From: Nitrosopumilus sp.
Lineage (GTDB): Archaea; Thermoproteota; Nitrososphaeria; Nitrososphaerales; Nitrosopumilaceae
Length of the DNA: 64,000 nt
Direction: 5' to 3'
NCBI GenBank assembly: GCA_965207445.1
Contig: CBDBLX010000002.1
Coordinates: 1,623,849 to 1,687,848, forward strand
The notes below the pieces were generated by a model. It saw nothing but the letters and a program-made list of their open reading frames with translations. It ran no database searches and was not told where the DNA came from. The position numbers and the translations under genes are program-made. Shown in pieces: positions 1 through 64,000 of the stretch (its first letter is position 1; each line of letters starts with the position of its first letter).

Positions 1-276
1 GAGGCAAAATATTTAGAATATGAAAAGTACAGAGGAATAAATCTGACTGCAGGTGGTGCGCGTATTGCAGAAGGTATAAGACAGAAACACGACACGTTAA
101 TAGAGTTCTTTGAGATGATAAACATAAAGTATGATACTGCAAGTCAAGATGCAGAAGGTATAGAACATCATCTCAACCCAGAAACAATCAAACAGTTACG
201 AAAGTTTGTCACGTATCTAAAAGCAAACCCAAGTATAATAGAAGAATTTGACAAGACATCTCCAAAAACAAAATAA
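1..276 (+). CDS. DtxR/MntR-family metal-dependent transcriptional regulator (3' part, runs off window)
   Basis: Frame 1 reads EAKYLEYEKYRGINLT...RQKHDTLIEFF...DAEGIEHHLNPETI...TK*; YRGIxLT and AEGIEHH are DtxR/MntR motifs. Confidence 0.85.
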   Translation, partial: EAKYLEYEKYRGINLTAGGARIAEGIRQKHDTLIEFFEMINIKYDTASQDAEGIEHHLNPETIKQLRKFVTYLKANPSIIEEFDKTSPKTK

Positions 277-343
277 CAATCAATGTTATCAAATCAAATC
301 AAGATGAATCAAAACAGAACAGAATCATAACAAAGAAAAAAAT

Positions 344-491
344 ATGTGAATCAAACTCCATGACTAATATAATCATTTAAAAATAACTCCTAGTCAAATG
401 CACTGCAAGCACAATACACAATACACAGCTAGAAATGTGAGCAAATACAAGCATATAATTTTATTATTACATCCAAAGAGATTGGTTTATA
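344..491 (+). mobile_element. MITE family A (~148 bp), degenerate copy
   Basis: Aligns by eye with 2759-2906; decayed TIRs TGTGAATCAAACTC...GAGATTGGTTTATA. Confidence 0.7.
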
Positions 492-520
492 AATAAATAA
501 ATAAATAATAAATAAAAAAG

Positions 521-2512
521 CTAGTCATGCAGTAACTTTACAATTACATCACGTTCAGGTGATGGCATATCAAGGATTTCACGACCACCTGATGTGCGAG
601 TTGATATTTTCACCAAGCCTTTTTTGTTTATCCATGCAGTTTCAATCTGTTTGTTACCAGAATCCAAAATCTCTACATTATGTGATGCATATTTTTTCCC
701 CACATCTAAAACTACTAAATTGCGATTATGTGTAATTGTAAACGGCAGAGTAGTGTCATCTGCATGGTGTCGATGGTCATCATATTTGCTAGTATCATTA
801 TGATTATAATTACTATCATCAGTATTGTCTAGCAACAACATATTATCATCTACACTAGTAGAACTATCAAAGGAAGAATTAGACTCTTGTAACTGTTCAC
901 GTGTCTTTATATCAAGATGTACACCGAGCTGGTCTTGTAGTTGGTTGATACGCGTGCCATTTTTACCAATTAAGCGTGCGCGATACTTTTTTGAGATTAT
1001 AACAGTGGCTCTGTTATCAGACACAATATTAACATCCACACGACGATCGTATCGACTAATCACATCACGTATCTTTTCTGCTGCAAGGCGATACACCCCA
1101 CTTGTTTTGTTATCAGTAGGCATTGTATCAGATACGGGCATTATCACATTTTCCTCACCAAATGTGTACACCTCATATACAGGAATATTTTTTTGAAGGT
1201 CGCGTACTACAATAACAGGCCTTGCAAGATCAGACTCTGTCATTCCAAATGGTACCTTTACTGCCAAGTTTAAATCATATACAGCATCAATCTTACCACC
1301 TTTGACAAACATGACAGTATCAAGTATACTAGGAATCATGCCAAGTTCTATCTTGCCTATGAATCTCTGTATTGCATCAATTGGTGTACTAGCATGTACA
1401 ACACCCACCATACCAACGCCCGTCAGTCTCAAATCAGCGAATATCTCAAAATCCTCTTTTCGTCGTACCTCATCAAATATGGTGTAATCAGGGCGTACAA
1501 GCAACAAGAGATCAGCAGAGTTCTCAAAACTATCATCAAGCTTTCCATATTGGGTGATAGCAGATTCCACTTGCAAGTCTCTAGGAGACTCAAACGTCTT
1601 TACAACTTTGCCATTTTGATGATAAAAGTTTCCAAGTGATGATGCAAGTGTGCTTTTACCAGAGCCGGGCGGTCCAGATACTATCACACCCTCTGCACGA
1701 TCTTGCAGTCGCATCATCAACGAGTCAGGCAGATCGTATTCTGATAGGGTCATCTTTATTATTGGATGCACTATTGTTATCTCAAGTGACTCTGAGAATG
1801 GTGGACGGGTAATTGCTATTCGATAATCGTTGTGTTGAAGGACCATAGCGCCTTCCTTTGAGATCTCAACTGTGCTCTGCTCTGTTGCATCAACTGCATT
1901 GACAATCTGAGTTGTGATCGATTCTAAATATTGTCGCTCAAGTACATCAGGGGATATTTCAACTAGTTCTACATGTCCCGGTCGTCCACGCTTTGCAAGA
2001 GGGCGATGTTGTTCTTTAAGATGAACAGACATTGTATCAGCATCAAAGAATTTTAAAAAATCTAATTTAGTGTCATCTTGATTTGCAGTATTGTGGTGAG
2101 GGTGTTCATCATAAAGCAAAACTGCAAAGACTCCCCTAGATTCAGCAGTTATACGTTGTATTTTATCAGACGTGTATAGTGTAGCGTCGTGTTGTTGTGC
2201 AATATCAATCACAAGTGCATCAATTCTACCAGATTCTATAAATGACATGTCAGAAACAGACACATGTTGCCCGTCATTTGATAACTGTATCCCAAACTGC
2301 TCACATGTTTTGCGAAGATGCATCATCTCCTCAAGACCCAACATCTTTCTGCCTCTTCCAGATACTGCTTGTGCCTGCATCTCATCAAATACGACTAGAG
2401 GTATAATCAATTCAGATACACTAGATGCACGAATTGTGCCAGATTCAATCTGATATGCAAGTTGTCTATTTATTATTACACTTGTGTCAGCTACTATCTT
2501 TTTTTGGGTCAA
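521..2512 (-). CDS. PINc/VapC-family ATPase with KH domain (PINA-like)
   Basis: N-terminal PIN (IVADTSVII), Walker A GPPGSGKST, DEVR, C-terminal KH (LIGKNG). Confidence 0.92.
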   Translation of the reverse strand: MTQKKIVADTSVIINRQLAYQIESGTIRASSVSELIIPLVVFDEMQAQAVSGRGRKMLGLEEMMHLRKTCEQFGIQLSNDGQHVSVSDMSFIESGRIDALVIDIAQQHDATLYTSDKIQRITAESRGVFAVLLYDEHPHHNTANQDDTKLDFLKFFDADTMSVHLKEQHRPLAKRGRPGHVELVEISPDVLERQYLESITTQIVNAVDATEQSTVEISKEGAMVLQHNDYRIAITRPPFSESLEITIVHPIIKMTLSEYDLPDSLMMRLQDRAEGVIVSGPPGSGKSTLASSLGNFYHQNGKVVKTFESPRDLQVESAITQYGKLDDSFENSADLLLLVRPDYTIFDEVRRKEDFEIFADLRLTGVGMVGVVHASTPIDAIQRFIGKIELGMIPSILDTVMFVKGGKIDAVYDLNLAVKVPFGMTESDLARPVIVVRDLQKNIPVYEVYTFGEENVIMPVSDTMPTDNKTSGVYRLAAEKIRDVISRYDRRVDVNIVSDNRATVIISKKYRARLIGKNGTRINQLQDQLGVHLDIKTREQLQESNSSFDSSTSVDDNMLLLDNTDDSNYNHNDTSKYDDHRHHADDTTLPFTITHNRNLVVLDVGKKYASHNVEILDSGNKQIETAWINKKGLVKISTRTSGGREILDMPSPERDVIVKLLHD

Positions 2513-2562
2513 TTATTGAACCCCCAAATATTACAATAAAATGTTTTACATAGTTGTAATAT

Positions 2563-2643
2563 GTAACCATTCAACCCCCGTGCCTGCATTAGATGTTAGG
2601 TGGCGAGTCTGTGCCTAAATTTGGGAAGAGGTTGAACGGTTAC
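2563..2643 (+). mobile_element. MITE family B (81 bp, IS66-type GTAA termini)
   Basis: TIRs GTAACCATTCAAC...GTTGAACGGTTAC; similar copies at 40855, 43403, 46163. Confidence 0.85.
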
Positions 2644-2758
2644 TATTTAAATTTATGATCAGTAATTCTGATAATAAAAAGATCATAAAGTGTGTTAATT
2701 GTCAAAGAAAAAAAGAATTTCGTAAAGGACCTAGATTGTCAATTATATACAAAAAATG

Positions 2759-2906
2759 GTGTAAACCAAGCTCTATGATTGGCATAATCATTTAAAATAA
2801 CTTCCAACTAAATGCATCACATGCACGATACCTGATATGTAAACATAAATGTGACCAAATACAGGTATGAAATTTCATTATTGCGTTCAAAGAGCTTGGT
2901 TTACAC
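2759..2906 (+). mobile_element. MITE family A (148 bp), followed by a half copy at 2907-3004
   Basis: Perfect TIRs GTGTAAACCAAGCTCT...AGAGCTTGGTTTACAC; near-identical inverted copy at 28854-29001. Confidence 0.9.
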
Positions 2907-4348
2907 GTCAAATGTACTGCATACACAATATTCAATATGCAGATAGAAATATAATCAAATATAATATGTAATTTTATTATTCATCTATAAAGCTTGATTC
3001 ACACTAAAAATTTATAGATGCATTCATTAGTATTCACAACCAATCTATAGACAAAATAGACAGCGCAGTATAAATAAAAAATTTGTCATAGACACATATG
3101 AGGAAAAGACAGCCAACTCACAATATGCAATTTTACAAAAACTGTGCGGCGTATTTTAAAGCACTCAACACAAATGGCAAAACTGATTTTGCCTTTGAAG
3201 ATGAGTATTACTTTACAATGCCTGCACTATCAAACAATGCATAAAATTTGTAAATGAAAGATCAAATGTATATGATTAATTTTTTTAAATTGTTAAACTG
3301 TACAATAAAATATTACTATTAGCAATACAATTTATTTGAGAACACGATTCAGTGTAACTATCCAATGCCCTCACGTTTACCTCAAACTGTAGGCACAAGT
3401 CAGATACAGTCAACGAACACTAGTTTACCATGATGACATCGTGAATTTTTTCCATCATACCTTTACCCTGCGCGTCCCATGTCATCATACAGGTCATGAG
3501 GGACTTGCCACATACAACGTGCAGAACCCATAAATTTTGGGATTCGAACGTTCCATATTTGTAGTATTTAATACATGGATAATATAAATATTGCACTTGG
3601 AACTAGTAGAGCCAGTCACGGTTAGGCAATATGTGTGTGCGATGACGCTAACATCTGCTTGTATCAGAGTTTACCACTTTTTATGATACATGATATTCTG
3701 TAGTGACACATAGTAAAAGCATTCAGATCCGCACAAAAACCATATAAAAGATATCAATAATATGCTTGCGTAAAAAAAGGTCGGCATGTGCTAAATCTTA
3801 TTGTTGTATTCAGTTACATATCCTTGTCAAGACAGGTCTAGTCATTTATTTGTTAAAGTAAAGATATCATCATGATATAGTTCTAATCGAGTCATTGAAT
3901 CCTGTGTCAATGTTTTAGTATGTGCAATTGTATTTCATATGGCTTTTAATTCGTTTAATTTGAATTCAATTTTAGATTGATCACTAAAAATTAGTGTAAA
4001 AGGTAAATTTTTCATAATTTATCTTTTATACTCAAAAAGAGTTTTACGAGTTTGATTCATCACTGAACAATTAACAGTAAAAAGATTGATACAAAATATC
4101 AAACAACTGAATTGGTGCTATTTGTAATTCCCCAGCAACTATGTTGCAGTAACCTACCCTTGCAAAATAAACACATGTTAACAAAATAAGATATCATGCA
4201 AGTATGTACGACATACACTATTATGACCACCTATATACCTCACGTAAAGCGGTCTCTCTTGAATAGCCGAATTCTTTCATAAGTCGCTTTGCGGCTGCTT
4301 CAACACCTTCTGAGTGTTTTTTTTCAGATAGCATACATATCATTGTAT

Positions 4349-5251
4349 TTAGCAATAATTAATCTTTATCTTTTGTTTTTGTATCGATTCCAATGTATTT
4401 ATTGCCGTATCTAACATTTTATGAAATTTGGAATTGAATTCTTTTGGTACATCTATGCTTATTATTATTGGTCTTGATCCATTTCGAAGGTGTATCTCAC
4501 GTTGATTTATGTGTACTCCTGAATGACATCCACCAAACATCTCATATGGATTGAACACGCGTATTCATCTACACGTGACGCGAATGTCTCGTCTTACCTC
4601 GTATGTGACCGGAGCATAATCTGATCGTTTCATTTGTGATACATCCATTTTTACTACCAATCCACTCTCCTTCTTTTCAGCTATAATTAATGTGGCAATA
4701 TTGGCATCAGTTGTGCATGACACAAAGTCATTAATAGCTGCATATTTGGTTCTATGATGAAACCCAACTGCCCCATTCATTCTTGCTATGGTACACAGTT
4801 CTGATATTTTCATGCCACGGTACAAGATTTTTGTATACAAAAAATATTCCCATATACTTTGATTGATATAGTCTATTCTATTTTTCAACACATATAATAA
4901 TTTATTTCCTTCTTTGACTCTTGCAAGAGCTTTCTCATATTTGTCAAGTTCTGAAAGCTTGATCATGGCATCATCTGTACCAAGTGTTATGTTAGATGAT
5001 GAATAATCTATCTTGAGATTTGTAGCTACTTTTGGCACATTAAATTTTTGAAATTCAGCATCGAGTACGCGAGATCTTTTACTTTTATTCACGCGATCAA
5101 AAGTGTCATAAAAATTACGGTGTGTTTGTTTAACTAATACGTCTAGATCTGTTTGTTGTAATTTAGGAGTTTTGTGTTGCCGAGTATGATGTATGATGTC
5201 TGTTGGGGTCTTGTCAGATGTTTGCCATCTTGTACTTTTCTTTTGATTCAA
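4349..5251 (-). pseudogene. Putative ADP-ribosyltransferase-fold (R-S-E) protein interrupted by an in-frame TGA at 4565-4567
   Basis: ORFs 4565..5251 and 4349..4558 share a frame; motifs LYRG, FVSCTT and QRE in the order expected of ARTs. Confidence 0.5.
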
Positions 5252-5661
5252 AAGTAATACATTCCTTCAATGGCATCTCCAAGCTTACATATTTCTTTAT
5301 CCTCGCTTTTTAGTGCCTCATCATGCTCGTCTCTGTCCAAATAATTAAGTATATTTTTCTGCAGTATACCAGTAAGATCTTCGGGGTTTAGAGCGTCTAA
5401 TTCCCATGAATTGTTGCCGTATTTGTCATAATATTTGCTAGAGTGCGGGTCGGTCTTTTTTATGAAGTTTGGAGGAAGATCATACTCGTCAATCTGATCC
5501 ATGTTTAATGCTATACGCTCTACGCTTACAAAACAACCAAATTTCTTTAATCTGTCACGTATATCTAGAACCATATCCATGCCACTTGGGTCATGATCGC
5601 CCATGTACAGTATGTGACATTGTTTGTCTTGTTGTTGATGTTTGTGCATTCTTTGAGCCAC
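5248..5661 (-). pseudogene. TOPRIM-domain protein (TopoVI-A/DUF2399-like, mobile-element type), N-terminally truncated
   Basis: ILYMGDHDPSG...ERIALN..QI..YDLPPN...WELDAL; upstream VEK motif region absent. Confidence 0.7.
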
Positions 5662-5957
5662 ATCATGCAGGTGGTTCTTGACACGGATTCCAGATCACAT
5701 ATGCCAAGCACGTCTCAAATGGATGCCAGGCTCAGTGTAGTGAAGAACATGAATATGATTGCAGACATGAGGTTCGGCCCTAACATAGAGTACTCGTGTG
5801 AGTCCTCGAGTGAGAAGGGTGTCTGTCTGGTGTCCGTTTGCAAACTTGCCCTGCCTCGGATTCCCCCATTCAACCCCAAGAGTGTACGAACTGATTAGAG
5901 TCCATGTCCCATGAACGGTAAGGACGGTTCGCTCCATCACCCTAGCTACGCAGAGGG

Positions 5958-6067
5958 GTGGGGGGTGGGGGGAGGAGTTATCATGTATGCAACCAATTCC
6001 TCAAATGAACCCATAAGACAGGCGGCAAAAGTTGGGGATGGGGGGAGGAGTTATCATGTATGCAACC
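5958..6067. repeat. ~37-bp direct repeat pair around a 36-bp insert (period 73), followed by a MITE B core (6063-6121)
   Basis: TGGGGGGAGGAGTTATCATGTATGCAACC ends at 5994 and at 6067. Confidence 0.8.
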
Positions 6068-6175
6068 CCTTCTCAAATTTAGGTACAAATTAACCGCCTA
6101 ACATCTGGCGCAGGACGTGGGAATGGGTTGTGAGGATAAAGGGAGAAAACTGTTACTAACATATTTGTGGTATTT

Positions 6176-6799
6176 TCAAATATTTGCGCACAACTTGAAA
6201 TTCCAAAGCTTGTCAGTTGCATCCCGAATACCAACTCGAGGTGACTTTATGATATTCTTGTTACGTTTACCACGTATGTTTTCATAGTCAACATTATTTG
6301 TAATGTATAGATTTCCCTTTAGAGTTAAATCCACACCATATTGCTTTGATGATATGCCCAAAGCTTGTGTGAGTTTTGCAGGTCCATTAGTAAGTATCTT
6401 TGTATTCACTGTGCCCCTATTTTTCATTATTGTCTGTATACCTTTTTGCGGTATGATTCCTCTTATCAATACAGCACCTGCACCCATTACGCTAGGATCT
6501 CTTGCAGTCACATTAAAACAATAATGCATCCCATACGTAAAATAGACATACGACATGCCTACTTTCTCAAACATTATATAATTTCTTTGTGTCTTGTTTT
6601 TGTATGCATGGCTTGCAGGATCATTTGTATGCCCATAAGCTTCGGTTTCTGATATTATTCCAGTTATTATCTTGTGATTATTGATTTTTCTGACAAGTAT
6701 TGTACCTAGTAACTCTTGGGCTACTGTGACAGTATCCCTCGAGTAAAACTCTCTTTTCAACGGTAAGTTAGTATCATACATGATGTTCGGGCTCATCAT
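6176..6799 (-). CDS. mpg: 3-methyladenine DNA glycosylase (AAG/MPG family)
   Basis: ETEAY, DPASHAY, YVYFTYGMHYCFN, AVLIRG, GPAKL. Confidence 0.95.
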   Translation of the reverse strand: MMSPNIMYDTNLPLKREFYSRDTVTVAQELLGTILVRKINNHKIITGIISETEAYGHTNDPASHAYKNKTQRNYIMFEKVGMSYVYFTYGMHYCFNVTARDPSVMGAGAVLIRGIIPQKGIQTIMKNRGTVNTKILTNGPAKLTQALGISSKQYGVDLTLKGNLYITNNVDYENIRGKRNKNIIKSPRVGIRDATDKLWNFKLCANI

Positions 6800-7457
6800 A
6801 TCTGATATCGATCTTTACACCATTATCATTACCATTATCATTACCACCATCATTATTATTACCATTATCATTATCACCATCACTGGCATTTTTGTTTACA
6901 AGTTTACGTGTTATTGATACAAGTTCTTTTATATCACCATATAAGGTGTCAACTAATTTTTGATTGTATATAGTAGCTGCCGGATGTATCGTGATGTAAT
7001 ATAACCTGCCACCCATCTCTGCGACTTTGCCCCGGTGTTTTGTGATTTCTGTTCCACCAAGTATGGAACCGAATGCAGTATTTCCCAGTATGCATATTAT
7101 CTTGGGATTGATAATTCGAATCTCCTCACGTAGATACTCTAGGCACATTTGACGTTCTTGAGTACTCGGTACACGGTTATCAGGGGGTCGACACTTTACA
7201 ACATTTGTAATGTATACAGAGCTACGATCAAGCCCTGCATTGTGTAATGCAGCAGTTAACTTTGTACCTGCCGCACCTACAAAGGGCTCGCCCCGTGCAT
7301 CCTCACTGCGACCCGGCGCCTCGCCTATAAACATGATATTGGCATTTTTGGCACCCTTGCCAGGAACTGCGTTTGTTCTCGTCTGATGCAGGTTGCATTT
7401 TTGGCAAGATATGACATTGTTTTTGATCTCATCAAGATGTGACATATCATTTGTCAT
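6774..7457 (-). CDS. udg: Uracil-DNA glycosylase family 4 (Fe-S)
   Basis: CQKC, GEAPG, GEPFVG, NVVKCRPP, HPAA. Confidence 0.95.
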   Translation of the reverse strand: MTNDMSHLDEIKNNVISCQKCNLHQTRTNAVPGKGAKNANIMFIGEAPGRSEDARGEPFVGAAGTKLTAALHNAGLDRSSVYITNVVKCRPPDNRVPSTQERQMCLEYLREEIRIINPKIICILGNTAFGSILGGTEITKHRGKVAEMGGRLYYITIHPAATIYNQKLVDTLYGDIKELVSITRKLVNKNASDGDNDNGNNNDGGNDNGNDNGVKIDIRYDEPEHHV

Positions 7458-7691
7458 ATTATCGTGTTATATATGCAATATACAGTGCTTGTAGTTGAGT
7501 CAAGATATCAATTTTAGAGTAAAAGATGACTTTTCATAATTTATTGTTAGAGGTTAAATAATTATTAACACAAGTACGAAATTTCAATTACAATAATTTT
7601 ACTAGTACAGATAAATTATGTTGTTTATTACAAGTACATATGTTAAAAATCAAATGAATATTGAATAATTATCCAAGCATGTATACAAGTA

Positions 7692-7885
7692 ATAACCGTT
7701 CAACTCTCCCCCCCCCCCCCCCCCCACCCCAACCCCATACATACACATCCTAGCTAGACACAAGCAGTAGCCAGCGATGAATTAATGTCTGATAATGCAC
7801 ATCATTGTCGTTGCAAGATACGTATGGTTTAATTGACGTGTCACTTTTCGGCCCAATTTATGGAGATGAATAGTTGAACGGTTAC
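7692..7885. mobile_element. 194-bp element with family B (IS66-type) TIRs and a poly-C tract
   Basis: TAACCGTTCAAC at 7693 and GTTGAACGGTTAC ending 7885. Confidence 0.75.
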
Positions 7886-7942
7886 ACGCACACAAGTATT
7901 GCAAAAGTGTTATATCGGGGCAAATATTAATAGAACACATAA

Positions 7943-8776
7943 TTATTTTTTATCATTATTCTTATCAACATTATTGTTCTTATCACCATCATGATCGTCG
8001 TTATTGTTATTATTGTTGTTGTTGTTTTTAGCGTTGTTATTTTTAGAATTGTTTTGATTCTCATCATCAGCAATGTTATCAACATCAGAAGGTTTGTCCT
8101 CTTTGCCATCAATATCTTTTACAGTGTCAAAATCGACATTATCAGTAATAGAAACATCAGAATCAAGCGTCCATGGTGCAAACCTTCCAAGAATTCGTCT
8201 CCAATCAAGTCTCAACATTAACACAACAACAGCAGTCATAGAGGCACCAAATATTGCAATTCCAACATAAATTGGCGTCGGACTATCAATATCCTCAATA
8301 TATGGCTCTATAAGAGACAACCCCAAATAATGAGATACAAAGACAATTACATAACTCAAAACTAGTTTGCCAGCAAGTGTTGCTATCAAAAAGCGCTTTG
8401 GGTTGTATTTGGCAAGTCCCAATGGTATGTATACCAAATCATCAGGAATCGGCGTTGCGGCTGCAAAAAATGCAGCAGCGGCACCATATTTTTTGACCAA
8501 TCGCTCAAACGGCCTCATACGGTCTCGAGTATCCTGTTTAATTATACGTCGTCCTTCATAGCTTATAAAGAAAATGATCTGTTTTGCAACAGTAGCAGCA
8601 ATTGCAGAGGATAGTGCCAATATGTGTAAATCAAACTTGTCGCCTACTGACATTGTAGCAAGCAGTAAAAATCCAGGCAACGGTACAAATGGAACAAGTG
8701 AGCCGATAAAATTAACCAATATGAGACTCAAATATCCAACTTCAGGCGCAAATGGGAAAATGTCAACAAAATCCAC
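7943..8776 (-). CDS. VTT/DedA (SNARE-associated, YqaA-like) membrane protein with Asn/Asp-rich tail
   Basis: Hydrophobic helices, FFAAATPIPDDL motif. Confidence 0.85.
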   Translation of the reverse strand: MDFVDIFPFAPEVGYLSLILVNFIGSLVPFVPLPGFLLLATMSVGDKFDLHILALSSAIAATVAKQIIFFISYEGRRIIKQDTRDRMRPFERLVKKYGAAAAFFAAATPIPDDLVYIPLGLAKYNPKRFLIATLAGKLVLSYVIVFVSHYLGLSLIEPYIEDIDSPTPIYVGIAIFGASMTAVVVLMLRLDWRRILGRFAPWTLDSDVSITDNVDFDTVKDIDGKEDKPSDVDNIADDENQNNSKNNNAKNNNNNNNNNDDHDGDKNNNVDKNNDKK

Positions 8777-8903
8777 AAATTTGGTTTAATCGTGTGATAT
8801 TTATCAATTAAATTTGTGTTAATTTGTGACAATGTTTAATCTTACCATCTAGTCAAATACAGAACTGTAATAGCATAAATACGGCAATATCCTAACAAAG
8901 GCA

Positions 8904-9278
8904 ATGGCAAAGAGTGAGTTTGAGCAAATATGCACACAGATAAGATCTATTAGTCCATATATACGATTTGTTGGAGTAATAGATGAGCATGGAAAACTAC
9001 TTGCTTATAAAAGAAGAGAAGGTTTAGAACCACTATTAGATAAAAAAGATACCAAATACCAGTTTTCACATATTGCAATAAAGACAGACTTGGAAAGTTT
9101 CTTTGATCAGAATTTAGGTGAGATAGAATTTGTATGGGAAGAGAGAGAAAAAGTCCAGATTATATCATTTGCAATAAAAAAAGACCGTATATGGGTATCA
9201 ATAAATAAAAATGTCGTACGATCAGAGATGCTCAGGATAATCGATGCATGCTTGCCAATTGCAAAAAAATTCACCTAG
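8904..9278 (+). CDS. Roadblock/LC7-like thaumarchaeal protein (DUF6659-like)
   Basis: IRFVGVID..GKL....REGLEPLL pattern. Confidence 0.7.
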   Translation: MAKSEFEQICTQIRSISPYIRFVGVIDEHGKLLAYKRREGLEPLLDKKDTKYQFSHIAIKTDLESFFDQNLGEIEFVWEEREKVQIISFAIKKDRIWVSINKNVVRSEMLRIIDACLPIAKKFT

Positions 9279-9522
9279 CAAAATTAACCTCATCAAACAC
9301 AAGAATAACACACACACCCATCTCAAACAAAATACTCAGTACATAGTTGAGAAACACAGTCTAGTTGACAAATATGTGTTTTAAATAATTTTAATAGACC
9401 TAAATAAATAATTATTAATATATATAACATAGATATCAATTTAAGATGTGTTAGTTCATAAATTAATAATCAGATATATTATAACATAATAAAACACAAC
9501 TCACTAAATATCACAAAGCATC

Positions 9523-10638
9523 TTAGACATCAGTGTCCTCCTCAAGCCAGCACATTACATATCCAGTTTTAGTTTTAAATCGTGGCGGCGGTACGTTGCA
9601 CTTTTCCATTGCATGCGGACACCTGTCAATAAACCTGCATTTGAGAGGAGTATCGTCTAAAACTGGAGGTACACCGCGCACATAACCTGGCATTGTATCA
9701 CCTCGCAAAGTAGGAATTGATTGTAATAGTCCTTGTGTATATGGATGTTTAGGGTTCGTGTATACTTCTTGTGAACTACCAAATTCCACTAGTTGACCAC
9801 CATACATTATTCCCACAACATCTGCTATCTCAGACAAGACTGCCAAATCATGAGTTATCAGGATAAATGACATATTTCGCTCTTCTTTGAGTATTTTTAT
9901 TAGTGAAATTATCTGTGCTTGTACCAACACGTCAAGTGCTGTGGTGGGCTCATCTGCAATAACAAGTTGAGGTCGCAGTAACAATCCCATTGCAATTATG
10001 ATACGCTGCTTCATTCCACCACTCAGTTCATGCGGATATTTGTCCAATACAGACACATCAAGGCTCACGTCACGTATAGCATTCTCAATCACATCGTCTT
10101 GATTACCGGTGTATCCGTGCTTCGACAGTATTTCTGAGAACTGCTGACGCATAGTAAATACAGGGTCAAGTGAGTTCATTGCACCTTGAAATATCATAGA
10201 AATTGTTTTCCATCTAAACTCAGAATTAAATTTTGAAGAAGACATATCAAGTATTGATTCACGGTTAATGGTAATCTTACCAGATACGTGTGCATTTGCA
10301 ATAGTAGTAGAAGAATCATCGCCATGTGTTCTAGAGCCACTACTAAACATTCTCATAATGGCAAGCCCCAATGTACTTTTGCCACACGCACTCTCACCTG
10401 CAATACCCATTGACATGCCGCGCTCGATCTCAAAACTTACATCATACACTGCATGTGTTTGATTTTTTCTACCAGTGTTGTTCTGATACGTGACATGTAA
10501 ACCAGATACATTCACAAATGGGTCGTTGTTGTGACTGTCACTGTAATAATTGTCACTATTGTTATGGTTATTACTATCATTATTATGATCATTATCATTA
10601 TCAAAAAAGCCAGTCAATACACTAGAAATAATTATCAA
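9523..10638 (-). CDS. Oligopeptide/dipeptide ABC transporter ATP-binding subunit
   Basis: GESACGKST, LSGGMKQR, IADEPTTALD, C-terminal HPYT and Cys cluster. Confidence 0.93.
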   Translation of the reverse strand: MIIISSVLTGFFDNDNDHNNDSNNHNNSDNYYSDSHNNDPFVNVSGLHVTYQNNTGRKNQTHAVYDVSFEIERGMSMGIAGESACGKSTLGLAIMRMFSSGSRTHGDDSSTTIANAHVSGKITINRESILDMSSSKFNSEFRWKTISMIFQGAMNSLDPVFTMRQQFSEILSKHGYTGNQDDVIENAIRDVSLDVSVLDKYPHELSGGMKQRIIIAMGLLLRPQLVIADEPTTALDVLVQAQIISLIKILKEERNMSFILITHDLAVLSEIADVVGIMYGGQLVEFGSSQEVYTNPKHPYTQGLLQSIPTLRGDTMPGYVRGVPPVLDDTPLKCRFIDRCPHAMEKCNVPPPRFKTKTGYVMCWLEEDTDV

Positions 10639-10699
10639 GGGATATAAACAACACTAAAGTGCGCTTGTCATTGAATAACATATGTGACACAAAGAGAGG

Positions 10700-11989
10700 A
10701 TGTACATCATAATGTTTAAGAGAACACACGACATTGCAGAGTTAAACGAATCTATGATTGGCAATACAGTTACGATCTCAGGTTGGATAGAAGATTATAG
10801 AAAGATGTCAAAGATGTCATTTGTAACATTACGTGACGTGACGGGCATTACGCAACTAGTCATAAAAGACGACAATGATGTAAAGGATTTGAGTAGACAA
10901 AGTGTAGTATCCATAGAGGGTACAATACAAGACACTAGGTCACGTGACTATGATTTTGAGATTTTAGTATCACACATCACACTACTAGCAAAAGCAGTGC
11001 ATCCGTTGCCAGTGGACCCCATTGGGAGATTAGAGAGTAACATTGACACAAGACTCAATCATCGTGCACTAGATATGAGAAATCAAAAGACAGCATCAAT
11101 ATTCAAGATCAAACATCATACACTGCAAGCATTACGAAACATACTGACAGCAGAAAAATTCATAGAGATTACAACACCCAAGATAATCGGTAGTGCAAGT
11201 GAGGGGGGTGCAAACTTGTTTTCACTAGAGTATTTTGGACGTACTGCATATTTGGCACAAAGTCCACAGTTATACAAAGAACAGATGACAATTGGATTAC
11301 AAAGAGTATTTGAGATATCAAACTTTTACAGAGCAGAAAACTCACATACAGGCAGACATCTGACAGAGTTTACCAGCGTTGACATAGAAGCAGCATTTAT
11401 GGACTATGATGATGTAATGCATGTTTTAGAGAGATTGGTTTCTGAAACGTGTAAAAGGGTAGCATCAGAGTGCATAACAGAACAAGACGAGATCGAGTGC
11501 GTCATACCAACACCCAATACACCATTTGAGCAAGTCACCTATGAGAGATGTATAAAAGAGCTACAAGATATGGACCAAAACATTGAATTCGGGGACGATT
11601 TGTTGGACTCACATCTACGAATCATAGGTCAAAATCACCCAGGATTCTTCTTTTTGACTGACTGGCCACTAAAACTAAAGCCATTTTACATCAGAGAAAA
11701 AGACGATAACCCTCAATTGTCACGATCATTTGACTTACAATACGGATATCTGGAACTCTCATCTGGTGGGACTAGACTGCACAACACACAGACATTAAAA
11801 AGTAGATTAGAGGAGCAAAAATTAGTTCCTGCTCAATTTGCAGATCATTTAGAATCATTTGAATGGGGAATGCCACCGCACTCTGGATGGGGAATGGGGT
11901 TAGATAGACTGTTGACAGTAATGGTGGGTATTGATAATGTGCGTGAGGTTGTGCTGTATCCTAGAGACCCAGACAGGCTCTCACCTTGA
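10700..11989 (+). CDS. aspS: Aspartyl-tRNA synthetase (archaeal, probably non-discriminating)
   Basis: OB-fold N-terminus, LAQSPQLYK, FYRAENS, GMPPHSGWGMGLDR, YPRDP. Confidence 0.96.
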   Translation: MYIIMFKRTHDIAELNESMIGNTVTISGWIEDYRKMSKMSFVTLRDVTGITQLVIKDDNDVKDLSRQSVVSIEGTIQDTRSRDYDFEILVSHITLLAKAVHPLPVDPIGRLESNIDTRLNHRALDMRNQKTASIFKIKHHTLQALRNILTAEKFIEITTPKIIGSASEGGANLFSLEYFGRTAYLAQSPQLYKEQMTIGLQRVFEISNFYRAENSHTGRHLTEFTSVDIEAAFMDYDDVMHVLERLVSETCKRVASECITEQDEIECVIPTPNTPFEQVTYERCIKELQDMDQNIEFGDDLLDSHLRIIGQNHPGFFFLTDWPLKLKPFYIREKDDNPQLSRSFDLQYGYLELSSGGTRLHNTQTLKSRLEEQKLVPAQFADHLESFEWGMPPHSGWGMGLDRLLTVMVGIDNVREVVLYPRDPDRLSP

Positions 11990-12139
11990 TTGTATCACAA
12001 CTTAAGATGTGAGATTAAAGGGATTAGCGTTATCAAATTTGCATTATGTAATTAGCATTATGTAATTAATAATATATTATTATTATTATTATTATTGTAA
12101 ATTATAATATATACTTTCAAATACAAAAAAAAGCAAAAT

Positions 12140-12427
12140 ATGGTTTTTATTGAAATGGGCAATACAATACATATGATAGAGCCAAAAGATGCAAAAGACA
12201 TAGTAGAGACACTTGGAAACAACCTGATTGGTGTATCACATGATGAAAAAAATTTTTCAAAACTACCCGATACATACTGGGGATACTTTGCAAGAGGACA
12301 TGATGCAAAAGGTACATTTGGTGTAATTGTTACATACTCAGAAGATGGAAGAGATGTAGATGAGATGATTGCCACATATGAAAAATGGGCAAAAGAGAAC
12401 AAAGGCTCAACTACAAACAAGTCCTAG
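12140..12427 (+). CDS. Hypothetical protein
   Basis: 95-aa ORF with host-like codon usage. Confidence 0.65.
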   Translation: MVFIEMGNTIHMIEPKDAKDIVETLGNNLIGVSHDEKNFSKLPDTYWGYFARGHDAKGTFGVIVTYSEDGRDVDEMIATYEKWAKENKGSTTNKS

Positions 12428-12564
12428 ATATTTTATAATTCAAAATAAAACACGTACCTTGATCAAGAATAGTGTAGGAAAATCAAGTCACCTATACATA
12501 AAAGAGAGATAGTGCCGGCTCAGAGTACAAAAAAGGTTATGAACCACCCACATCACTTACAAGT

Positions 12565-13302
12565 ATGAATGAATTATTCAGCAAATTGGCCGACCATATA
12601 GACGACTCTATCATACAAATGGATGAGGATGACAAACGGCAAAAGGATCTGTTTGAAGAGGCAAAAACTGCCACATTGGAGCCATGGGATTTTGCGATAC
12701 TTGAAATGATACGTCGCGAGGACATGACAGTTGCAATGAAGGTCGGTACGATGCGTTTTACGAGATCGACACTGCGTTTGTATGCTCATGGACTGATCGG
12801 TAAAATTGACAGGGAGTCAACGTTTGATGAAAGGGAACGACTCAATGCATTTCTAAACTCGCCGCAGTTCAAGGCATATGCAGACAACGTGAATGATACT
12901 GCAACAAAGCAGGACCGCCTCTACTTTAAGGATGTAGCAGAAATCATGCAGGAAAAAGACACCTCTAATATGTGGGACCTGATTGATGTGGGCGTGTCGG
13001 TGCATGGCATAGCCAAGACCTGTATGCACTGGCATACTAATATGTGGGACCTGACTGATGCGGGCATGTCGGCGCTTGAAACAGAGCGACAAAAGGCCAT
13101 GGCAGAATACGCCAAACTGCAGGACAAATACAAAAACGACCCTGCCGGATTCCACAACTCAAAAGGCAACGAAGCGTTCATGCCATTGCTGCTGGCCATG
13201 GGGATATCAGGGCCCATGACAGGGTATAATATGGCAACATTTGACCATGTGCATAGTATGTCTGCAGGCGGTGTTGAGTTTGTTGATCTTGGATTTTTCT
13301 GA
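12565..13302 (+). CDS. Hypothetical accessory protein with internal 39-bp duplication
   Basis: 245-aa ORF, higher GC than flanks; NMWDL occurs twice. Confidence 0.6.
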   Translation: MNELFSKLADHIDDSIIQMDEDDKRQKDLFEEAKTATLEPWDFAILEMIRREDMTVAMKVGTMRFTRSTLRLYAHGLIGKIDRESTFDERERLNAFLNSPQFKAYADNVNDTATKQDRLYFKDVAEIMQEKDTSNMWDLIDVGVSVHGIAKTCMHWHTNMWDLTDAGMSALETERQKAMAEYAKLQDKYKNDPAGFHNSKGNEAFMPLLLAMGISGPMTGYNMATFDHVHSMSAGGVEFVDLGFF

Positions 13303-13908
13303 TGTCAACTATTTGATGTGACATCTGTCCATCTCTTACTGCGAACAATCTAGTATTAAAAATAATGGAGCATCTTGAGTATTTTTAATTTTTTCAAACA
13401 GTTGTGAATATACATATTCGAACACAGGCATACTGCATCCGGTTATGGCGTTGAGGTCTGTGTCATCAGGCATGTTCAACAAATTGTAAATCAACTGAGC
13501 CACTACTGATACTTTTTGTCCCAGATGTCTTCTCTCATCGAGGGATACGTTGGGCAGTGACTTTTGTGTTCGGGCATAGTGCGATCTTTATCTTCAATGG
13601 TTTTGTCTTTGGTTTGAATGAGTTTTCATCTTGTTAATCTGATCAGTCAGATAAGTATTCTCTTTTTTAACTGTACAAGCTCCAAATTCTCAAGAGTTGT
13701 TGCCAATGTTATATTATCTAATTTTATAAATTAAAGCGCACGTTTTAAAAAAATAATTGACAAGTGAAAAATAACTACCATCTGTCATTGTATTATGATG
13801 CACGAGCATACAAACTAGCGATTTCCCGCCAAACTAGGTTTCTGCATAATTACTAATATAAAAATATATATATTCATATATATTAAAAATGTATACAAAT
13901 ACGATAAT

Positions 13909-14040
13909 TTAACGAGTATCTAGCATCAATCTTCGATACCCTTGACACTCTTTACAAATAGGTTTGTCTTTATACTTTGGATTACCATCTTTGATCTTGA
14001 GTGTTCCAGGTACAGTTTTACATATACAGCAAGCAACCAT
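13909..14040 (-). CDS. Small zinc-finger protein (43 aa, below the ORF-track cutoff)
   Basis: MVACCICKTVPGTLKIKDGNPKYKDKPICKECQGYRRLMLDTR*: two CxxC pairs. Confidence 0.7.
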   Translation of the reverse strand: MVACCICKTVPGTLKIKDGNPKYKDKPICKECQGYRRLMLDTR

Positions 14041-14184
14041 ATCAAATATAGAAAACACCTCCAATATGTGCCCTACGTTGTCTAATTATACATGATGAGT
14101 GTCCTTTCTAAAAAGATAGATTTTCACATTTAACTCTGATAATTTTCTCTAAAAACTGCAATTCAACTATGTAGTGAATTTTTT

Positions 14185-14332
14185 GTGTGAGGTAAGCTCT
14201 TTGGACACAATAATGAAATTACACACTTGTGTTTTGTCACGTCCCTGTCTGCATGTCAAGTATTGTGCATGCGATACATTTGGCTAGTAGTTATTTTGAA
14301 TGATTGTATCAGTCATGGAGTTTGGTTCACAC
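14185..14332 (-). mobile_element. MITE family A (148 bp)
   Basis: Reverse-complement match to family A; 7/8 target duplication AATTTTTT/GATTTTTT. Confidence 0.8.
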
Positions 14333-14875
14333 GATTTTTTGAAAAATAATTCACATTGTAGAGAACTTTTTAAAAACACGGTTTACGCCACCCCTGTAGA
14401 AAAATACAAACCTAATCGGGTCGAGGTTATCTATATGTCATGAAAATATACAGCATATGTGACAATAAAGTTACAATATAGGCACACATTATTGAGGAAG
14501 TAAAAGGTGGTAAAGGTGTCTCATTATATGTTGTTTTATTTTTGCCACATCTGTCTCTTGTTTTAACTTGCTGAATCAAATCATTATTCATACATATCTA
14601 AAACATACATTACCGATGTACAAATAGTATAAATCCCAAATGAATAATATTTTTTAGTATATATATATGTTCATTAAAATAGTATATGTAATAATATGAC
14701 CTTGCTTAGGTACAGTACGGTGTGGGAGAAGAAAGGTGACATGACACCTCACTACCTAAACTTATTTTGATCACTCTTCATATTTTAATAGATTCATTAT
14801 ATAATGCAAAAGATAGTTGGGAAATGATAATTGTTTGACCTGCACATATAAAAATAACAAACACAGATAATACAT

Positions 14876-15223
14876 ATGATGCAATGCGAGTTTTGTGGAT
14901 CCATGTTCGGGGACAGAACATGCTACTTTTGCAGCAAAAATTGTTGTACATCATGTATGACAGATGACAAGTCAAGATGCAAGAAATGTTACATTGAAAA
15001 GAAAAGGTTGGGATGGGTACAGATAGCAAAAAAGAATAAATTAATAATTATATTTGCAGCATGTCTGTGGTTTTATGCAGTATTCCCAGGTCCATTTTTT
15101 CCAGGTTTGGACTCTACGTTTTATACAATATCGATAATAGCTGCCGTGTTAATTATGATTCCAATATGTATGGCAATGTTCTTTTGGTCACTGAATCCAC
15201 CAAATTCTGATCTCAGAACGTAA
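14876..15223 (+). CDS. Cys-rich zinc-finger membrane protein
   Basis: Four CxxC-type pairs followed by two transmembrane helices. Confidence 0.75.
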   Translation: MMQCEFCGSMFGDRTCYFCSKNCCTSCMTDDKSRCKKCYIEKKRLGWVQIAKKNKLIIIFAACLWFYAVFPGPFFPGLDSTFYTISIIAAVLIMIPICMAMFFWSLNPPNSDLRT

Positions 15224-15243
15224 AAAATAGCAGTGTTTGTAAA

Positions 15244-16335
15244 CTAACTGAGTGTCATAATCTTGTCGATGACATGTTTTGTAAACTCAGATGTTGTACA
15301 CGACCCACCCATATCAACAGTGGTAATACCAGACTTAACAAGATCATATATAGCCGAAGATATCAAAGAGGAAGCATGTGTACAAGAATTGTCATTATGT
15401 TTTGCACCCAACCAATCGAGCATCATAGATACAGACAACAGAAATGATGATGGGTTTGCCACATTCTTTCCTGCAATATCAAATCCTGCCCCATGTACAG
15501 GCTCAAATAGTGCAAATTTATCACCAATGTTTGCAGCAGGTGCCATGCCCAAGCCACCAACCACTTGAGAAGACTCATCAGATAAAATATCACCAAAAAG
15601 ATTAGTAGTCACGATAACATCAAACTTTTGGGGTTCCCGTATCAGATTCATAGCACATGCATCAACATACATTTGATCAAATAATACATCAGGATACTTT
15701 TCAGAGACAGCAGAACACGCATCAGCAAACACACCATCAGTTATACGCATTACATTTGATTTATGTACACATGTGACACGCATGTCTGGTTTTTGACGAC
15801 AAAGTGCAGTCTCAAATGCAAAGGTTGCAATTCTAGTTGATGCCTTTTCTGTTATGATACGCAGTGCAATGGCTGCTCGCCCACAGTCATCAACAGATAT
15901 GGTATTTGCCCCCACATTAGGTGAATTAATTGTAAATTCTTTACCTGTATAGAGATCTTCGGTGTTTTCACGAACAATAACCATATCAATATCATCTCGA
16001 AGGGCAGGTGTGCCAGGATACGAACGAGAGGGCCTGATATTGGCATACAAATCAAGTAATCGTCGAAGTACAACAATAACATCAGCAGCAGACTCACCCA
16101 CAGGAGCCTTCAAGCACGCATCAGAACCACGTATTTCAGATAATGTCTCAGGTGGTAGTGCTTCGCCAGTCTGGGCAAGGGCTGCATCACCTGCTTTTAA
16201 CTCTACAATACAAAGATCAGGGCACTTTGAGATATTTGATATAGTATTCATTACAGAAAGTGCAGAATCAGAAAGTTCTGGTCCAATACCATCACCTGTG
16301 ATGAGGGATATATTATACACCATTATACAATCCAC
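15244..16335 (-). CDS. leuB: 3-isopropylmalate dehydrogenase (isocitrate/isopropylmalate dehydrogenase family)
   Basis: GDGIGPE, RENTEDLY, HKSNV, NLFGDILSD, EPVHG; downstream of ilvB-ilvH-leuA on the same strand. Confidence 0.85.
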   Translation of the reverse strand: MDCIMVYNISLITGDGIGPELSDSALSVMNTISNISKCPDLCIVELKAGDAALAQTGEALPPETLSEIRGSDACLKAPVGESAADVIVVLRRLLDLYANIRPSRSYPGTPALRDDIDMVIVRENTEDLYTGKEFTINSPNVGANTISVDDCGRAAIALRIITEKASTRIATFAFETALCRQKPDMRVTCVHKSNVMRITDGVFADACSAVSEKYPDVLFDQMYVDACAMNLIREPQKFDVIVTTNLFGDILSDESSQVVGGLGMAPAANIGDKFALFEPVHGAGFDIAGKNVANPSSFLLSVSMMLDWLGAKHNDNSCTHASSLISSAIYDLVKSGITTVDMGGSCTTSEFTKHVIDKIMTLS

Positions 16336-16591
16336 TCAAAGGGGAAATTTAGTATTTACTATACAAATAGTGTGTTGCATAATTTGTAAATTTACACACC
16401 TCTGAGTGTTGTGTCCATGTAGTGAGCCGTACAATATAGATAGCACAAAGGTCAAGATACACAACAACGTTACCAGCATATCGCGCTCAAGCCTAAAAGA
16501 CCAGCATGGCGATCCAATCTACTCTGTTTTGTCCAGCAACCAGATATGGATCAAGTCCCCCAATCTTCCAAATTAACTCAGCTGTCAGTAC

Positions 16592-16704
16592 GTCAGTAGT
16601 TCACAATGTGCCCAATTTTAATGATCTTATTTCTAATTATACTGTGCGGCAGGTTTACAATGGCAAGTAACTACCGTGCTCCAATTCCCACCAAAGTAAT
16701 CTTC
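16592..16704 (-). mobile_element. Isolated right end of the ISH3-like element
   Basis: GTCAGTAGTTCACAATGTGCCCAATT... is the reverse complement of ~24390-24500. Confidence 0.85.
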
Positions 16705-16708
16705 TAAT

Positions 16709-16856
16709 GTGTGAACCAAGCTCCATGACAGATATGATCATTCAAAAATAAATCTGTCCAAATGTCACGCATACACGATATTCAATATATAGATAGAAAT
16801 GTGACTAAATATAGGTATATAATTTTATTATTACATCCACAGAGCTTGGTGCACAC
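16709..16856 (+). mobile_element. MITE family A (148 bp)
   Basis: TIRs GTGTGAACCAAGCTC...GAGCTTGGTGCACAC. Confidence 0.88.
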
Positions 16857-17098
16857 GATTATTTCAAGCACGAAATTACAAAAATCCACTGTACAGAAAC
16901 TTACGTCCGTCGCCATATTTATGAGCATTAATAATTAGATCTGAACGCTTATCTTGTGAGCATCATAATATGATCAAAGTTTTAAAATAAATAAATAAAT
17001 AAATAAACAAATAAAAAAATGTTGCATTATCTGCAATATCTAGACTGCTTACAGTCATCTTTTTACACAGTTGGAATTACTAGTAAAATCATTACGCC

Positions 17099-17272
17099 TT
17101 ATTCGCCACCCGGTGCAAAGGACACTTTTTTACCCTTTACAACAAATTTTACCGTTTCTGGATACTCCATCAACTCCATGATAGGTTTTGGTATCCTACA
17201 AAGGTGGCTCCCAAGTCCGTTATGGTTTACGTTCATTTCAAATTCACGTGCGCCTTTTTTCCAACGAGACAT
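17099..17272 (-). CDS. Small AbrB/MazE-like DNA-binding protein (57 aa, below the ORF-track cutoff)
   Basis: MSRWKKGAREFEMNVNHNGLGSHLCRIPKPIMELMEYPETVKFVVKGKKVSFAPGGE*; IPKPI..L...V.F swapped-hairpin pattern. Confidence 0.65.
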   Translation of the reverse strand: MSRWKKGAREFEMNVNHNGLGSHLCRIPKPIMELMEYPETVKFVVKGKKVSFAPGGE

Positions 17273-17962
17273 AAAATTGCATATGTAGAGTTACTTTTAA
17301 TGCTTTTGATCAGTATGTGACAACGGAAATGAATATTTTTTATTAAAATAATTACAATGTTATTTGGTAATATTACAAATATTAATCAAAAGGTAAAAAA
17401 TATAATAAAAATTAATATGAATTTAAATACAATAGTAATATGTTATTTTTTTATGCCATTTTGCAAACATTTGAATTAAACTTTATACCGCCTATTACAG
17501 TACGATCAAACTAGAGGTAATACAAGTGACAGATTGCATTATTTAACAAATGCAAAAAACACTCAAATATGAGCACAGAATAAAACGTACTCAAACATAA
17601 CAACAGACTACACAGATCAAACAAGTGACACTATAAAGTAATTATAATTTTGTTCAGGGGTGTCAAGATATGGTTTTTGTTGGTATTGTATAATGATGTT
17701 CATAAATTTTGGCACAATGAAAAAATTATGTTGGGTGGTTTTTAACAGACATCTTTGCATAGGAATGCTCAGTGATTTAGATTTGCCATATTTTTAAAAT
17801 ATAAAATGTCAAAAAATGTGGTGTTGAGGATCTATGATACACACGTGCGCTAACATGTAACGGGACATTAAACATAGAGACTGTAGACTGGCACATTTAG
17901 CCTACAACCGTATTCATCTATTTTGGAATCAGCAATGCTGGAATTTGCATTTACAAATGGGC

Positions 17963-18043
17963 GAGGTTGGTGCGTAATTGACGTTAGCATGCCTATGACC
18001 CTTTTGTGAGATTACTTGGTTTATTGCACATTCAATCTGCATA
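17963..18043 (-). mobile_element. Isolated right end of the IS5-like element
   Basis: GAGGTTGGTGCGTAATTGAC...TTTATTGCACATTCAATCTGCA matches 44263 onward and the reverse complement of ~21250-21327. Confidence 0.85.
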
Positions 18044-18334
18044 GATGTGTGTTGAGGTGTACAAGTAGGGGGTTTAACTGTTACTTTGTACGATTAGATC
18101 CTGTTTAAATAACAGATACGACTAAGATATAAGAGGAATTGGAGCAAGTATAATTATGATAGATAATCGAATTGAGATTACAATAGACATACCGCGGTCT
18201 GATTCCATACGTGACTCTGACAAGGAAAAAGACTGCAAAGACAAGACATCGGGTACCCGCCCCATGTATTTCTATCAGGGACCAACGATCATAAACAAAA
18301 GCATAATTATATCCAATCCAGAGCAGAATTAACG

Positions 18335-19576
18335 TTATACCTCTCGCCACACAATCTTTTCAGCGTGAATGTCTATCCTATCAACAGGCATGTTGCGCCT
18401 CAATTGAGCCGTTATCATGTCCTCTACTTGCCTTACCAAATCCTGCCGCATTTGCTCTGACATGCGTTTGTCTTGCGATGAGGTGTTCTGATCCGAGTCA
18501 TTGCCGGAAGGTTGCGATGGGGGCATAATGCTCAAGTTTAGTTGTGGCGGGATGCGCCTGATCCGTTTCAACTGCATTGGTCCCGAGTATTCGTGGCATC
18601 TGGCAGACGATTCTATACACGCAACAACTGCGTTGTCTTCCTCGTATACGTCCTTGTCATCATCATCAAAATATGCCAAGGTATTTTCAAATGAATTGAG
18701 GTTCAAGTCCTTTTCATACTGTAGGAACAGGTCCCAGCACAGTTCTTCTAGTTCACCATCCATGTCGCTTACCTGCAGCCCCATCTGTTTGGCCTCGCGC
18801 CTTCCAACGGAGTGTCCGTGGATAAACGTGCACTCAGTAAGTGCTGTTATTACGTTTTGAATCTCAGCGTCAGTCAATGTGGGTTTTACCTGCCTGAGCA
18901 TCTTTTCTGCGATTGCTCGGGCATAAGAATGCACGCGGTTTATCTGCCCCAGTATAGGTGGGCACAGCGCATCTGCCAGTGATTTTGTCAAATTTGCCAG
19001 TGCATCCTGACTTGTAATCCCGACCTTATCTTTTATGAATGACAGGTATGAGGGTATGTCCTCTGTACTGATCGTCATCGGAAAGAAGTCACTCGGCGCC
19101 CCATCGCGCCCACTAGTCATCTGCGGGTCAATTGGGCCCAGTTCGCCCTTTCTACCCATCAGAATCTTGTCTGTTCCCAATGCAATCAGTGTGGTTGCGC
19201 TAAATGCCTTGAAGTAAAGCATATTAGTTGAGCACATATTATGAATACAAAATATTAGAAAACTATCGGATCTTTAATGAAACTATTATGCCTTGAAGGT
19301 GATCAGTGCATTTAGTTCTTCACCGTACTCTCTGAGCATACTAATGATGGGCCAGGGGGTATCCAGATTTCCGCCCCTTGAATAGAGGTAAAGGTCAATC
19401 TTCTGTACCTTTTCATTGTTGTTCATACTCCTCAGGTGTTCGTAAATCCACCTTATGGCGTCACTTGAAATCTGCGCGTTTAAAATCGGCCTATCTCCTA
19501 CAAAGTACACTAGGACTTTTGAATTGCGGTGCTGCTCTATCTTTTCTATGATGTTTCTACGATCTGCTCTGCCCAT
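18335..19576 (-). pseudogene. SDH-family ClpP-fold serine protease split by a MITE D fragment
   Basis: LYSRGG...ITFKA | FKAFSATTLIALG..I.MG..GELGPIDPQ, HGHSV; 11-bp duplication ATGCCTTGAAG at 19204 and 19288 flanks the insert. Confidence 0.85.
19226..19291. mobile_element. MITE family D, half copy
   Basis: AGTTGAGCACATATTATGAATACAAAATATTAGAAAACTATCGGATCTTTAATGAAACTATTATGC is identical to 61199-61264. Confidence 0.9.
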
Positions 19577-19647
19577 TTGAATATCTGTCGTACCATTCTA
19601 TTAAAAATGAATCCATTTGGTAGGTATTAAAGCAATGTGGTTGAATT

Positions 19648-21327
19648 GAGGTTGGTGCGCAATTCATCAAATTGCCACCTGCATCGTACTTGCAAAGTCA
19701 TCTGCAAATATCACCAGAGTTTTATGTGCATATATTTAATAAGCTCATATATAAAAGTATCTGCGCGCATACCAAAAGTGACTTATAGGGGCATCCCAAT
19801 TGAATAATTGTAATATGAACAAAGGGGATGCTAAACAACGTTGACTAGCCAATCTTATCAACGTATCGTTTGTGAAGTGTGGTGGAACGACGACATATGT
19901 GTGGGCTGCCACAACATGCTATGCTACACAGAATGACGTCCATTACAATGCATGGCTTGTGATGAATGTGACGCCTGCTTGTTGTTTGTGTAAATTTAGT
20001 GTGTGAGTTTCAAGTAAGAACAGATTATGGAGGTAGACCGTACAGTGACAGAGCAGCAGCACAAGCGACGCGAAGGTTACTGGCAGTATTACGAACAGGC
20101 ACGCAAATCTGAGCAGGATTTTATGCGCAAGACATGGTTGTCGGCGATACGAAAAAACCCACATCCGTGCAAGGAAAAGAAAACAAATAGAGGAGGATGC
20201 AAGCCTGTACACTTGCGTGGCAAGATGGATTTTTTGTGTCTTTTTAAAGTTGCAAAAAATATTCCTTTTCGTGATGTGGTAAATGAGCTTGGACATATGC
20301 ATGATGAATGGGTTGACGAGCCGATGCCTGATTAGTTGAGTAACCGAACATATGCAAACAATTGATCTCGACTGGCTTGATTCTATTTTGGCATATACTG
20401 CCAATATGTGTCTAACTGAACTTAAAAAATCGGGGACAGATCCGGTACCGATAAAATACAAAGAGTCCATACTTACGCACGGATCCGAGGATTTTGAGAG
20501 CGGTAAACAAGACGTAAAACAAGAACCTACAGCTCCAATTGGGGTAGACAGTAGTGGGGTAGAGACTGACAGGTACGAAAAACAAGAAAAATCTAATCAT
20601 TTACCACAAGACTTTGAGCCGACACGCATCAAGACGTACCTAAAATATCACATTACTGCGATAACAGGACACCAGATCATACTTGCATCATACACAACTC
20701 CAAGCAATGTGAGTGACACGCCAATGCTTCCATATATGGTCAACTTTTTCGTAAAAAACTATACACAGATTGAAGAGTGCTTATTCAACGGAGACAAGAG
20801 ATACATTCGGATCAAAACTGTGAGATAATATTCAATGCAAACATGAAACCAAACATAAAGCAGCGCAATCACACAGATGGCGCAGGTCATACAAACCGTG
20901 GCAAACCAAGCAGAAAAAAGGCAGCGGAGATCTTTGACAAAGATGCATACAAACAACGCGCACTTATCGAGGCAATATTTGGAGCAGTAGAAGAGACAAA
21001 GAATCACAGGCTACACTATCGTATGCGTCTGGCCAAAAACCAAAAGCGGTTTGGTAAAATACTATCAATTGCAGGGAATATCAACGTCCTAAACAGATTT
21101 ATCTGCGCTCATAAAAAAGGGCAAAAGATTCCATCATACCAATGATAGTGACTGCTATCACACTTGCACGTCCATATTCTATAATCCATGTCTGCCAAAA
21201 CACACATGTATATTCAAAAACGAAACGCACTATAGATAGATTCCAGTCTTTTGTAGATTGAATGTGCAATAAACCAAGTTCACAGACGGGTCACAGGCAG
21301 GCCAAATGTCAATTACGCACCAACCTC
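19648..21327 (+). mobile_element. IS5-family-like insertion sequence (1.68 kb), transposase fragmented (20027-21145)
   Basis: TIRs GAGGTTGGTGCG(C/T)AATT; DDE motifs GVDSSG, GDKRY, YKQRALIEAIFG across three frames. Confidence 0.85.
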
Positions 21328-21531
21328 CCATGCCAGACATATATTAAAAATGATCACACGTTATTTGCAACCAAACTTTGTTCTGTGCTAAGACTTTTGA
21401 GTGTCGCTATAGGAAGAGTACATCATGCAACCATTCAGTATACGAGGGTGGTGGGGCGTAGGTATTACGTAGTTAAGTATCTTATTAGTCAAGTTCAAAC
21501 ATTTAAAAGCGGTATTTCCTATTAGCTAATA

Positions 21532-22560
21532 ATGATTACACATCAGGAAATAGGGGTTTTAAATCATGAACCCAAGCTTAAGGAGAGTAAAGAGAGGGTG
21601 GCACGACACTTTGAGGATGCAGGGTGGACGCTTTATTACAACCAGATGATCCGAGGTAGAATAGCGGATCTGGTGGCCGAAAAGAACGGAAAACTGGCAA
21701 TAATCGAGGTAAAGGGGAGTGGATTGAAACGGGACAATGCCATTCGGACAGTCCTGCATTTTAAAAATGCCGTAAATTACGCATACCTGGCAATCCCCGG
21801 TGCCCTAGGCCAGAGAATGGAAAATATGTGCAGAGAGTTGGGAGTGGGCCTGATTACCATAGACGACGACATTATAGAGGCAGTATCTCCCCAGGAAACA
21901 GAGGCGCTGGACTCAGTAAGGTGTAGGATCCTTCATGTGGAGAAAAAGCGGCCTGCAGTTCGGAGAAAGAGTCTCCTGCAGACGTTATTCCGATCAACGA
22001 CGCTTGTGCACGTACTGGGCTTTCTGCTGCTGAATCAGACAGGCGAGTTTTATCTAAACGAGCTGGCACAGAGGACAGGGCTGGCACCATCGACTGTCCT
22101 GAGGGAACTGAACAGGGTGGAGCCATTAGGTATCATCTCCAAGACCAAAAAGGGCACGGCAGTGTTTTATAGGATAAACAGGAACTGCATAATCCATGAG
22201 GAACTAAGACGGATATTTCTAAAGTTTGAGATTGCAGACATGATCATCACAAAGGAACTTGCACAGTACGACATAAGGTACGCGCTGATTTACGGTTCGT
22301 TTGCCAAGGGGACAGAGACAGAGTCAAGTGACATAGACTTGTTGGTTATAGGCCAGGTATCTAGGGACAGGTTTTATGAGTCAGTTTCAGCCTTGGAAAA
22401 CAAGATAGGGAGGGAGATCAACGCAATCGTGTGGGACGAGCAGCAGTTTAGTAGTCAGAAGGAGAGATCATCACTATTAGGCCATATAAAGCTCAATGAG
22501 ATAATCATGATAAGTGGGGATGAAGATAGATTTAAGCAATATTGCACGATAAGAAGATAG
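21532..22560 (+). CDS. PD-(D/E)XK-like + winged-helix + minimal nucleotidyltransferase (MNT antitoxin-type) fusion
   Basis: IADLVAEKNGKLAIIEVK; YLNELAQRTGLAPSTVLREL HTH; LIYGSFAKG..TESSDIDLLVIG. Confidence 0.85.
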   Translation: MITHQEIGVLNHEPKLKESKERVARHFEDAGWTLYYNQMIRGRIADLVAEKNGKLAIIEVKGSGLKRDNAIRTVLHFKNAVNYAYLAIPGALGQRMENMCRELGVGLITIDDDIIEAVSPQETEALDSVRCRILHVEKKRPAVRRKSLLQTLFRSTTLVHVLGFLLLNQTGEFYLNELAQRTGLAPSTVLRELNRVEPLGIISKTKKGTAVFYRINRNCIIHEELRRIFLKFEIADMIITKELAQYDIRYALIYGSFAKGTETESSDIDLLVIGQVSRDRFYESVSALENKIGREINAIVWDEQQFSSQKERSSLLGHIKLNEIIMISGDEDRFKQYCTIRR

Positions 22561-22763
22561 TACACTATCAAAGTAGTCAAGAAGAGATTGACTCGAAGAT
22601 CAACATAGTAGATGCCAACCTGAGATCGTGTAAGCATATCGTACTGATAAATGATCCGGACGTAGACGACACTGCATACAAGGAAGCTCATAACGCAATA
22701 CTGCAAGCCAGATGGATGCAACATAATGAGTTATCATGTTTACAGAATTGCACCAATTCTTGA
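22542..22763 (+). pseudogene. HEPN-like protein, probably C-terminally truncated
   Basis: Overlaps the MNT stop; AYKEAHNAILQA resembles the HEPN N-terminal helix; no RX4-6H motif follows. Confidence 0.55.
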
Positions 22764-22854
22764 TTCCCCATGTCAGTGGGGTGTAGAGCAATGCAGAGCA
22801 AATCAAGGCATGGATATATCTGATGATGCTATTTGGGTGTGTAAGAGGATGAGG

Positions 22855-22940
22855 CGCTGGGGGCGGGATTTGAACCCACATACGCTTGGGCGCGTACTCC
22901 CTCTTCAGAGGAGCGGCATGCCGAGTTAGCCGACCCCAGC
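22855..22940 (-). tRNA. Atypical tRNA: Ser-type body (long variable arm, G73) with GAA (Phe) anticodon
   Basis: Acceptor GCTGGGG/CCCCAGC, D-stem GGC/GCC, anticodon arm CTCCT-CTGAAGA-GGGAG, V-arm TACGC-GCCCAA-GCGTA, T-arm GTGGG-TTCAAAT-CCCGC, discriminator G. Confidence 0.9.
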
Positions 22941-22974
22941 AACCTTTTTTAACACACTTTGCTTAATACCCTAT
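22941..22974. promoter_or_regulatory. Putative divergent TATA boxes for the tRNA (-) and small RNA (+)
   Basis: Minus-strand TATTAAG about 22-28 nt before the tRNA 5' end; plus-strand TTTTAA about 24-29 nt before 22976. Confidence 0.5.
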
Positions 22975-23026
22975 AGGTGCACTAAAGAGGAGCAAATTGG
23001 GCGCGTACTCCAACAGCACCTTTTTT
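22975..23026 (+). ncRNA. Putative antisense small RNA to the adjacent atypical tRNA
   Basis: AGGTGC/GCACCT closing stem then T6; contains AGAGGAGC (=22907-22914) and TTGGGCGCGTACTCC (=22886-22900), both complementary to the tRNA transcript. Confidence 0.65.
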
Positions 23027-23134
23027 ATCATAACATCAGTTGACTACGACTCGTCTCATTTTTGTCATGAATCTCTTTAGACCCACTCAGTATAGGATTC
23101 GAGTCCCTTTTTGCCATCTTGTGTTGTTGCCGTC

Positions 23135-24501
23135 GTCAGTAGTTTGCAATATGTTTTATATGATTTTATTTGAATAATCTACAATGTAGTTAAATTTTAA
23201 TGATTATATTTAATCAAATCAAATAGAAAGTGTAACATATGGGAATATTCTAGTATTTCTGATTATATATGAAAAACTATGTATTAAAACATTAATATAA
23301 ATTATGAGAGGTAAATTATAAAGTTTTACAAAAACGATTCTTCAATTTTGGAGTAAAAAAATTAACCAGATATAACAACAAGTATGGCGTGGATGATTAT
23401 CTCGGTACACTTGCCACCATGTCACTTGACAACATGTGCGTAAATGCAGCAACACACAAAAGAAAACATAATGAGGCTAACTATTTTAGAAAAAGTGAGC
23501 GCATAAACATACCATCTGAAAATACTGTGCTCAAGTCTAAAGAGCTCAGATCTAGAACAGGTGAAACAGTGGGGTGACGAGAATATCAAATGTTTAACAA
23601 TGCCAAAAAACACAACATGCTCAAAAAAGGCAAACACCATTGCAATTGATGAGCAGATGGGAATATTATGGCAAGGCACTTAAATCTGAGATGCTAAAAA
23701 CAAAACACAATAATGGTACTAGGATTTCATTCATTTATGACAGCGCAAATGATGAACCACGCAGGTAATTGTTTGCAAATCGTGTGACCAATAATGATAA
23801 AATGGTCGCAGTCATGCGTAAAATTATTGAAAAATTAATTCGAGAGCATACACGTCCGGAACTTGTCCTCTTTGATCGAGGTTTTTACAACGTTGCATGT
23901 ATAGAAGAACTTTTGCGCCTGCCTTTCATAATACTAGCAATTAAAAATAAGCGTATATAAAAGTATATTTTAAAAGTTCACAACAAAAAAAGAAAACCTG
24001 CATCAATTATTGAGATGTGTGACAAAAACAAAAAACAGCAAGTTTACATTACTTGTCATCAAAAAAAAACAACGTCAAAAAAACTGATGAAATAATCGAT
24101 CAGTATGTAACATTGGCCACAAATATGAAAATCACTAACAAAAGCAAACTCATCAAAACCATCCCAGAGACTTGTTGCAAGCGCTGGATAATAGAGACAG
24201 GATTATAGTGATAAAAAATACTACTCCAAAGACAACTAGCAACGCCTTGTAGGTTCGATTATTGTTGATATTTTTTGGAGTGTTGCTATGTGGTTTGTGG
24301 GCAATGGTAAGATACGAAAATTACGACGTACTTGCAAATGAAAAATTATTCACAATGGATACTTTATGGATTCAATTGCCGGATTGATCAGAGGACTGCT
24401 TTGATAGGAACTAAAACAGAATAGTTACTTGCCAATAAATCTACCGCACTGTATAATTAGAAATAAGATCATTAGAATTGGGCACATTGTGAACTACTGA
24501 T
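23135..24501 (+). mobile_element. ISH3-like (IS4 superfamily) element, transposase pseudogenised
   Basis: TIRs TCAGTAGTT(T/C)(G/A)CAAT; LFDRGFYNV and KRWIIETG motifs in broken frames; second copy at 62122-63511. Confidence 0.85.
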
Positions 24502-24650
24502 TTTAATTAGAAAAACGTTGTGACATCGGGATTAAAAACAAATTCATTTTACAAGTTATTTAATCAAATGTAATTACGTTGAATTTGTATCCAAAATTAT
24601 ATGCTAAATGGCATTGCTAAATGACATTGCTAAATGATATGCTAAATGAT

Positions 24651-26258
24651 TCAAGAAGCATTTTTGTCTTGTAACATCTTTTTGAGCATAATACGGTTCA
24701 TACCCTCAATTACAGCCTTTACGCTAGTAGTGACTATATCCTTGCCAATTGACTTTGCAGAAGCAGAGTTGCCATTGTCATCCTCAACAGATATCGTAAC
24801 CTCACATAGTGCAGCAGAACCACCCGATATAGAGGCAAGTCCATAATCTTTAATGTGCATATGTGTAGTCTTGTCAATAATACGCTCAATTGCATTGAAT
24901 GCCGCATCAACAGGTCCCTGTCCATAGTCCGTACCAGAGAATTCAGAACCATCAATGTCAAGTTTTACAAACGCATAAGGCATAGTACCAATTCCAGTAG
25001 ACACTGAAAATCCAGTCAGATTGACAAGTCTTTTTATTCCACTATCCCCTAAAATATCACTTGCAAAGGACAAAAGCTCAACATCAGTAATGATCTTGCC
25101 CTCATCACCAAGTGACTTTACACGCTCTAATATCGCCTGTGCTTGCTTCTCATCAGGTGTAATACCATATTCTTTGAGCATTGCATTCATACCATGTAGT
25201 CCCGCATGCTTTCCTACATGAAGCCAACGTTTCCGGCCCACAATCTCAGGGCTTATTGGCTCATATGTTAATGGGTTATTTAGTATGCCATGTGTGTGTA
25301 TGCCAGACTCATGGCCAAATGCATTCTCACCCACAATTGCCTTGTTTGGTTGCACCTGGATGCCAACCACACTTGCCAAGTACCGTGATGTGTCATAGAG
25401 TTTTTCGGAGATTATGTTAGTCTCATATGTGATCTCCTCATCACCACTCAGAGTTGTATGTGCAAGACACTGCAATGCCATTGAGAGTTCCTCAAGTGAT
25501 GCATTGCCTGCACGCTCACCTATTCCATTGATCGTAACGTGTGCACACACTGCACCAGCGTTTATTCCAGACAAAGCATTAGCAACTGCAAGCCCAAAGT
25601 CATTGTGACAATGCACACTAACAGGCAAGTTTGACGCTTTTATAGCATCTTTTGTGATTGTTGCCATATATTGTGGAGTGGAATATCCAACAGTATCAGG
25701 AATGTCAATTCTATCAGCACCAGCAGCTGCGACTGCTGTAAATACCTCGCCGAGAAATTTACGATCAGTGCGAGTAGCATCTTCAGCAGAAAATTCCACC
25801 TGCATGCCTCTGGACTTTGCATATTCCACAGCATCAACAGCCCTTTCCAAGGCATCGACTCTGCTCATCTTTAACTTGTACTGTAGATGAATATCTGATG
25901 TTGCAATAAATGTATGCACATATGATAGTCCCGCATCAGCAGCAGAGTCAATATCCTTGCGGTTTGCGCGTGCAAGGCCTGCAATCTCACAGGAGAGTCC
26001 ATCAGAGGCAATCATAGATACTGCCTTGTGCTCTCCTTTTGAGATGACAGGAAAACCTGCTTCAATGGCATCAACACCAAGATCATCTAGTCTACGTGCA
26101 ATTGCAAGTTTTTGATCAGGGGATAATGATATTCCAGGTGTCTGTTCGCCATCGCGTAGTGTAGTATCAAAAATTCGTATGTGTTTTTTTGTTGTGTTTG
26201 TGGTTGTGTCTGTTGTTGTTGTTGTTGTTGTTTTATCAGTTTGCACATCAGGTGACAT
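24651..26258 (-). CDS. leuA: 2-isopropylmalate synthase (LeuA/CimA family)
   Basis: FDTTLRDGEQ, HCHNDFG, GIGERAGN, C-terminal regulatory domain GPVDA. Confidence 0.92.
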   Translation of the reverse strand: MSPDVQTDKTTTTTTTDTTTNTTKKHIRIFDTTLRDGEQTPGISLSPDQKLAIARRLDDLGVDAIEAGFPVISKGEHKAVSMIASDGLSCEIAGLARANRKDIDSAADAGLSYVHTFIATSDIHLQYKLKMSRVDALERAVDAVEYAKSRGMQVEFSAEDATRTDRKFLGEVFTAVAAAGADRIDIPDTVGYSTPQYMATITKDAIKASNLPVSVHCHNDFGLAVANALSGINAGAVCAHVTINGIGERAGNASLEELSMALQCLAHTTLSGDEEITYETNIISEKLYDTSRYLASVVGIQVQPNKAIVGENAFGHESGIHTHGILNNPLTYEPISPEIVGRKRWLHVGKHAGLHGMNAMLKEYGITPDEKQAQAILERVKSLGDEGKIITDVELLSFASDILGDSGIKRLVNLTGFSVSTGIGTMPYAFVKLDIDGSEFSGTDYGQGPVDAAFNAIERIIDKTTHMHIKDYGLASISGGSAALCEVTISVEDDNGNSASAKSIGKDIVTTSVKAVIEGMNRIMLKKMLQDKNAS

Positions 26259-26758
26259 TACACACCACTCCTAGCCAACGCTGCAACTCCAGTCCTTGCA
26301 ACATCTATAATACCAAATGGTGTTGCCAACTCTTCAAACGCGCGTATCTGATCAGGAGTTGCAGTCAATTCTACCATAATAGAGTCACGCTTTACATCAT
26401 GTACCTTGCCGCCATACGCGCTTGCCATCTTGTTTATCTCCATACTATCACTTGCTTGATTAATTTTAATACGAAATATGCACAATTCACGATACACAGT
26501 CATATTCTCATCTAGTCGCTCCACATGGACTACATCGATCATCTTGTCAAGTTGTTTTACAATTTGCTCAATCTGTCGTATATCTCCATATGTGGTAATA
26601 GTCATTTTAGAGTACTCTGGATTTGTCATAGGACCAACTGAGATACTATCGATGTTAAAATTGCGTGCCCGAAACATATGAGTCACCTTGAATAATATGC
26701 CAGGCTTATTCTCGACTCTTAATGATAAAATTGCCCACATTTTAGCATCATTGACCAT
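26258..26758 (-). CDS. ilvH: Acetolactate synthase small subunit
   Basis: ACT domain ENKPGIL...FNIDSISV, KQLDK, ARTG. Confidence 0.95.
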   Translation of the reverse strand: MVNDAKMWAILSLRVENKPGILFKVTHMFRARNFNIDSISVGPMTNPEYSKMTITTYGDIRQIEQIVKQLDKMIDVVHVERLDENMTVYRELCIFRIKINQASDSMEINKMASAYGGKVHDVKRDSIMVELTATPDQIRAFEELATPFGIIDVARTGVAALARSGV

Positions 26759-26790
26759 ACATCACTTACACACACATCATAATTATACCA

Positions 26791-28500
26791 TTACGATGGC
26801 AATATCATATCTTTGAGAGGTGTACCAGGGGCAACAAATGGAAGGACATCCTCTTCGGGATCAATTGGTATGTCAATTACAGTAGCAACATTGCTATGTA
26901 GCGCCGTCTTTATTGCAGAGTCAAGTTCTGACATTGACTGCGCCCGCAATCCTTGCGCACCATACGATTCAGCAAGTTTAACATAATCAGGACATTTACC
27001 TTGGTCAACTCCAATCATGCGGCGGTCATAAAATGTTCGCTGCCACTGTGCAACCATACCAAGTGAATAGTTGTTTATCAAAAATACAATAACTGGAATA
27101 TCCTCCAAAACCGCAGTTGCAAGAGAGTTCTCAGTCATATTAAAACTACCATCACCTGCAATGTCAACTACATGAACATTAGGACGTGCCACCTTTGCAC
27201 CAATTGCAGCAGGAAATCCCCATCCCATGGTACCAAGTCCAGTAGAGCTGAAAAATGTGCCAGGATTTATCACATCAAAGAATAAAGACGCCCACATTTG
27301 GTGTTGTCCTACCTCAGTAGTTACTATAGAGTCAGCAGGTAATAACTCACGTAGTTTACGCAGTATCTTGGCCGCCCCCATCTCACCAGGGTGTATCTTG
27401 AGGTTCTCTTTCCAGTATGATTTTGTATCTTTGACATTTTTGAGCCATGTCGTATTTGTAGTAATTTGAGGTTTGTTCTGTAATAGCTTTAGCATTATAC
27501 GTAGCGACGCTTTTACATCACCGACCACAGCAACACTTGTTGTCTGATTCTTTCCAATCTCAGCAGGGTCAACATCCATGTGAATGATCTTGCGATGGTG
27601 CTCAAAGTCATCAAATGTTCCAATAGAACGATCAGAGAATCTCGTACCGATTGCCAAAACACAGTCTGCTTGATCAATTATCTTGTTTGCTTCTGCATGA
27701 CCATGCATACCAATTGGACCTAGTGATAATGGGTGATTTTCAGGAAATGCACCCTTACCTTTGAATGTGGTCACTACAGGTATCATCAATAACTCTGCTA
27801 CTGCTTGCAGTTCTGCAAAAGCAGACGATATTATAGTGCCACCACCTGCCAATATGACAGGTCGCTCAGAATTTAACAGCATGGTAATTGATCGCTCGAC
27901 ATTTTTAACATCAGGATCGGTCCATGGATGATACCCACGTATGTTAAACTCATCAATAAATTTCATGTCTGCTTTGTTTGACTGCACATCCTTTGGAATA
28001 TCGATTAGAACAGGTCCTGGCCTGCCAGTCTCTGCAATAAAGAATCCTTTTTTGACACATTCAGGTATCTGTTTTGCATCTCTAGGCTGAAACGCGTATT
28101 TAACGACTGGGTTTGTCATACCAATTATATCACTCTCCTGAAACGCGTCTTTGCCTATCATATCCACCATTACTTGACCCGTCACTGCCACCATTGGTGC
28201 AGAATCGGCCTGTGCAGTAGCAATTCCAGTCAGTATATTAGTAGCACCAGGACCAGATGTTGCAAAACAGACACCAGGCTTGCGACTTACTCTGCCAAAA
28301 CCATCTGCCATATGAGCAGCAGATTGCTCGTGTCGTACTAGTATGTGACGTATATCGCATCGTGCAAATTCATCATACATTGGTAAATTAGCGCCACCAG
28401 GAAGTCCAAAGACTTGTTTTACACCCTCATTTTCCATTGCGACCATTAATGCTTTTGCACCACTCATATGCAGAGATTGCTCTAAAAGATCACTAGTCAA
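26791..28500 (-). CDS. ilvB: Acetolactate synthase large subunit
   Basis: RHEQ, TSGPGATN, GRPGPV, ThDP motif GDGSF...NN. Confidence 0.96.
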   Translation of the reverse strand: MTSDLLEQSLHMSGAKALMVAMENEGVKQVFGLPGGANLPMYDEFARCDIRHILVRHEQSAAHMADGFGRVSRKPGVCFATSGPGATNILTGIATAQADSAPMVAVTGQVMVDMIGKDAFQESDIIGMTNPVVKYAFQPRDAKQIPECVKKGFFIAETGRPGPVLIDIPKDVQSNKADMKFIDEFNIRGYHPWTDPDVKNVERSITMLLNSERPVILAGGGTIISSAFAELQAVAELLMIPVVTTFKGKGAFPENHPLSLGPIGMHGHAEANKIIDQADCVLAIGTRFSDRSIGTFDDFEHHRKIIHMDVDPAEIGKNQTTSVAVVGDVKASLRIMLKLLQNKPQITTNTTWLKNVKDTKSYWKENLKIHPGEMGAAKILRKLRELLPADSIVTTEVGQHQMWASLFFDVINPGTFFSSTGLGTMGWGFPAAIGAKVARPNVHVVDIAGDGSFNMTENSLATAVLEDIPVIVFLINNYSLGMVAQWQRTFYDRRMIGVDQGKCPDYVKLAESYGAQGLRAQSMSELDSAIKTALHSNVATVIDIPIDPEEDVLPFVAPGTPLKDMILPS

Positions 28501-28622
28501 TGCAACACCGTCTCAAATATTGTGGGGTTTTGGCAATGTAAATGACACTCAAGTATGGCATGTTTGCATGATAGATGTACAACTGAGTTGTCTTGTAATT
28601 TGTCTGACAAGTTTATATTCAT
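28497..28622 (-). CDS. Possible 41-aa leader ORF overlapping the ilvB start
   Basis: MNINLSDKLQDNSVVHLSCKHAILECHLHCQNPTIFETVLH*; its TGA overlaps the ilvB TTG (TTGA). Confidence 0.35.
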   Translation of the reverse strand: MNINLSDKLQDNSVVHLSCKHAILECHLHCQNPTIFETVLH

Positions 28623-28853
28623 AATTGAATCACAAAAATAACGCACATTGCACATAATAAAGGTTTTATTTTAATTAATGTGAGCCTCATGTCGGTGCCA
28701 GACGTTACGGCAAATTTATGCCTAAATTTGAAAAAGGGTTAAATGAATAGATGTTGTTGTTGTTGTTGTTATGAAACATAAAACAACAGTATCATTGCAA
28801 TTACATTGTATAAGCAATGCTGATAATTCTAAAAATCATAGAATCAAGTCATC

Positions 28854-29001
28854 GTGTAAACCAAGCTCTTTGAACGCAATAATGAAATTTCATACCTGTA
28901 TTTGGTCACATTTATGTTTACATATCAGGTATCGTGCATATGATACATTTAGCTGGGAGTTATTTTAAATGATTATACCAATCATAGAGCTGGGTTTACA
29001 C
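28854..29001 (-). mobile_element. MITE family A (148 bp) with perfect 8-bp target duplication
   Basis: AAGTCATC at 28846-28853 and 29002-29009; near-identical to the reverse complement of 2759-2906. Confidence 0.93.
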
Positions 29002-29284
29002 AAGTCATCTTTTACAGACAGTAATTTTTGCGCGTATACATTGTACATCTAAAAAGTACTGCACATACACTAACATCAAATCCCACTAATAGCAAAAAAA
29101 TTGGTATAACAACATTTTGAGTCTCAAGTATTATTCAGAGTGAAAACAGTATCAAAAAAAAATTTTTTATCATTCATACTATATTATGAATTCAAATAAA
29201 ATGTATATATAAATTTCTATTAACTAAATTCACAAAAAACGCATATCCATAAAACTTAAACAATAATCAAAGAAAAAATTCTCT

Positions 29285-29689
29285 ATGGGGCAAAGTGCCG
29301 AAATAATTAATGTCATAGAAGAATTTTTCAAAGCAGGTGTCACAAAAGACATGTCACGGCTCAGAGACATACAGCTTGATGATTCAAGATTCTCTAGTTT
29401 TAGTGACTTGCCACCGTATGATCTTAAAGAGTATAAAGAGACAATAGAGTTAGAAGAGTTACGATTTGTAAGCATATCAGACTATTCATACGAGGTAAAA
29501 AATCCAAAGATAAGTGTCTATGATGATAAGATGGCAGTAGTAGCAGCAGAATTAGCTCAAACAGGCATGCTTGTAAATAACAAAGCATTTACAGGAGAAT
29601 ATATGACGATACAAGGACGTGTGACGTTTGTTTTGATAAAAAGTGATTTGTGGAAGATCGTACATATACATTTATCTAGAATAGATTAA
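29285..29689 (+). CDS. NTF2/SnoaL-like protein
   Basis: C-terminal GRVTFVLIK..WKIVHIHLS. Confidence 0.8.
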   Translation: MGQSAEIINVIEEFFKAGVTKDMSRLRDIQLDDSRFSSFSDLPPYDLKEYKETIELEELRFVSISDYSYEVKNPKISVYDDKMAVVAAELAQTGMLVNNKAFTGEYMTIQGRVTFVLIKSDLWKIVHIHLSRID

Positions 29690-29756
29690 AAATATACATA
29701 TTTGTGCAAAGATAATTTATGAAAAATATAATTACATATGGTTAAAACACAAAAGA

Positions 29757-30746
29757 TCAATGGTTTGGTTTTGCAGCTGCCAAATCAAGATACATCTTGT
29801 ATGCACTCTCAACTGTATTATTACCATGTACAATTGAACGAACAGCACGAATCATTGCAACTGGATTATTTGATTGCCAAATATTACGCCCCATATCAAC
29901 CCCTACAGCACCACCCTGAATAGAGTTGTATGTTAATTCCAATGCATCACGCTCCGGAATCTTCTTGCCCCCTGCCACAATAATTGGAACTGGACAAGAC
30001 TTTGTGACTCGCTCAAAATCATCACAATAATACGTCTTGACAATATGAGCACCTTGTTCGGCTGCAATTCTACATGCAAGTGATAGGTAGCGAGCATCTT
30101 TGCCAAGATCTTTTCCAACTGCAGTGACAGCAAGTACAGGAATACCATATTCTTGTGCTTGATTTACCAGATTTCCAAGATTTACTATAGTCTGATATTC
30201 ATACTTTGATCCTACAAATATTGATAATGCCAATGCAGACGCATTGAGTCTAATAGCATCTTTGATGGATACTGTAATGTCTTCTTGAGATAAATCATCA
30301 CCTATGATGCTTGACCCACCAGACACGCGCAAAACCATAGGGGTTCTAGTAGTTGCAGGAACAGAGGTGCGTTGAATACCGCGTGTTAACATCAACGAGT
30401 CACAGTACCGTAACAGAGGCGCAATAACCTTGGCAGGCTCTTCTAATCTTTCAGTTGGTCCTAAAAAGTAGCCATGATCCACTGCAAGCATTAATGCACG
30501 GTTATTAAATGGTCGAATAATTGATGCAAGGCGGTTCTCCAAACCCCAATCAGAGTTACCAAGTCGCACAGTGTGAGATGGGGTATATTTTACCTGAGTA
30601 GTATCAGTTGGATGTTTTTCTGATATATTGTTTGAGGTAGAAAATGTTTTTTGTTTTGGGTTTTGGTTCTTTGGGTTTTGGTTCTTTGGGTTTTGGTTCT
30701 TAGTATCAACAGACTTTGTAGGGTTTTGTTGGGGTTTTGTTTTCAA
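29757..30746 (-). CDS. lsrF: Class I aldolase/thiolase, DhnA/LsrF family
   Basis: MLAVDHGYFLGP, AHIVKTYY, VAGG, GVDMGRNIWQ; N-terminal NPKNQ repeats. Confidence 0.85.
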   Translation of the reverse strand: MKTKPQQNPTKSVDTKNQNPKNQNPKNQNPKQKTFSTSNNISEKHPTDTTQVKYTPSHTVRLGNSDWGLENRLASIIRPFNNRALMLAVDHGYFLGPTERLEEPAKVIAPLLRYCDSLMLTRGIQRTSVPATTRTPMVLRVSGGSSIIGDDLSQEDITVSIKDAIRLNASALALSIFVGSKYEYQTIVNLGNLVNQAQEYGIPVLAVTAVGKDLGKDARYLSLACRIAAEQGAHIVKTYYCDDFERVTKSCPVPIIVAGGKKIPERDALELTYNSIQGGAVGVDMGRNIWQSNNPVAMIRAVRSIVHGNNTVESAYKMYLDLAAAKPNH

Positions 30747-31231
30747 AAAGCATCACAACACAAACAATTCAACACTAGTCATCAAAAGCGCACTATTAGA
30801 TATGCATCGATATTGTAGAGATTGATGCCACTTTGGACTATCAATAGATATATGGATATACACGCCATAATTATTCTCACAGTTCAATATTTAAAGCAAA
30901 ATTACATAACATATAATCCTAGATAATAACATAAAAATGATCAATTATTTAAAACTATTCAACACAATTAATCGAGAATTATATAGAAAAGTAGACAAGC
31001 ACAATCTATAATGCCTCGCGTCTTTTACTTCAAGCACTGTGGTACTTTTTCAGATCATACATCCTGGTTAAAGTCAAAGACGCGCTGTGGGTTCTCTTGC
31101 AAACACGGTTGATCAGTGTTTATATGAACTTTTTATCTGGATTTGGTATTTGAGGCTGAAAAATGTAAATTTTTAGTACTTTATTGCGTGACTGTGACGA
31201 TAGTTTGGAATATGGATAGTTGGAGTCAGTA

Positions 31232-32330
31232 TCAAAAAGACAAACAGGGGTGGTTCATCTTGAAGAAATTGAAGTGTACACCAAAAATGATAGTTTGATT
31301 TGGCATCAAAACACAAACAGATGTAGAGTGTTTGTGTATATGATGTGTAATGTGCAGAATCTGACAATTCAGGTGGAGGCATGTATGGATGCGTTTTGGA
31401 TGAGTGTTATCCACATATCACAACTATCTGCAAGATCAGAGCCTTTTACTGGTATAATGTCAATTTTAATTGCCTTGGCAGGTGTCATGTTGTTTTTGAG
31501 GCTTGTGTGTTTTCTAAAAAAGTTATGGTGTATTATGATCAGACGTAAGAGTCCGGGGGTCCTCTGATTTTAGTCCACGTACACACTTGAGCCTATCCTC
31601 AAATTCTCCGTTGAGTCGTTCGTAGACGTTATTTTGATTAAAAAGGTTCTGTATGTGTTGTATCTTGCGTATGTGTACAAACACCGATCTCGCTCGTCTA
31701 AAGAATACTTTTCTGGCAGGCTTTATGAAATCTTGCAGTCCATCACTTACAAGTATGTGTGGTAGCCTACGCGTACAGGTAGCAGCCATTTGAAACAGGT
31801 TAGTGGGATCAGATCCCTTTTTGTTCTTGAGAATCGGGGGATAAAATAATAAATCGACTTGTGCCATACATCACACCAAACAGATATCGGGTCTGTTTGC
31901 ATATTTTAAATTCTAATTCGTCGACATGCCACTGAAACCATGCATCAAGACACAATAACCTTGAGAACCGTAGCATGATTCGCGAATACTCATCAGTCCA
32001 TCTATGTATTGTAGATGGGTTTACAATGATATCATCCATTGCAAGATACACACATACTTTTTCTGGAGACATTTTAGTTACCATTATGGTGGACAGCGCC
32101 CCTGCTATTACGAATGCATCAAAATGCCACACCTCCTTGAACCTTTCCATGCTAGAGAATGTAGGGCCACATTTTTTGCACATGTATCTACAATCAGTGT
32201 AAATCTAGAATATAGAGAGAATGTTGTGACTTTTGATATAGTGTCACAGAAGCGTCTTTTGTCATTTAAGGAATCAGGATCCATCTTGAAAATCATAGTG
32301 TGTTGTGAGATGGTAGACTCGTTGTAAACG
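31232..32330 (-). pseudogene. IS6-family transposase, multiply frameshifted
   Basis: CKKCG Zn ribbon, TIHRW, WHVDE, LVSDGL, NNVYERLNG, HNFFRKH across frames. Confidence 0.8.
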
Positions 32331-32561
32331 TGTGGTAGTTTTTCACGAGATGTCGGGCCGCTAGGCCCGACTGTATGTGGGGAGGAGTCATTAGGTCTTT
32401 GTGTGAATTGAGAGAAGTATCATCAAATAACTCTTGTGGTCAGAAATGTAATTTATGAAGAAAAATGCGGTGCCCGAGTGTATTGACGATTTACTCTTCT
32501 GATGGGTACCGTAATTATATTAAGAGACAAATCTAATAAAAACATTGTCGGGATCGCCTAG

Positions 32562-32926
32562 GTAACCGTTCAACCCCCAAACCCAGAGAGCAACAGATAC
32601 GGCTTTGACTTGATTATCTGCCCACGCACTACGTGTACTGGTACTCTGGATCAGATCGCAAGGTCAATGCGTGATGGTATAAGGAGATATCGCCACTCAT
32701 TATTAGCTTGAAAAATAATGAGTGTGAATATCAATTATAATTCATCACGTGGATTGAATTTAACCAATACTGATACGGGAGTGTCTTGAGATGACTGTTG
32801 CAGTATCTGAGACGGTAGTGTTGTGCAGGGAACTGCACAAAATGGCTACGCAGATAGATAGGTGGTAGAGTGTTGAACGGTTACGGTGAATTTATGCCTA
32901 AATTTGGAAAGAGGTTGAACGGTTAC
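32562..32926. mobile_element. 323-bp IS66-derived element (32562-32884) abutting half a MITE B (32885-32926)
   Basis: GTAACCGTTCAAC...GTTGAACGGTTAC; interior matches the reverse complement of ~41933-42257. Confidence 0.85.
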
Positions 32927-32985
32927 AATTCAAATACATATTATATTATTAAAAAAAATAACATCATACATACATCTACACATTA

Positions 32986-34056
32986 TCAATTGTCAGTTAT
33001 TATAATCTTCATTGCATCATCAGCAGATCTAGCATGCTCAAATGCTCTTTGAGAATCATTCAACTCGTACGAGTGCGTTATCAATTCATCAACTTTGATC
33101 TGTTTTGATGCTATCAAGTCCAATGCATATGCAGTATCCTTATCAGATGCAGCATAACTTGTCAACATTGTAATTTCACGAGAATAAATATCAGCCATAT
33201 TAGCATCAAGTATTGCACCCTTTGATGGTACACCAAACATCATTACAGTGCCACCTCGTCGAGTTGCCAATATTGCATCTTTTAGTGCTACAAGACTACT
33301 TGTAGCAACAATTGAGATATCGACTCCAAGCCCACCAGTGTTCTGATGTATAATATCTTGTAAATTTGGATCATTTGATTTGATTGTGATAGTGGCGCCA
33401 ATTTTAGCTGCAAAATTTAATCTATAGTCATTTAAATCAGTACATATTATATTTGATGAGGCGCGCATCTTTGATAACATTACATGCAATATTCCAGTAG
33501 GGCCTACTCCAAATATGGCAACAGAGTCACCAGCCCTATGATCAATTTTATTCCAAGCACGCACACAACATGCAAGTGGTTCGATCATAGCTGCCTGCTC
33601 AAACGTTACACTATCAGGTAACTTTAACACACCTCCATGAGACACATTCCATGCAGGCACCACAAACTGCTCTGAAAGACCACATGGTGATAGATTTGTT
33701 TCATAGTATTTTGGACACATCGTCTCACACCCATGCTCACACAAATGACACGAATAACACGGTACATGATGATGTGCAAACACCCTGTCACCAGGTGAAA
33801 AAGATACATTATTATCTTCAACAGTATCAGATGACGCGCAAGTCATGTCACCTACTGCCAGCACCACACCGGCAGGCTCATGTCCAAGTTTCATAGATGG
33901 TTGCCCATATTGCCCAAACACTTTTTCAAGATCAGAGCCACATATGCCACAAGCCTTCATATCAACTAGTATCTCACCAGGTCCAGGTGACATACTAGAT
34001 GAGATATCGTCACGAACCTCAATCTTTGAGGGACCTGCAACATGTGCCGTCTTCAT
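32986..34056 (-). CDS. Zn-dependent medium-chain (polyol/threonine-like) dehydrogenase
   Basis: GICGSD, GHE, CxxCxxCx7C, EPLAC, GVGPTG. Confidence 0.92.
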   Translation of the reverse strand: MKTAHVAGPSKIEVRDDISSSMSPGPGEILVDMKACGICGSDLEKVFGQYGQPSMKLGHEPAGVVLAVGDMTCASSDTVEDNNVSFSPGDRVFAHHHVPCYSCHLCEHGCETMCPKYYETNLSPCGLSEQFVVPAWNVSHGGVLKLPDSVTFEQAAMIEPLACCVRAWNKIDHRAGDSVAIFGVGPTGILHVMLSKMRASSNIICTDLNDYRLNFAAKIGATITIKSNDPNLQDIIHQNTGGLGVDISIVATSSLVALKDAILATRRGGTVMMFGVPSKGAILDANMADIYSREITMLTSYAASDKDTAYALDLIASKQIKVDELITHSYELNDSQRAFEHARSADDAMKIIITDN

Positions 34057-34092
34057 TACACAGGGTGTTAATAATACCCATAAATAATATAC

Positions 34093-34410
34093 TCAAACAC
34101 CGAGTATCTTTTTGAGCATGGCTCTATAGTCGATCTCTGTCTTTTCACTACCAACAGCAGGGAGTGCAAATACCAAGGTAGATTTTTCTGCTCGCAGTTG
34201 TGTGAGTTCATCACCTATCTCTTTTGTTATATCATCACTTATCAAGACAAGTCCAACATCAGAGTCATCAGTAAGTTTTCGTATCTCATCGAGTGCCTCA
34301 CGTGGCTCTTCGGATACTATTCCTTGTACTCCTGCAAGTTGGAAGCTTGTGACAAATGATTTACTACCGACTGTGATTACTTTCATAATAAAAATACAAA
34401 CACATATCAA
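34093..34410 (-). CDS. atpF: A/V-type ATP synthase subunit F
   Basis: MKVITVG....TSFQLAGV, DVGLVLI, LKKILGV. Confidence 0.88.
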   Translation of the reverse strand: MICVCIFIMKVITVGSKSFVTSFQLAGVQGIVSEEPREALDEIRKLTDDSDVGLVLISDDITKEIGDELTQLRAEKSTLVFALPAVGSEKTEIDYRAMLKKILGV

Positions 34411-34465
34411 TTTAACTTTATTGAAAAATCAAAAGGTTATTTACTAGACACAAATACGACAAAAC

Positions 34466-34762
34466 ATGACAGAATATGACAAGTCAAAAGATGTGTATCT
34501 CTTTTTGCATGGAAGAATGGACTTGAAAGAAAAATCCATAGAATCACTTGTATCAGTAGGATTTTCAAAAGATAAAATCACAATGGCAAGACCCGATGCA
34601 GTGGGTAAGATAGGCGATTATATGGCAATGTTGTGGATGCCACCAAACCCGGATCATATTAAAATTCAACAGATAACAGAGATTGAAGCAGTAGAACCAA
34701 AAGGTATGATAGGATTGTGGAAAGGGGTCTCAAACGATCTTATAGATACAGTCTCATTGTAA
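34466..34762 (+). CDS. Hypothetical protein
   Basis: 98-aa ORF with host-like codon usage. Confidence 0.7.
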   Translation: MTEYDKSKDVYLFLHGRMDLKEKSIESLVSVGFSKDKITMARPDAVGKIGDYMAMLWMPPNPDHIKIQQITEIEAVEPKGMIGLWKGVSNDLIDTVSL

Positions 34763-34921
34763 TAGAAAGTAATACAATTGCATATTTAAAATATCAGAGG
34801 GTAAATTAATCCAAATTGTAAGTGTTGCTTGGATAGTTTCATGTAAACATGTGTACATATATGTAAAGAGTTTATTGATCTTTAATCAAAAAAATAGTAA
34901 TAATAATTTACTTTACAACAC

Positions 34922-35257
34922 CTAGCTAAAACCAGCGCCAAATTTTGATCCTCTATCAAGTATGTTATCATGATCTTTGTTATGGTTTTTATGATCACTG
35001 TTTTTCATCTTTCTGTAAAGCAATGCTTCATACACAATATTTTGAGTCTTTGTTAAATAATCAGCATCTGATTTAGATATCCCACATGCTACAAGGTTTA
35101 CTTGTTTTGCATATGATTTGATCTTTTCAGGATCTTGTTCATCAGTAGATATATCATCATGTAACATTAAATTTGCAATTCGTTCAACTTCACGATTAAG
35201 CGACATGTCACTTGACGGATAATGAGCATCATTGTGTGAGTGTGATTCGGATTCCAT
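34922..35257 (-). CDS. Hypothetical protein
   Basis: 111-aa ORF. Confidence 0.65.
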   Translation of the reverse strand: MESESHSHNDAHYPSSDMSLNREVERIANLMLHDDISTDEQDPEKIKSYAKQVNLVACGISKSDADYLTKTQNIVYEALLYRKMKNSDHKNHNKDHDNILDRGSKFGAGFS

Positions 35258-35346
35258 TATATCAAATAAAGAACATAGTCCCTATTAACGTATTTTCAAA
35301 TCAAAATATCAAGGAAAATTACACATACAATTTCAAAGCCAGACAA

Positions 35347-35661
35347 TCACACATCAGATACAAGCCCATACATAAAACCATAAAACTCTTCATCAGCAAA
35401 CTCAATTATATCGATCAAATTGTAATCGTGTGCAAATTGAGCCGATTTTAAATGATAACAGGTAGGGTTTTTTCCACTAGTCATCTCAAAATAAAATGCA
35501 CGACACGAACAAAAATTCAAACTTGTATCAATCCAGTGCTCACCACCGTGTCCCACAACAGTCATGACAACTCTCCCACTTGGTAAAAATTTATGCAGTT
35601 TAACTTTTTTCTCAAGTGCAGTTGACTTTGCTTTGTATGGTATGGTGTCACCGTTATTCAT
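35347..35661 (-). CDS. SWIM zinc-finger small protein
   Basis: FCSC...F...CYHL. Confidence 0.75.
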   Translation of the reverse strand: MNNGDTIPYKAKSTALEKKVKLHKFLPSGRVVMTVVGHGGEHWIDTSLNFCSCRAFYFEMTSGKNPTCYHLKSAQFAHDYNLIDIIEFADEEFYGFMYGLVSDV

Positions 35662-35717
35662 AAAATATAATTATGTGTAACATGTATAAAATTATTTCAT
35701 AGGTATAATCTAAAATT

Positions 35718-35866
35718 GTATAAACCAAGCTCATTGAACACAATAATAAAATTACATATTTATATTTATACATATTTCTATCTGTATATTGAATATTGTA
35801 TATGCAATGTATTTGACTAGAAGTAATTTTTAAATGATTATATTAATCATGAAGTGTGGCACACAC
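35718..35866 (-). mobile_element. MITE family A, degenerate
   Basis: GTATAAACCAAGCTC start; aligns with 28854-29001. Confidence 0.75.
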
Positions 35867-35990
35867 GAAAAACCATTATGAAAGAATTTGAATGTTTGAG
35901 AGTGAATTTATTGAATAATCATATTAAGATCAAAAATTGTATCAAAAATGACATTAAAAAATGCATCATATATTACTTATAAAATGATCA

Positions 35991-38900
35991 TTAAGTGTTG
36001 TCATGTACGATATTATCATCATCATCATCATCATCACCATCACCATCACCATCATTGTTATGCACATATGATTGCAAAGGCTTTCTTGTAGTCTTATTTG
36101 TACAAAGCCACTCCAATGTCTTTACAAAAGAGTCGGCAAGCTCAACTGTAGTCAATACAGGTACACCCAACTCTAAGGCTTTGCGACGTATCTGATACTC
36201 ATCATCAAGCATACCTACATATTTTTCCAGAGTCGATGTGCTAGGTATATTCAAGATAAAGTCAATCTTTCGCTCGTATAGTAGATCTGCAATATTTGGC
36301 TTGCGGTCAGGCTCTGATATCTTGTGAACTGTTTGAACAGAGCCAATGTGCTCTGATATGAACTCTGCAGTATGTTCTGTTGCCATAATCTGAAACCCCA
36401 AATCTTTTAGTTTTGCAACAGCAGGAATTAACATCTCCTTGTTGCGTGCACCACCTACAGTGACAAGCGCAGCACCAGACTCTGGCATCATATATCCTAC
36501 TGATGCCAACCCCTTTGAGAGTGCATCATAAAAGCTGTTTCCAAAACAGGCAGCCTCGCCAGTGGATTGCATCTCTACACCTAGTGCAATATCTGCCCCA
36601 TCAAGCTGCATAAATGAAAATTGAGGTACCTTTATTCCATATGTATCAGTGCTACGCCATCTAGTCTCAGGTATACGCAAAAGTGGCTTGCCGAGTATCG
36701 CTCGTGCTGCAAGTGATATTAAATTTGTTCTTACAAACTTTGATACAAATGGCATTGAGCGAGACGCACGTATATTCAGCTCGATCACATACACCTGCCC
36801 ATCATTGACTAAAAACTGCAAGTTAAATGGACCACGTATATCAAATGTAAGTGCTATCTTTTTTGTATATTCAGTTATAGTATCAATCGTATTGTTGTTT
36901 AGTCTCCAAGGAGGTATACACATCATCGCATCACCAGAATGCACACCTGCGCTATCAATATGCTCAACTATAGCCCCAATCACAACACTAGTGCCATCTG
37001 CAACACCATCAACGTCCACCTCTAGTGAATCAAGCATAAATTTTGATATCACAACAGGATGGTCAGGTGAGACATCCGCTGCTTCCTTTACATATGTGCT
37101 CAACTCATTTTTTGACCAGACCACCTTCATTGCAGCACCTGATAACACGTAAGAGGGCCTCACAATAACTGGATAACCTACTGTATCTGCAAATTCACGT
37201 GCATCTTCAATGCTTGTGAACTCTTGCCATTGAGGCTGTCTAATCCGTAACTTGTCAAGCTCAGCACTGAACTTTGAGCGATTCTCTGCTCTATCTACAT
37301 TTTCAGCACTAGTTCCTAAAATAGATACACCACGACTAGCAGCATCAAGTGTCAAATTGTTTGCAGTCTGTCCCCCAACACACGTGATCACACCTTTTGG
37401 ACTCTCAAAATCAGATATGTCAAGTAAACGTTCCAGAGTAAGCTCCTCAAAGTACAGTCTAGTGCATATATCATAATCAGTTGAGACTGTCTCAGGATTA
37501 CAATTAACTACAACTACATTTTTTTCACCATGCTCTTGCAGGCCCCAGACCATGTTTACTGTCCCCCAATCAAACTCTACACTGCTCCCGATACGATACG
37601 GTCCTGCACCCACCACAACAATGCCCTTGTCAACATCAGACAAATGTACATCATTAGTGTCACCGCCATATGTCATGTACAAGTAATTGGTGACAGCAGG
37701 CCATTCTGCTGCCAACGTATCTATCTGCTTTACAACAGGTACAATACCCATCGATTTTCGAAGCAAACGTATTTGATCAGATGTGGTATTTTGTGCTCGT
37801 GCAATCTGAACATCAGAAAATCCCATCTTTTTTGCATCTCGCATCATGTTGCCAGATATGTTATTAGATGAGTGACTAGAGGAAGAGTTGTCATGCGATG
37901 TAGATTCAGCACGAGTACTCTGAGATGAAAGTTTGTCAGCAGTGTTTACAATGTTACGTATTTTTTCAATAAACCACGGATCAATTGCAGATAACTTGTA
38001 TATTCTATCAGTAGACAGTCCCATTTTAATTGCAATTGCAACATTGTACAGTATACGATCATTGTGATGAGACAAACGCTCCTCTATATCCTCTACATCA
38101 ATTGTATCGGTATGTGACATGTCACCAGTGTCATTACGATTCAACACAAGACCATCATCTCCAATACCCAACATGCGAATTGCCTTTTGCAATGACTCCT
38201 CAAACGTGCGTCCTACTGCCATTACCTCACCTACGGACTTCATTGTTGGGCCTAACCTGCGGTTTGCCATCTCAAATTTACCAAAGTCCCATCTAGGGTG
38301 CTTGCATACGACATAGTCAAGGGACGGCTCAAAGCAAGCAGTAGTACTTTTTGTAATTCTATTTAATAGTTCAGATAAATTATACCCAAGCCCTATCTTG
38401 GCAGACATGTATGCAAGTGGATAGCCAGTTGCTTTGCTTGCAAGCGCAGAGGAGCGAGAAAGTCTAGGATTTATCTCAATTGCAGCAAAACGGTCAGAGT
38501 CAGGTGCCAGAGTATACTGTATGTTGCACTCACCAACTATACCCACATGTCCTGTTGCGCGCAGGGCAGCTGAGCGTAACATGTGGTACTCTGCATTATC
38601 TATGGTTTGAGACGGTGCCACGACGATATTGTCACCAGTGTGCACCTTCATTGAGAGTACATTTTCCATATTGCATACGATCACACTATTCCCAGCATAA
38701 TCTTGCATCACTTCATATTCAATCTGCTTCCAATCTCCAACATACTCTTCGATCAAAACTTGTCCCACTAGACTTGCCTTGAGTCCACGCTCTACTATCT
38801 CGTGTAGTTCTATCTCATTGTACGCAACACCTCCGCCGCGTCCACCAAGTGTATACGCAACACGAATTATCACAGGATATCCTAGTTTTTCTGCTATTGA

Positions 38901-39389
38901 TTTGGCATCAGTAAAGTTTGTCACTGTTTTGCTATCCAATACAGGAACACCTGCTTCTTTCATTGAATCCTTGAAGAGTTGTCTATCCTCTGTTCGTTTG
39001 ATACCAGATATGGGTGTACCTAATACATGGATACCATATTTGTCAAGTATTCCTAATTCATCTAACTTTACACCACAGTTTAGTGCAGTTTGACCACCGT
39101 ATGCAAGCATTATGCCATCAGGTCTTTCAGATTCGATTATCGATGTCACATAGTCTGGTGTGACGGGCAACAGATACACACGGTTTGCAAAACGTGTATC
39201 AGTTTGAATTGTTGCAATATTCGGATTTATTAGTACACTTGCAAGTCCATCTTCATGTATTGCTTTGAGGCATTGGCTACCAGAGTAGTCGAATTGGCGG
39301 TCGTTTTAGCGACTTTCGCCGGCTTCTCCGATTTTAATTGCCCCGCTTCCAAGTACAAGTATCTTTTTGAGTGACTCTTTTCTTGGCAT
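35991..39389 (-). CDS. carB: Carbamoyl-phosphate synthase large subunit; join(39389..39315, 39293..35991) across a 21-nt intron
   Basis: Exon 1 MPRKESLKKILVLGSGAIKIGEAGE after SD GGAGGTGA; exon 2 FDYSGSQCLKA... in frame with the 1062-aa ORF; two ATP-grasp halves and MGS domain. Confidence 0.95.
39294..39314 (-). other. Putative archaeal BHB/BHL-type pre-mRNA intron (21 nt)
   Basis: AGTCGCTAAAACGACCGCCAA carries an in-frame TAA; folds GGCG-AAA-GTCG(CTAAAA)CGAC-CGCC-AAT; canonical cuts restore GGC GAA TTC GAC. Confidence 0.85.
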
Positions 39390-39394
39390 TTGTT

Positions 39395-40765
39395 TTAATC
39401 ACCTCCCCTTCCTTTTTCTTTTTCATCTTTGGCACACTTTGTGCCATCATGTGGCTCGCACACAACAGAAGTAGGATTTGACCCCATATTATTTGGATCA
39501 TTGTTATGGTTATGTTCATTGTGGTGTTCATTGTGGTGATCATTACAATGATCATTATCAACATTAGCACACTCAATCAAACGCTTCAAGTCCTCAAATA
39601 CAAATTTACAATCGTACGGTCCAGGGGCAGCCTCTGGATGAAATTGAACTGCAATACATCTACTTGACTTGTGACGTATTCCTTCTACTGTCTGATCGTC
39701 TGCATTTGAGAACCACAACTCAAACTCAGAGTCAGGTAACGAGTCAGGGTGTATTCCATAACCATGATTCTGACTCGTAACATATGTCTGACCAGTCTCA
39801 AGGTTAATGCACGGTTTGTTCTGTCCTCTGTGTCCATATTTTAGTTTGTATGTAGTAGCATTTCCAGCCAATCCAAGTATTTGGGCGCCAAGACATATTC
39901 CAAGTGTTGGAACATCATCTTTGATCAGTTGTTTAGCAGTCTGTATGGTTTGAGGACAGTTTTCAGGATCGCCAGGTCCACTGCTCAACACCACACCAAC
40001 AGGATTGTACGACATAATTTTCTCATACGGGGTATCCCACGGAACCAGTATTGCACCATATCCAAGTGAACGTATATTGCGCAGTATAGCATGCTTTGCA
40101 CCAGTGTCAATTATTACTACAAGTGGTGGTAATTTATGAGACATATCATCATCAAAAGAAGGCACAGTGCACCCATATGCACGAGGTTTTGATATTGAAA
40201 CAGAACTCATAAAATGCTCAGAAGTGTACAGAGGTGCGTTTGTAAGTTTGTGTTTTATCATATCAGTGCTCAAGGGATCGGATTCTTTTGGATCATCATA
40301 ATGGTCATCTACTGCAAGTGCTGCCATCATAACACCACCAGTTCTGAGTTTCTTTGTAAGTGCACGCGTATCAATTCCAGATATGCCTGGTACGCCTTCT
40401 TTATACAGCCACTCATCAAGTGTCATATGAGCATTCCAGTGACTGGCGACAAGTGACAGTTCATGAACTATGAGTCCACGCGCCTGAATTTTATCAGACT
40501 CAAAATATCGCGGTATGCCATCTGTATCAGATATTGCAGGATCTGGAACACCGTAATTTCCAACAAGAGGATATGTCAGAGTCAACAACTGTCCATTGTA
40601 GGATGGATCGGTGAGTGCTTCGGTGTATCCGACCATACCAGTATTGAATACAACCTCACCAAATACAGTGGTGCTACTACCAAATCCTTCACCTTCAAAG
40701 ACAGTACCATCATCTAGGACTAGTTTTCCACGTTTTTGTGCATAGCACGAGTTTTTGATAGTAAT
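39395..40765 (-). CDS. carA: Carbamoyl-phosphate synthase small subunit (true start upstream of the ORF call, probably ATT)
   Basis: Frame continues upstream as KRGKLVLDDGTVFEGEGFG...GEVVFNTGMVGY; GICLG, QNHG, QFHPE. Confidence 0.92.
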   Translation of the reverse strand: MTIKNSCYAQKRGKLVLDDGTVFEGEGFGSSTTVFGEVVFNTGMVGYTEALTDPSYNGQLLTLTYPLVGNYGVPDPAISDTDGIPRYFESDKIQARGLIVHELSLVASHWNAHMTLDEWLYKEGVPGISGIDTRALTKKLRTGGVMMAALAVDDHYDDPKESDPLSTDMIKHKLTNAPLYTSEHFMSSVSISKPRAYGCTVPSFDDDMSHKLPPLVVIIDTGAKHAILRNIRSLGYGAILVPWDTPYEKIMSYNPVGVVLSSGPGDPENCPQTIQTAKQLIKDDVPTLGICLGAQILGLAGNATTYKLKYGHRGQNKPCINLETGQTYVTSQNHGYGIHPDSLPDSEFELWFSNADDQTVEGIRHKSSRCIAVQFHPEAAPGPYDCKFVFEDLKRLIECANVDNDHCNDHHNEHHNEHNHNNDPNNMGSNPTSVVCEPHDGTKCAKDEKEKGRGGD

Positions 40766-40854
40766 TTTAACCCTCGTAGAGTCGGATATGGTTTGAATTT
40801 AAATTTTATGATGCATGTGAGGTTGGTGCGTAATTGACATTAGACCTGCCTGTG

Positions 40855-40935
40855 GTAACCGTTCAACCCCTTTCCAAATTTAGGCACAAATTCACCGCCT
40901 AATGTCTGGCTCAGGTACGGGGGTTGAACGGTTAC
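40855..40935 (-). mobile_element. MITE family B (81 bp)
   Basis: Perfect TIRs GTAACCGTTCAACCCC...GGGGTTGAACGGTTAC. Confidence 0.92.
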
Positions 40936-41035
40936 CTCCAAAGGCATTTATCACATGATGTCGTATACTAGTTGATGCGAAACGAGTCGCATCGCTAAGG
41001 GCGCAATGGTGGCGGGTATGCGATCTTGCGTCCAT

Positions 41036-41400
41036 TTACAATTTGGGAAATACTGTCATTTCATATCCGGCAATCACTCCATCGTGACGTTTCTGCGCCT
41101 TCTGAAGTATGATATTGTAATAGTCCTCAAAACAGGGGGTTTTGTTCATGTACCACGTCGTGCCGTAGGCTATTGCATCTGCAACCTGCAGCCGTCGCTT
41201 TCGGTTGACGACAAAAAGAGTGACGGTTCCACCAGATTCCGGATGAAAGTCCAATAACTCCCGACCTTTCTAAGATTGTTTATAACAGTTAGAATTCTAT
41301 CATCTTTGGCATTCAGGGTATTTGGTTTGTTTGAGGTTCTGTCAATCCTGATCAGCCCCTTGCTGTTGTTTTTCTGTAGGTACTTGTCCATCTGCGTATT
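41036..41400 (-). pseudogene. DUF3800-like (RNase H fold) protein fragment
   Basis: LVEPSLFLSSTES then frameshift to LQVADAIAY; N-terminus missing. Confidence 0.6.
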
Positions 41401-41529
41401 GTAATCAACTGAGCGTTATTATTGCCACTTGTTTATATATGACTATATAATGTCGAGATCATTATGATCAGAAAAATGCACATGATCTTTTATCTTATAT
41501 GTGCGCTTCAAAAAGAAAAATAGTTACGA

Positions 41530-42257
41530 TTGATCTGTGTACAGTCTTACCCTTCTTGCCCTTACCTGCGTCTACCCATTCCTCATATCAGTAGTTTTCT
41601 GCATTCTTTTTGCGGTATTTGACAATCTTTGACTGAGTATCGCTGCCATGGACGGAGGAGTGTTTGAGTTGCTTGTGCGCTTGTCTTGCTTTTTTTCATC
41701 ATCGCGTTCTTTTTCGGCCTTTTCTACTCTCTTCTCATCGTGAGTGGACGCTTCTAGTTCAGTTTCGTCAAACTCTATGTTGTTTTCAGACAGTAGACTT
41801 GCCAAAGTATTTGTCTGCCTGTTCTGCCCATCTAACCGTTCGTGTATCTAATCTCTCTGCCGGATGGCCGATTCTACCCTCACTTTTTTACTCAATACAT
41901 CCATCTTTATACTGCCCATTGTGCCTCTCAGGCACTCTACCACACATCCACAAGACTATCTATCCGCGTGGACATTTCGTGCAGTTCCCTGCGCAGCACT
42001 ACCGACTTAGATACTGCAACAGTCATCTCAAGATACCCTTGTACCCGTATTGGTTAAATTCAATCCACATGATGAATTGTTATTGATATTTGTACTCGTT
42101 ATTTTTCAAGCTAATAATGAGTGACGATATCTGCTTGTCACCTCACGCATTGACTTGCGATCTGATCTAGAGTGACAGTACACGTAATGCGTGAGCAGAT
42201 AATAAAGTCAAAGCCACATCGGTTGTTACTCTGGGATTGAGGGGATTGAACGGTTAC
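41530..42257 (-). mobile_element. Left end and N-terminal remnant of an IS66-family transposase gene
   Basis: GTAACCGTTCAAT terminus at 42257; coiled-coil ORF with SNSNTPPS resembling the IS66 NSSxPPS motif. Confidence 0.6.
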
Positions 42258-42305
42258 ATACCCGTCATTCACAACGTATAACATCTACTATACTCACCGT
42301 CACAC

Positions 42306-42782
42306 ATGACAGATCCGCGCCTGGCAAAATTCATCCAATTCTTAGAGGACGAGAACTTGGTAAAATTTGACATAGATGGAGAAGGAGAGCGCCAGTTTGA
42401 GAACCGGTTCCTGATTCAAAAGTACGTGTTTCTGGCCAAGAAATTCGGGCTTGATCTGCCGTATGACTATGACATTTACACGTGTGGGCCCTACTCTAGT
42501 GCCCTTACCAATACATACTACAGCATGGCAAGAAATGGGAACGTGTACCTGCTGGCCGACAACTCGTCCCTGGGAGCGTCGTTTGATGTGGAGGGGTTTC
42601 TCAAGGCAGTACGCGACAAGGACAAGCGCTGGCTAAGGGCTGCCACCACCCTGATCGACTGCAGGAATCTTTACCAAAATCGCGAGGATCTGGTCGAGAT
42701 TGCCAAGCACATAGAAGACGACGAGGAGGACATGTACGTCTCAAAAACACTGTCAGATCTGGACGCGTTACGTATTTTGTAG
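42306..42782 (+). CDS. SocA/Panacea-like antitoxin-family protein
   Basis: IQKYVFLA..FGLDLPYDY..Y..GPYSSAL. Confidence 0.7.
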   Translation: MTDPRLAKFIQFLEDENLVKFDIDGEGERQFENRFLIQKYVFLAKKFGLDLPYDYDIYTCGPYSSALTNTYYSMARNGNVYLLADNSSLGASFDVEGFLKAVRDKDKRWLRAATTLIDCRNLYQNREDLVEIAKHIEDDEEDMYVSKTLSDLDALRIL

Positions 42783-43307
42783 GGATCCTTGGATCTTTAG
42801 ACGGGTATTTCTGGATCCGTTCTCAAACAGGCTGTTCTCGTACTTTTTGATTTTCAGGCTTGCCAGTATGACCCTGTCGCGAGTAAAAAAGAACTTGGAG
42901 TCGGGATCGGACAGCACCTCTGAAAGGATCATCGCATCGTTAGGCGTCAGGCGATCATCAAGGCCCTGCATGTCCAGCATTATGCGTGGCGTATACCTGC
43001 TGGCGCCCGGAATGCAATCCTCGACGCTTATCTTGTGCTTGAAAAATATCTCGCCAAGATTCCCGAGATCATTTCTTAGATTGTCGGCGTCCGACTTGTC
43101 TAGAATTTTGGCCACAATTTCTCCAAGTATTATTTGTGGCACGAGCACGCGGTATGAGTTGTTGTCCAGCTGCGAGAGCAGTAGTCAGGCATCCTGTGAG
43201 TCACCTTCGTCATATATTACACTTAGAAAATAATGTGCGTCTATGTATGCCCTAGAGACACCGCCCCCGTCTCCGGGGCGCACCCATCCTCTGGAACCGC
43301 GCCCCAT
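42768..43307 (-). pseudogene. PIN-domain (VapC-like) protein with in-frame TGA at 43185-43187
   Basis: AYIDAHYFL...* ...LVPQIILGE...LTPNDAMIL...FFTRD; both ORF pieces share a frame. Confidence 0.75.
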
Positions 43308-43402
43308 CAGGTCGTCCCAGCCTTGGAAACTATCGCAACATATGATACAGCCATGCAGAACATGCTGACTGAGTATTATTAAAGTCACGTACCCGCGTTA
43401 TT

Positions 43403-43483
43403 GTAACCGTTCAACCCCTTCTCAAATTTAGGCACAAATTCACCGCCTGACATCTGGAGTAGGCACGGGGGTTGAACGGTTGC
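43403..43483 (-). mobile_element. MITE family B (81 bp)
   Basis: TIRs and core near-identical to 40855-40935. Confidence 0.92.
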
Positions 43484-43675
43484 CCTCCCGGAAACAACCT
43501 AGTTTAAATAATACAATTAGCTATTACGCGTATGGAAGACAACGCTCCCAATGCGACCAAAAAGAGTGCCGAAAAGCCACTATTTGGAAGTAGAGAGGCA
43601 CCATCATACAATTCTGTTTCAACGCCACCACCAGGCTTGACACAGGGAAAACCTAGACCGCCTAAGGCTGATTGA

Positions 43676-44233
43676 CTATAGGTGAAACTTTTTTTCCAGC
43701 ATTGTAATTGTGCTAGGAATGTCTTTTAGTAGTTTTATCTCGTTGTTCTCTAACCATTCAAAGTACCTGTATGAATACTCGGGCAGATCTTTGTTTGGAA
43801 ACCTCTCAGATATCTCCCTTATGAGTTTGATGTATTCATTATGAGTCTTAATCTGATTAAATATATTCTGAATTGGCTGTTGTAACTCTGGTTGAAGGAA
43901 GTTGATCTTTCCTGAAAAAACTAGACTGTCATAAAAATCATGATTGAGGGTACGATTCATATAAAAAAACGATTGTCCATTTGGAATTGTAAAACATATT
44001 GAATCTTGTTTGTATATTTCCATATTCAAGCCTTCAAAAGTGTCTTGTAGCTCTCTACACAAATTGTTCGATGCTCTCTTTGTTTCTGAACGATGGTTGT
44101 GCCATCTTTGTATAAAATAAACAGGAGGAGCTGCTGCGAGTGACAGAATAGTCACCCACGACGCAACAATGCTTAATGTGCTTTCATCCCCAAGCGCCGA
44201 TATAATTTCATTCATATTTTGTACAACCCGCAT
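43676..44233 (-). CDS. Hypothetical protein with N-terminal membrane anchor
   Basis: 185-aa ORF with hydrophobic IVASWVTILSLAAAPPVYF. Confidence 0.65.
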   Translation of the reverse strand: MRVVQNMNEIISALGDESTLSIVASWVTILSLAAAPPVYFIQRWHNHRSETKRASNNLCRELQDTFEGLNMEIYKQDSICFTIPNGQSFFYMNRTLNHDFYDSLVFSGKINFLQPELQQPIQNIFNQIKTHNEYIKLIREISERFPNKDLPEYSYRYFEWLENNEIKLLKDIPSTITMLEKKFHL

Positions 44234-44572
44234 TTATGTTATTTAAAGAACACGATAATAGGGAGGTTGGTGCGTAATTGACATTAGACCTGCTTGTGAC
44301 CCTTCTGTGAACTTACTCGGTTTATTGCACATTCAATCTGCAGAAGACTGAAATCTACCTATAGTGCGTTTCGTTTTTGAATATACGGGTGTGTTTTGGC
44401 AGACATAGATTATAGAACATGAAACATGCAAATGTGATAGCAGTCTCTATCAGTGGTATGATGGAATCTTTTGCCCTTTTTCATGAGCGCAGATAAATCT
44501 GTTCAGGATGTTGATATTCCATGCAATTGATAGTATTTTACCAAACCACGTTCTGTTTTTGGCCAGACGTAT

Positions 44573-44681
44573 ACGACAGTGTAGCCTGTGATTCTTTGTC
44601 TCTTCTACCTCAAATGTGACCAACGTAATTTTATTTTGCCGACAAACGACAGTGTAGCCTGTGATTCTTCGTCTCTTCTAC
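44573..44681. repeat. 36-bp direct repeat pair around a 37-bp insert (period 73)
   Basis: ACGACAGTGTAGCCTGTGATTCTT(T/C)GTCTCTTCTAC at 44573 and 44646; single-copy in IS copy 1. Confidence 0.9.
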
Positions 44682-44960
44682 TGCTCCAAATATTGCCTCG
44701 ATAAGTGCGCGTTGTTTGTATGCATTTTTGTCAAAGATCTCCGCTGCCTTTTTTCTGCTTGGTGGTTTACCACGGTTTGTATGACCTGAGCCATCTGTGT
44801 GATTGCGCTGCTTTATGTTCAGTTTCATGCTTGCATTGAATATTGTCTCGCAATTTTGATCCGAGTCGTATCTCTTGTCTCCGTTAAATAAGCACTCTTC
44901 AATCGGTGTATAGTTTTTTACGAGAAAGTCGACCATTATGGAAGCATTGACGTGTCACTT

Positions 44961-45076
44961 GCATAATAGTTTCATTAAAGATCCGATAGTTTTCTAATAT
45001 TTTGTATTCATAATATGTGCTCAACTTTGAGATGAATATCAATCAAAATATCGGATCTTTAATCATATTAGTATGC
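44961..45076. mobile_element. MITE family D (~116 bp)
   Basis: Imperfect TIRs GCATAATAGTTTCATTAAAGATCCGATA...TATCGGATCTTTAATCATATTAGTATGC; absent from IS copy 1. Confidence 0.92.
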
Positions 45077-46162
45077 ATTACTTGGAGTTGTGTATGATGC
45101 AAGTATGATCTGGTGTCCGCTTGTCGAGTAATATGATATTTTAGGTACGTCTTGACGCGTGTCAGTTAAGTCGTGTAGTAAATGATTAGGTCTTTCTTGT
45201 TTTTCGTACCTGTCAGTCTCTATACCCCACTACTGTATCCCAATAGGATCTGTAGGTTCTTTTTTTACGTCTTGTTTACCGCCCTCAAAATCCTTATATC
45301 CGTGCGTAAGTATGGACTCTTTACCTTTTATCGGTACTGGATCTGTCCCAGATTTTTCAAAGTTCATTTAGACACATATTGGCAGCATATGCCAAAATAG
45401 AATCAAGCCAATCGAGATCAATTGTTTGCATATGTATTGGTTACCCAACTAATCAGTCTCCGGCTCGTCAACTTGCTCATCCTGCATATGTCCAAGATCA
45501 TTTACCACATCTTGAAAAGGAATATTTTTTGCAACTTTTTAAAGGAACAAAAAATCCATCTTGGCATGCGAGTGTACAGGCTTGCATCTTCCCCTATTTG
45601 TCTTCTTTTCTTTGGCATGATGTGGATTTTTACGTATCACCGACAATAATCTTGCGCATAAAATCCTGCTCAGATTTGTGTGCCTGTTCATAATACAGCC
45701 AGTAACCTTTGCGTCGCTTGTGTTGCTGCTCTGTCACTGTACTGTCTGCCTCCTTGGTCTGTTCTTATTTGAAACCCACACACTAAATTTATACAAACAA
45801 CAAACAGTCTCCACATTCATCACAAACCATGCATTGTAATGGGCGTCATTCTCTGTGTAGCATAGCATGTTGTGGCAACCTAGCACACATATGTCGTCGT
45901 TCCACCACACTTTACAAACGATACGTTGATAACATTGGCTAGTCAACGTTGTTCAGCATCCCCTTTGTTCATTTCCAATTATTCAATTGGGATGCCCCTA
46001 TATGTGACTTTTGGTAAGTGCGCAGTTACGTTTATATATATGAGCTTATTGGATAACTTAATTTATACATATAAAACTCTGGCGATATTTCCAGATAACT
46101 TTGCAAGTACGATGTAGGTGGCGATTTGATGAATTACGCACCAACCTCGATACATGTCACTG

Positions 46163-46244
46163 GTAACCATTCAACCCCCGTTACCTGCACCAGACGTTAG
46201 GCGGTGAATTTATGCTTAAATTTGTGTAGAGGGTGAACGGTTAC
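46163..46244 (+). mobile_element. MITE family B
   Basis: GTAACCATTCAAC...GGTGAACGGTTAC. Confidence 0.85.
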
Positions 46245-46389
46245 AGACACTTGTTGTCACATACAACATTTGAGCAACAGAACTTGTTGCTGATTGTTTT
46301 AATCAAACATGTGATTTAAAATAATGTTAAAATGTAAAAATACACATAACAATTAGTTTTTAAAATGTAAAAAATTCACATTAAATATA

Positions 46390-49300
46390 ATGATAATTCT
46401 TCATACAGCAGTACATAACAATACAGTCAACTTTTGGGCAGAGTCCTCACATGATCTAAATACAAAAAATAAACTCAAAAAAAATATAGACGAGTACAAA
46501 CTATCTGCAAGCTCAAATCAACTAAAGCAAATACTGGCATATATTGGAATAAATTCCAAAAATGCCACATCAAAATGGATAGCGCTTCCAACATCATCAA
46601 ATGATAACAACCCAATACCATCAAATGATCTGATTTTAAGTGACGCTGAGCAAACAGAATCCGATGAAAAATCACCAATGAAATCTAATAAAAAAGCATA
46701 TCTAAAAAGATGGAAGATAAATGTAATAGAACTTGATGAAAATGACGCCATCATATTACTAGCCCATATGATGGGAAAGAGGACCATACGACGAGGCATA
46801 CTAGTAGGAGCAGATATGGCATGTTTGGCAGAGGTTATGCGCCTTGCCGGCTCAATTACTGCAAGACAACAGTATTTACCAGATGTCATAAAAGATGACA
46901 CAATAATGCACAAAGCAGTATGGAGTCCAATTATCATAGGTGCAGACAGAAAAAGGCTCAAAGATATGCTAAAACGTCTACCAGCTTCAGTACATGCAAT
47001 CTCTACATATAATACCACCATTACAAAGATGCCAAGAAAGACTGAAAAGGCACTCTTGAGTATACTTACACTATTTACAGACAGTATAGTTCGTACATCA
47101 ATACCAAATTACATCACACCAAAATCTAATCATGTGAGAAAATTTGATAGCATACATGACTCTTGGATACACCACCTTACAACAGACAAGATCAATAAAA
47201 TCAATGACGCATCTCAACTACGCACACAAATTCAAGAGTGGAAGCGCCCAATTACAACATATGCAAGCTCACCAGTACAATTATGCTTTAGACTAGAAGA
47301 ACCCACTACACCAAGAAAAAAGTGGTTTGTGAGGTATATGATACGCTCACGTGACGACCCTAGTCTGATCGTAGATGCAAGTAAAGTATGGGATGATGAT
47401 GCTATATTTTCATCTCTAAAAAACGTCAATATCAAAGAGTTTTTGCTAGGATCACTAGGGAGATCTGCTGCGATCTTTCCGAGTATATCAGAAGGGCTAA
47501 AGAGTAAAAATAGTACAAACTCAAGATCTAGTATAGATGGATGCCACATTAGTTTAGAAAAAGCACACTCATTTTTGACAAAAGAATCCATTGCACTAGA
47601 GCAATCAGGATATGCTGTAATGTATCCATCATGGTGGGTAGGTAAAGGGGCAAAGATTAAAGCTGTAGCTGATGTAAAACCTCCGGCTCTAAAAGCACGA
47701 GGCATGCTGACATTAAATACAATAGTAGAGTTTGACTGGCAAATTGCAATAGGGGATCAGAGCATATCCATAGAGGAACTACAGAGACTAGCAGATGCAA
47801 AGGCACCTCTTGTGAATATACGCGGTACATGGGTAGAAATGTCACAAGATGATATCAAAGATACAATCAAACTTGTAAAGACAAAAACAACAACAACACT
47901 ACTTGATGCAATAAAGATGAACTTGAACAGATCAATGGATGCAGACAGTGCTTTTGCCAAACCAACAACAGATGCAGTTGAGGTAAATATCACAAGTAGT
48001 GACGATCAGGTATCAAATGTACTAGATCAATTAAGTGACAAGGCTCAATTAAAACAACAACAACAACCAAGAGGGTTTATAGGTAAACTTAGGCCCTATC
48101 AACTACGTGGCTTTTCATGGCTGTCATTTTTGCAACAGTGGGGGCTAGGAGGCTGTCTTGCAGATGATATGGGGCTAGGAAAGACAATTCAGGTATTGGC
48201 ACTAGCACAAAAGTACATGTATGAGTCTGATCAAAAAAATACAAAGCCGTTTTTGCTCATATGCCCCACATCAGTTATAACAAACTGGCAAAAAGAATCC
48301 ACACGATTTACACCAGAGATAACTACAACAATACATCATGGGCTAAATAGAGCAAAGACAAAGTCAGCATTCACAAAAAAGATCAAAGGATACGACATGA
48401 TCATAACAAGTTATGGATTGATGCAAAGAGACATCAAGATCATCAATGCAATAAAGTGGAGTGTAATAGTACTAGATGAGGCACAAAACATCAAAAATGC
48501 AGAGACAAAGCAAGCAAAAGCAACAAAAACAATAGAGGCAGATTGTAAATTTGCACTAACAGGAACACCAGTTGAGAATAATGTGGGGGACTTGTGGTCT
48601 ATAATGGAATTTCTGAATCCAGGCTTTCTTGGAACGTTGAGCGCATTTAAGCGAAACTTTTTCCTACCAATTCAGATCAGACAAGACCAAGAGGCAGCAG
48701 AGATGTTAAAGAGGGCAACAGGCCCATTTATACTACGAAGGCTCAAAACAGACAAAAAGATCATATCAGATCTACCAGAAAAAATGGAAATGAAAACATA
48801 CTGTACACTAACAAAAGAACAAGCTACACTGTATGCTGCAATACTTAAAGATATAGAAGATGCACTAGCGGAGAGTCAAATCAAGACAATGTCAAAGATG
48901 CAACGAAGAGGCATTATACTAAGTGCACTTGCAAAATTAAAACAAGTATGCGATCATCCTAGAATACTCTTAAAGGATAACTCTAGTATATTGACTAACT
49001 CTGAGAAATCACGCTCAGGCAAATTAGCAAGACTGACTGAGATGTTATCAGAAATAATAGAAGTTGGTGATAGTGCACTTGTCTTTACACAGTTCGTAGA
49101 GATGGGGCACGTACTAAAACGCCACATACAAGAGACGTTTGGCAGAGAGGTGATGTTTTTGCACGGAGGTACGACAAGAAAGCATAGAGACGAGATGGTA
49201 GAAAAGTTTCAAGATAAAAAGAAAAAGAGTGTAGGGTCTAAGATATTTGTTATATCACTAAAGGCAGGAGGTACAGGATTAAACCTGACTGAAGCAAACC

Positions 49301-49590
49301 ACGTATTTCACTTTGATAGATGGTGGAATCCTGCAGTAGAGGATCAAGCAACTGATAGAGCATTTCGTATAGGTCAAAAGAAAAAAGTTCAGGTTTACAA
49401 GATGATCTGCTCAGGTACATTAGAAGAGAAAATAGATCAGATGATAGAGAGAAAGAAAGAAGTTTCTAGAAAAGTTGTCAGTACAGGCGAGGGGTGGATA
49501 ACTGAGATGTCAAATGAAGATCTTCGAGACGTATTGTCTTTGAGTCTAGAAGCAAGTGGAGTTGAAGATATAGGAGAAAGAGATGTATAA
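46390..49590 (+). CDS. SNF2/SWI2-family helicase
   Basis: LRPYQ, LADDMGLGKT, DEAQ, LTGTPVEN, SLKAGGTGLNL, QATDRAFRIGQ. Confidence 0.95.
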   Translation: MIILHTAVHNNTVNFWAESSHDLNTKNKLKKNIDEYKLSASSNQLKQILAYIGINSKNATSKWIALPTSSNDNNPIPSNDLILSDAEQTESDEKSPMKSNKKAYLKRWKINVIELDENDAIILLAHMMGKRTIRRGILVGADMACLAEVMRLAGSITARQQYLPDVIKDDTIMHKAVWSPIIIGADRKRLKDMLKRLPASVHAISTYNTTITKMPRKTEKALLSILTLFTDSIVRTSIPNYITPKSNHVRKFDSIHDSWIHHLTTDKINKINDASQLRTQIQEWKRPITTYASSPVQLCFRLEEPTTPRKKWFVRYMIRSRDDPSLIVDASKVWDDDAIFSSLKNVNIKEFLLGSLGRSAAIFPSISEGLKSKNSTNSRSSIDGCHISLEKAHSFLTKESIALEQSGYAVMYPSWWVGKGAKIKAVADVKPPALKARGMLTLNTIVEFDWQIAIGDQSISIEELQRLADAKAPLVNIRGTWVEMSQDDIKDTIKLVKTKTTTTLLDAIKMNLNRSMDADSAFAKPTTDAVEVNITSSDDQVSNVLDQLSDKAQLKQQQQPRGFIGKLRPYQLRGFSWLSFLQQWGLGGCLADDMGLGKTIQVLALAQKYMYESDQKNTKPFLLICPTSVITNWQKESTRFTPEITTTIHHGLNRAKTKSAFTKKIKGYDMIITSYGLMQRDIKIINAIKWSVIVLDEAQNIKNAETKQAKATKTIEADCKFALTGTPVENNVGDLWSIMEFLNPGFLGTLSAFKRNFFLPIQIRQDQEAAEMLKRATGPFILRRLKTDKKIISDLPEKMEMKTYCTLTKEQATLYAAILKDIEDALAESQIKTMSKMQRRGIILSALAKLKQVCDHPRILLKDNSSILTNSEKSRSGKLARLTEMLSEIIEVGDSALVFTQFVEMGHVLKRHIQETFGREVMFLHGGTTRKHRDEMVEKFQDKKKKSVGSKIFVISLKAGGTGLNLTEANHVFHFDRWWNPAVEDQATDRAFRIGQKKKVQVYKMICSGTLEEKIDQMIERKKEVSRKVVSTGEGWITEMSNEDLRDVLSLSLEASGVEDIGERDV

Positions 49591-50591
49591 TGTCATGGTA
49601 TTGGAACTATAGATACACACCTCGAAAGCCCAAAAGTGTAAAGGGCGGTATAAAAGCACAATCCAAAAAAGGAGAGTTCGGTGAGAATTGGTGGGCAAAG
49701 CGCTGGAATCAGACATTAGAAGAGTATAACATTGGTGCAAGACTCAATCGGGGGAGAATATATGCACGAAAAGGACAAGTAAAATCGATTAAAATACAAA
49801 AAGGACGAATAACAGCAGCAGTGCAAGGCAGTTGGGAATACAATGTGCATATAAACATAACAATGCTAACAGAGACTCAATGGTCAGATATTGTAAAGGG
49901 AATATTTGAGAGTCCTGTAATGGCTGCAACATTGTTAGCAGGACAGATGCCAAATGATATTGAAGATGTGTTTAAGAGATACAACATTAGTCTGTTTCCA
50001 AAACACAAAGATATCAGCACAGAATGTACATGTCCAGACTGGGCAAATCCATGCAAACACATAGCAGCAGTATACCTGTTGTTAGCAGAAGAATTTGACA
50101 GAGATCCATTTTTGATATTTCGATTACGAGGAATAGAGCGAAAAGAGATTCTTAAGATGAGTGGAATTGACAGCAATAGTAAAGTAAAGAAAGAGGACAA
50201 GACGGAGACTAAAAAGGACAAGACGGTAATTAAAAAAACAACTGCCGCCACCACCACCACTGCTGCCACCACCACCACTGCTGCCACCACCACCACTGCT
50301 GCATCCACAAAGATAAAAAAGCCCACTGTAAAACCAATAGATCCAAACAAGTTTTGGGGAGACATTGAAGAGCAGATACTCGAATATAGTAAGCATAGTG
50401 AGAGTTCAATGAATGCACAGATTCCAACAATACCAGCAGTTTTACTAAAACAGATAGGGATTTTCCCATTTTGGCGAGGAGAGAAAAATTTTATGGATGT
50501 AATGGAGGAGATTTACACTAATGTATCCAAGACAGGTACAAAGGTATTTCTTGGCGAATACACAAAAAAATCAACTAAAAAAGATAAATGA
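49590..50591 (+). CDS. SWIM zinc-finger protein partnered with SNF2
   Basis: RLNRGRIYARKG, CTCPDWANPCKH, DPFLIFRLRG; TAATG overlap with the helicase; AATTTT repeats. Confidence 0.9.
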   Translation: MSWYWNYRYTPRKPKSVKGGIKAQSKKGEFGENWWAKRWNQTLEEYNIGARLNRGRIYARKGQVKSIKIQKGRITAAVQGSWEYNVHINITMLTETQWSDIVKGIFESPVMAATLLAGQMPNDIEDVFKRYNISLFPKHKDISTECTCPDWANPCKHIAAVYLLLAEEFDRDPFLIFRLRGIERKEILKMSGIDSNSKVKKEDKTETKKDKTVIKKTTAATTTTAATTTTAATTTTAASTKIKKPTVKPIDPNKFWGDIEEQILEYSKHSESSMNAQIPTIPAVLLKQIGIFPFWRGEKNFMDVMEEIYTNVSKTGTKVFLGEYTKKSTKKDK

Positions 50592-50639
50592 CTTTGTTAA
50601 TTTGCAAAAAAAAAATATAATGATCATATATTACAACAA

Positions 50640-51896
50640 TCAAAGTGCTTGATACTCGTTGCTCCATTGATGATATGCCCTTATCATATCAGATGAGACA
50701 CTAGGCTTACGACGCTCCATTATCTTTTTGAAATCAGCCATGTTCAAGTCTCGCGGTTGTGGTGGCTCCTCACCCTCTACAGGCTCACGATAATCAGGGG
50801 ACTCAAATATCTCATGAACCGTCATTATCTGAGCAGCTTGACAGACATCTTTGATATCACTAGCACTATACCCATCAAAGAGTTTTGCAAGACCATTACT
50901 ACTCAATCGGTAGTCAGTCTTTAGTTTTACCGTATACTGCTCAAACAGTTTTTCTCTTGCAACATGCGTTGGGAGTGACACGTATATTCGCTTTTGGAAT
51001 CGTCTCAGAAATGGCCAGTCAAGTGTCCACGGTTTGTTCGTAGCTCCTATAACATACAGCATCAATTCTTTCCCCTTGCTATTGATGCCATCCATCTCAG
51101 TTAGGAATTGATTTCGTGAACGTACCTCACCACCTATCTCATTTTGGCGAGAGCCAAGCAAAGAATCCACCTCATCTAAAAACAAGATTACAGGTTTACT
51201 CTCTTTTTCTGAATAGGTACGTGCCATATCAAAGAGTTTTGAGATATTTTTTTCTGCCTCTCCAAGCCATTTACTCATCAAAGATGATGCATCAGCACTT
51301 ATGAAGTATCCGTCCATCTCATTTGCAGTAGCAGCAGCTATCATGGTCTTGCCTGTTCCAGGTGGGCCATACAACAGCATACCTTTTGGCCATCCGAGTG
51401 GAAATAAATCAGGTCGTTTTGTAGGATATACAATAGACTCACGTAAGGCGCTCTTCGCCTCATCAAGTCCGATCACTTGTTCCCACGTCACGTTTGGTTT
51501 TTCACGCATTATGAGATCCTCAAAGTCATTCTCATCGGCTTGTCGCTGAATAGATTTTTTTTGCTCTTCTGGTGTAGCAGAAGGATCTACTGCAGGTTCT
51601 ATGCCATTTGCCTGTTGCAAAACAGCAATACGTTCACGATACGAGTTACACTTGTCACTGTACAGTGGATTGAGTTTGCTTGATGGATACAGATTGATCA
51701 ATTTTAGCAAAGCAGAGATTGCTTGCTGGTAGTACGTGATCGCCATTCCACGGGCTCCTTGTGAGTCACATTTGATCGCCTCATTAGCACACTTGCTTGC
51801 AGTATGCTCTAGTTGCTGTGGTGCAGTCAGAGAGGGATCTTCAGCAGGTCCTGTTGGGGGCCTCAGAATATCCGGATCGCTTGGTGATTGATTCAT
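50640..51896 (-). CDS. cdvC: Vps4/CdvC AAA ATPase with MIT domain
   Basis: MIT helices, GPPGTGKT, SKWLGEAEK, DEVD, RRFQKRIY. Confidence 0.9.
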   Translation of the reverse strand: MNQSPSDPDILRPPTGPAEDPSLTAPQQLEHTASKCANEAIKCDSQGARGMAITYYQQAISALLKLINLYPSSKLNPLYSDKCNSYRERIAVLQQANGIEPAVDPSATPEEQKKSIQRQADENDFEDLIMREKPNVTWEQVIGLDEAKSALRESIVYPTKRPDLFPLGWPKGMLLYGPPGTGKTMIAAATANEMDGYFISADASSLMSKWLGEAEKNISKLFDMARTYSEKESKPVILFLDEVDSLLGSRQNEIGGEVRSRNQFLTEMDGINSKGKELMLYVIGATNKPWTLDWPFLRRFQKRIYVSLPTHVAREKLFEQYTVKLKTDYRLSSNGLAKLFDGYSASDIKDVCQAAQIMTVHEIFESPDYREPVEGEEPPQPRDLNMADFKKIMERRKPSVSSDMIRAYHQWSNEYQAL

Positions 51897-52357
51897 CTTA
51901 CTAGTATATTGTATAAAATGTTAGTATACTATATCATAAAATAGATTGGACAATTATGTCAATTTAATTAAACCAATCAGGCACAAAATGCGATAATTTA
52001 GTGTCACAATTTGCATGTAAATGACAAAAATAGAGAAAAATCCAATTATTTGTTTTTTTTTGTTGTTGATGTGAGGTGTTTTGTAGAGGTGGGGAAAAAG
52101 GGTGTTTTGATTTCTAATTATATTCTGCCATTGTGGTTGTTGACCATGTTTTGATGGGAGTGGGGTGTTTTGATGGGAGGGGAGTGTTTTGTAGAGTGTA
52201 AGTGAGTGGATTTAGCATATTTCCTACAAGATCCTTGATCAAAGATTTGAGAAAAGAATCACGTAATATAGAAAAAATCAAGACATAAAATGTCCATATT
52301 GATAAGATTGTAATGTTGATGAATGCGTTAGTCGGTGCATCAAATGGGTGTTGTTAA

Positions 52358-52813
52358 TTATTCTCTGCACATGTTATCATGTGCATCAGATAGATGTTCT
52401 AGAGACGTTTTAGCAGACAATAGTAACTGTTGAACATCATCATTTATCATATCAATAGAGTCAGCAGAACTACGTATTGTGCCAACAAGAAGATTTACTG
52501 TATCACGCATCTTTTCTTTATCAGCATGAATTGATGAGAGGTATTCAGCAATCCATACAAGACGACTCAAGTCTTGCAGCTCACCATTGTCAAGTTGCCT
52601 CAAGTCATCAGCAGATATTAGCATACCATTTCGAGTATCAGTGGTATAGTCGATATTATTAGTGTAGTTGTGACGAGTATTTGCAGTGTTTGAGTCGTTA
52701 GGCACACTAGATCTTTGCTGCAACTCTCTTTTTATCATATTAGAGACAGTGTGAAGATCATCCATAGGAGATTCATCATCACGTATATCAGAATTATCAA
52801 TTGTGGTATTCAA
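52358..52813 (-). CDS. Hypothetical protein
   Basis: 151-aa ORF. Confidence 0.55.
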   Translation of the reverse strand: MNTTIDNSDIRDDESPMDDLHTVSNMIKRELQQRSSVPNDSNTANTRHNYTNNIDYTTDTRNGMLISADDLRQLDNGELQDLSRLVWIAEYLSSIHADKEKMRDTVNLLVGTIRSSADSIDMINDDVQQLLLSAKTSLEHLSDAHDNMCRE

Positions 52814-52893
52814 GTTACTATAATTGACATTATCATAGTTATTAATATCACAGTTGTTTTACACGCACACACACACATACATACACACTCAAT

Positions 52894-53640
52894 CTAGTAA
52901 CATCTACTACATGCTCCAGAAATATCTAATTTAGGATACCGTTTTTTTAGATCAAAAGTAGCAGTCAATTTTGCATTATCAAATAGTATAGATGCGCTTT
53001 TGTTTGATTCTCCAAGATCAATTTTTGAGCTAGACATGATAGCAACATCTAATATAATACTACCAAGAGATATAGACACAGAGTATAATTTTTGGCTGCA
53101 CGACATCCCAATATTATGCAAATAGGTGCTTGCCATACGCACCACATACAAAACTGGCAATAATGCAAGTGACATCTCAGGTATATGGTGAGGTCTAGTT
53201 GATATAAGACGTACTGTACGCAACACGTTTAACATAACACTTAGAACATGTTCAATGTATAATGATTCAACGTGTGCAACATTCTCAGTGTCATATGTAG
53301 ATACCAACGTACGATTTGATACACGAATTTGACGCAGTTTTTGTTGGATATCGCATATTACAGAGTCAAGTGCCCAGTTTACATCTTTTAAACGAGTGAG
53401 TATGCTGTGATTATCACCGTCATTGTCACTGCGACTACTATCAATACAGCCACCGTTACTACTATTACTACATCCATCACCATCACAATCACCAGAACCA
53501 ATTTGCGTTGTTATAGGAGGAGTGGAAATAATAGATAATTTGTCAATTGCATCAATTGGGTAAATCAACCCATGTGTAGTAGACATAAAGGCATCCTTTT
53601 TACCACCAGATGCAGAGACCGATGTTGTAAATTTATGCAT
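52894..53640 (-). CDS. Hypothetical protein
   Basis: 248-aa helical ORF with a low-complexity insert. Confidence 0.6.
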   Translation of the reverse strand: MHKFTTSVSASGGKKDAFMSTTHGLIYPIDAIDKLSIISTPPITTQIGSGDCDGDGCSNSSNGGCIDSSRSDNDGDNHSILTRLKDVNWALDSVICDIQQKLRQIRVSNRTLVSTYDTENVAHVESLYIEHVLSVMLNVLRTVRLISTRPHHIPEMSLALLPVLYVVRMASTYLHNIGMSCSQKLYSVSISLGSIILDVAIMSSSKIDLGESNKSASILFDNAKLTATFDLKKRYPKLDISGACSRCY

Positions 53641-53793
53641 AAATGCAACTCACATAATGGATATTAGAGCTAGTTGTATCCTCTCATACTGTCACTGCGG
53701 TCACATGACTCTAAAGTTACTAGAGTTTTTTGTACCAAATACATCAATAAATTTAGCTTGATATGTTAGATACAACAATTACAATATACAAAC

Positions 53794-54984
53794 ATGACAA
53801 ATGAAAGTTTACTTACAGCAAGTCTTGAGGAATTTGGACTGAGTAGATACGAGTCAAGGGCATACGTCACGCTAATAACACGAGGTGCAATGACTGCAAG
53901 TGACTTGGCATTTTACTCTGAGATACCAAGAACAAAGATCTATTCAACTATGAAAAAGCTCACTGGTAAAAATTTGGCAATAATGTCAAATAACAAATCT
54001 GCAATGACATGTGAAGCAATTAAACCAGAAGATGCATTTGATGAGATCATACATGAGCAGATTCAAAAAGTCACTATGATGAACACACTAGTAGAAGATC
54101 TCAAAAAAGCAAGCGAGGAGAATAGACGTGCAGGTGACACAGAGGAAAAACGATACACACAGATAGGAACAGGTAGCATATTAAATCAGATGCGCAATAT
54201 GATAAAAGAGGCAAAGATCTCAATTACTATCATATCTGACAGATGGGGCTTAGGACTGCTCGCAGAATGTAGAGAGCAGTTATGGGCAGCACAAAAAAAG
54301 AATGTGACGATCAGGTGCATTATACCATATGAACAAGTATGCACAGATATACACAGAACCATACCAGGTAGCATAGATGTACGGGCTACACATATAGCCG
54401 GAAATTATATCATATTTGATGCAACAGATGTCCTCTTGCTTGATAACACAAATGGAAGTGGATCCGTGTTTCCATCCACAACCACGTTTGCTACAGTACA
54501 GATGGCAGTTTTTGAGGATATGTGGCAGAGATCTATGAAAACACAACCACTAATTGACATGACAGTATTAGAAGCACAAGAGATATGCAAGATAATAGAG
54601 ACGGTAAATGCAACAGGACTTTCATATATACTAAATGAGATAGAAAACAAATCAAACAAAAAAGACAAAAAATATCAAAACTCAGATTTGTACGAGTTGC
54701 TTGAGCGTGATGGAATAGGTTTGGATAAACGTCCACTTTATGATGCAATATCCATGTTTGATGTCATAATGCAGATCACCTGCAATGGACATGTAAGTCT
54801 AGAGAGAAATGACAAAAGTATAACAGTACAGACTCCGCAAAACAATAATATGAATAAATTACCATGGGTTGCAATATTGCAAGGTTATTTACATAAACGG
54901 GGATACAATACAAGGGTAATTCACCAGACAAGCAGTACATCAGATATCAATGAAAAGACACACATACAATTGGGTAAAAAATAA
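53794..54984 (+). CDS. TrmB-family transcriptional regulator
   Basis: LEEFGLSRYESRAY, SEIPRTKIY. Confidence 0.9.
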   Translation: MTNESLLTASLEEFGLSRYESRAYVTLITRGAMTASDLAFYSEIPRTKIYSTMKKLTGKNLAIMSNNKSAMTCEAIKPEDAFDEIIHEQIQKVTMMNTLVEDLKKASEENRRAGDTEEKRYTQIGTGSILNQMRNMIKEAKISITIISDRWGLGLLAECREQLWAAQKKNVTIRCIIPYEQVCTDIHRTIPGSIDVRATHIAGNYIIFDATDVLLLDNTNGSGSVFPSTTTFATVQMAVFEDMWQRSMKTQPLIDMTVLEAQEICKIIETVNATGLSYILNEIENKSNKKDKKYQNSDLYELLERDGIGLDKRPLYDAISMFDVIMQITCNGHVSLERNDKSITVQTPQNNNMNKLPWVAILQGYLHKRGYNTRVIHQTSSTSDINEKTHIQLGKK

Positions 54985-55009
54985 AAACTCACGCACATAA
55001 GATAGTTAT

Positions 55010-55486
55010 ATGATACAGCAAAGACTCAAAGAGTTAAGCATCACACTGCCAGACACACCAGCTCCACCTGCAGGCTCATACGTACCGTGTGTTATAGTGG
55101 ACAATATGTTGTACATATCAGGGCAGATCCCACTAAAAGACGGCAAGATCAAGTATACAGGAAAGGTATCTGATTCCAACATTTCAGATGCGCAAGAGTC
55201 AGCACATCTTTGTGCCATAAACATACTTGCCCAAGCAAAAGCAAAACTAAAAGATTTGGAACATATAACAAGGATAGTATCACTTTCAGGTTTTGTGAAC
55301 TCTGAGCCAAACTTTACACAGCATCCAAAAGTAATCAATGCCGCATCAGACATGTTAGTAAATATATTTGGTATGCAAAAAGGAAGTCACAGTAGAATAG
55401 CAATAGGTGTTGCAAGTCTTCCATTAGATGCAATGACGGAGATCGGGGCAGTGATACAAATAAAGGCAAATGTTTTACAGACATAA
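55010..55486 (+). CDS. RidA/YjgF-family protein
   Basis: LYISGQIP, VINAASD, HSRIAIGVASLP. Confidence 0.9.
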   Translation: MIQQRLKELSITLPDTPAPPAGSYVPCVIVDNMLYISGQIPLKDGKIKYTGKVSDSNISDAQESAHLCAINILAQAKAKLKDLEHITRIVSLSGFVNSEPNFTQHPKVINAASDMLVNIFGMQKGSHSRIAIGVASLPLDAMTEIGAVIQIKANVLQT

Positions 55487-55542
55487 ATAATGATCATGTT
55501 AATGTAACCATCCAACCATTTACCAAATTTAGACACAGATTC

Positions 55543-56165
55543 GAGCTTGTGAACACGGCCAATGTTTTTCTAAACGTCTTGTAGAAGAATGGTTAGTGGA
55601 ATACAAGTTCAAATATTGGGATCAACATTCAGACGGTCGTCAAGTAACTAGTAAAGAAAAACACAATAAGGCAAACCAAATTGCTACGGATCTTGCATCG
55701 CAATCAAAGTGGTTGACACATGCACGCTCAATCAAAATTGATGATTTGGAAAAATTAGGATTAAAAATTGTGGATTATAGAAAACAGAAAGATTTAAATG
55801 ATGCTATAACTCGTTACTATATGCTGTTAAGAGTTATGTTTAGTCAATCCCCACGGTATAAAATAATTGAAACTGAAAAGTCTGAAATTTATCAATCCGC
55901 CCCTCCAGAATCTGAAATGATGTCACCGCCTTCTAACTTGAAATCATCACTTATGTCAATACCTGAGAGTGCAATTATCACACCAACATGTCCAAAATGT
56001 TCACATGAATTCAAAGTACAGCTTATGTTCAAAAAAGAAGCCAAACTAGATAAGGATGCACTACCGTACCCAATGGATACAGACATGCTTAACTGCCCCA
56101 ATTGCGATCATATGATTAACATGAAATATATGCGAGAGCGTATCGAAAGACAATTAGATGTGTGA
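55543..56165 (+). pseudogene. C-terminal part of an SDH/ClpP-like protease with zinc ribbon, 5' end replaced by a MITE B stub (55504-55543)
   Basis: LVEEWL.EYKFK.W...KWLTHARSI..DDLEKLGLKI; CPKC...CPNC. Confidence 0.6.
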
Positions 56166-56168
56166 GAA

Positions 56169-56393
56169 ATGGCAAGTGATATGGGAGATCTAAAAGTAAC
56201 GATAGTATTTAGATATGGAGATGTAGTGTTAGAGTCATCAGATATAGACTACAAATACATCAATCAGATGATTGAGCAAAGTAGGGATGTCGCAAAGCTT
56301 GCCAAGGTTGTTGCACAGTTACAACCTAAGCCTTTAATGCCGACACGGTACGGTTCCGGTCCAATCTCATCGATTCAAGATAATAGATCATAA
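56169..56393 (+). CDS. Hypothetical protein
   Basis: 74-aa ORF directly after the protease fragment. Confidence 0.45.
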   Translation: MASDMGDLKVTIVFRYGDVVLESSDIDYKYINQMIEQSRDVAKLAKVVAQLQPKPLMPTRYGSGPISSIQDNRS

Positions 56394-56566
56394 GTCCAAG
56401 AATATCACGTGTGTATCATTTCTATATAGTGAACCTGATTTTAGTTAGATATGAGGTCAAAAAAGATTTGGCATTGTTAGAGATGTCACCATTCTTACGT
56501 CACCGTTTAATGATATCGTGCCGCAACATTATCATAAATAGATCATAAAATAATTTTTGGTAATAC

Positions 56567-56604
56567 GTCAGTAGTTCGCAATATGTTTTATATGATTTAC
56601 TGAC
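56567..56604. mobile_element. 38-bp minimal derivative of the ISH3-like element
   Basis: GTCAGTAGTTCGCAATATGTTTTATATGATT (left end) fused to TACTGAC (right terminus). Confidence 0.75.
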
Positions 56605-56715
56605 TTATGCTCGTCGCTATAGTTAGTATTTACATATTCATAATAATAATAATAATAGTATTGCATATAATAAAAAATAGAAATAATTTTTATCCCCAAT
56701 GCACAAAATCAATAC

Positions 56716-57093
56716 ATGATTAATATGAAAGATCTACAATCAGAAAAATACATCTCAGTTGGAACATATAGAAAAAACGGCAACATAGTAAATACACCCG
56801 TATGGTTTTTCATCAAAGATCAACGAATATACATAGTCACTAGATCAAAAACAGGCAAAGTAAAGAGACTACAAAACAACAACAAAGTCACAATTGCAAA
56901 GTGTACAATGAGCGGGGAGATTACAGGGCCACGTGCGACAGGAATCGCAAATATCATACACGATTCAACACAAACTAGTGAATTGGTAAAACTTCGCAAC
57001 AAAAAGTATGGCATGAAGGCACGATTTGCAAACTTTATGACAAAGGGCAAGGGTGAACATGTTGTGTTTTCAGTAAAGATAGATGAGAACTGA
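56716..57093 (+). CDS. PPOX-class F420-dependent oxidoreductase
   Basis: YISVGTYRKNG..VNTPVWF, GKVKRL.NN..V. Confidence 0.85.
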   Translation: MINMKDLQSEKYISVGTYRKNGNIVNTPVWFFIKDQRIYIVTRSKTGKVKRLQNNNKVTIAKCTMSGEITGPRATGIANIIHDSTQTSELVKLRNKKYGMKARFANFMTKGKGEHVVFSVKIDEN

Positions 57094-57107
57094 TCGCATT
57101 GTCGCCA

Positions 57108-58535
57108 TCAAGCAGTTACAATTCTTTTGTTCATCTCAGATACAAATCGTGTGATCTGGGGGAGTGGAATTGTCGCACCACATGCCTTGTCATGTCCACC
57201 ACCAGAACCTCCAAGCTCAGCTGCAAGCGTATTGACAATCTTGCCAAGATGTGCAGCACATTTTTTTGAGCCACGAACAGATACAGCATAAAAATCATCA
57301 TCTTTTTTTGCCTTGTATGCAATACCCACGTCTTTTCCAGACAGTCCAAGTACAAAGTTTACAGCACCGCTAGCGCCTGCATCTGTAATCTCCATATGGG
57401 CCAGATTCTTTTTCTTTTTCATATTAGACTTTACCTTTGCAATTATCTCAGAGAGTTTTTCCACTTGATCACGTGCAAATACAAATGAATTGGTAATTTC
57501 ATGAGGGAATTTTGACGATACAAGTGCATCAACAAGTGACATTAAATAATCATTTTCTTTTTGATGTCCTACAATGTTATATGTTAGAACAGTTGCACTA
57601 ATTAGTGTAAACTGCCTGTCATAAACTTGCAAAAGATTAGATGCAACAGGTCTATCTTCCATATAATCTGTGATTGCAGCACATGCAGCAATAAAGGTTG
57701 CATGATCATTTAATTTTGATTTAAAGGTTTCATAGACCAAAACACTAGCACACTCGTTTGTGTCATGAATCAATTTGACACCAAGGCTCGCAATCTTTTT
57801 TGCAATGTCAGGATCAATTGTATGATGATCAATATACGTGACAGATATACGACGTTTGCGCAACGTATCCATAATTGAAACAAAATCATCTTGATTCTTT
57901 TTACTTAATCCCAAGTCACATATAAACAACTTTTTTAATCTTTTATCAGAAGCAATATCTTTGAGCATCAACATTTGAGTAGGGTAATCAGTCAATACAG
58001 TATCACCACCATGTGCCTGTTTTATCAATGCAGCAGCACTTATGCCATCAAGGTCTTCTTTATGAGACAAGCAGACAACCCAATCTTGTTTTGGCGTAGT
58101 TGTGTTACGTATAGTTGTTTTACGTGTAGTTGTTTTAGTGGCATTTGTAGTTGCAGTAGTGGTAGTAGTAGTCTTGGGTACTTTTTTGGAGTCTTTTTGT
58201 ACATTTGTTGACCTTTTAGATGTTTTGTTTGTGTTAGTCGTTTTTTTGGGTGTAGATGTAGTCTTTGCAGTGGGTGGTTTTTTAGATGCACTAGTCGTTT
58301 TTTTGGGTGTAGATGTAGTCTTTGCAGTGGGTGGTTTTTTAGATGCACTAGTCGTTTTTTTGGGTGTAGATGTAGTCTTTGCAGTGGGTGGTTTTTTAGA
58401 TGCACTAGTCGTTTTTTTGGGTGTAGATGTAGTCTTTGCAGTGGGTGGTTTTTTAGATGACTTTTTACTATTGCGTAAAGTAGACGAACTGGTGTTTGGT
58501 AATTTTTTATCACTAGTGCTGTTTGTCATACACAA
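57108..58535 (-). CDS. DHH/DHHA1 phosphoesterase with Lys/Thr-rich N-terminal repeats
   Basis: HKEDLDG, ICDL, IDHH, GGGHDKACGA. Confidence 0.9.
   Translation of the reverse strand: MCMTNSTSDKKLPNTSSSTLRNSKKSSKKPPTAKTTSTPKKTTSASKKPPTAKTTSTPKKTTSASKKPPTAKTTSTPKKTTSASKKPPTAKTTSTPKKTTNTNKTSKRSTNVQKDSKKVPKTTTTTTATTNATKTTTRKTTIRNTTTPKQDWVVCLSHKEDLDGISAAALIKQAHGGDTVLTDYPTQMLMLKDIASDKRLKKLFICDLGLSKKNQDDFVSIMDTLRKRRISVTYIDHHTIDPDIAKKIASLGVKLIHDTNECASVLVYETFKSKLNDHATFIAACAAITDYMEDRPVASNLLQVYDRQFTLISATVLTYNIVGHQKENDYLMSLVDALVSSKFPHEITNSFVFARDQVEKLSEIIAKVKSNMKKKKNLAHMEITDAGASGAVNFVLGLSGKDVGIAYKAKKDDDFYAVSVRGSKKCAAHLGKIVNTLAAELGGSGGGHDKACGATIPLPQITRFVSEMNKRIVTA
58235..58459. repeat. 57-bp tandem repeat, about 4 copies (SKKPPTAKTTSTPKKTTSA)
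   Basis: Identical units starting 58235, 58292, 58349, 58406. Confidence 0.95.
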
Positions 58536-58955
58536 AAGTAAAAATTCCTTAATTTAAATGAAGAAAAGCAGTTCAATGAAACTACGCAATTACACATCAC
58601 ATAGAGTACACATAACAAAAGCAAAATCCATCTTAAGCTTGTTTACTTTGTATTTTTAATGCAAATTGTATACAAGTATTTTAATTTATAAAAAATTAAA
58701 ATTAGAACAGAGAACAAAAATATGACCATAATTTACTAGTTTTATTATAATTATTTTTAAATTTAGATTACATATATAGGCAATCTCAAAGTATCTTTAA
58801 TATTATAACAATAATTATTACGCAAACAAGATAAAATGTAAAGTTATAGTGAATGTGATGAAAAACGTTGTAACAACCCAACGTCTTTTTTAAAAATCGT
58901 ACAGAAAAATACTAACCTTAAAGCATAATAAATAGACGAGCATGATGCACAATGT

Positions 58956-60119
58956 ATGAAGACTAAAAATATTGGACTTCGAGGAATAGAAGTAGCAGAT
59001 ACACGAATATCCAATATAGATGGTGAGAATGGTAGACTGATATACCGAGGATTCGACATAGTGGATCTTGTTAAAAATTCCACATTTGAAGAAACAGCAT
59101 ACTTGCTGATTTATGATGGACTTCCTACAAATAATCAACTCAGAGAATTCAAGTCCAAATTGGCAGATGCAAGAAACATACCAAAACAGATGGTTCGAAA
59201 TATGTCAAATTGGAGAAAAGATGCAGATCCCATGGACATGCTACAAGCATTTGTTGCAGCACTTGCAGGTTATTACGATGAAGAGTTTTCAACAAAAGAA
59301 GCAAGTTATGATAGAGCAATTAATCTAGTTGCAAAGGTGCCGACCATAGTAGCAAGTTGGCAGCGACTCAGAGCTGGACTAGATGTAATTGAACCGGATT
59401 CATCACTGACACATGCAGGGAATTTTCTATATATGATGTCAGGGCAAAAACCAGATGCAGAAGTAGAAAAAATATTTGATACATGCCTCATATTACACGA
59501 AGATCATACATTCAATGCATCAACATTTACAGCAAGACAGGTTGCATCAACTAGAGCACACATGTATTCTGCCACAAGTGCAGCAATTGGATCTCTTAGT
59601 GGAGAGCTACATGGAGGAGCAAATACAGAAGTAATGAAGATGTTACTTGAGATCAAAGATATCGATAAAGTAGAGTCATGGATAAAAGAGAGGATAAAAG
59701 ATGGGGAGAGAATAATGGGAATGGGACATGCAGTATACAAGACATATGATCCAAGAGCTCAAGTCTTAAAAGAGATGTCAAGACAACTTGCAAAAAAGAC
59801 AGGAGAGAGGTGGTTTGAGATGACAGAGAAAGTGGAGACAGTCACGATAGATGAAATAAAGTTGCAAAAGAACAGAGACATTTACCCAAACGTCGATCTG
59901 TACAGTGCATCAATATACTATATGTTAAAAATACCAGTAGACCTAAACACGCCAATATTTGCAATCTCTCGCGCAGTTGGTTGGGCAGCACACATAATAG
60001 AAGAAAAGTTTGCAGAAGCCGCACCTCGCCCTGCGCTTTACAGACCAAAAGCAGTCTATGTTGGAAAGTATTGTGGTCCAGAAGGATGTGAGTACAAAAC
60101 AATCGATCTGCGGAACTGA
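58956..60119 (+). CDS. gltA: Citrate synthase
   Basis: DHTFNAST, LHGGAN, MGMGHAVYK..DPR, YPNVD. Confidence 0.95.
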   Translation: MKTKNIGLRGIEVADTRISNIDGENGRLIYRGFDIVDLVKNSTFEETAYLLIYDGLPTNNQLREFKSKLADARNIPKQMVRNMSNWRKDADPMDMLQAFVAALAGYYDEEFSTKEASYDRAINLVAKVPTIVASWQRLRAGLDVIEPDSSLTHAGNFLYMMSGQKPDAEVEKIFDTCLILHEDHTFNASTFTARQVASTRAHMYSATSAAIGSLSGELHGGANTEVMKMLLEIKDIDKVESWIKERIKDGERIMGMGHAVYKTYDPRAQVLKEMSRQLAKKTGERWFEMTEKVETVTIDEIKLQKNRDIYPNVDLYSASIYYMLKIPVDLNTPIFAISRAVGWAAHIIEEKFAEAAPRPALYRPKAVYVGKYCGPEGCEYKTIDLRN

Positions 60120-60434
60120 TCTAGTTGTAACGTTGACACTATTATTTTGATTTTTAATTTAATTATAGGTATGCAGCATATTGACATTTTACATGATCTT
60201 TTTATGTTTGTCAATAAACGGGTCTTCTGCGTTAATCGTTGGTAACTGAAATCTGGCAAGTTCCGTAGGTATGCGCATGGCGTGGTTGAATAAACTTTTT
60301 AAAAATTCACAATTTAAAATCTCACATAATGTATAATTCTAGTGAACATTTTCTCAAAATATGGGTGTGTTGATATAGTTTTTGAACATGAACATTAAGT
60401 ATACACGTCGTGAGATCTCATTGATGAATTAAAA

Positions 60435-61145
60435 ATGAGATCAAAGAGTGTACAACAAAAGATTACTGATTATGAATTTAACCCTGGTGGTGTTCAAGAT
60501 TCAAATGATTTGGGACAAAAACGCCCAAAGTTAGATCGTCTTAAACGATTTAGAGGATGGTTTACACTAAAACGTGACAGGACAGTAAGGCTAGCAACAT
60601 GGATGCAAAAACGTGTCTCATGGAACAAGGGCGCAACAAAACAAGGTCAAAAAGCCATGCATATACTGGAAAAACCAGATAATATAACGTGCATTAAACC
60701 TGGTCATTATACAGTCAAATCGCAGTCCCAACCAGGTCTGTGGTATGATGTTATCCGGAAATCTACCGGAAGATATGAGTATAACTGCTTTGATTACGAA
60801 TACAGAAAAGCTAAATGTAAACACATTTTGGCGGTGACGGCACATGTAGTGGACAATGAAGCAGAAGCAGCAGAATAAGCAAAACTCATGACAAGGGAAA
60901 CAACAATGTCATTGAAAGTTTTAACAATATACAGCGAATCTGTTACAATCCTCGACGCGGAATCAAAAGCACAAAATCTGCCATAACCATGGGCTTTAGT
61001 GTGTGGTACAACTATGTACGTTCACATGGACCGTTAGGATGTACACCTGCAGAAGCAGCAGGAATAACAATACACGGCAATAACAAATGGATTACACTCA
61101 TCGGCAATGCTGGCGTGGCAGCCATGGGAGGAGCAGTGGACTGAG
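60435..61145 (+). pseudogene. IS6-like transposase with N-terminal SWIM finger, internally deleted
   Basis: YTVKSQS...CFDY...CKHILAV, then YNYVRSH...TPAEAAGI...NKWITLI; DDE core missing. Confidence 0.7.
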
Positions 61146-61148
61146 TCT

Positions 61149-61264
61149 GCATACTGATATGATTAAAGATCCGATATTTTGATTGATATTCATCACGAAG
61201 TTGAGCACATATTATGAATACAAAATATTAGAAAACTATCGGATCTTTAATGAAACTATTATGC
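61149..61264. mobile_element. MITE family D
   Basis: Reverse complement of 44961-45076. Confidence 0.92.
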
Positions 61265-61390
61265 TTTAGAGTCATTTGTAGCCCAGTCTTCGTGTGTCCT
61301 TTTCACGTACAGTGATGGAAACCTGACTGTCCCGTGTTCTGAGACGCACTTTACAAAGCCCATCCCCATGTCCAATCCTACGTTTAGCAT
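61259..61390 (-). pseudogene. N-terminal fragment of a ParM/StbA-like actin ATPase
   Basis: MLNVGLDMGMGFVKCVSEHGTVRFPSLY: phosphate-1 DxGxxxxK and FPS; cut off by MITE D. Confidence 0.6.
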
Positions 61391-61625
61391 GGCATCAGAT
61401 ATTTCATTTGCATATAAGGGAGATTCATGTTATAATGGTAATGTCGCATGAAATTTCGTGCGCCACCATGTACCCGATCTCAAAAGAACTGCCATTCAAG
61501 CCCGAACATTTCGAGATGCTAAAACGTAAGGTATATCAAGTACTGCACCATAGTAATTTTGGTAAAGGAGGGCCGTCGGAGCTCGTTGGGGTCAATCTTG
61601 ATTTCACCTTTCCGCAGTTCATATC

Positions 61626-61740
61626 CATAATAGTTTCATTAAAGATCCGATAGTTTTCTAATATTTTGTATTCATAATATGTGCTCAACTTCGAGATAAA
61701 TATCAATCAAAATATCGGATCTTTAATCATATCAGTATGC
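61626..61740. mobile_element. MITE family D (inverted relative to the 61149 copy)
   Basis: Near-identical to 44961-45076. Confidence 0.92.
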
Positions 61741-61898
61741 ATAACCTTGCCATGTGAATCCAAGGGTCTTGAGCCAGTCATGCAACGACGGTGATATTAC
61801 GGGACGCATCAATGTCGCACAAGTGACAATGGTAGCAACGTGCAAGTTACCAACGATTAACGCAGAAGACCCACCAGCACCATAATCATGAACCTTAT

Positions 61899-62114
61899 AT
61901 GAGGGTAGGTCGCAGTGATCGCATGCCGAAAATGGGTTGCTGTTCATGTGGAATCGAAATCCAGTCGAGCCTAGTGTGCGACTTCTGTTATGGGCACATG
62001 TGCACGGGCTGCGACACAAAGGCAAAGAGCGAGGGCATAGACGTCCATTACTGCTCGGCGTGCATCCGTACGGCCAAATGCTCCGGAGAGAACCTTCCCC
62101 CGAGGTTTGTATGA
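61899..62114 (+). CDS. Small Cys-rich zinc-finger protein
   Basis: CSC, CDFC, CTGC, CSAC in 71 aa. Confidence 0.5.
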   Translation: MRVGRSDRMPKMGCCSCGIEIQSSLVCDFCYGHMCTGCDTKAKSEGIDVHYCSACIRTAKCSGENLPPRFV

Positions 62115-62121
62115 CATACAT

Positions 62122-63511
62122 GTCAGTAGTTCGCAATGTGTTTTATATGATTTTATTTGAATAATCTACAATGTCATTGAACGTTGATGATCATACTTGA
62201 TCAGATCAAATAAAAAGTGTAACATATGGGAATATTTTAGTACATCTAATTGTATATGAAAAATGAGGTACTAGAACATCAATATGAATTAGGACAAGTA
62301 AATTATAAAGATTTGCGAAAACAATTAGTCGATCTTGGACTAGACATATCAACCAGATATAACAGCAAATATGGTGCGGATGATTATCTTGGGACACTTG
62401 CTACCATGTCACTTGACAACATGTGCGTAAATGCAGCAACACACAAAAGAAAACGCAATGAGGCCAACTATTTTAGAAAAAGCGATCTCATAAACATACC
62501 ATCTGAAAATACTGTGTCCAAATGCCTAAAGAGTGCAGATCTAGAGTACGTGAAAGTGAAGGTGACAAGAATGTCAAAACTGTTTAACAATGCCAGAAAA
62601 CACAACATGCTCAAAAAAGGCAAGCATTATTGCAATTGATGAGCGGATGGGAATATTATGGCAAGGAACTTAAACCTGAGATGCTAAAAACAAAGCCCAA
62701 AAATGACACTGCGCGATTTCATTCAGTTATGACAGCACAAATGGTAAATCAAGACAGGTAACATACCTTTGTTTGCACATCGTGTGCAATAATGATAAAA
62801 TGGCCACAATCATGCGTAAAATTATTGAAAAATTAATTCGCGAGGATGTGTGTCCAGAACTTGGTCTCCTTGATCGAGGTTTTTACAACGTTGCATGCAT
62901 AGATGAACTTTTGCGCTTGCGCCTGTCTTTCATAATGCCGGCAATCAAAAATAAGCGCATATAAAAGTACAGTTTAAAAGTTCACAACAAAAAGAGAAAA
63001 ACTGCACAAGTCATTGAGATGCGTGATAAAAACAAAAAAGCAGTAAAGTTCACTCTACTTGTCGTCAAAAAAAACAATGCCAAAAAAACTGATGACATAG
63101 TTGATCAGTATGTAGCATTTGCCACAAATATGAAAATCACTAGCAAAAGCAAACTCATCAAAACCATCCCAGAGACTTATCGCAAGCGCTAGATAATAGA
63201 GACTGGATATATGGTGATAAAAAACACGACTCCAAAGACAACTAGCAACGCCTTGCATCTTCGATTACTGTTGATATTTTTTGGAATGTTGTTATATGGT
63301 TTATGGGTAATGGCAAGGTACGAAAATTACGGCGGACTTGCAGGTGGAAAATTATTCACAATGGGTGCGTTTCTGGATTCAATTGCCGGATCAATCAGAA
63401 GACTGCTTCGGTGGGAATTGGAGCACGGTGGTTCCTTGTCATTGCAAATATGCCGCACTGCATAATCAAAAATAAGATCATTAAAAATTGAGTATATTGC
63501 GAACTACTGAC
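62122..63511 (+). mobile_element. ISH3-like element, second copy, transposase pseudogenised
   Basis: TIRs GTCAGTAGTTCGCAAT...ATTGCGAACTACTGAC; LLDRGFYNV; YRKR*IIETGY. Confidence 0.88.
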
Positions 63512-64000
63512 GTTGCCGCACGACATGTCACGATATAACCAAATAACAAAAATTCACTCATCTCCATGGCCAACTTACATAATCATCTAGTCACAACACC
63601 TAAAATTTTACATCATATCAACTGCTAAAATTTACATAACTCACAATTCGGACTATCATACCCATCACCTTACATCTAGATATAATCAATTCTGGATTAC
63701 CTCTATGATATCATTAATTGACCCGTGCAGGTGTGCCGGTTTATGATCATCAATAATTAGACCTGAACGCTTACGTTATGCAACACGCTAGATCTAACCT
63801 TAAATCTATATTGGTGATTCGTGTAACATATACTAATGTTAGTCGAAAAAACCTATCGAACCGAATGTGACCGGAACATTCAAGAAATAATTCGTGTCAC
63901 TATGCCTCACAATGTCACACGTAACATCATTACTAAAAAGGAAATACTAAAGATCATATTCTCTGCAAAAGAAATGCTAACAGAGCAAAACCCATACAAA

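Follow-up and report, generated by a model that had tools for sequence, protein, structure and literature searches.

The 64,000-nucleotide stretch analysed here (the window) contains a tRNA gene that joins a serine-type body to the anticodon loop of a phenylalanine tRNA. The question it raises is which amino acid such a molecule carries, and whether it delivers that amino acid on the ribosome. In our preferred reading, to which we give a probability of roughly 0.55, it is a mobile serine-type tRNA of a recurrent class, which would be charged with serine and would read UUY codons at a restrained level.

The gene is 86 nt long, well formed, and encoded on the minus strand with anticodon GAA. ARAGORN reports it as the single tRNA of the 64-kb window (22853-22940, minus strand, anticodon GAA), the first-pass annotation having named no strand, and Rfam model RF00005 matches it over its full length (22940-22855, model positions 1-71) with 44.7 bits, above the gathering score of 29.

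22855..22940, minus strand: supernumerary class-II tRNA with a 7/5 cloverleaf, G73, a 17-nt variable arm and GAA (ARAGORN, RF00005, fold, contigs)
22904..22906, minus strand: anticodon GAA (TTC on the plus strand), middle base at 22905 (ARAGORN, Rfam, contigs)

Logan contigs from four runs, which represent one sample of one study and possibly the genome's own source sample, cover 22667-23165 with 0 differences, anticodon included, and the base at 22905 thus stands as it had been read in the first-pass annotation. The four runs supply contig sets of unrecorded type, and the run search returned no RNA dataset for the locus.

The acceptor stem (GCUGGGG/CCCCAGC) consists of 7 bp, all Watson-Crick and including G1:C72, and is followed by G73 and CC; positions 8 and 9 are U8 and C9. 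The D-stem has 3 bp (G10:C25, G11:C24, C12:G23) and then a U13.U22 mismatch; the host tRNA-Ser genes likewise have a 3-bp D-stem, with U13:G22. The D-arm and its junction contain A14, G18G19, A21 and G26. The anticodon stem (CUCCU/GGGAG) has U.G as its final pair, the loop reads C32 U33 G34 A35 A36 G37 A38, the 17-nt variable region is U + ACGC + GCCCAA + GCGU + AU, and the T-arm is GUGGG-UUCAAAU-CCCGC. The first-pass annotation had described every stem as paired, which is nearly so for all helices but fails at the D-stem mismatch; its 5-bp variable arm requires a flanking U:A pair, and the stem is otherwise 4 bp. Its G73 and its loop CUGAAGA, with U33, GAA and G37, are read directly from the sequence. 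The functional core is complete (U8, A14, G18G19, R15:Y48, U33, G53-T54-Psi55-C56, A58, C61), with A15:U48 as the Levitt pair. The cloverleaf is also the minimum-free-energy fold, at -40.2 kcal/mol (z = -3.09), a value equalled by 1 of 200 shuffled sequences.

The tRNA is supernumerary, because the host genome also encodes a normal tRNA-Phe(GAA), tRNA-Ser(GGA) and all five tRNA-Leu (UAG, CAG, GAG, CAA, UAA), along with tRNA-Ser genes for UGA, CGA and GCU; separate canonical Phe and Ser(GGA) genes had been a point on which the chimeric interpretation depended. It is also foreign rather than a point mutant, since its identity to the host tRNAs is only 61-67% (63-67% for Ser, 61-64% for Leu, 64% for Phe), values that do not by themselves separate Ser from Leu or Phe. 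A BLAST search with the tRNA and its flanks against 60 relatives returned T-arm matches only and no full-length match, and an exact pattern designed to catch near relatives whatever their anticodon (GCTCCTCTNNNGAGGGAGTACGCG) matched nothing in genome, viral or metagenome contigs. The gene is intact, extra and horizontally acquired.

Its carriage on a mobile island, proposed earlier, is borne out by the surroundings. The gene lies in a lineage-specific insertion between leuB and leuA, in which the following features were recognized.

15244..16335, minus strand: leuB, 3-isopropylmalate dehydrogenase, chromosomal flank (Pfam Iso_dh, 3.8e-91)
16336..24650, no strand: lineage-specific insertion carrying the tRNA (gap relative to relatives)
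16593..16708, no strand: left terminal repeat, a copy of a dispersed repeat of ~117 nt (inverted repeats I1, I2)
18335..19576, minus strand: pseudogene broken into two ORFs, from a virus-associated SDH/ClpP-like protease family (phrog_11747, Pfam SDH_protease)
20352..21145, plus strand: transposase-like fragments (phrog_4716 transposase, E = 2e-4, on 20777-21145; translations)
21532..22560, plus strand: ORF with a wHTH and a Pol-beta-type nucleotidyltransferase, convergent neighbour of the tRNA (Pfam Polbeta, NTP_transf_2, HTH)
23134..23211, no strand: third, partial copy of the ~117-nt repeat (direct repeats D8, D9)
23769..24208, plus strand: short ORFs with the look of transposase remnants (translations, motifs read by eye)
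24387..24500, no strand: right terminal repeat, in inverse orientation to the left one (65 nt at 94% and 48 nt at 73% complementarity)
24651..26258, minus strand: leuA, 2-isopropylmalate synthase, chromosomal flank (Pfam HMGL-like and LeuA_dimer)

Here leuA and leuB stand 8,318 bp (~8.3 kb) apart; of 30 relatives, 28 have a gap of 13-43 bp and two have one of 0.9-1.2 kb. The insertion is thus missing in the relatives, and a multi-copy repeat (about 60 copies in the genome) stands at both its ends in inverted orientation, as in a repeat-bounded mobile insertion or composite transposon; a target-site duplication and an intact transposase were both sought there and not found. It does not have the form of an element integrated at a tRNA att site, since Pfam and PHROG scans revealed no integrase and the ends are inverted dispersed-repeat copies. 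No partial copy of the tRNA of 14 nt or more occurs elsewhere in the genome, apart from the upstream 15-mer described below. In the protease pseudogene, positions 8-98 and 102-245 of phrog_11747 fall on consecutive ORFs. The ORF at 21532..22560 matches the candidate defence family PDC-M05A (PADLOC, E = 5.3e-42), and this neighbour is not conserved at other loci of the tRNA class. The ORFs at 23769..24208, which follow the third repeat copy and precede the right terminal repeat, matched no family. The third repeat copy itself lies ~110 nt beyond the upstream element; k-mer depth there reaches ~3950, and contigs break.

The combination of serine-type marks with a phenylalanine-type anticodon loop, as first proposed, holds. 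The marks are the long arm, G73, G1:C72 and a short D-loop beta region, and the loop is CUGAAGA. G73 follows the discriminator rule for tRNA-Ser of the archaeal/eukaryal type (PMC9976931), although the serine identity rules applied here come from organisms outside this lineage. The variable region has the layout of four host tRNA-Ser genes (1 nt, 4 bp, loop, 2 nt), in an arm longer than theirs by 2-3 nt, and the beta region has two nucleotides, as in tRNA-Ser, the tRNA-Leu version being longer. The anticodon is GAA and not a serine anticodon (NGA or GCU). The pair G11:C24, unusual even among the long-arm G73 GAA class, replaces the C11:G24 of the host Ser genes, which is a serine element in bacteria; in this pair the tRNA departs from the bacterial serine type.

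Other tRNA types fit less well. Archaeal tRNA-Phe elements outside the anticodon are A73, G20 and C13:G22 (PMC9976931). The host tRNA-Phe has all of them, together with a 5-nt variable loop, whereas the window tRNA has G73, C20, U13.U22 and its 17-nt arm. What the two share is the loop CUGAAGA, G37 included. A tRNA-Leu would have A73, as do all five host Leu genes, and an extended beta region besides the long arm. The 7-bp acceptor and 5-bp T-stem differ from the 8/4 or 9/3 branch of allo-tRNAs, and the 7/5 branch, 3-bp D-stem and GAA from the 9/4 branch, long D-stem and UCA of archaeal tRNA-Sec.

According to the preferred reading, the single SerRS of the host, which has the N-terminal arm domain (Seryl_tRNA_N) and is expected not to read the anticodon, would charge the tRNA with serine, and the resulting Ser-tRNA(GAA) would decode UUC and UUU on the ribosome. 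Some charging with phenylalanine is possible as well, because PheRS reads G34 A35 A36 strongly. A weak promoter and, probably, the upstream element would hold Phe-to-Ser substitution at a low level. The best promoter 8-mer of the tRNA has 6 A/T in 8 positions, compared with 7-8 in 45 of 47 host tRNA genes. No T-run of 4 or more occurs within 60 nt after the tRNA, and the same is true of 18 of the 47 host genes. If the tRNA is charged with serine, archaea and their viruses would have in it a source of Phe-to-Ser errors that spreads horizontally, which would bear on the tolerance and control of deliberate mistranslation in cells. Any benefit to the carrier is conjectural, as is the toxic or antiviral role suggested in the first-pass annotation, which nothing in the analysis supports directly.

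In structural pattern scans, tRNAs of this build (long arm, G73, GAA) turned up across many lineages of archaea, in one virus of archaea and in a small number of bacteria. The search of 185,579 species genomes gave at least 22 further well-formed long-arm GAA tRNAs among the 120 matches listed, with position 73 being G in 14, A in 4, C in 2 and U in 2. At least 5 of 401 genomes of the host's taxonomic class carry a member, all in the host's own family and all with G73 (the window tRNA and that of genome G150 included); for the host genus the count is at least 2 of 151 genomes. One of the three matches listed from viral contigs is a class member, from an archaeal virus, and the insertion has no tblastx match to this virus. 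These frequencies are lower bounds from a biased sample, because the patterns fix the loop (CUGAAGA) and the T-arm (GGGUUCRAAUCCC) and the counts cover the matches listed. GAA appears to be favoured among G73 long-arm tRNAs: the metagenome matches listed contain 4 with GAA, 0 with GCA and 0 with GUA.

The class appears to be under selection for function, as judged from GAA being kept amid stem changes and from conserved core nucleotides. In two orthologue sets (L091/L132/L148 and L039/L062) GAA is kept while the stems have changed, and compensatory stem changes occur across the class, also between two paralogues of one genome. Among 22 G73 members, U8 is present in 20, A14 in 20 and GG in 22, and 15:48 covaries perfectly (G15:C48 in 19, A15:U48 in 3); none of these positions played a part in the class filters. 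The full five-helix fold is the RNAfold minimum-free-energy structure in only 5 of the 22. Of 5 other host genomes examined for a normal tRNA-Phe, 4 have one; the pattern matched no canonical tRNA-Phe in the 0.9-Mb MAG G178, a miss that does not show absence. No protein partner recurs in 6 other gene contexts, and no dedicated synthetase lies near the window tRNA or its class relatives. Searches of the open-access literature brought up no account of an archaeal class of this kind. The archaeal long-arm G73 GAA tRNAs are thus apparently a recurrent, undescribed class, and their current annotation as tRNA-Phe is probably wrong.

A segment of the variable arm is repeated in front of the gene, a feature that, like the wider class, the first-pass annotation had overlooked.

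22886..22900, minus strand: tRNA segment GGAGUACGCGCCCAA, the 3' strand of the anticodon stem with the 5' strand and loop of the variable arm (repeat family D15)
22962..22968, minus strand: weak TATA-like box TATTAAG, at -28..-22 of the tRNA
22976..23026, no strand: upstream element enclosing both copies, possibly a small divergent antisense RNA (sequence reading)
22986..22993, minus strand: second short copy, GCUCCUCU, which equals G26, the 5' strand of the anticodon stem and C32 U33 (read from sequence)
22997..23011, minus strand: "variable-arm mimic", a direct copy of the 15-mer, 100% identical

The 15-mer copy begins 71 nt before the 5' end of the tRNA. The 8-mer copy, which alone could be due to chance, comes after it, so that the order is permuted with respect to the tRNA; locus L150 has the same permuted order. 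Such a direct copy of the tRNA's own arm, 10-16 nt long and 46-83 nt upstream, is present at 9 of the first 13 archaeal G73 loci and at 2 of 3 chromosomal loci found later. The copy differs between all lineages and between two paralogues of one genome, each copy following its own arm; cross-locus matches do not exceed 8 nt, and shuffling gave matches of at least 10 nt in 2 of 2600 cases.

On the plus strand the element reads GGTGC...GCACC followed by T6 (23021-23026). T-runs located 81-135 nt out occur on the antisense strand at 10 of 13 loci, compared with 3 of 13 on the sense strand. Folding energy favours the sense strand at 6 of 12 loci, and fold z-scores are unremarkable on either strand. 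Rfam searches at permissive E-values over 12 member loci returned the tRNA only and no family for the element. A C/D-box guide was rejected by inspection, because neither box was seen next to the complementary stretch. For an intron or a permuted tRNA, inspection of the helices around the copies showed no bulge-helix-bulge.

As a more tentative extension, archaea of several phyla and at least one virus may share a mobile two-part RNA module, in which a serine-accepting, UUY-reading tRNA is paired with a cognate upstream element that contains an exact copy of the variable arm, the handle of the synthetase, and would act by base pairing, for example as a divergent antisense RNA opening the arm, and would silence the mistranslator until release. 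Such a module would be a tRNA-based toxin and antidote or a switchable "error generator", and, on this view, selection for private pairs that do not cross-react would explain why arm and copy have diverged in step in the two paralogues of one genome.

Natural tRNAs with mismatched body and anticodon are already known from bacteria, nematodes, yeasts and human alleles; in the open-access literature we met none that is accompanied by a duplicate of its identity arm. One close parallel is the human tRNA-Ser-AGA-2-3 G35A (anticodon AAA), which places serine at Phe positions, SerRS ignoring the anticodon and a serine tRNA reading Phe codons (PMC12993449, PMC9956149). That variant is a single-base allele of a normal gene, whereas the window tRNA is diverged, mobile and separately inherited, has GAA and G37, and belongs to an archaeal class with a matching upstream element. 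Bacterial allo-tRNAs (Mukai et al., PMC5389517) are natural tRNAs that have a long arm of serine type but in most cases an anticodon for an amino acid other than serine, the Phe anticodon appearing once in the metagenomic set; they have 8/4 or 9/3 branches, not the canonical 7/5 of the archaeal tRNA, and the available text of that paper does not mention an upstream arm copy. Nematode nev-tRNAs combine a class-II (long-arm) tRNA with a class-I anticodon, are expressed at low levels and receive the amino acid that suits their body, not their anticodon; they differ in being eukaryotic and leucine-charged, with Gly or Ile anticodons, and a table in the review gives them under nematodes alone, with dashes for archaea and bacteria (PMC4033280). 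The Streptomyces tRNA-ProX, which has its own synthetase ProRSx, represents a natural family of tRNAs of hybrid identity that mistranslate when expressed (PMC11415595; PMC10404621), but it is bacterial and class I, with A33/A34 oddities and a co-encoded synthetase.

The Candida CTG clade has a tRNA-Ser(CAG) of serine type with a leucine-type loop containing G37, which inserts serine at a non-serine codon. In that eukaryote the codon is reassigned genome-wide, while the window tRNA coexists with a normal tRNA-Phe.

The rival that survives best, which we regard as unlikely, is that the tRNA is made and perhaps charged but acts off the ribosome, as a decoy, sensor, carrier or half of a two-RNA pairing module. 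Since the upstream copy co-varies with the arm, the variable-arm sequence must be read by something, which translation does not need; the rarity and patchiness of the class (the genus and class counts above) and the position of chromosomal members among housekeeping genes without apparent harm would also suit this reading. Serine delivery in translation is favoured over it by the tertiary and elbow nucleotides for ribosome and elongation-factor use, all of which are kept, by the perfect tRNA-Phe-type loop (U33, GAA, G37), which is, however, forced by the search pattern, and by the lack of a recurrent partner protein.

Less probable again is a role as a spare tRNA-Phe of unusual body, in which recognition of the anticodon would lead to charging with phenylalanine and which might, for example, evade a nuclease directed against the normal tRNA-Phe. 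In every domain of life, G34 A35 A36 serve as identity elements for Phe (PMC9976931). The loop equals that of the host tRNA-Phe, and one class member is virus-borne. Phages do carry replacement tRNAs. Against this, the elements A73, G20 and C13:G22 are all missing, G73 is found in 14 of the 22 further long-arm GAA tRNAs listed and in 5 of 5 members of the scan of the host's taxonomic class, and we know of no tRNA-Phe with a long variable arm.

We consider it improbable that the gene is an inert remnant, that is, a decaying tRNA copy or integration scar whose upstream copy is a by-product of recombination. Broken genes do abound in the insertion, the promoter box is weak, the D-stem has its U.U mismatch, and partial tRNA copies upstream of an intact gene, in direct orientation, mark the borders of archaeal integrated elements (PMC3293823). 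In the cases given there, however, a recombinase-bearing element of kilobase scale lies between the repeats, which include a tRNA terminus, whereas the copy found here comes from the interior of the tRNA (variable arm), lies 46-83 nt ahead of the gene, no element intervening, recurs in many unrelated lineages and tracks its own arm. The lack of an integrase, the intact helices and tertiary pairs, the A15:U48 covariation and the compensatory changes, including those between the two paralogues, also speak against decay.

Finally, an assembly or sequencing error, which would take one base change (GGA to GAA), or a reassignment of UUY to serine in the carrier element, for which viruses with recoded stop codons offer a parallel, is hardly credible and already largely refuted, given the 0 differences in the contigs of four runs, the many independent genomes with GAA, G37 as opposed to A37 in the host Ser(GGA), a body only 63-67% like the host Ser genes, and the MCM of the virus carrying a member, where UUY appears to behave as Phe, its Phe residues aligning mainly with F, I, L or A of solved MCMs and one with S.

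The GAA tRNA of the window, an 86-nt gene, is a real, intact, mobile and supernumerary tRNA of the serine type with a phenylalanine anticodon. It is the sole tRNA called in the window by ARAGORN (22853-22940, minus strand), and 22940-22855 matches the Rfam tRNA model from end to end, scoring 44.7 bits where the gathering score is 29. Its parts are as follows.

Components of the GAA tRNA (22940-22855, minus strand)
Acceptor stem: GCUGGGG/CCCCAGC, a perfect 7 bp, followed by G73 and an encoded CC
Positions 8-9: U8 C9
D-stem: 3 bp (G10:C25, G11:C24, C12:G23), with a closing mismatch U13.U22
D-arm and core nucleotides: A14, G18G19, A21, G26
Anticodon arm: 5-bp stem, loop CUGAAGA
Variable region: 17 nt (U, ACGC, GCCCAA, GCGU, AU)
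T-arm: standard

The cloverleaf is also the minimum-energy fold (-40.2 kcal/mol, z = -3.09), so that ARAGORN, Rfam and folding together bear out the cloverleaf and anticodon loop described in the first-pass annotation. That annotation left the strand unstated, and its remark that every stem pairs holds except in the D-stem, where 13:22 is U.U. Independently assembled contigs from four runs of one sample, possibly the genome's own source, show no differences over 22667-23165; they agree at 22905, and the middle anticodon base, which had been marked for verification, is therefore not an error of this assembly.

The host genome (2.6 Mb, 39.6% GC, two contigs) contains, by ARAGORN and Rfam, the canonical tRNA-Phe and tRNA-Ser(GGA) whose separate existence had been in question. 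The tRNA-Phe(GAA) is normal (A73, G20, C13:G22, short variable loop); of the four tRNA-Ser genes, the one for Ser(GGA) contains an intron and has A37, and the five tRNA-Leu genes all have A73. One of the latter, tRNA-Leu(UAA) at G000:C2:2271457-2271574, has two introns, one in the D-arm region and one after position 37, and was missed by ARAGORN and recovered by Rfam at 35.9 bits. The identity of the GAA tRNA to the host genes is low (Ser 63-67%, Leu 61-64%, Phe 64%), so it did not arise recently from one of these genes by point mutation, and a BLAST search of 60 related genomes gave no full-length relative. Judged by sequence, it is an extra gene, foreign to the host. As a separate matter, the tRNA-Gln and tRNA-Gly genes of the 121-kb contig C1 are identical, flanks included, to those near the start of contig C2, which suggests a duplicated or redundant assembly segment and fits the 5.5% 'contamination' figure.

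Overall similarity is not decisive for isotype; discrete elements decide. The GAA tRNA and the host tRNA-Ser genes have in common G73, G1:C72, a short D-loop segment past G19, and a variable region laid out as one 5' nucleotide, a 4-bp stem and two 3' nucleotides; host tRNA-Leu, by contrast, has A73 and a longer D-loop segment past G19. According to passages of a 2023 identity review (PMC9976931), serine identity lies chiefly in the long arm and G73, with the anticodon not used; G73 is an antideterminant for Haloferax LeuRS; and archaeal phenylalanine identity comprises A73, G20, C13:G22 and G34 A35 A36, of which the GAA tRNA keeps only G34 A35 A36. The host has one SerRS gene, with the N-terminal arm domain present. 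Against a simple serine reading, G11:C24 is the reverse of a pair that is a bacterial serine element, and the variable arm exceeds that of the host serine genes by 2-3 nt. The listed elements nevertheless point to a serine-type identity, under rules that come from lineages other than the host's.

The gene lies within a segment that separates leuA from leuB.

Features of the insertion and its flanks
15244-16335: leuB, one flank
24651-28500: leuA-ilvN-ilvB, the other flank
16593-16657 with 24436-24500: bracketing inverted repeats (65 nt, 94%), extended by a 48-nt pair
Inside the insert: virus-associated protease-like gene, split (phrog_11747 across two ORFs)
Inside the insert: transposase fragments
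21532-22560, plus strand: HTH-nucleotidyltransferase ORF (match to PDC-M05A, a candidate phage-defence family, E = 5e-42)

In same-genus genomes the leuA and leuB matches lie 13-43 bp apart in 28 of 30 cases and 0.9-1.2 kb apart in the other two; in the host they are separated by 8,318 bp. The bracketing repeats are copies of a MITE- or IS-end-like dispersed element of about 117 nt, present about 60 times in the host genome and in the window at 16593-16708, 23134-23211 (partial), 24387-24500 and 63394-63513 (83-91% pairwise identity). At 23134-23211 the read-derived contigs break and k-mer depth climbs into the thousands. Pfam and PHROG scans found no integrase in the insert region; in appearance the island is a transposon-like insertion, bounded by repeats and in partial decay. 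Since the insert is missing between leuA and leuB in the relatives, ends in inverted dispersed repeats and contains transposase fragments, the earlier claim of a mobile island is supported.

The 342-aa product of 21532-22560 has an N-terminal domain of unknown kind, a winged helix and a Pol-beta-type nucleotidyltransferase; its ORF converges onto the 3' end of the tRNA, and no partner gene is evident at the locus. A neighbour of the PDC-M05A type is not kept at six other loci of this kind of tRNA, several of which lie amid housekeeping genes and four of which have transposases within a few kilobases. The gene directly downstream of a long-arm GAA tRNA is on the opposite strand and convergent in all seven contexts (the window, L037 and L163-L167), ending 25-50 nt from the tRNA 3' end in three and being a mere short unannotated ORF in three; antisense read-through over the tRNA from such genes is conceivable.

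We scanned 151 genomes of the genus for CTGAAGA, a gap exceeding class-I tRNA length and then a T-loop. One further real tRNA was found, in genome G150, at another chromosomal site and with a wholly different sequence of the same design (G73, CUGAAGA loop, 16-nt arm). A narrower pattern gave at least 120 matches in 185,579 species, with one genome per species. Matches were filtered for an anticodon stem closing directly on the loop, which removes intron-bearing tRNA-Phe, and for a paired T-stem and acceptor; among the matches listed, at least 22 further long-arm GAA tRNAs pass. Position 73 in these 22 is G in 14, A (Leu-like) in four, C in two and U in two. The 14 come from Thermoplasmata, Methanoperedens and other Methanobacteriota, Diapherotrites, Undinarchaeota, Thermoproteota, Nitrosopumilaceae and three bacteria. 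In the host's taxonomic class, at least 5 of 401 sampled genomes have a well-formed G73 member, all from the host's own family. On viral contigs, one of the three matches listed is genuine; it sits between same-strand genes on a contig of 35 kb whose genes include terminase-like, MCM, Dam, HerA-type and scaffold-like ones. Note that all these counts are lower bounds, as the patterns fix the loop and T-arm. The matches indicate a recurrent archaeal class of apparently serine-type tRNAs with a phenylalanine anticodon.

Three other groups of matches may be mentioned. In two A73 (Leu-like) long-arm GAA tRNAs, L093 and L103, the partial copies lie downstream rather than upstream: one, at +96, repeats the D-arm-to-anticodon region over 25 nt; the other, at +106, repeats 17 nt of the tRNA 3' end and resembles a classical att integration repeat. 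One long-arm tRNA occurs in both of two Microbacterium genomes (L040 and L052); its loop is CUGAAGA, position 73 is C, and the acceptor stem is imperfect, with 6 of 7 pairs. Finally, Nitrososphaerales genes of about 93 nt, called tRNA-Arg(UCG/CCG) by ARAGORN (L051, L053, L071, L087, L095, L128, L151, L152; G060/G404/G453/G458-G460/G467, family f10) and recurring in one family (8 of 12 genomes), have CTGAAGA some 20-25 nt ahead of the T-arm, probably as an unusual insert or intron.

The G73 class behaves, as far as its sequences indicate, like functional tRNA. In the orthologue sets L091/L132/L148 and L039/L062, stems and loops vary and GAA is kept, and the differences between tandem paralogues in another carrier genome, G177, include compensated pair changes in the stems of the anticodon and T arms. 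At positions not used for filtering, 22 G73 members have U8 (20), A14 (20), GG (22) and a D-stem of at least 3 bp (19), and the tertiary pair 15:48, never mismatched, occurs as G:C (19) or A:U (three). RNAfold alone recovers the full fold in 5 of 22, which we take as a limit of minimum-energy prediction. To control for anticodons that mutated by chance, one metagenome scan took in all three position-35 variants of GGA: among the matches listed, well-formed long-arm G73 tRNAs numbered four for GAA and none for GCA or GUA. The GUA matches (at least 18) have A73 in every one listed and look like ordinary bacterial tRNA-Tyr.

The 15-mer GGAGTACGCGCCCAA, which spans the 3' strand of the anticodon stem and, in the variable arm, the 5' strand and the loop, is repeated exactly 71 nt upstream of the window tRNA, at 22997-23011; G150 has a 12-mer copy of its own, distinct arm at -83. 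We determined the longest word common to the A38-to-arm segment and the upstream 130 nt of the same tRNA. For 13 archaeal G73 loci it measures 15, 12, 13, 12, 12, 16, 7, 10, 8, 12, 11, 7 and 5 nt, i.e. at least 10 nt in 9 of 13, against a maximum of 8 nt over 144 cross-locus pairs, 6 nt in the loci's own downstream flanks, and a word of at least 10 nt in 2 of 2,600 shuffles. Of three later-found chromosomal archaeal-type members, two have a copy (L266, 12-mer at -54; L316, 13-mer at -80) and L223 has only 6 nt in common. Such an upstream copy is absent from all 46 other host tRNAs, of which three have any 10-mer in common with a flank; in the scanned loci, 15 of 169 other tRNAs have a common 10-mer, mainly D- or T-loop words. 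The three bacterial G73 members show no direct upstream copy of at least 10 nt within 300 nt, and the viral member none by eye within 130 nt.

The strongest evidence suggesting a link between arm and copy comes from G177, where locus L165 (G177:C50, minus strand) contains two tandem units of upstream element and long-arm GAA tRNA (1231-1318 and 1710-1796) adjoining an IS200-type transposase. Over some 90 nt the two elements are near-identical; only the arm-like part departs from this, and its three differences (CTGCTG vs TCGCAG) are matched in the tRNA arm of each unit. The element of some lineages copies the tRNA colinearly, in compressed form (D-arm word, anticodon-like hairpin, arm-like hairpin); in the window and L150 its pieces are permuted, with an outer stem around them.

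Two matched pairs in one genome and a different sequence everywhere make recognition by a protein unlikely; base pairing to the complementary strand, or continual copying, more likely lies behind the match. Among candidate mechanisms, we rank antisense control of the tRNA first. On the opposite strand, most loci read arm complement, hairpin and T-run, and T-runs 81-135 nt out occur on the antisense strand at 10 of 13 loci vs 3 of 13 on the sense strand. In the window that strand has a putative RNA of about 51 nt (22976-23026), preceded by TTTTTTAA, which would fit a small divergent antisense RNA aimed at the exposed variable-arm loop. Folding energies of the element are unexceptional, Rfam has no family for it, and a two-strand fold comparison strongly favours antisense only in the Methanoperedens trio. 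The same comparison favours sense in the three Nitrosopumilaceae-type loci. Our second-ranked candidate is a sense leader competing for the arm's pairing partners. A recombination by-product ranks third; the short spacing, uninterrupted by any element, and the recurrence in different phyla fit it poorly. Integration borders, as described in parts of PMC3293823, flank kilobase elements, whereas the window copy lies 71 nt upstream with nothing between.

The first-pass annotation was right in observing a serine body with a phenylalanine anticodon on a mobile island; its interpretation is only partly supported. We infer that a weak promoter would drive transcription of the gene (the best A/T 8-mer scores 6/8; 45 of 47 host tRNA genes score 7-8/8), that the RNA would be matured, that the anticodon-blind SerRS would charge it with serine, and that it would compete with normal tRNA-Phe at UUC/UUU, giving low-level Phe-to-Ser substitution. 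Such substitution might serve as a weapon, a stress device or an addiction module, or simply be tolerated. Codon reassignment across the genome or element is unlikely, because a normal tRNA-Phe coexists (as in four of five other carrier genomes) and because Phe in the viral carrier's MCM mostly stands opposite F/I/L/A of solved MCMs, with only one opposite S.

Mistranslation by serine tRNAs with foreign anticodons is well established (sections of PMC9976931), and yeast and human variants of this kind are reported, among them a human allele that puts Ser at Phe codons (part of PMC12993449). Body and anticodon are also mismatched in bacterial allo-tRNAs, whose 8/4 or 9/3 branches, as outlined in PMC5389517, the window tRNA lacks; in bacterial tRNA-ProX, which, by the portion of PMC11415595 describing it, has its own synthetase, whereas the window tRNA has no dedicated one; and in nematode nev-tRNAs, for which a review table gives a dash for archaea (PMC4033280, in part). 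Full-text searches of the open-access literature turned up neither an archaeal class-II tRNA that has a phenylalanine anticodon nor a gene of this kind preceded by a copy of its arm. Mismatched-body tRNAs as such are already known; apparently undescribed are the recurrence of this class in archaea and its co-varying upstream partner.
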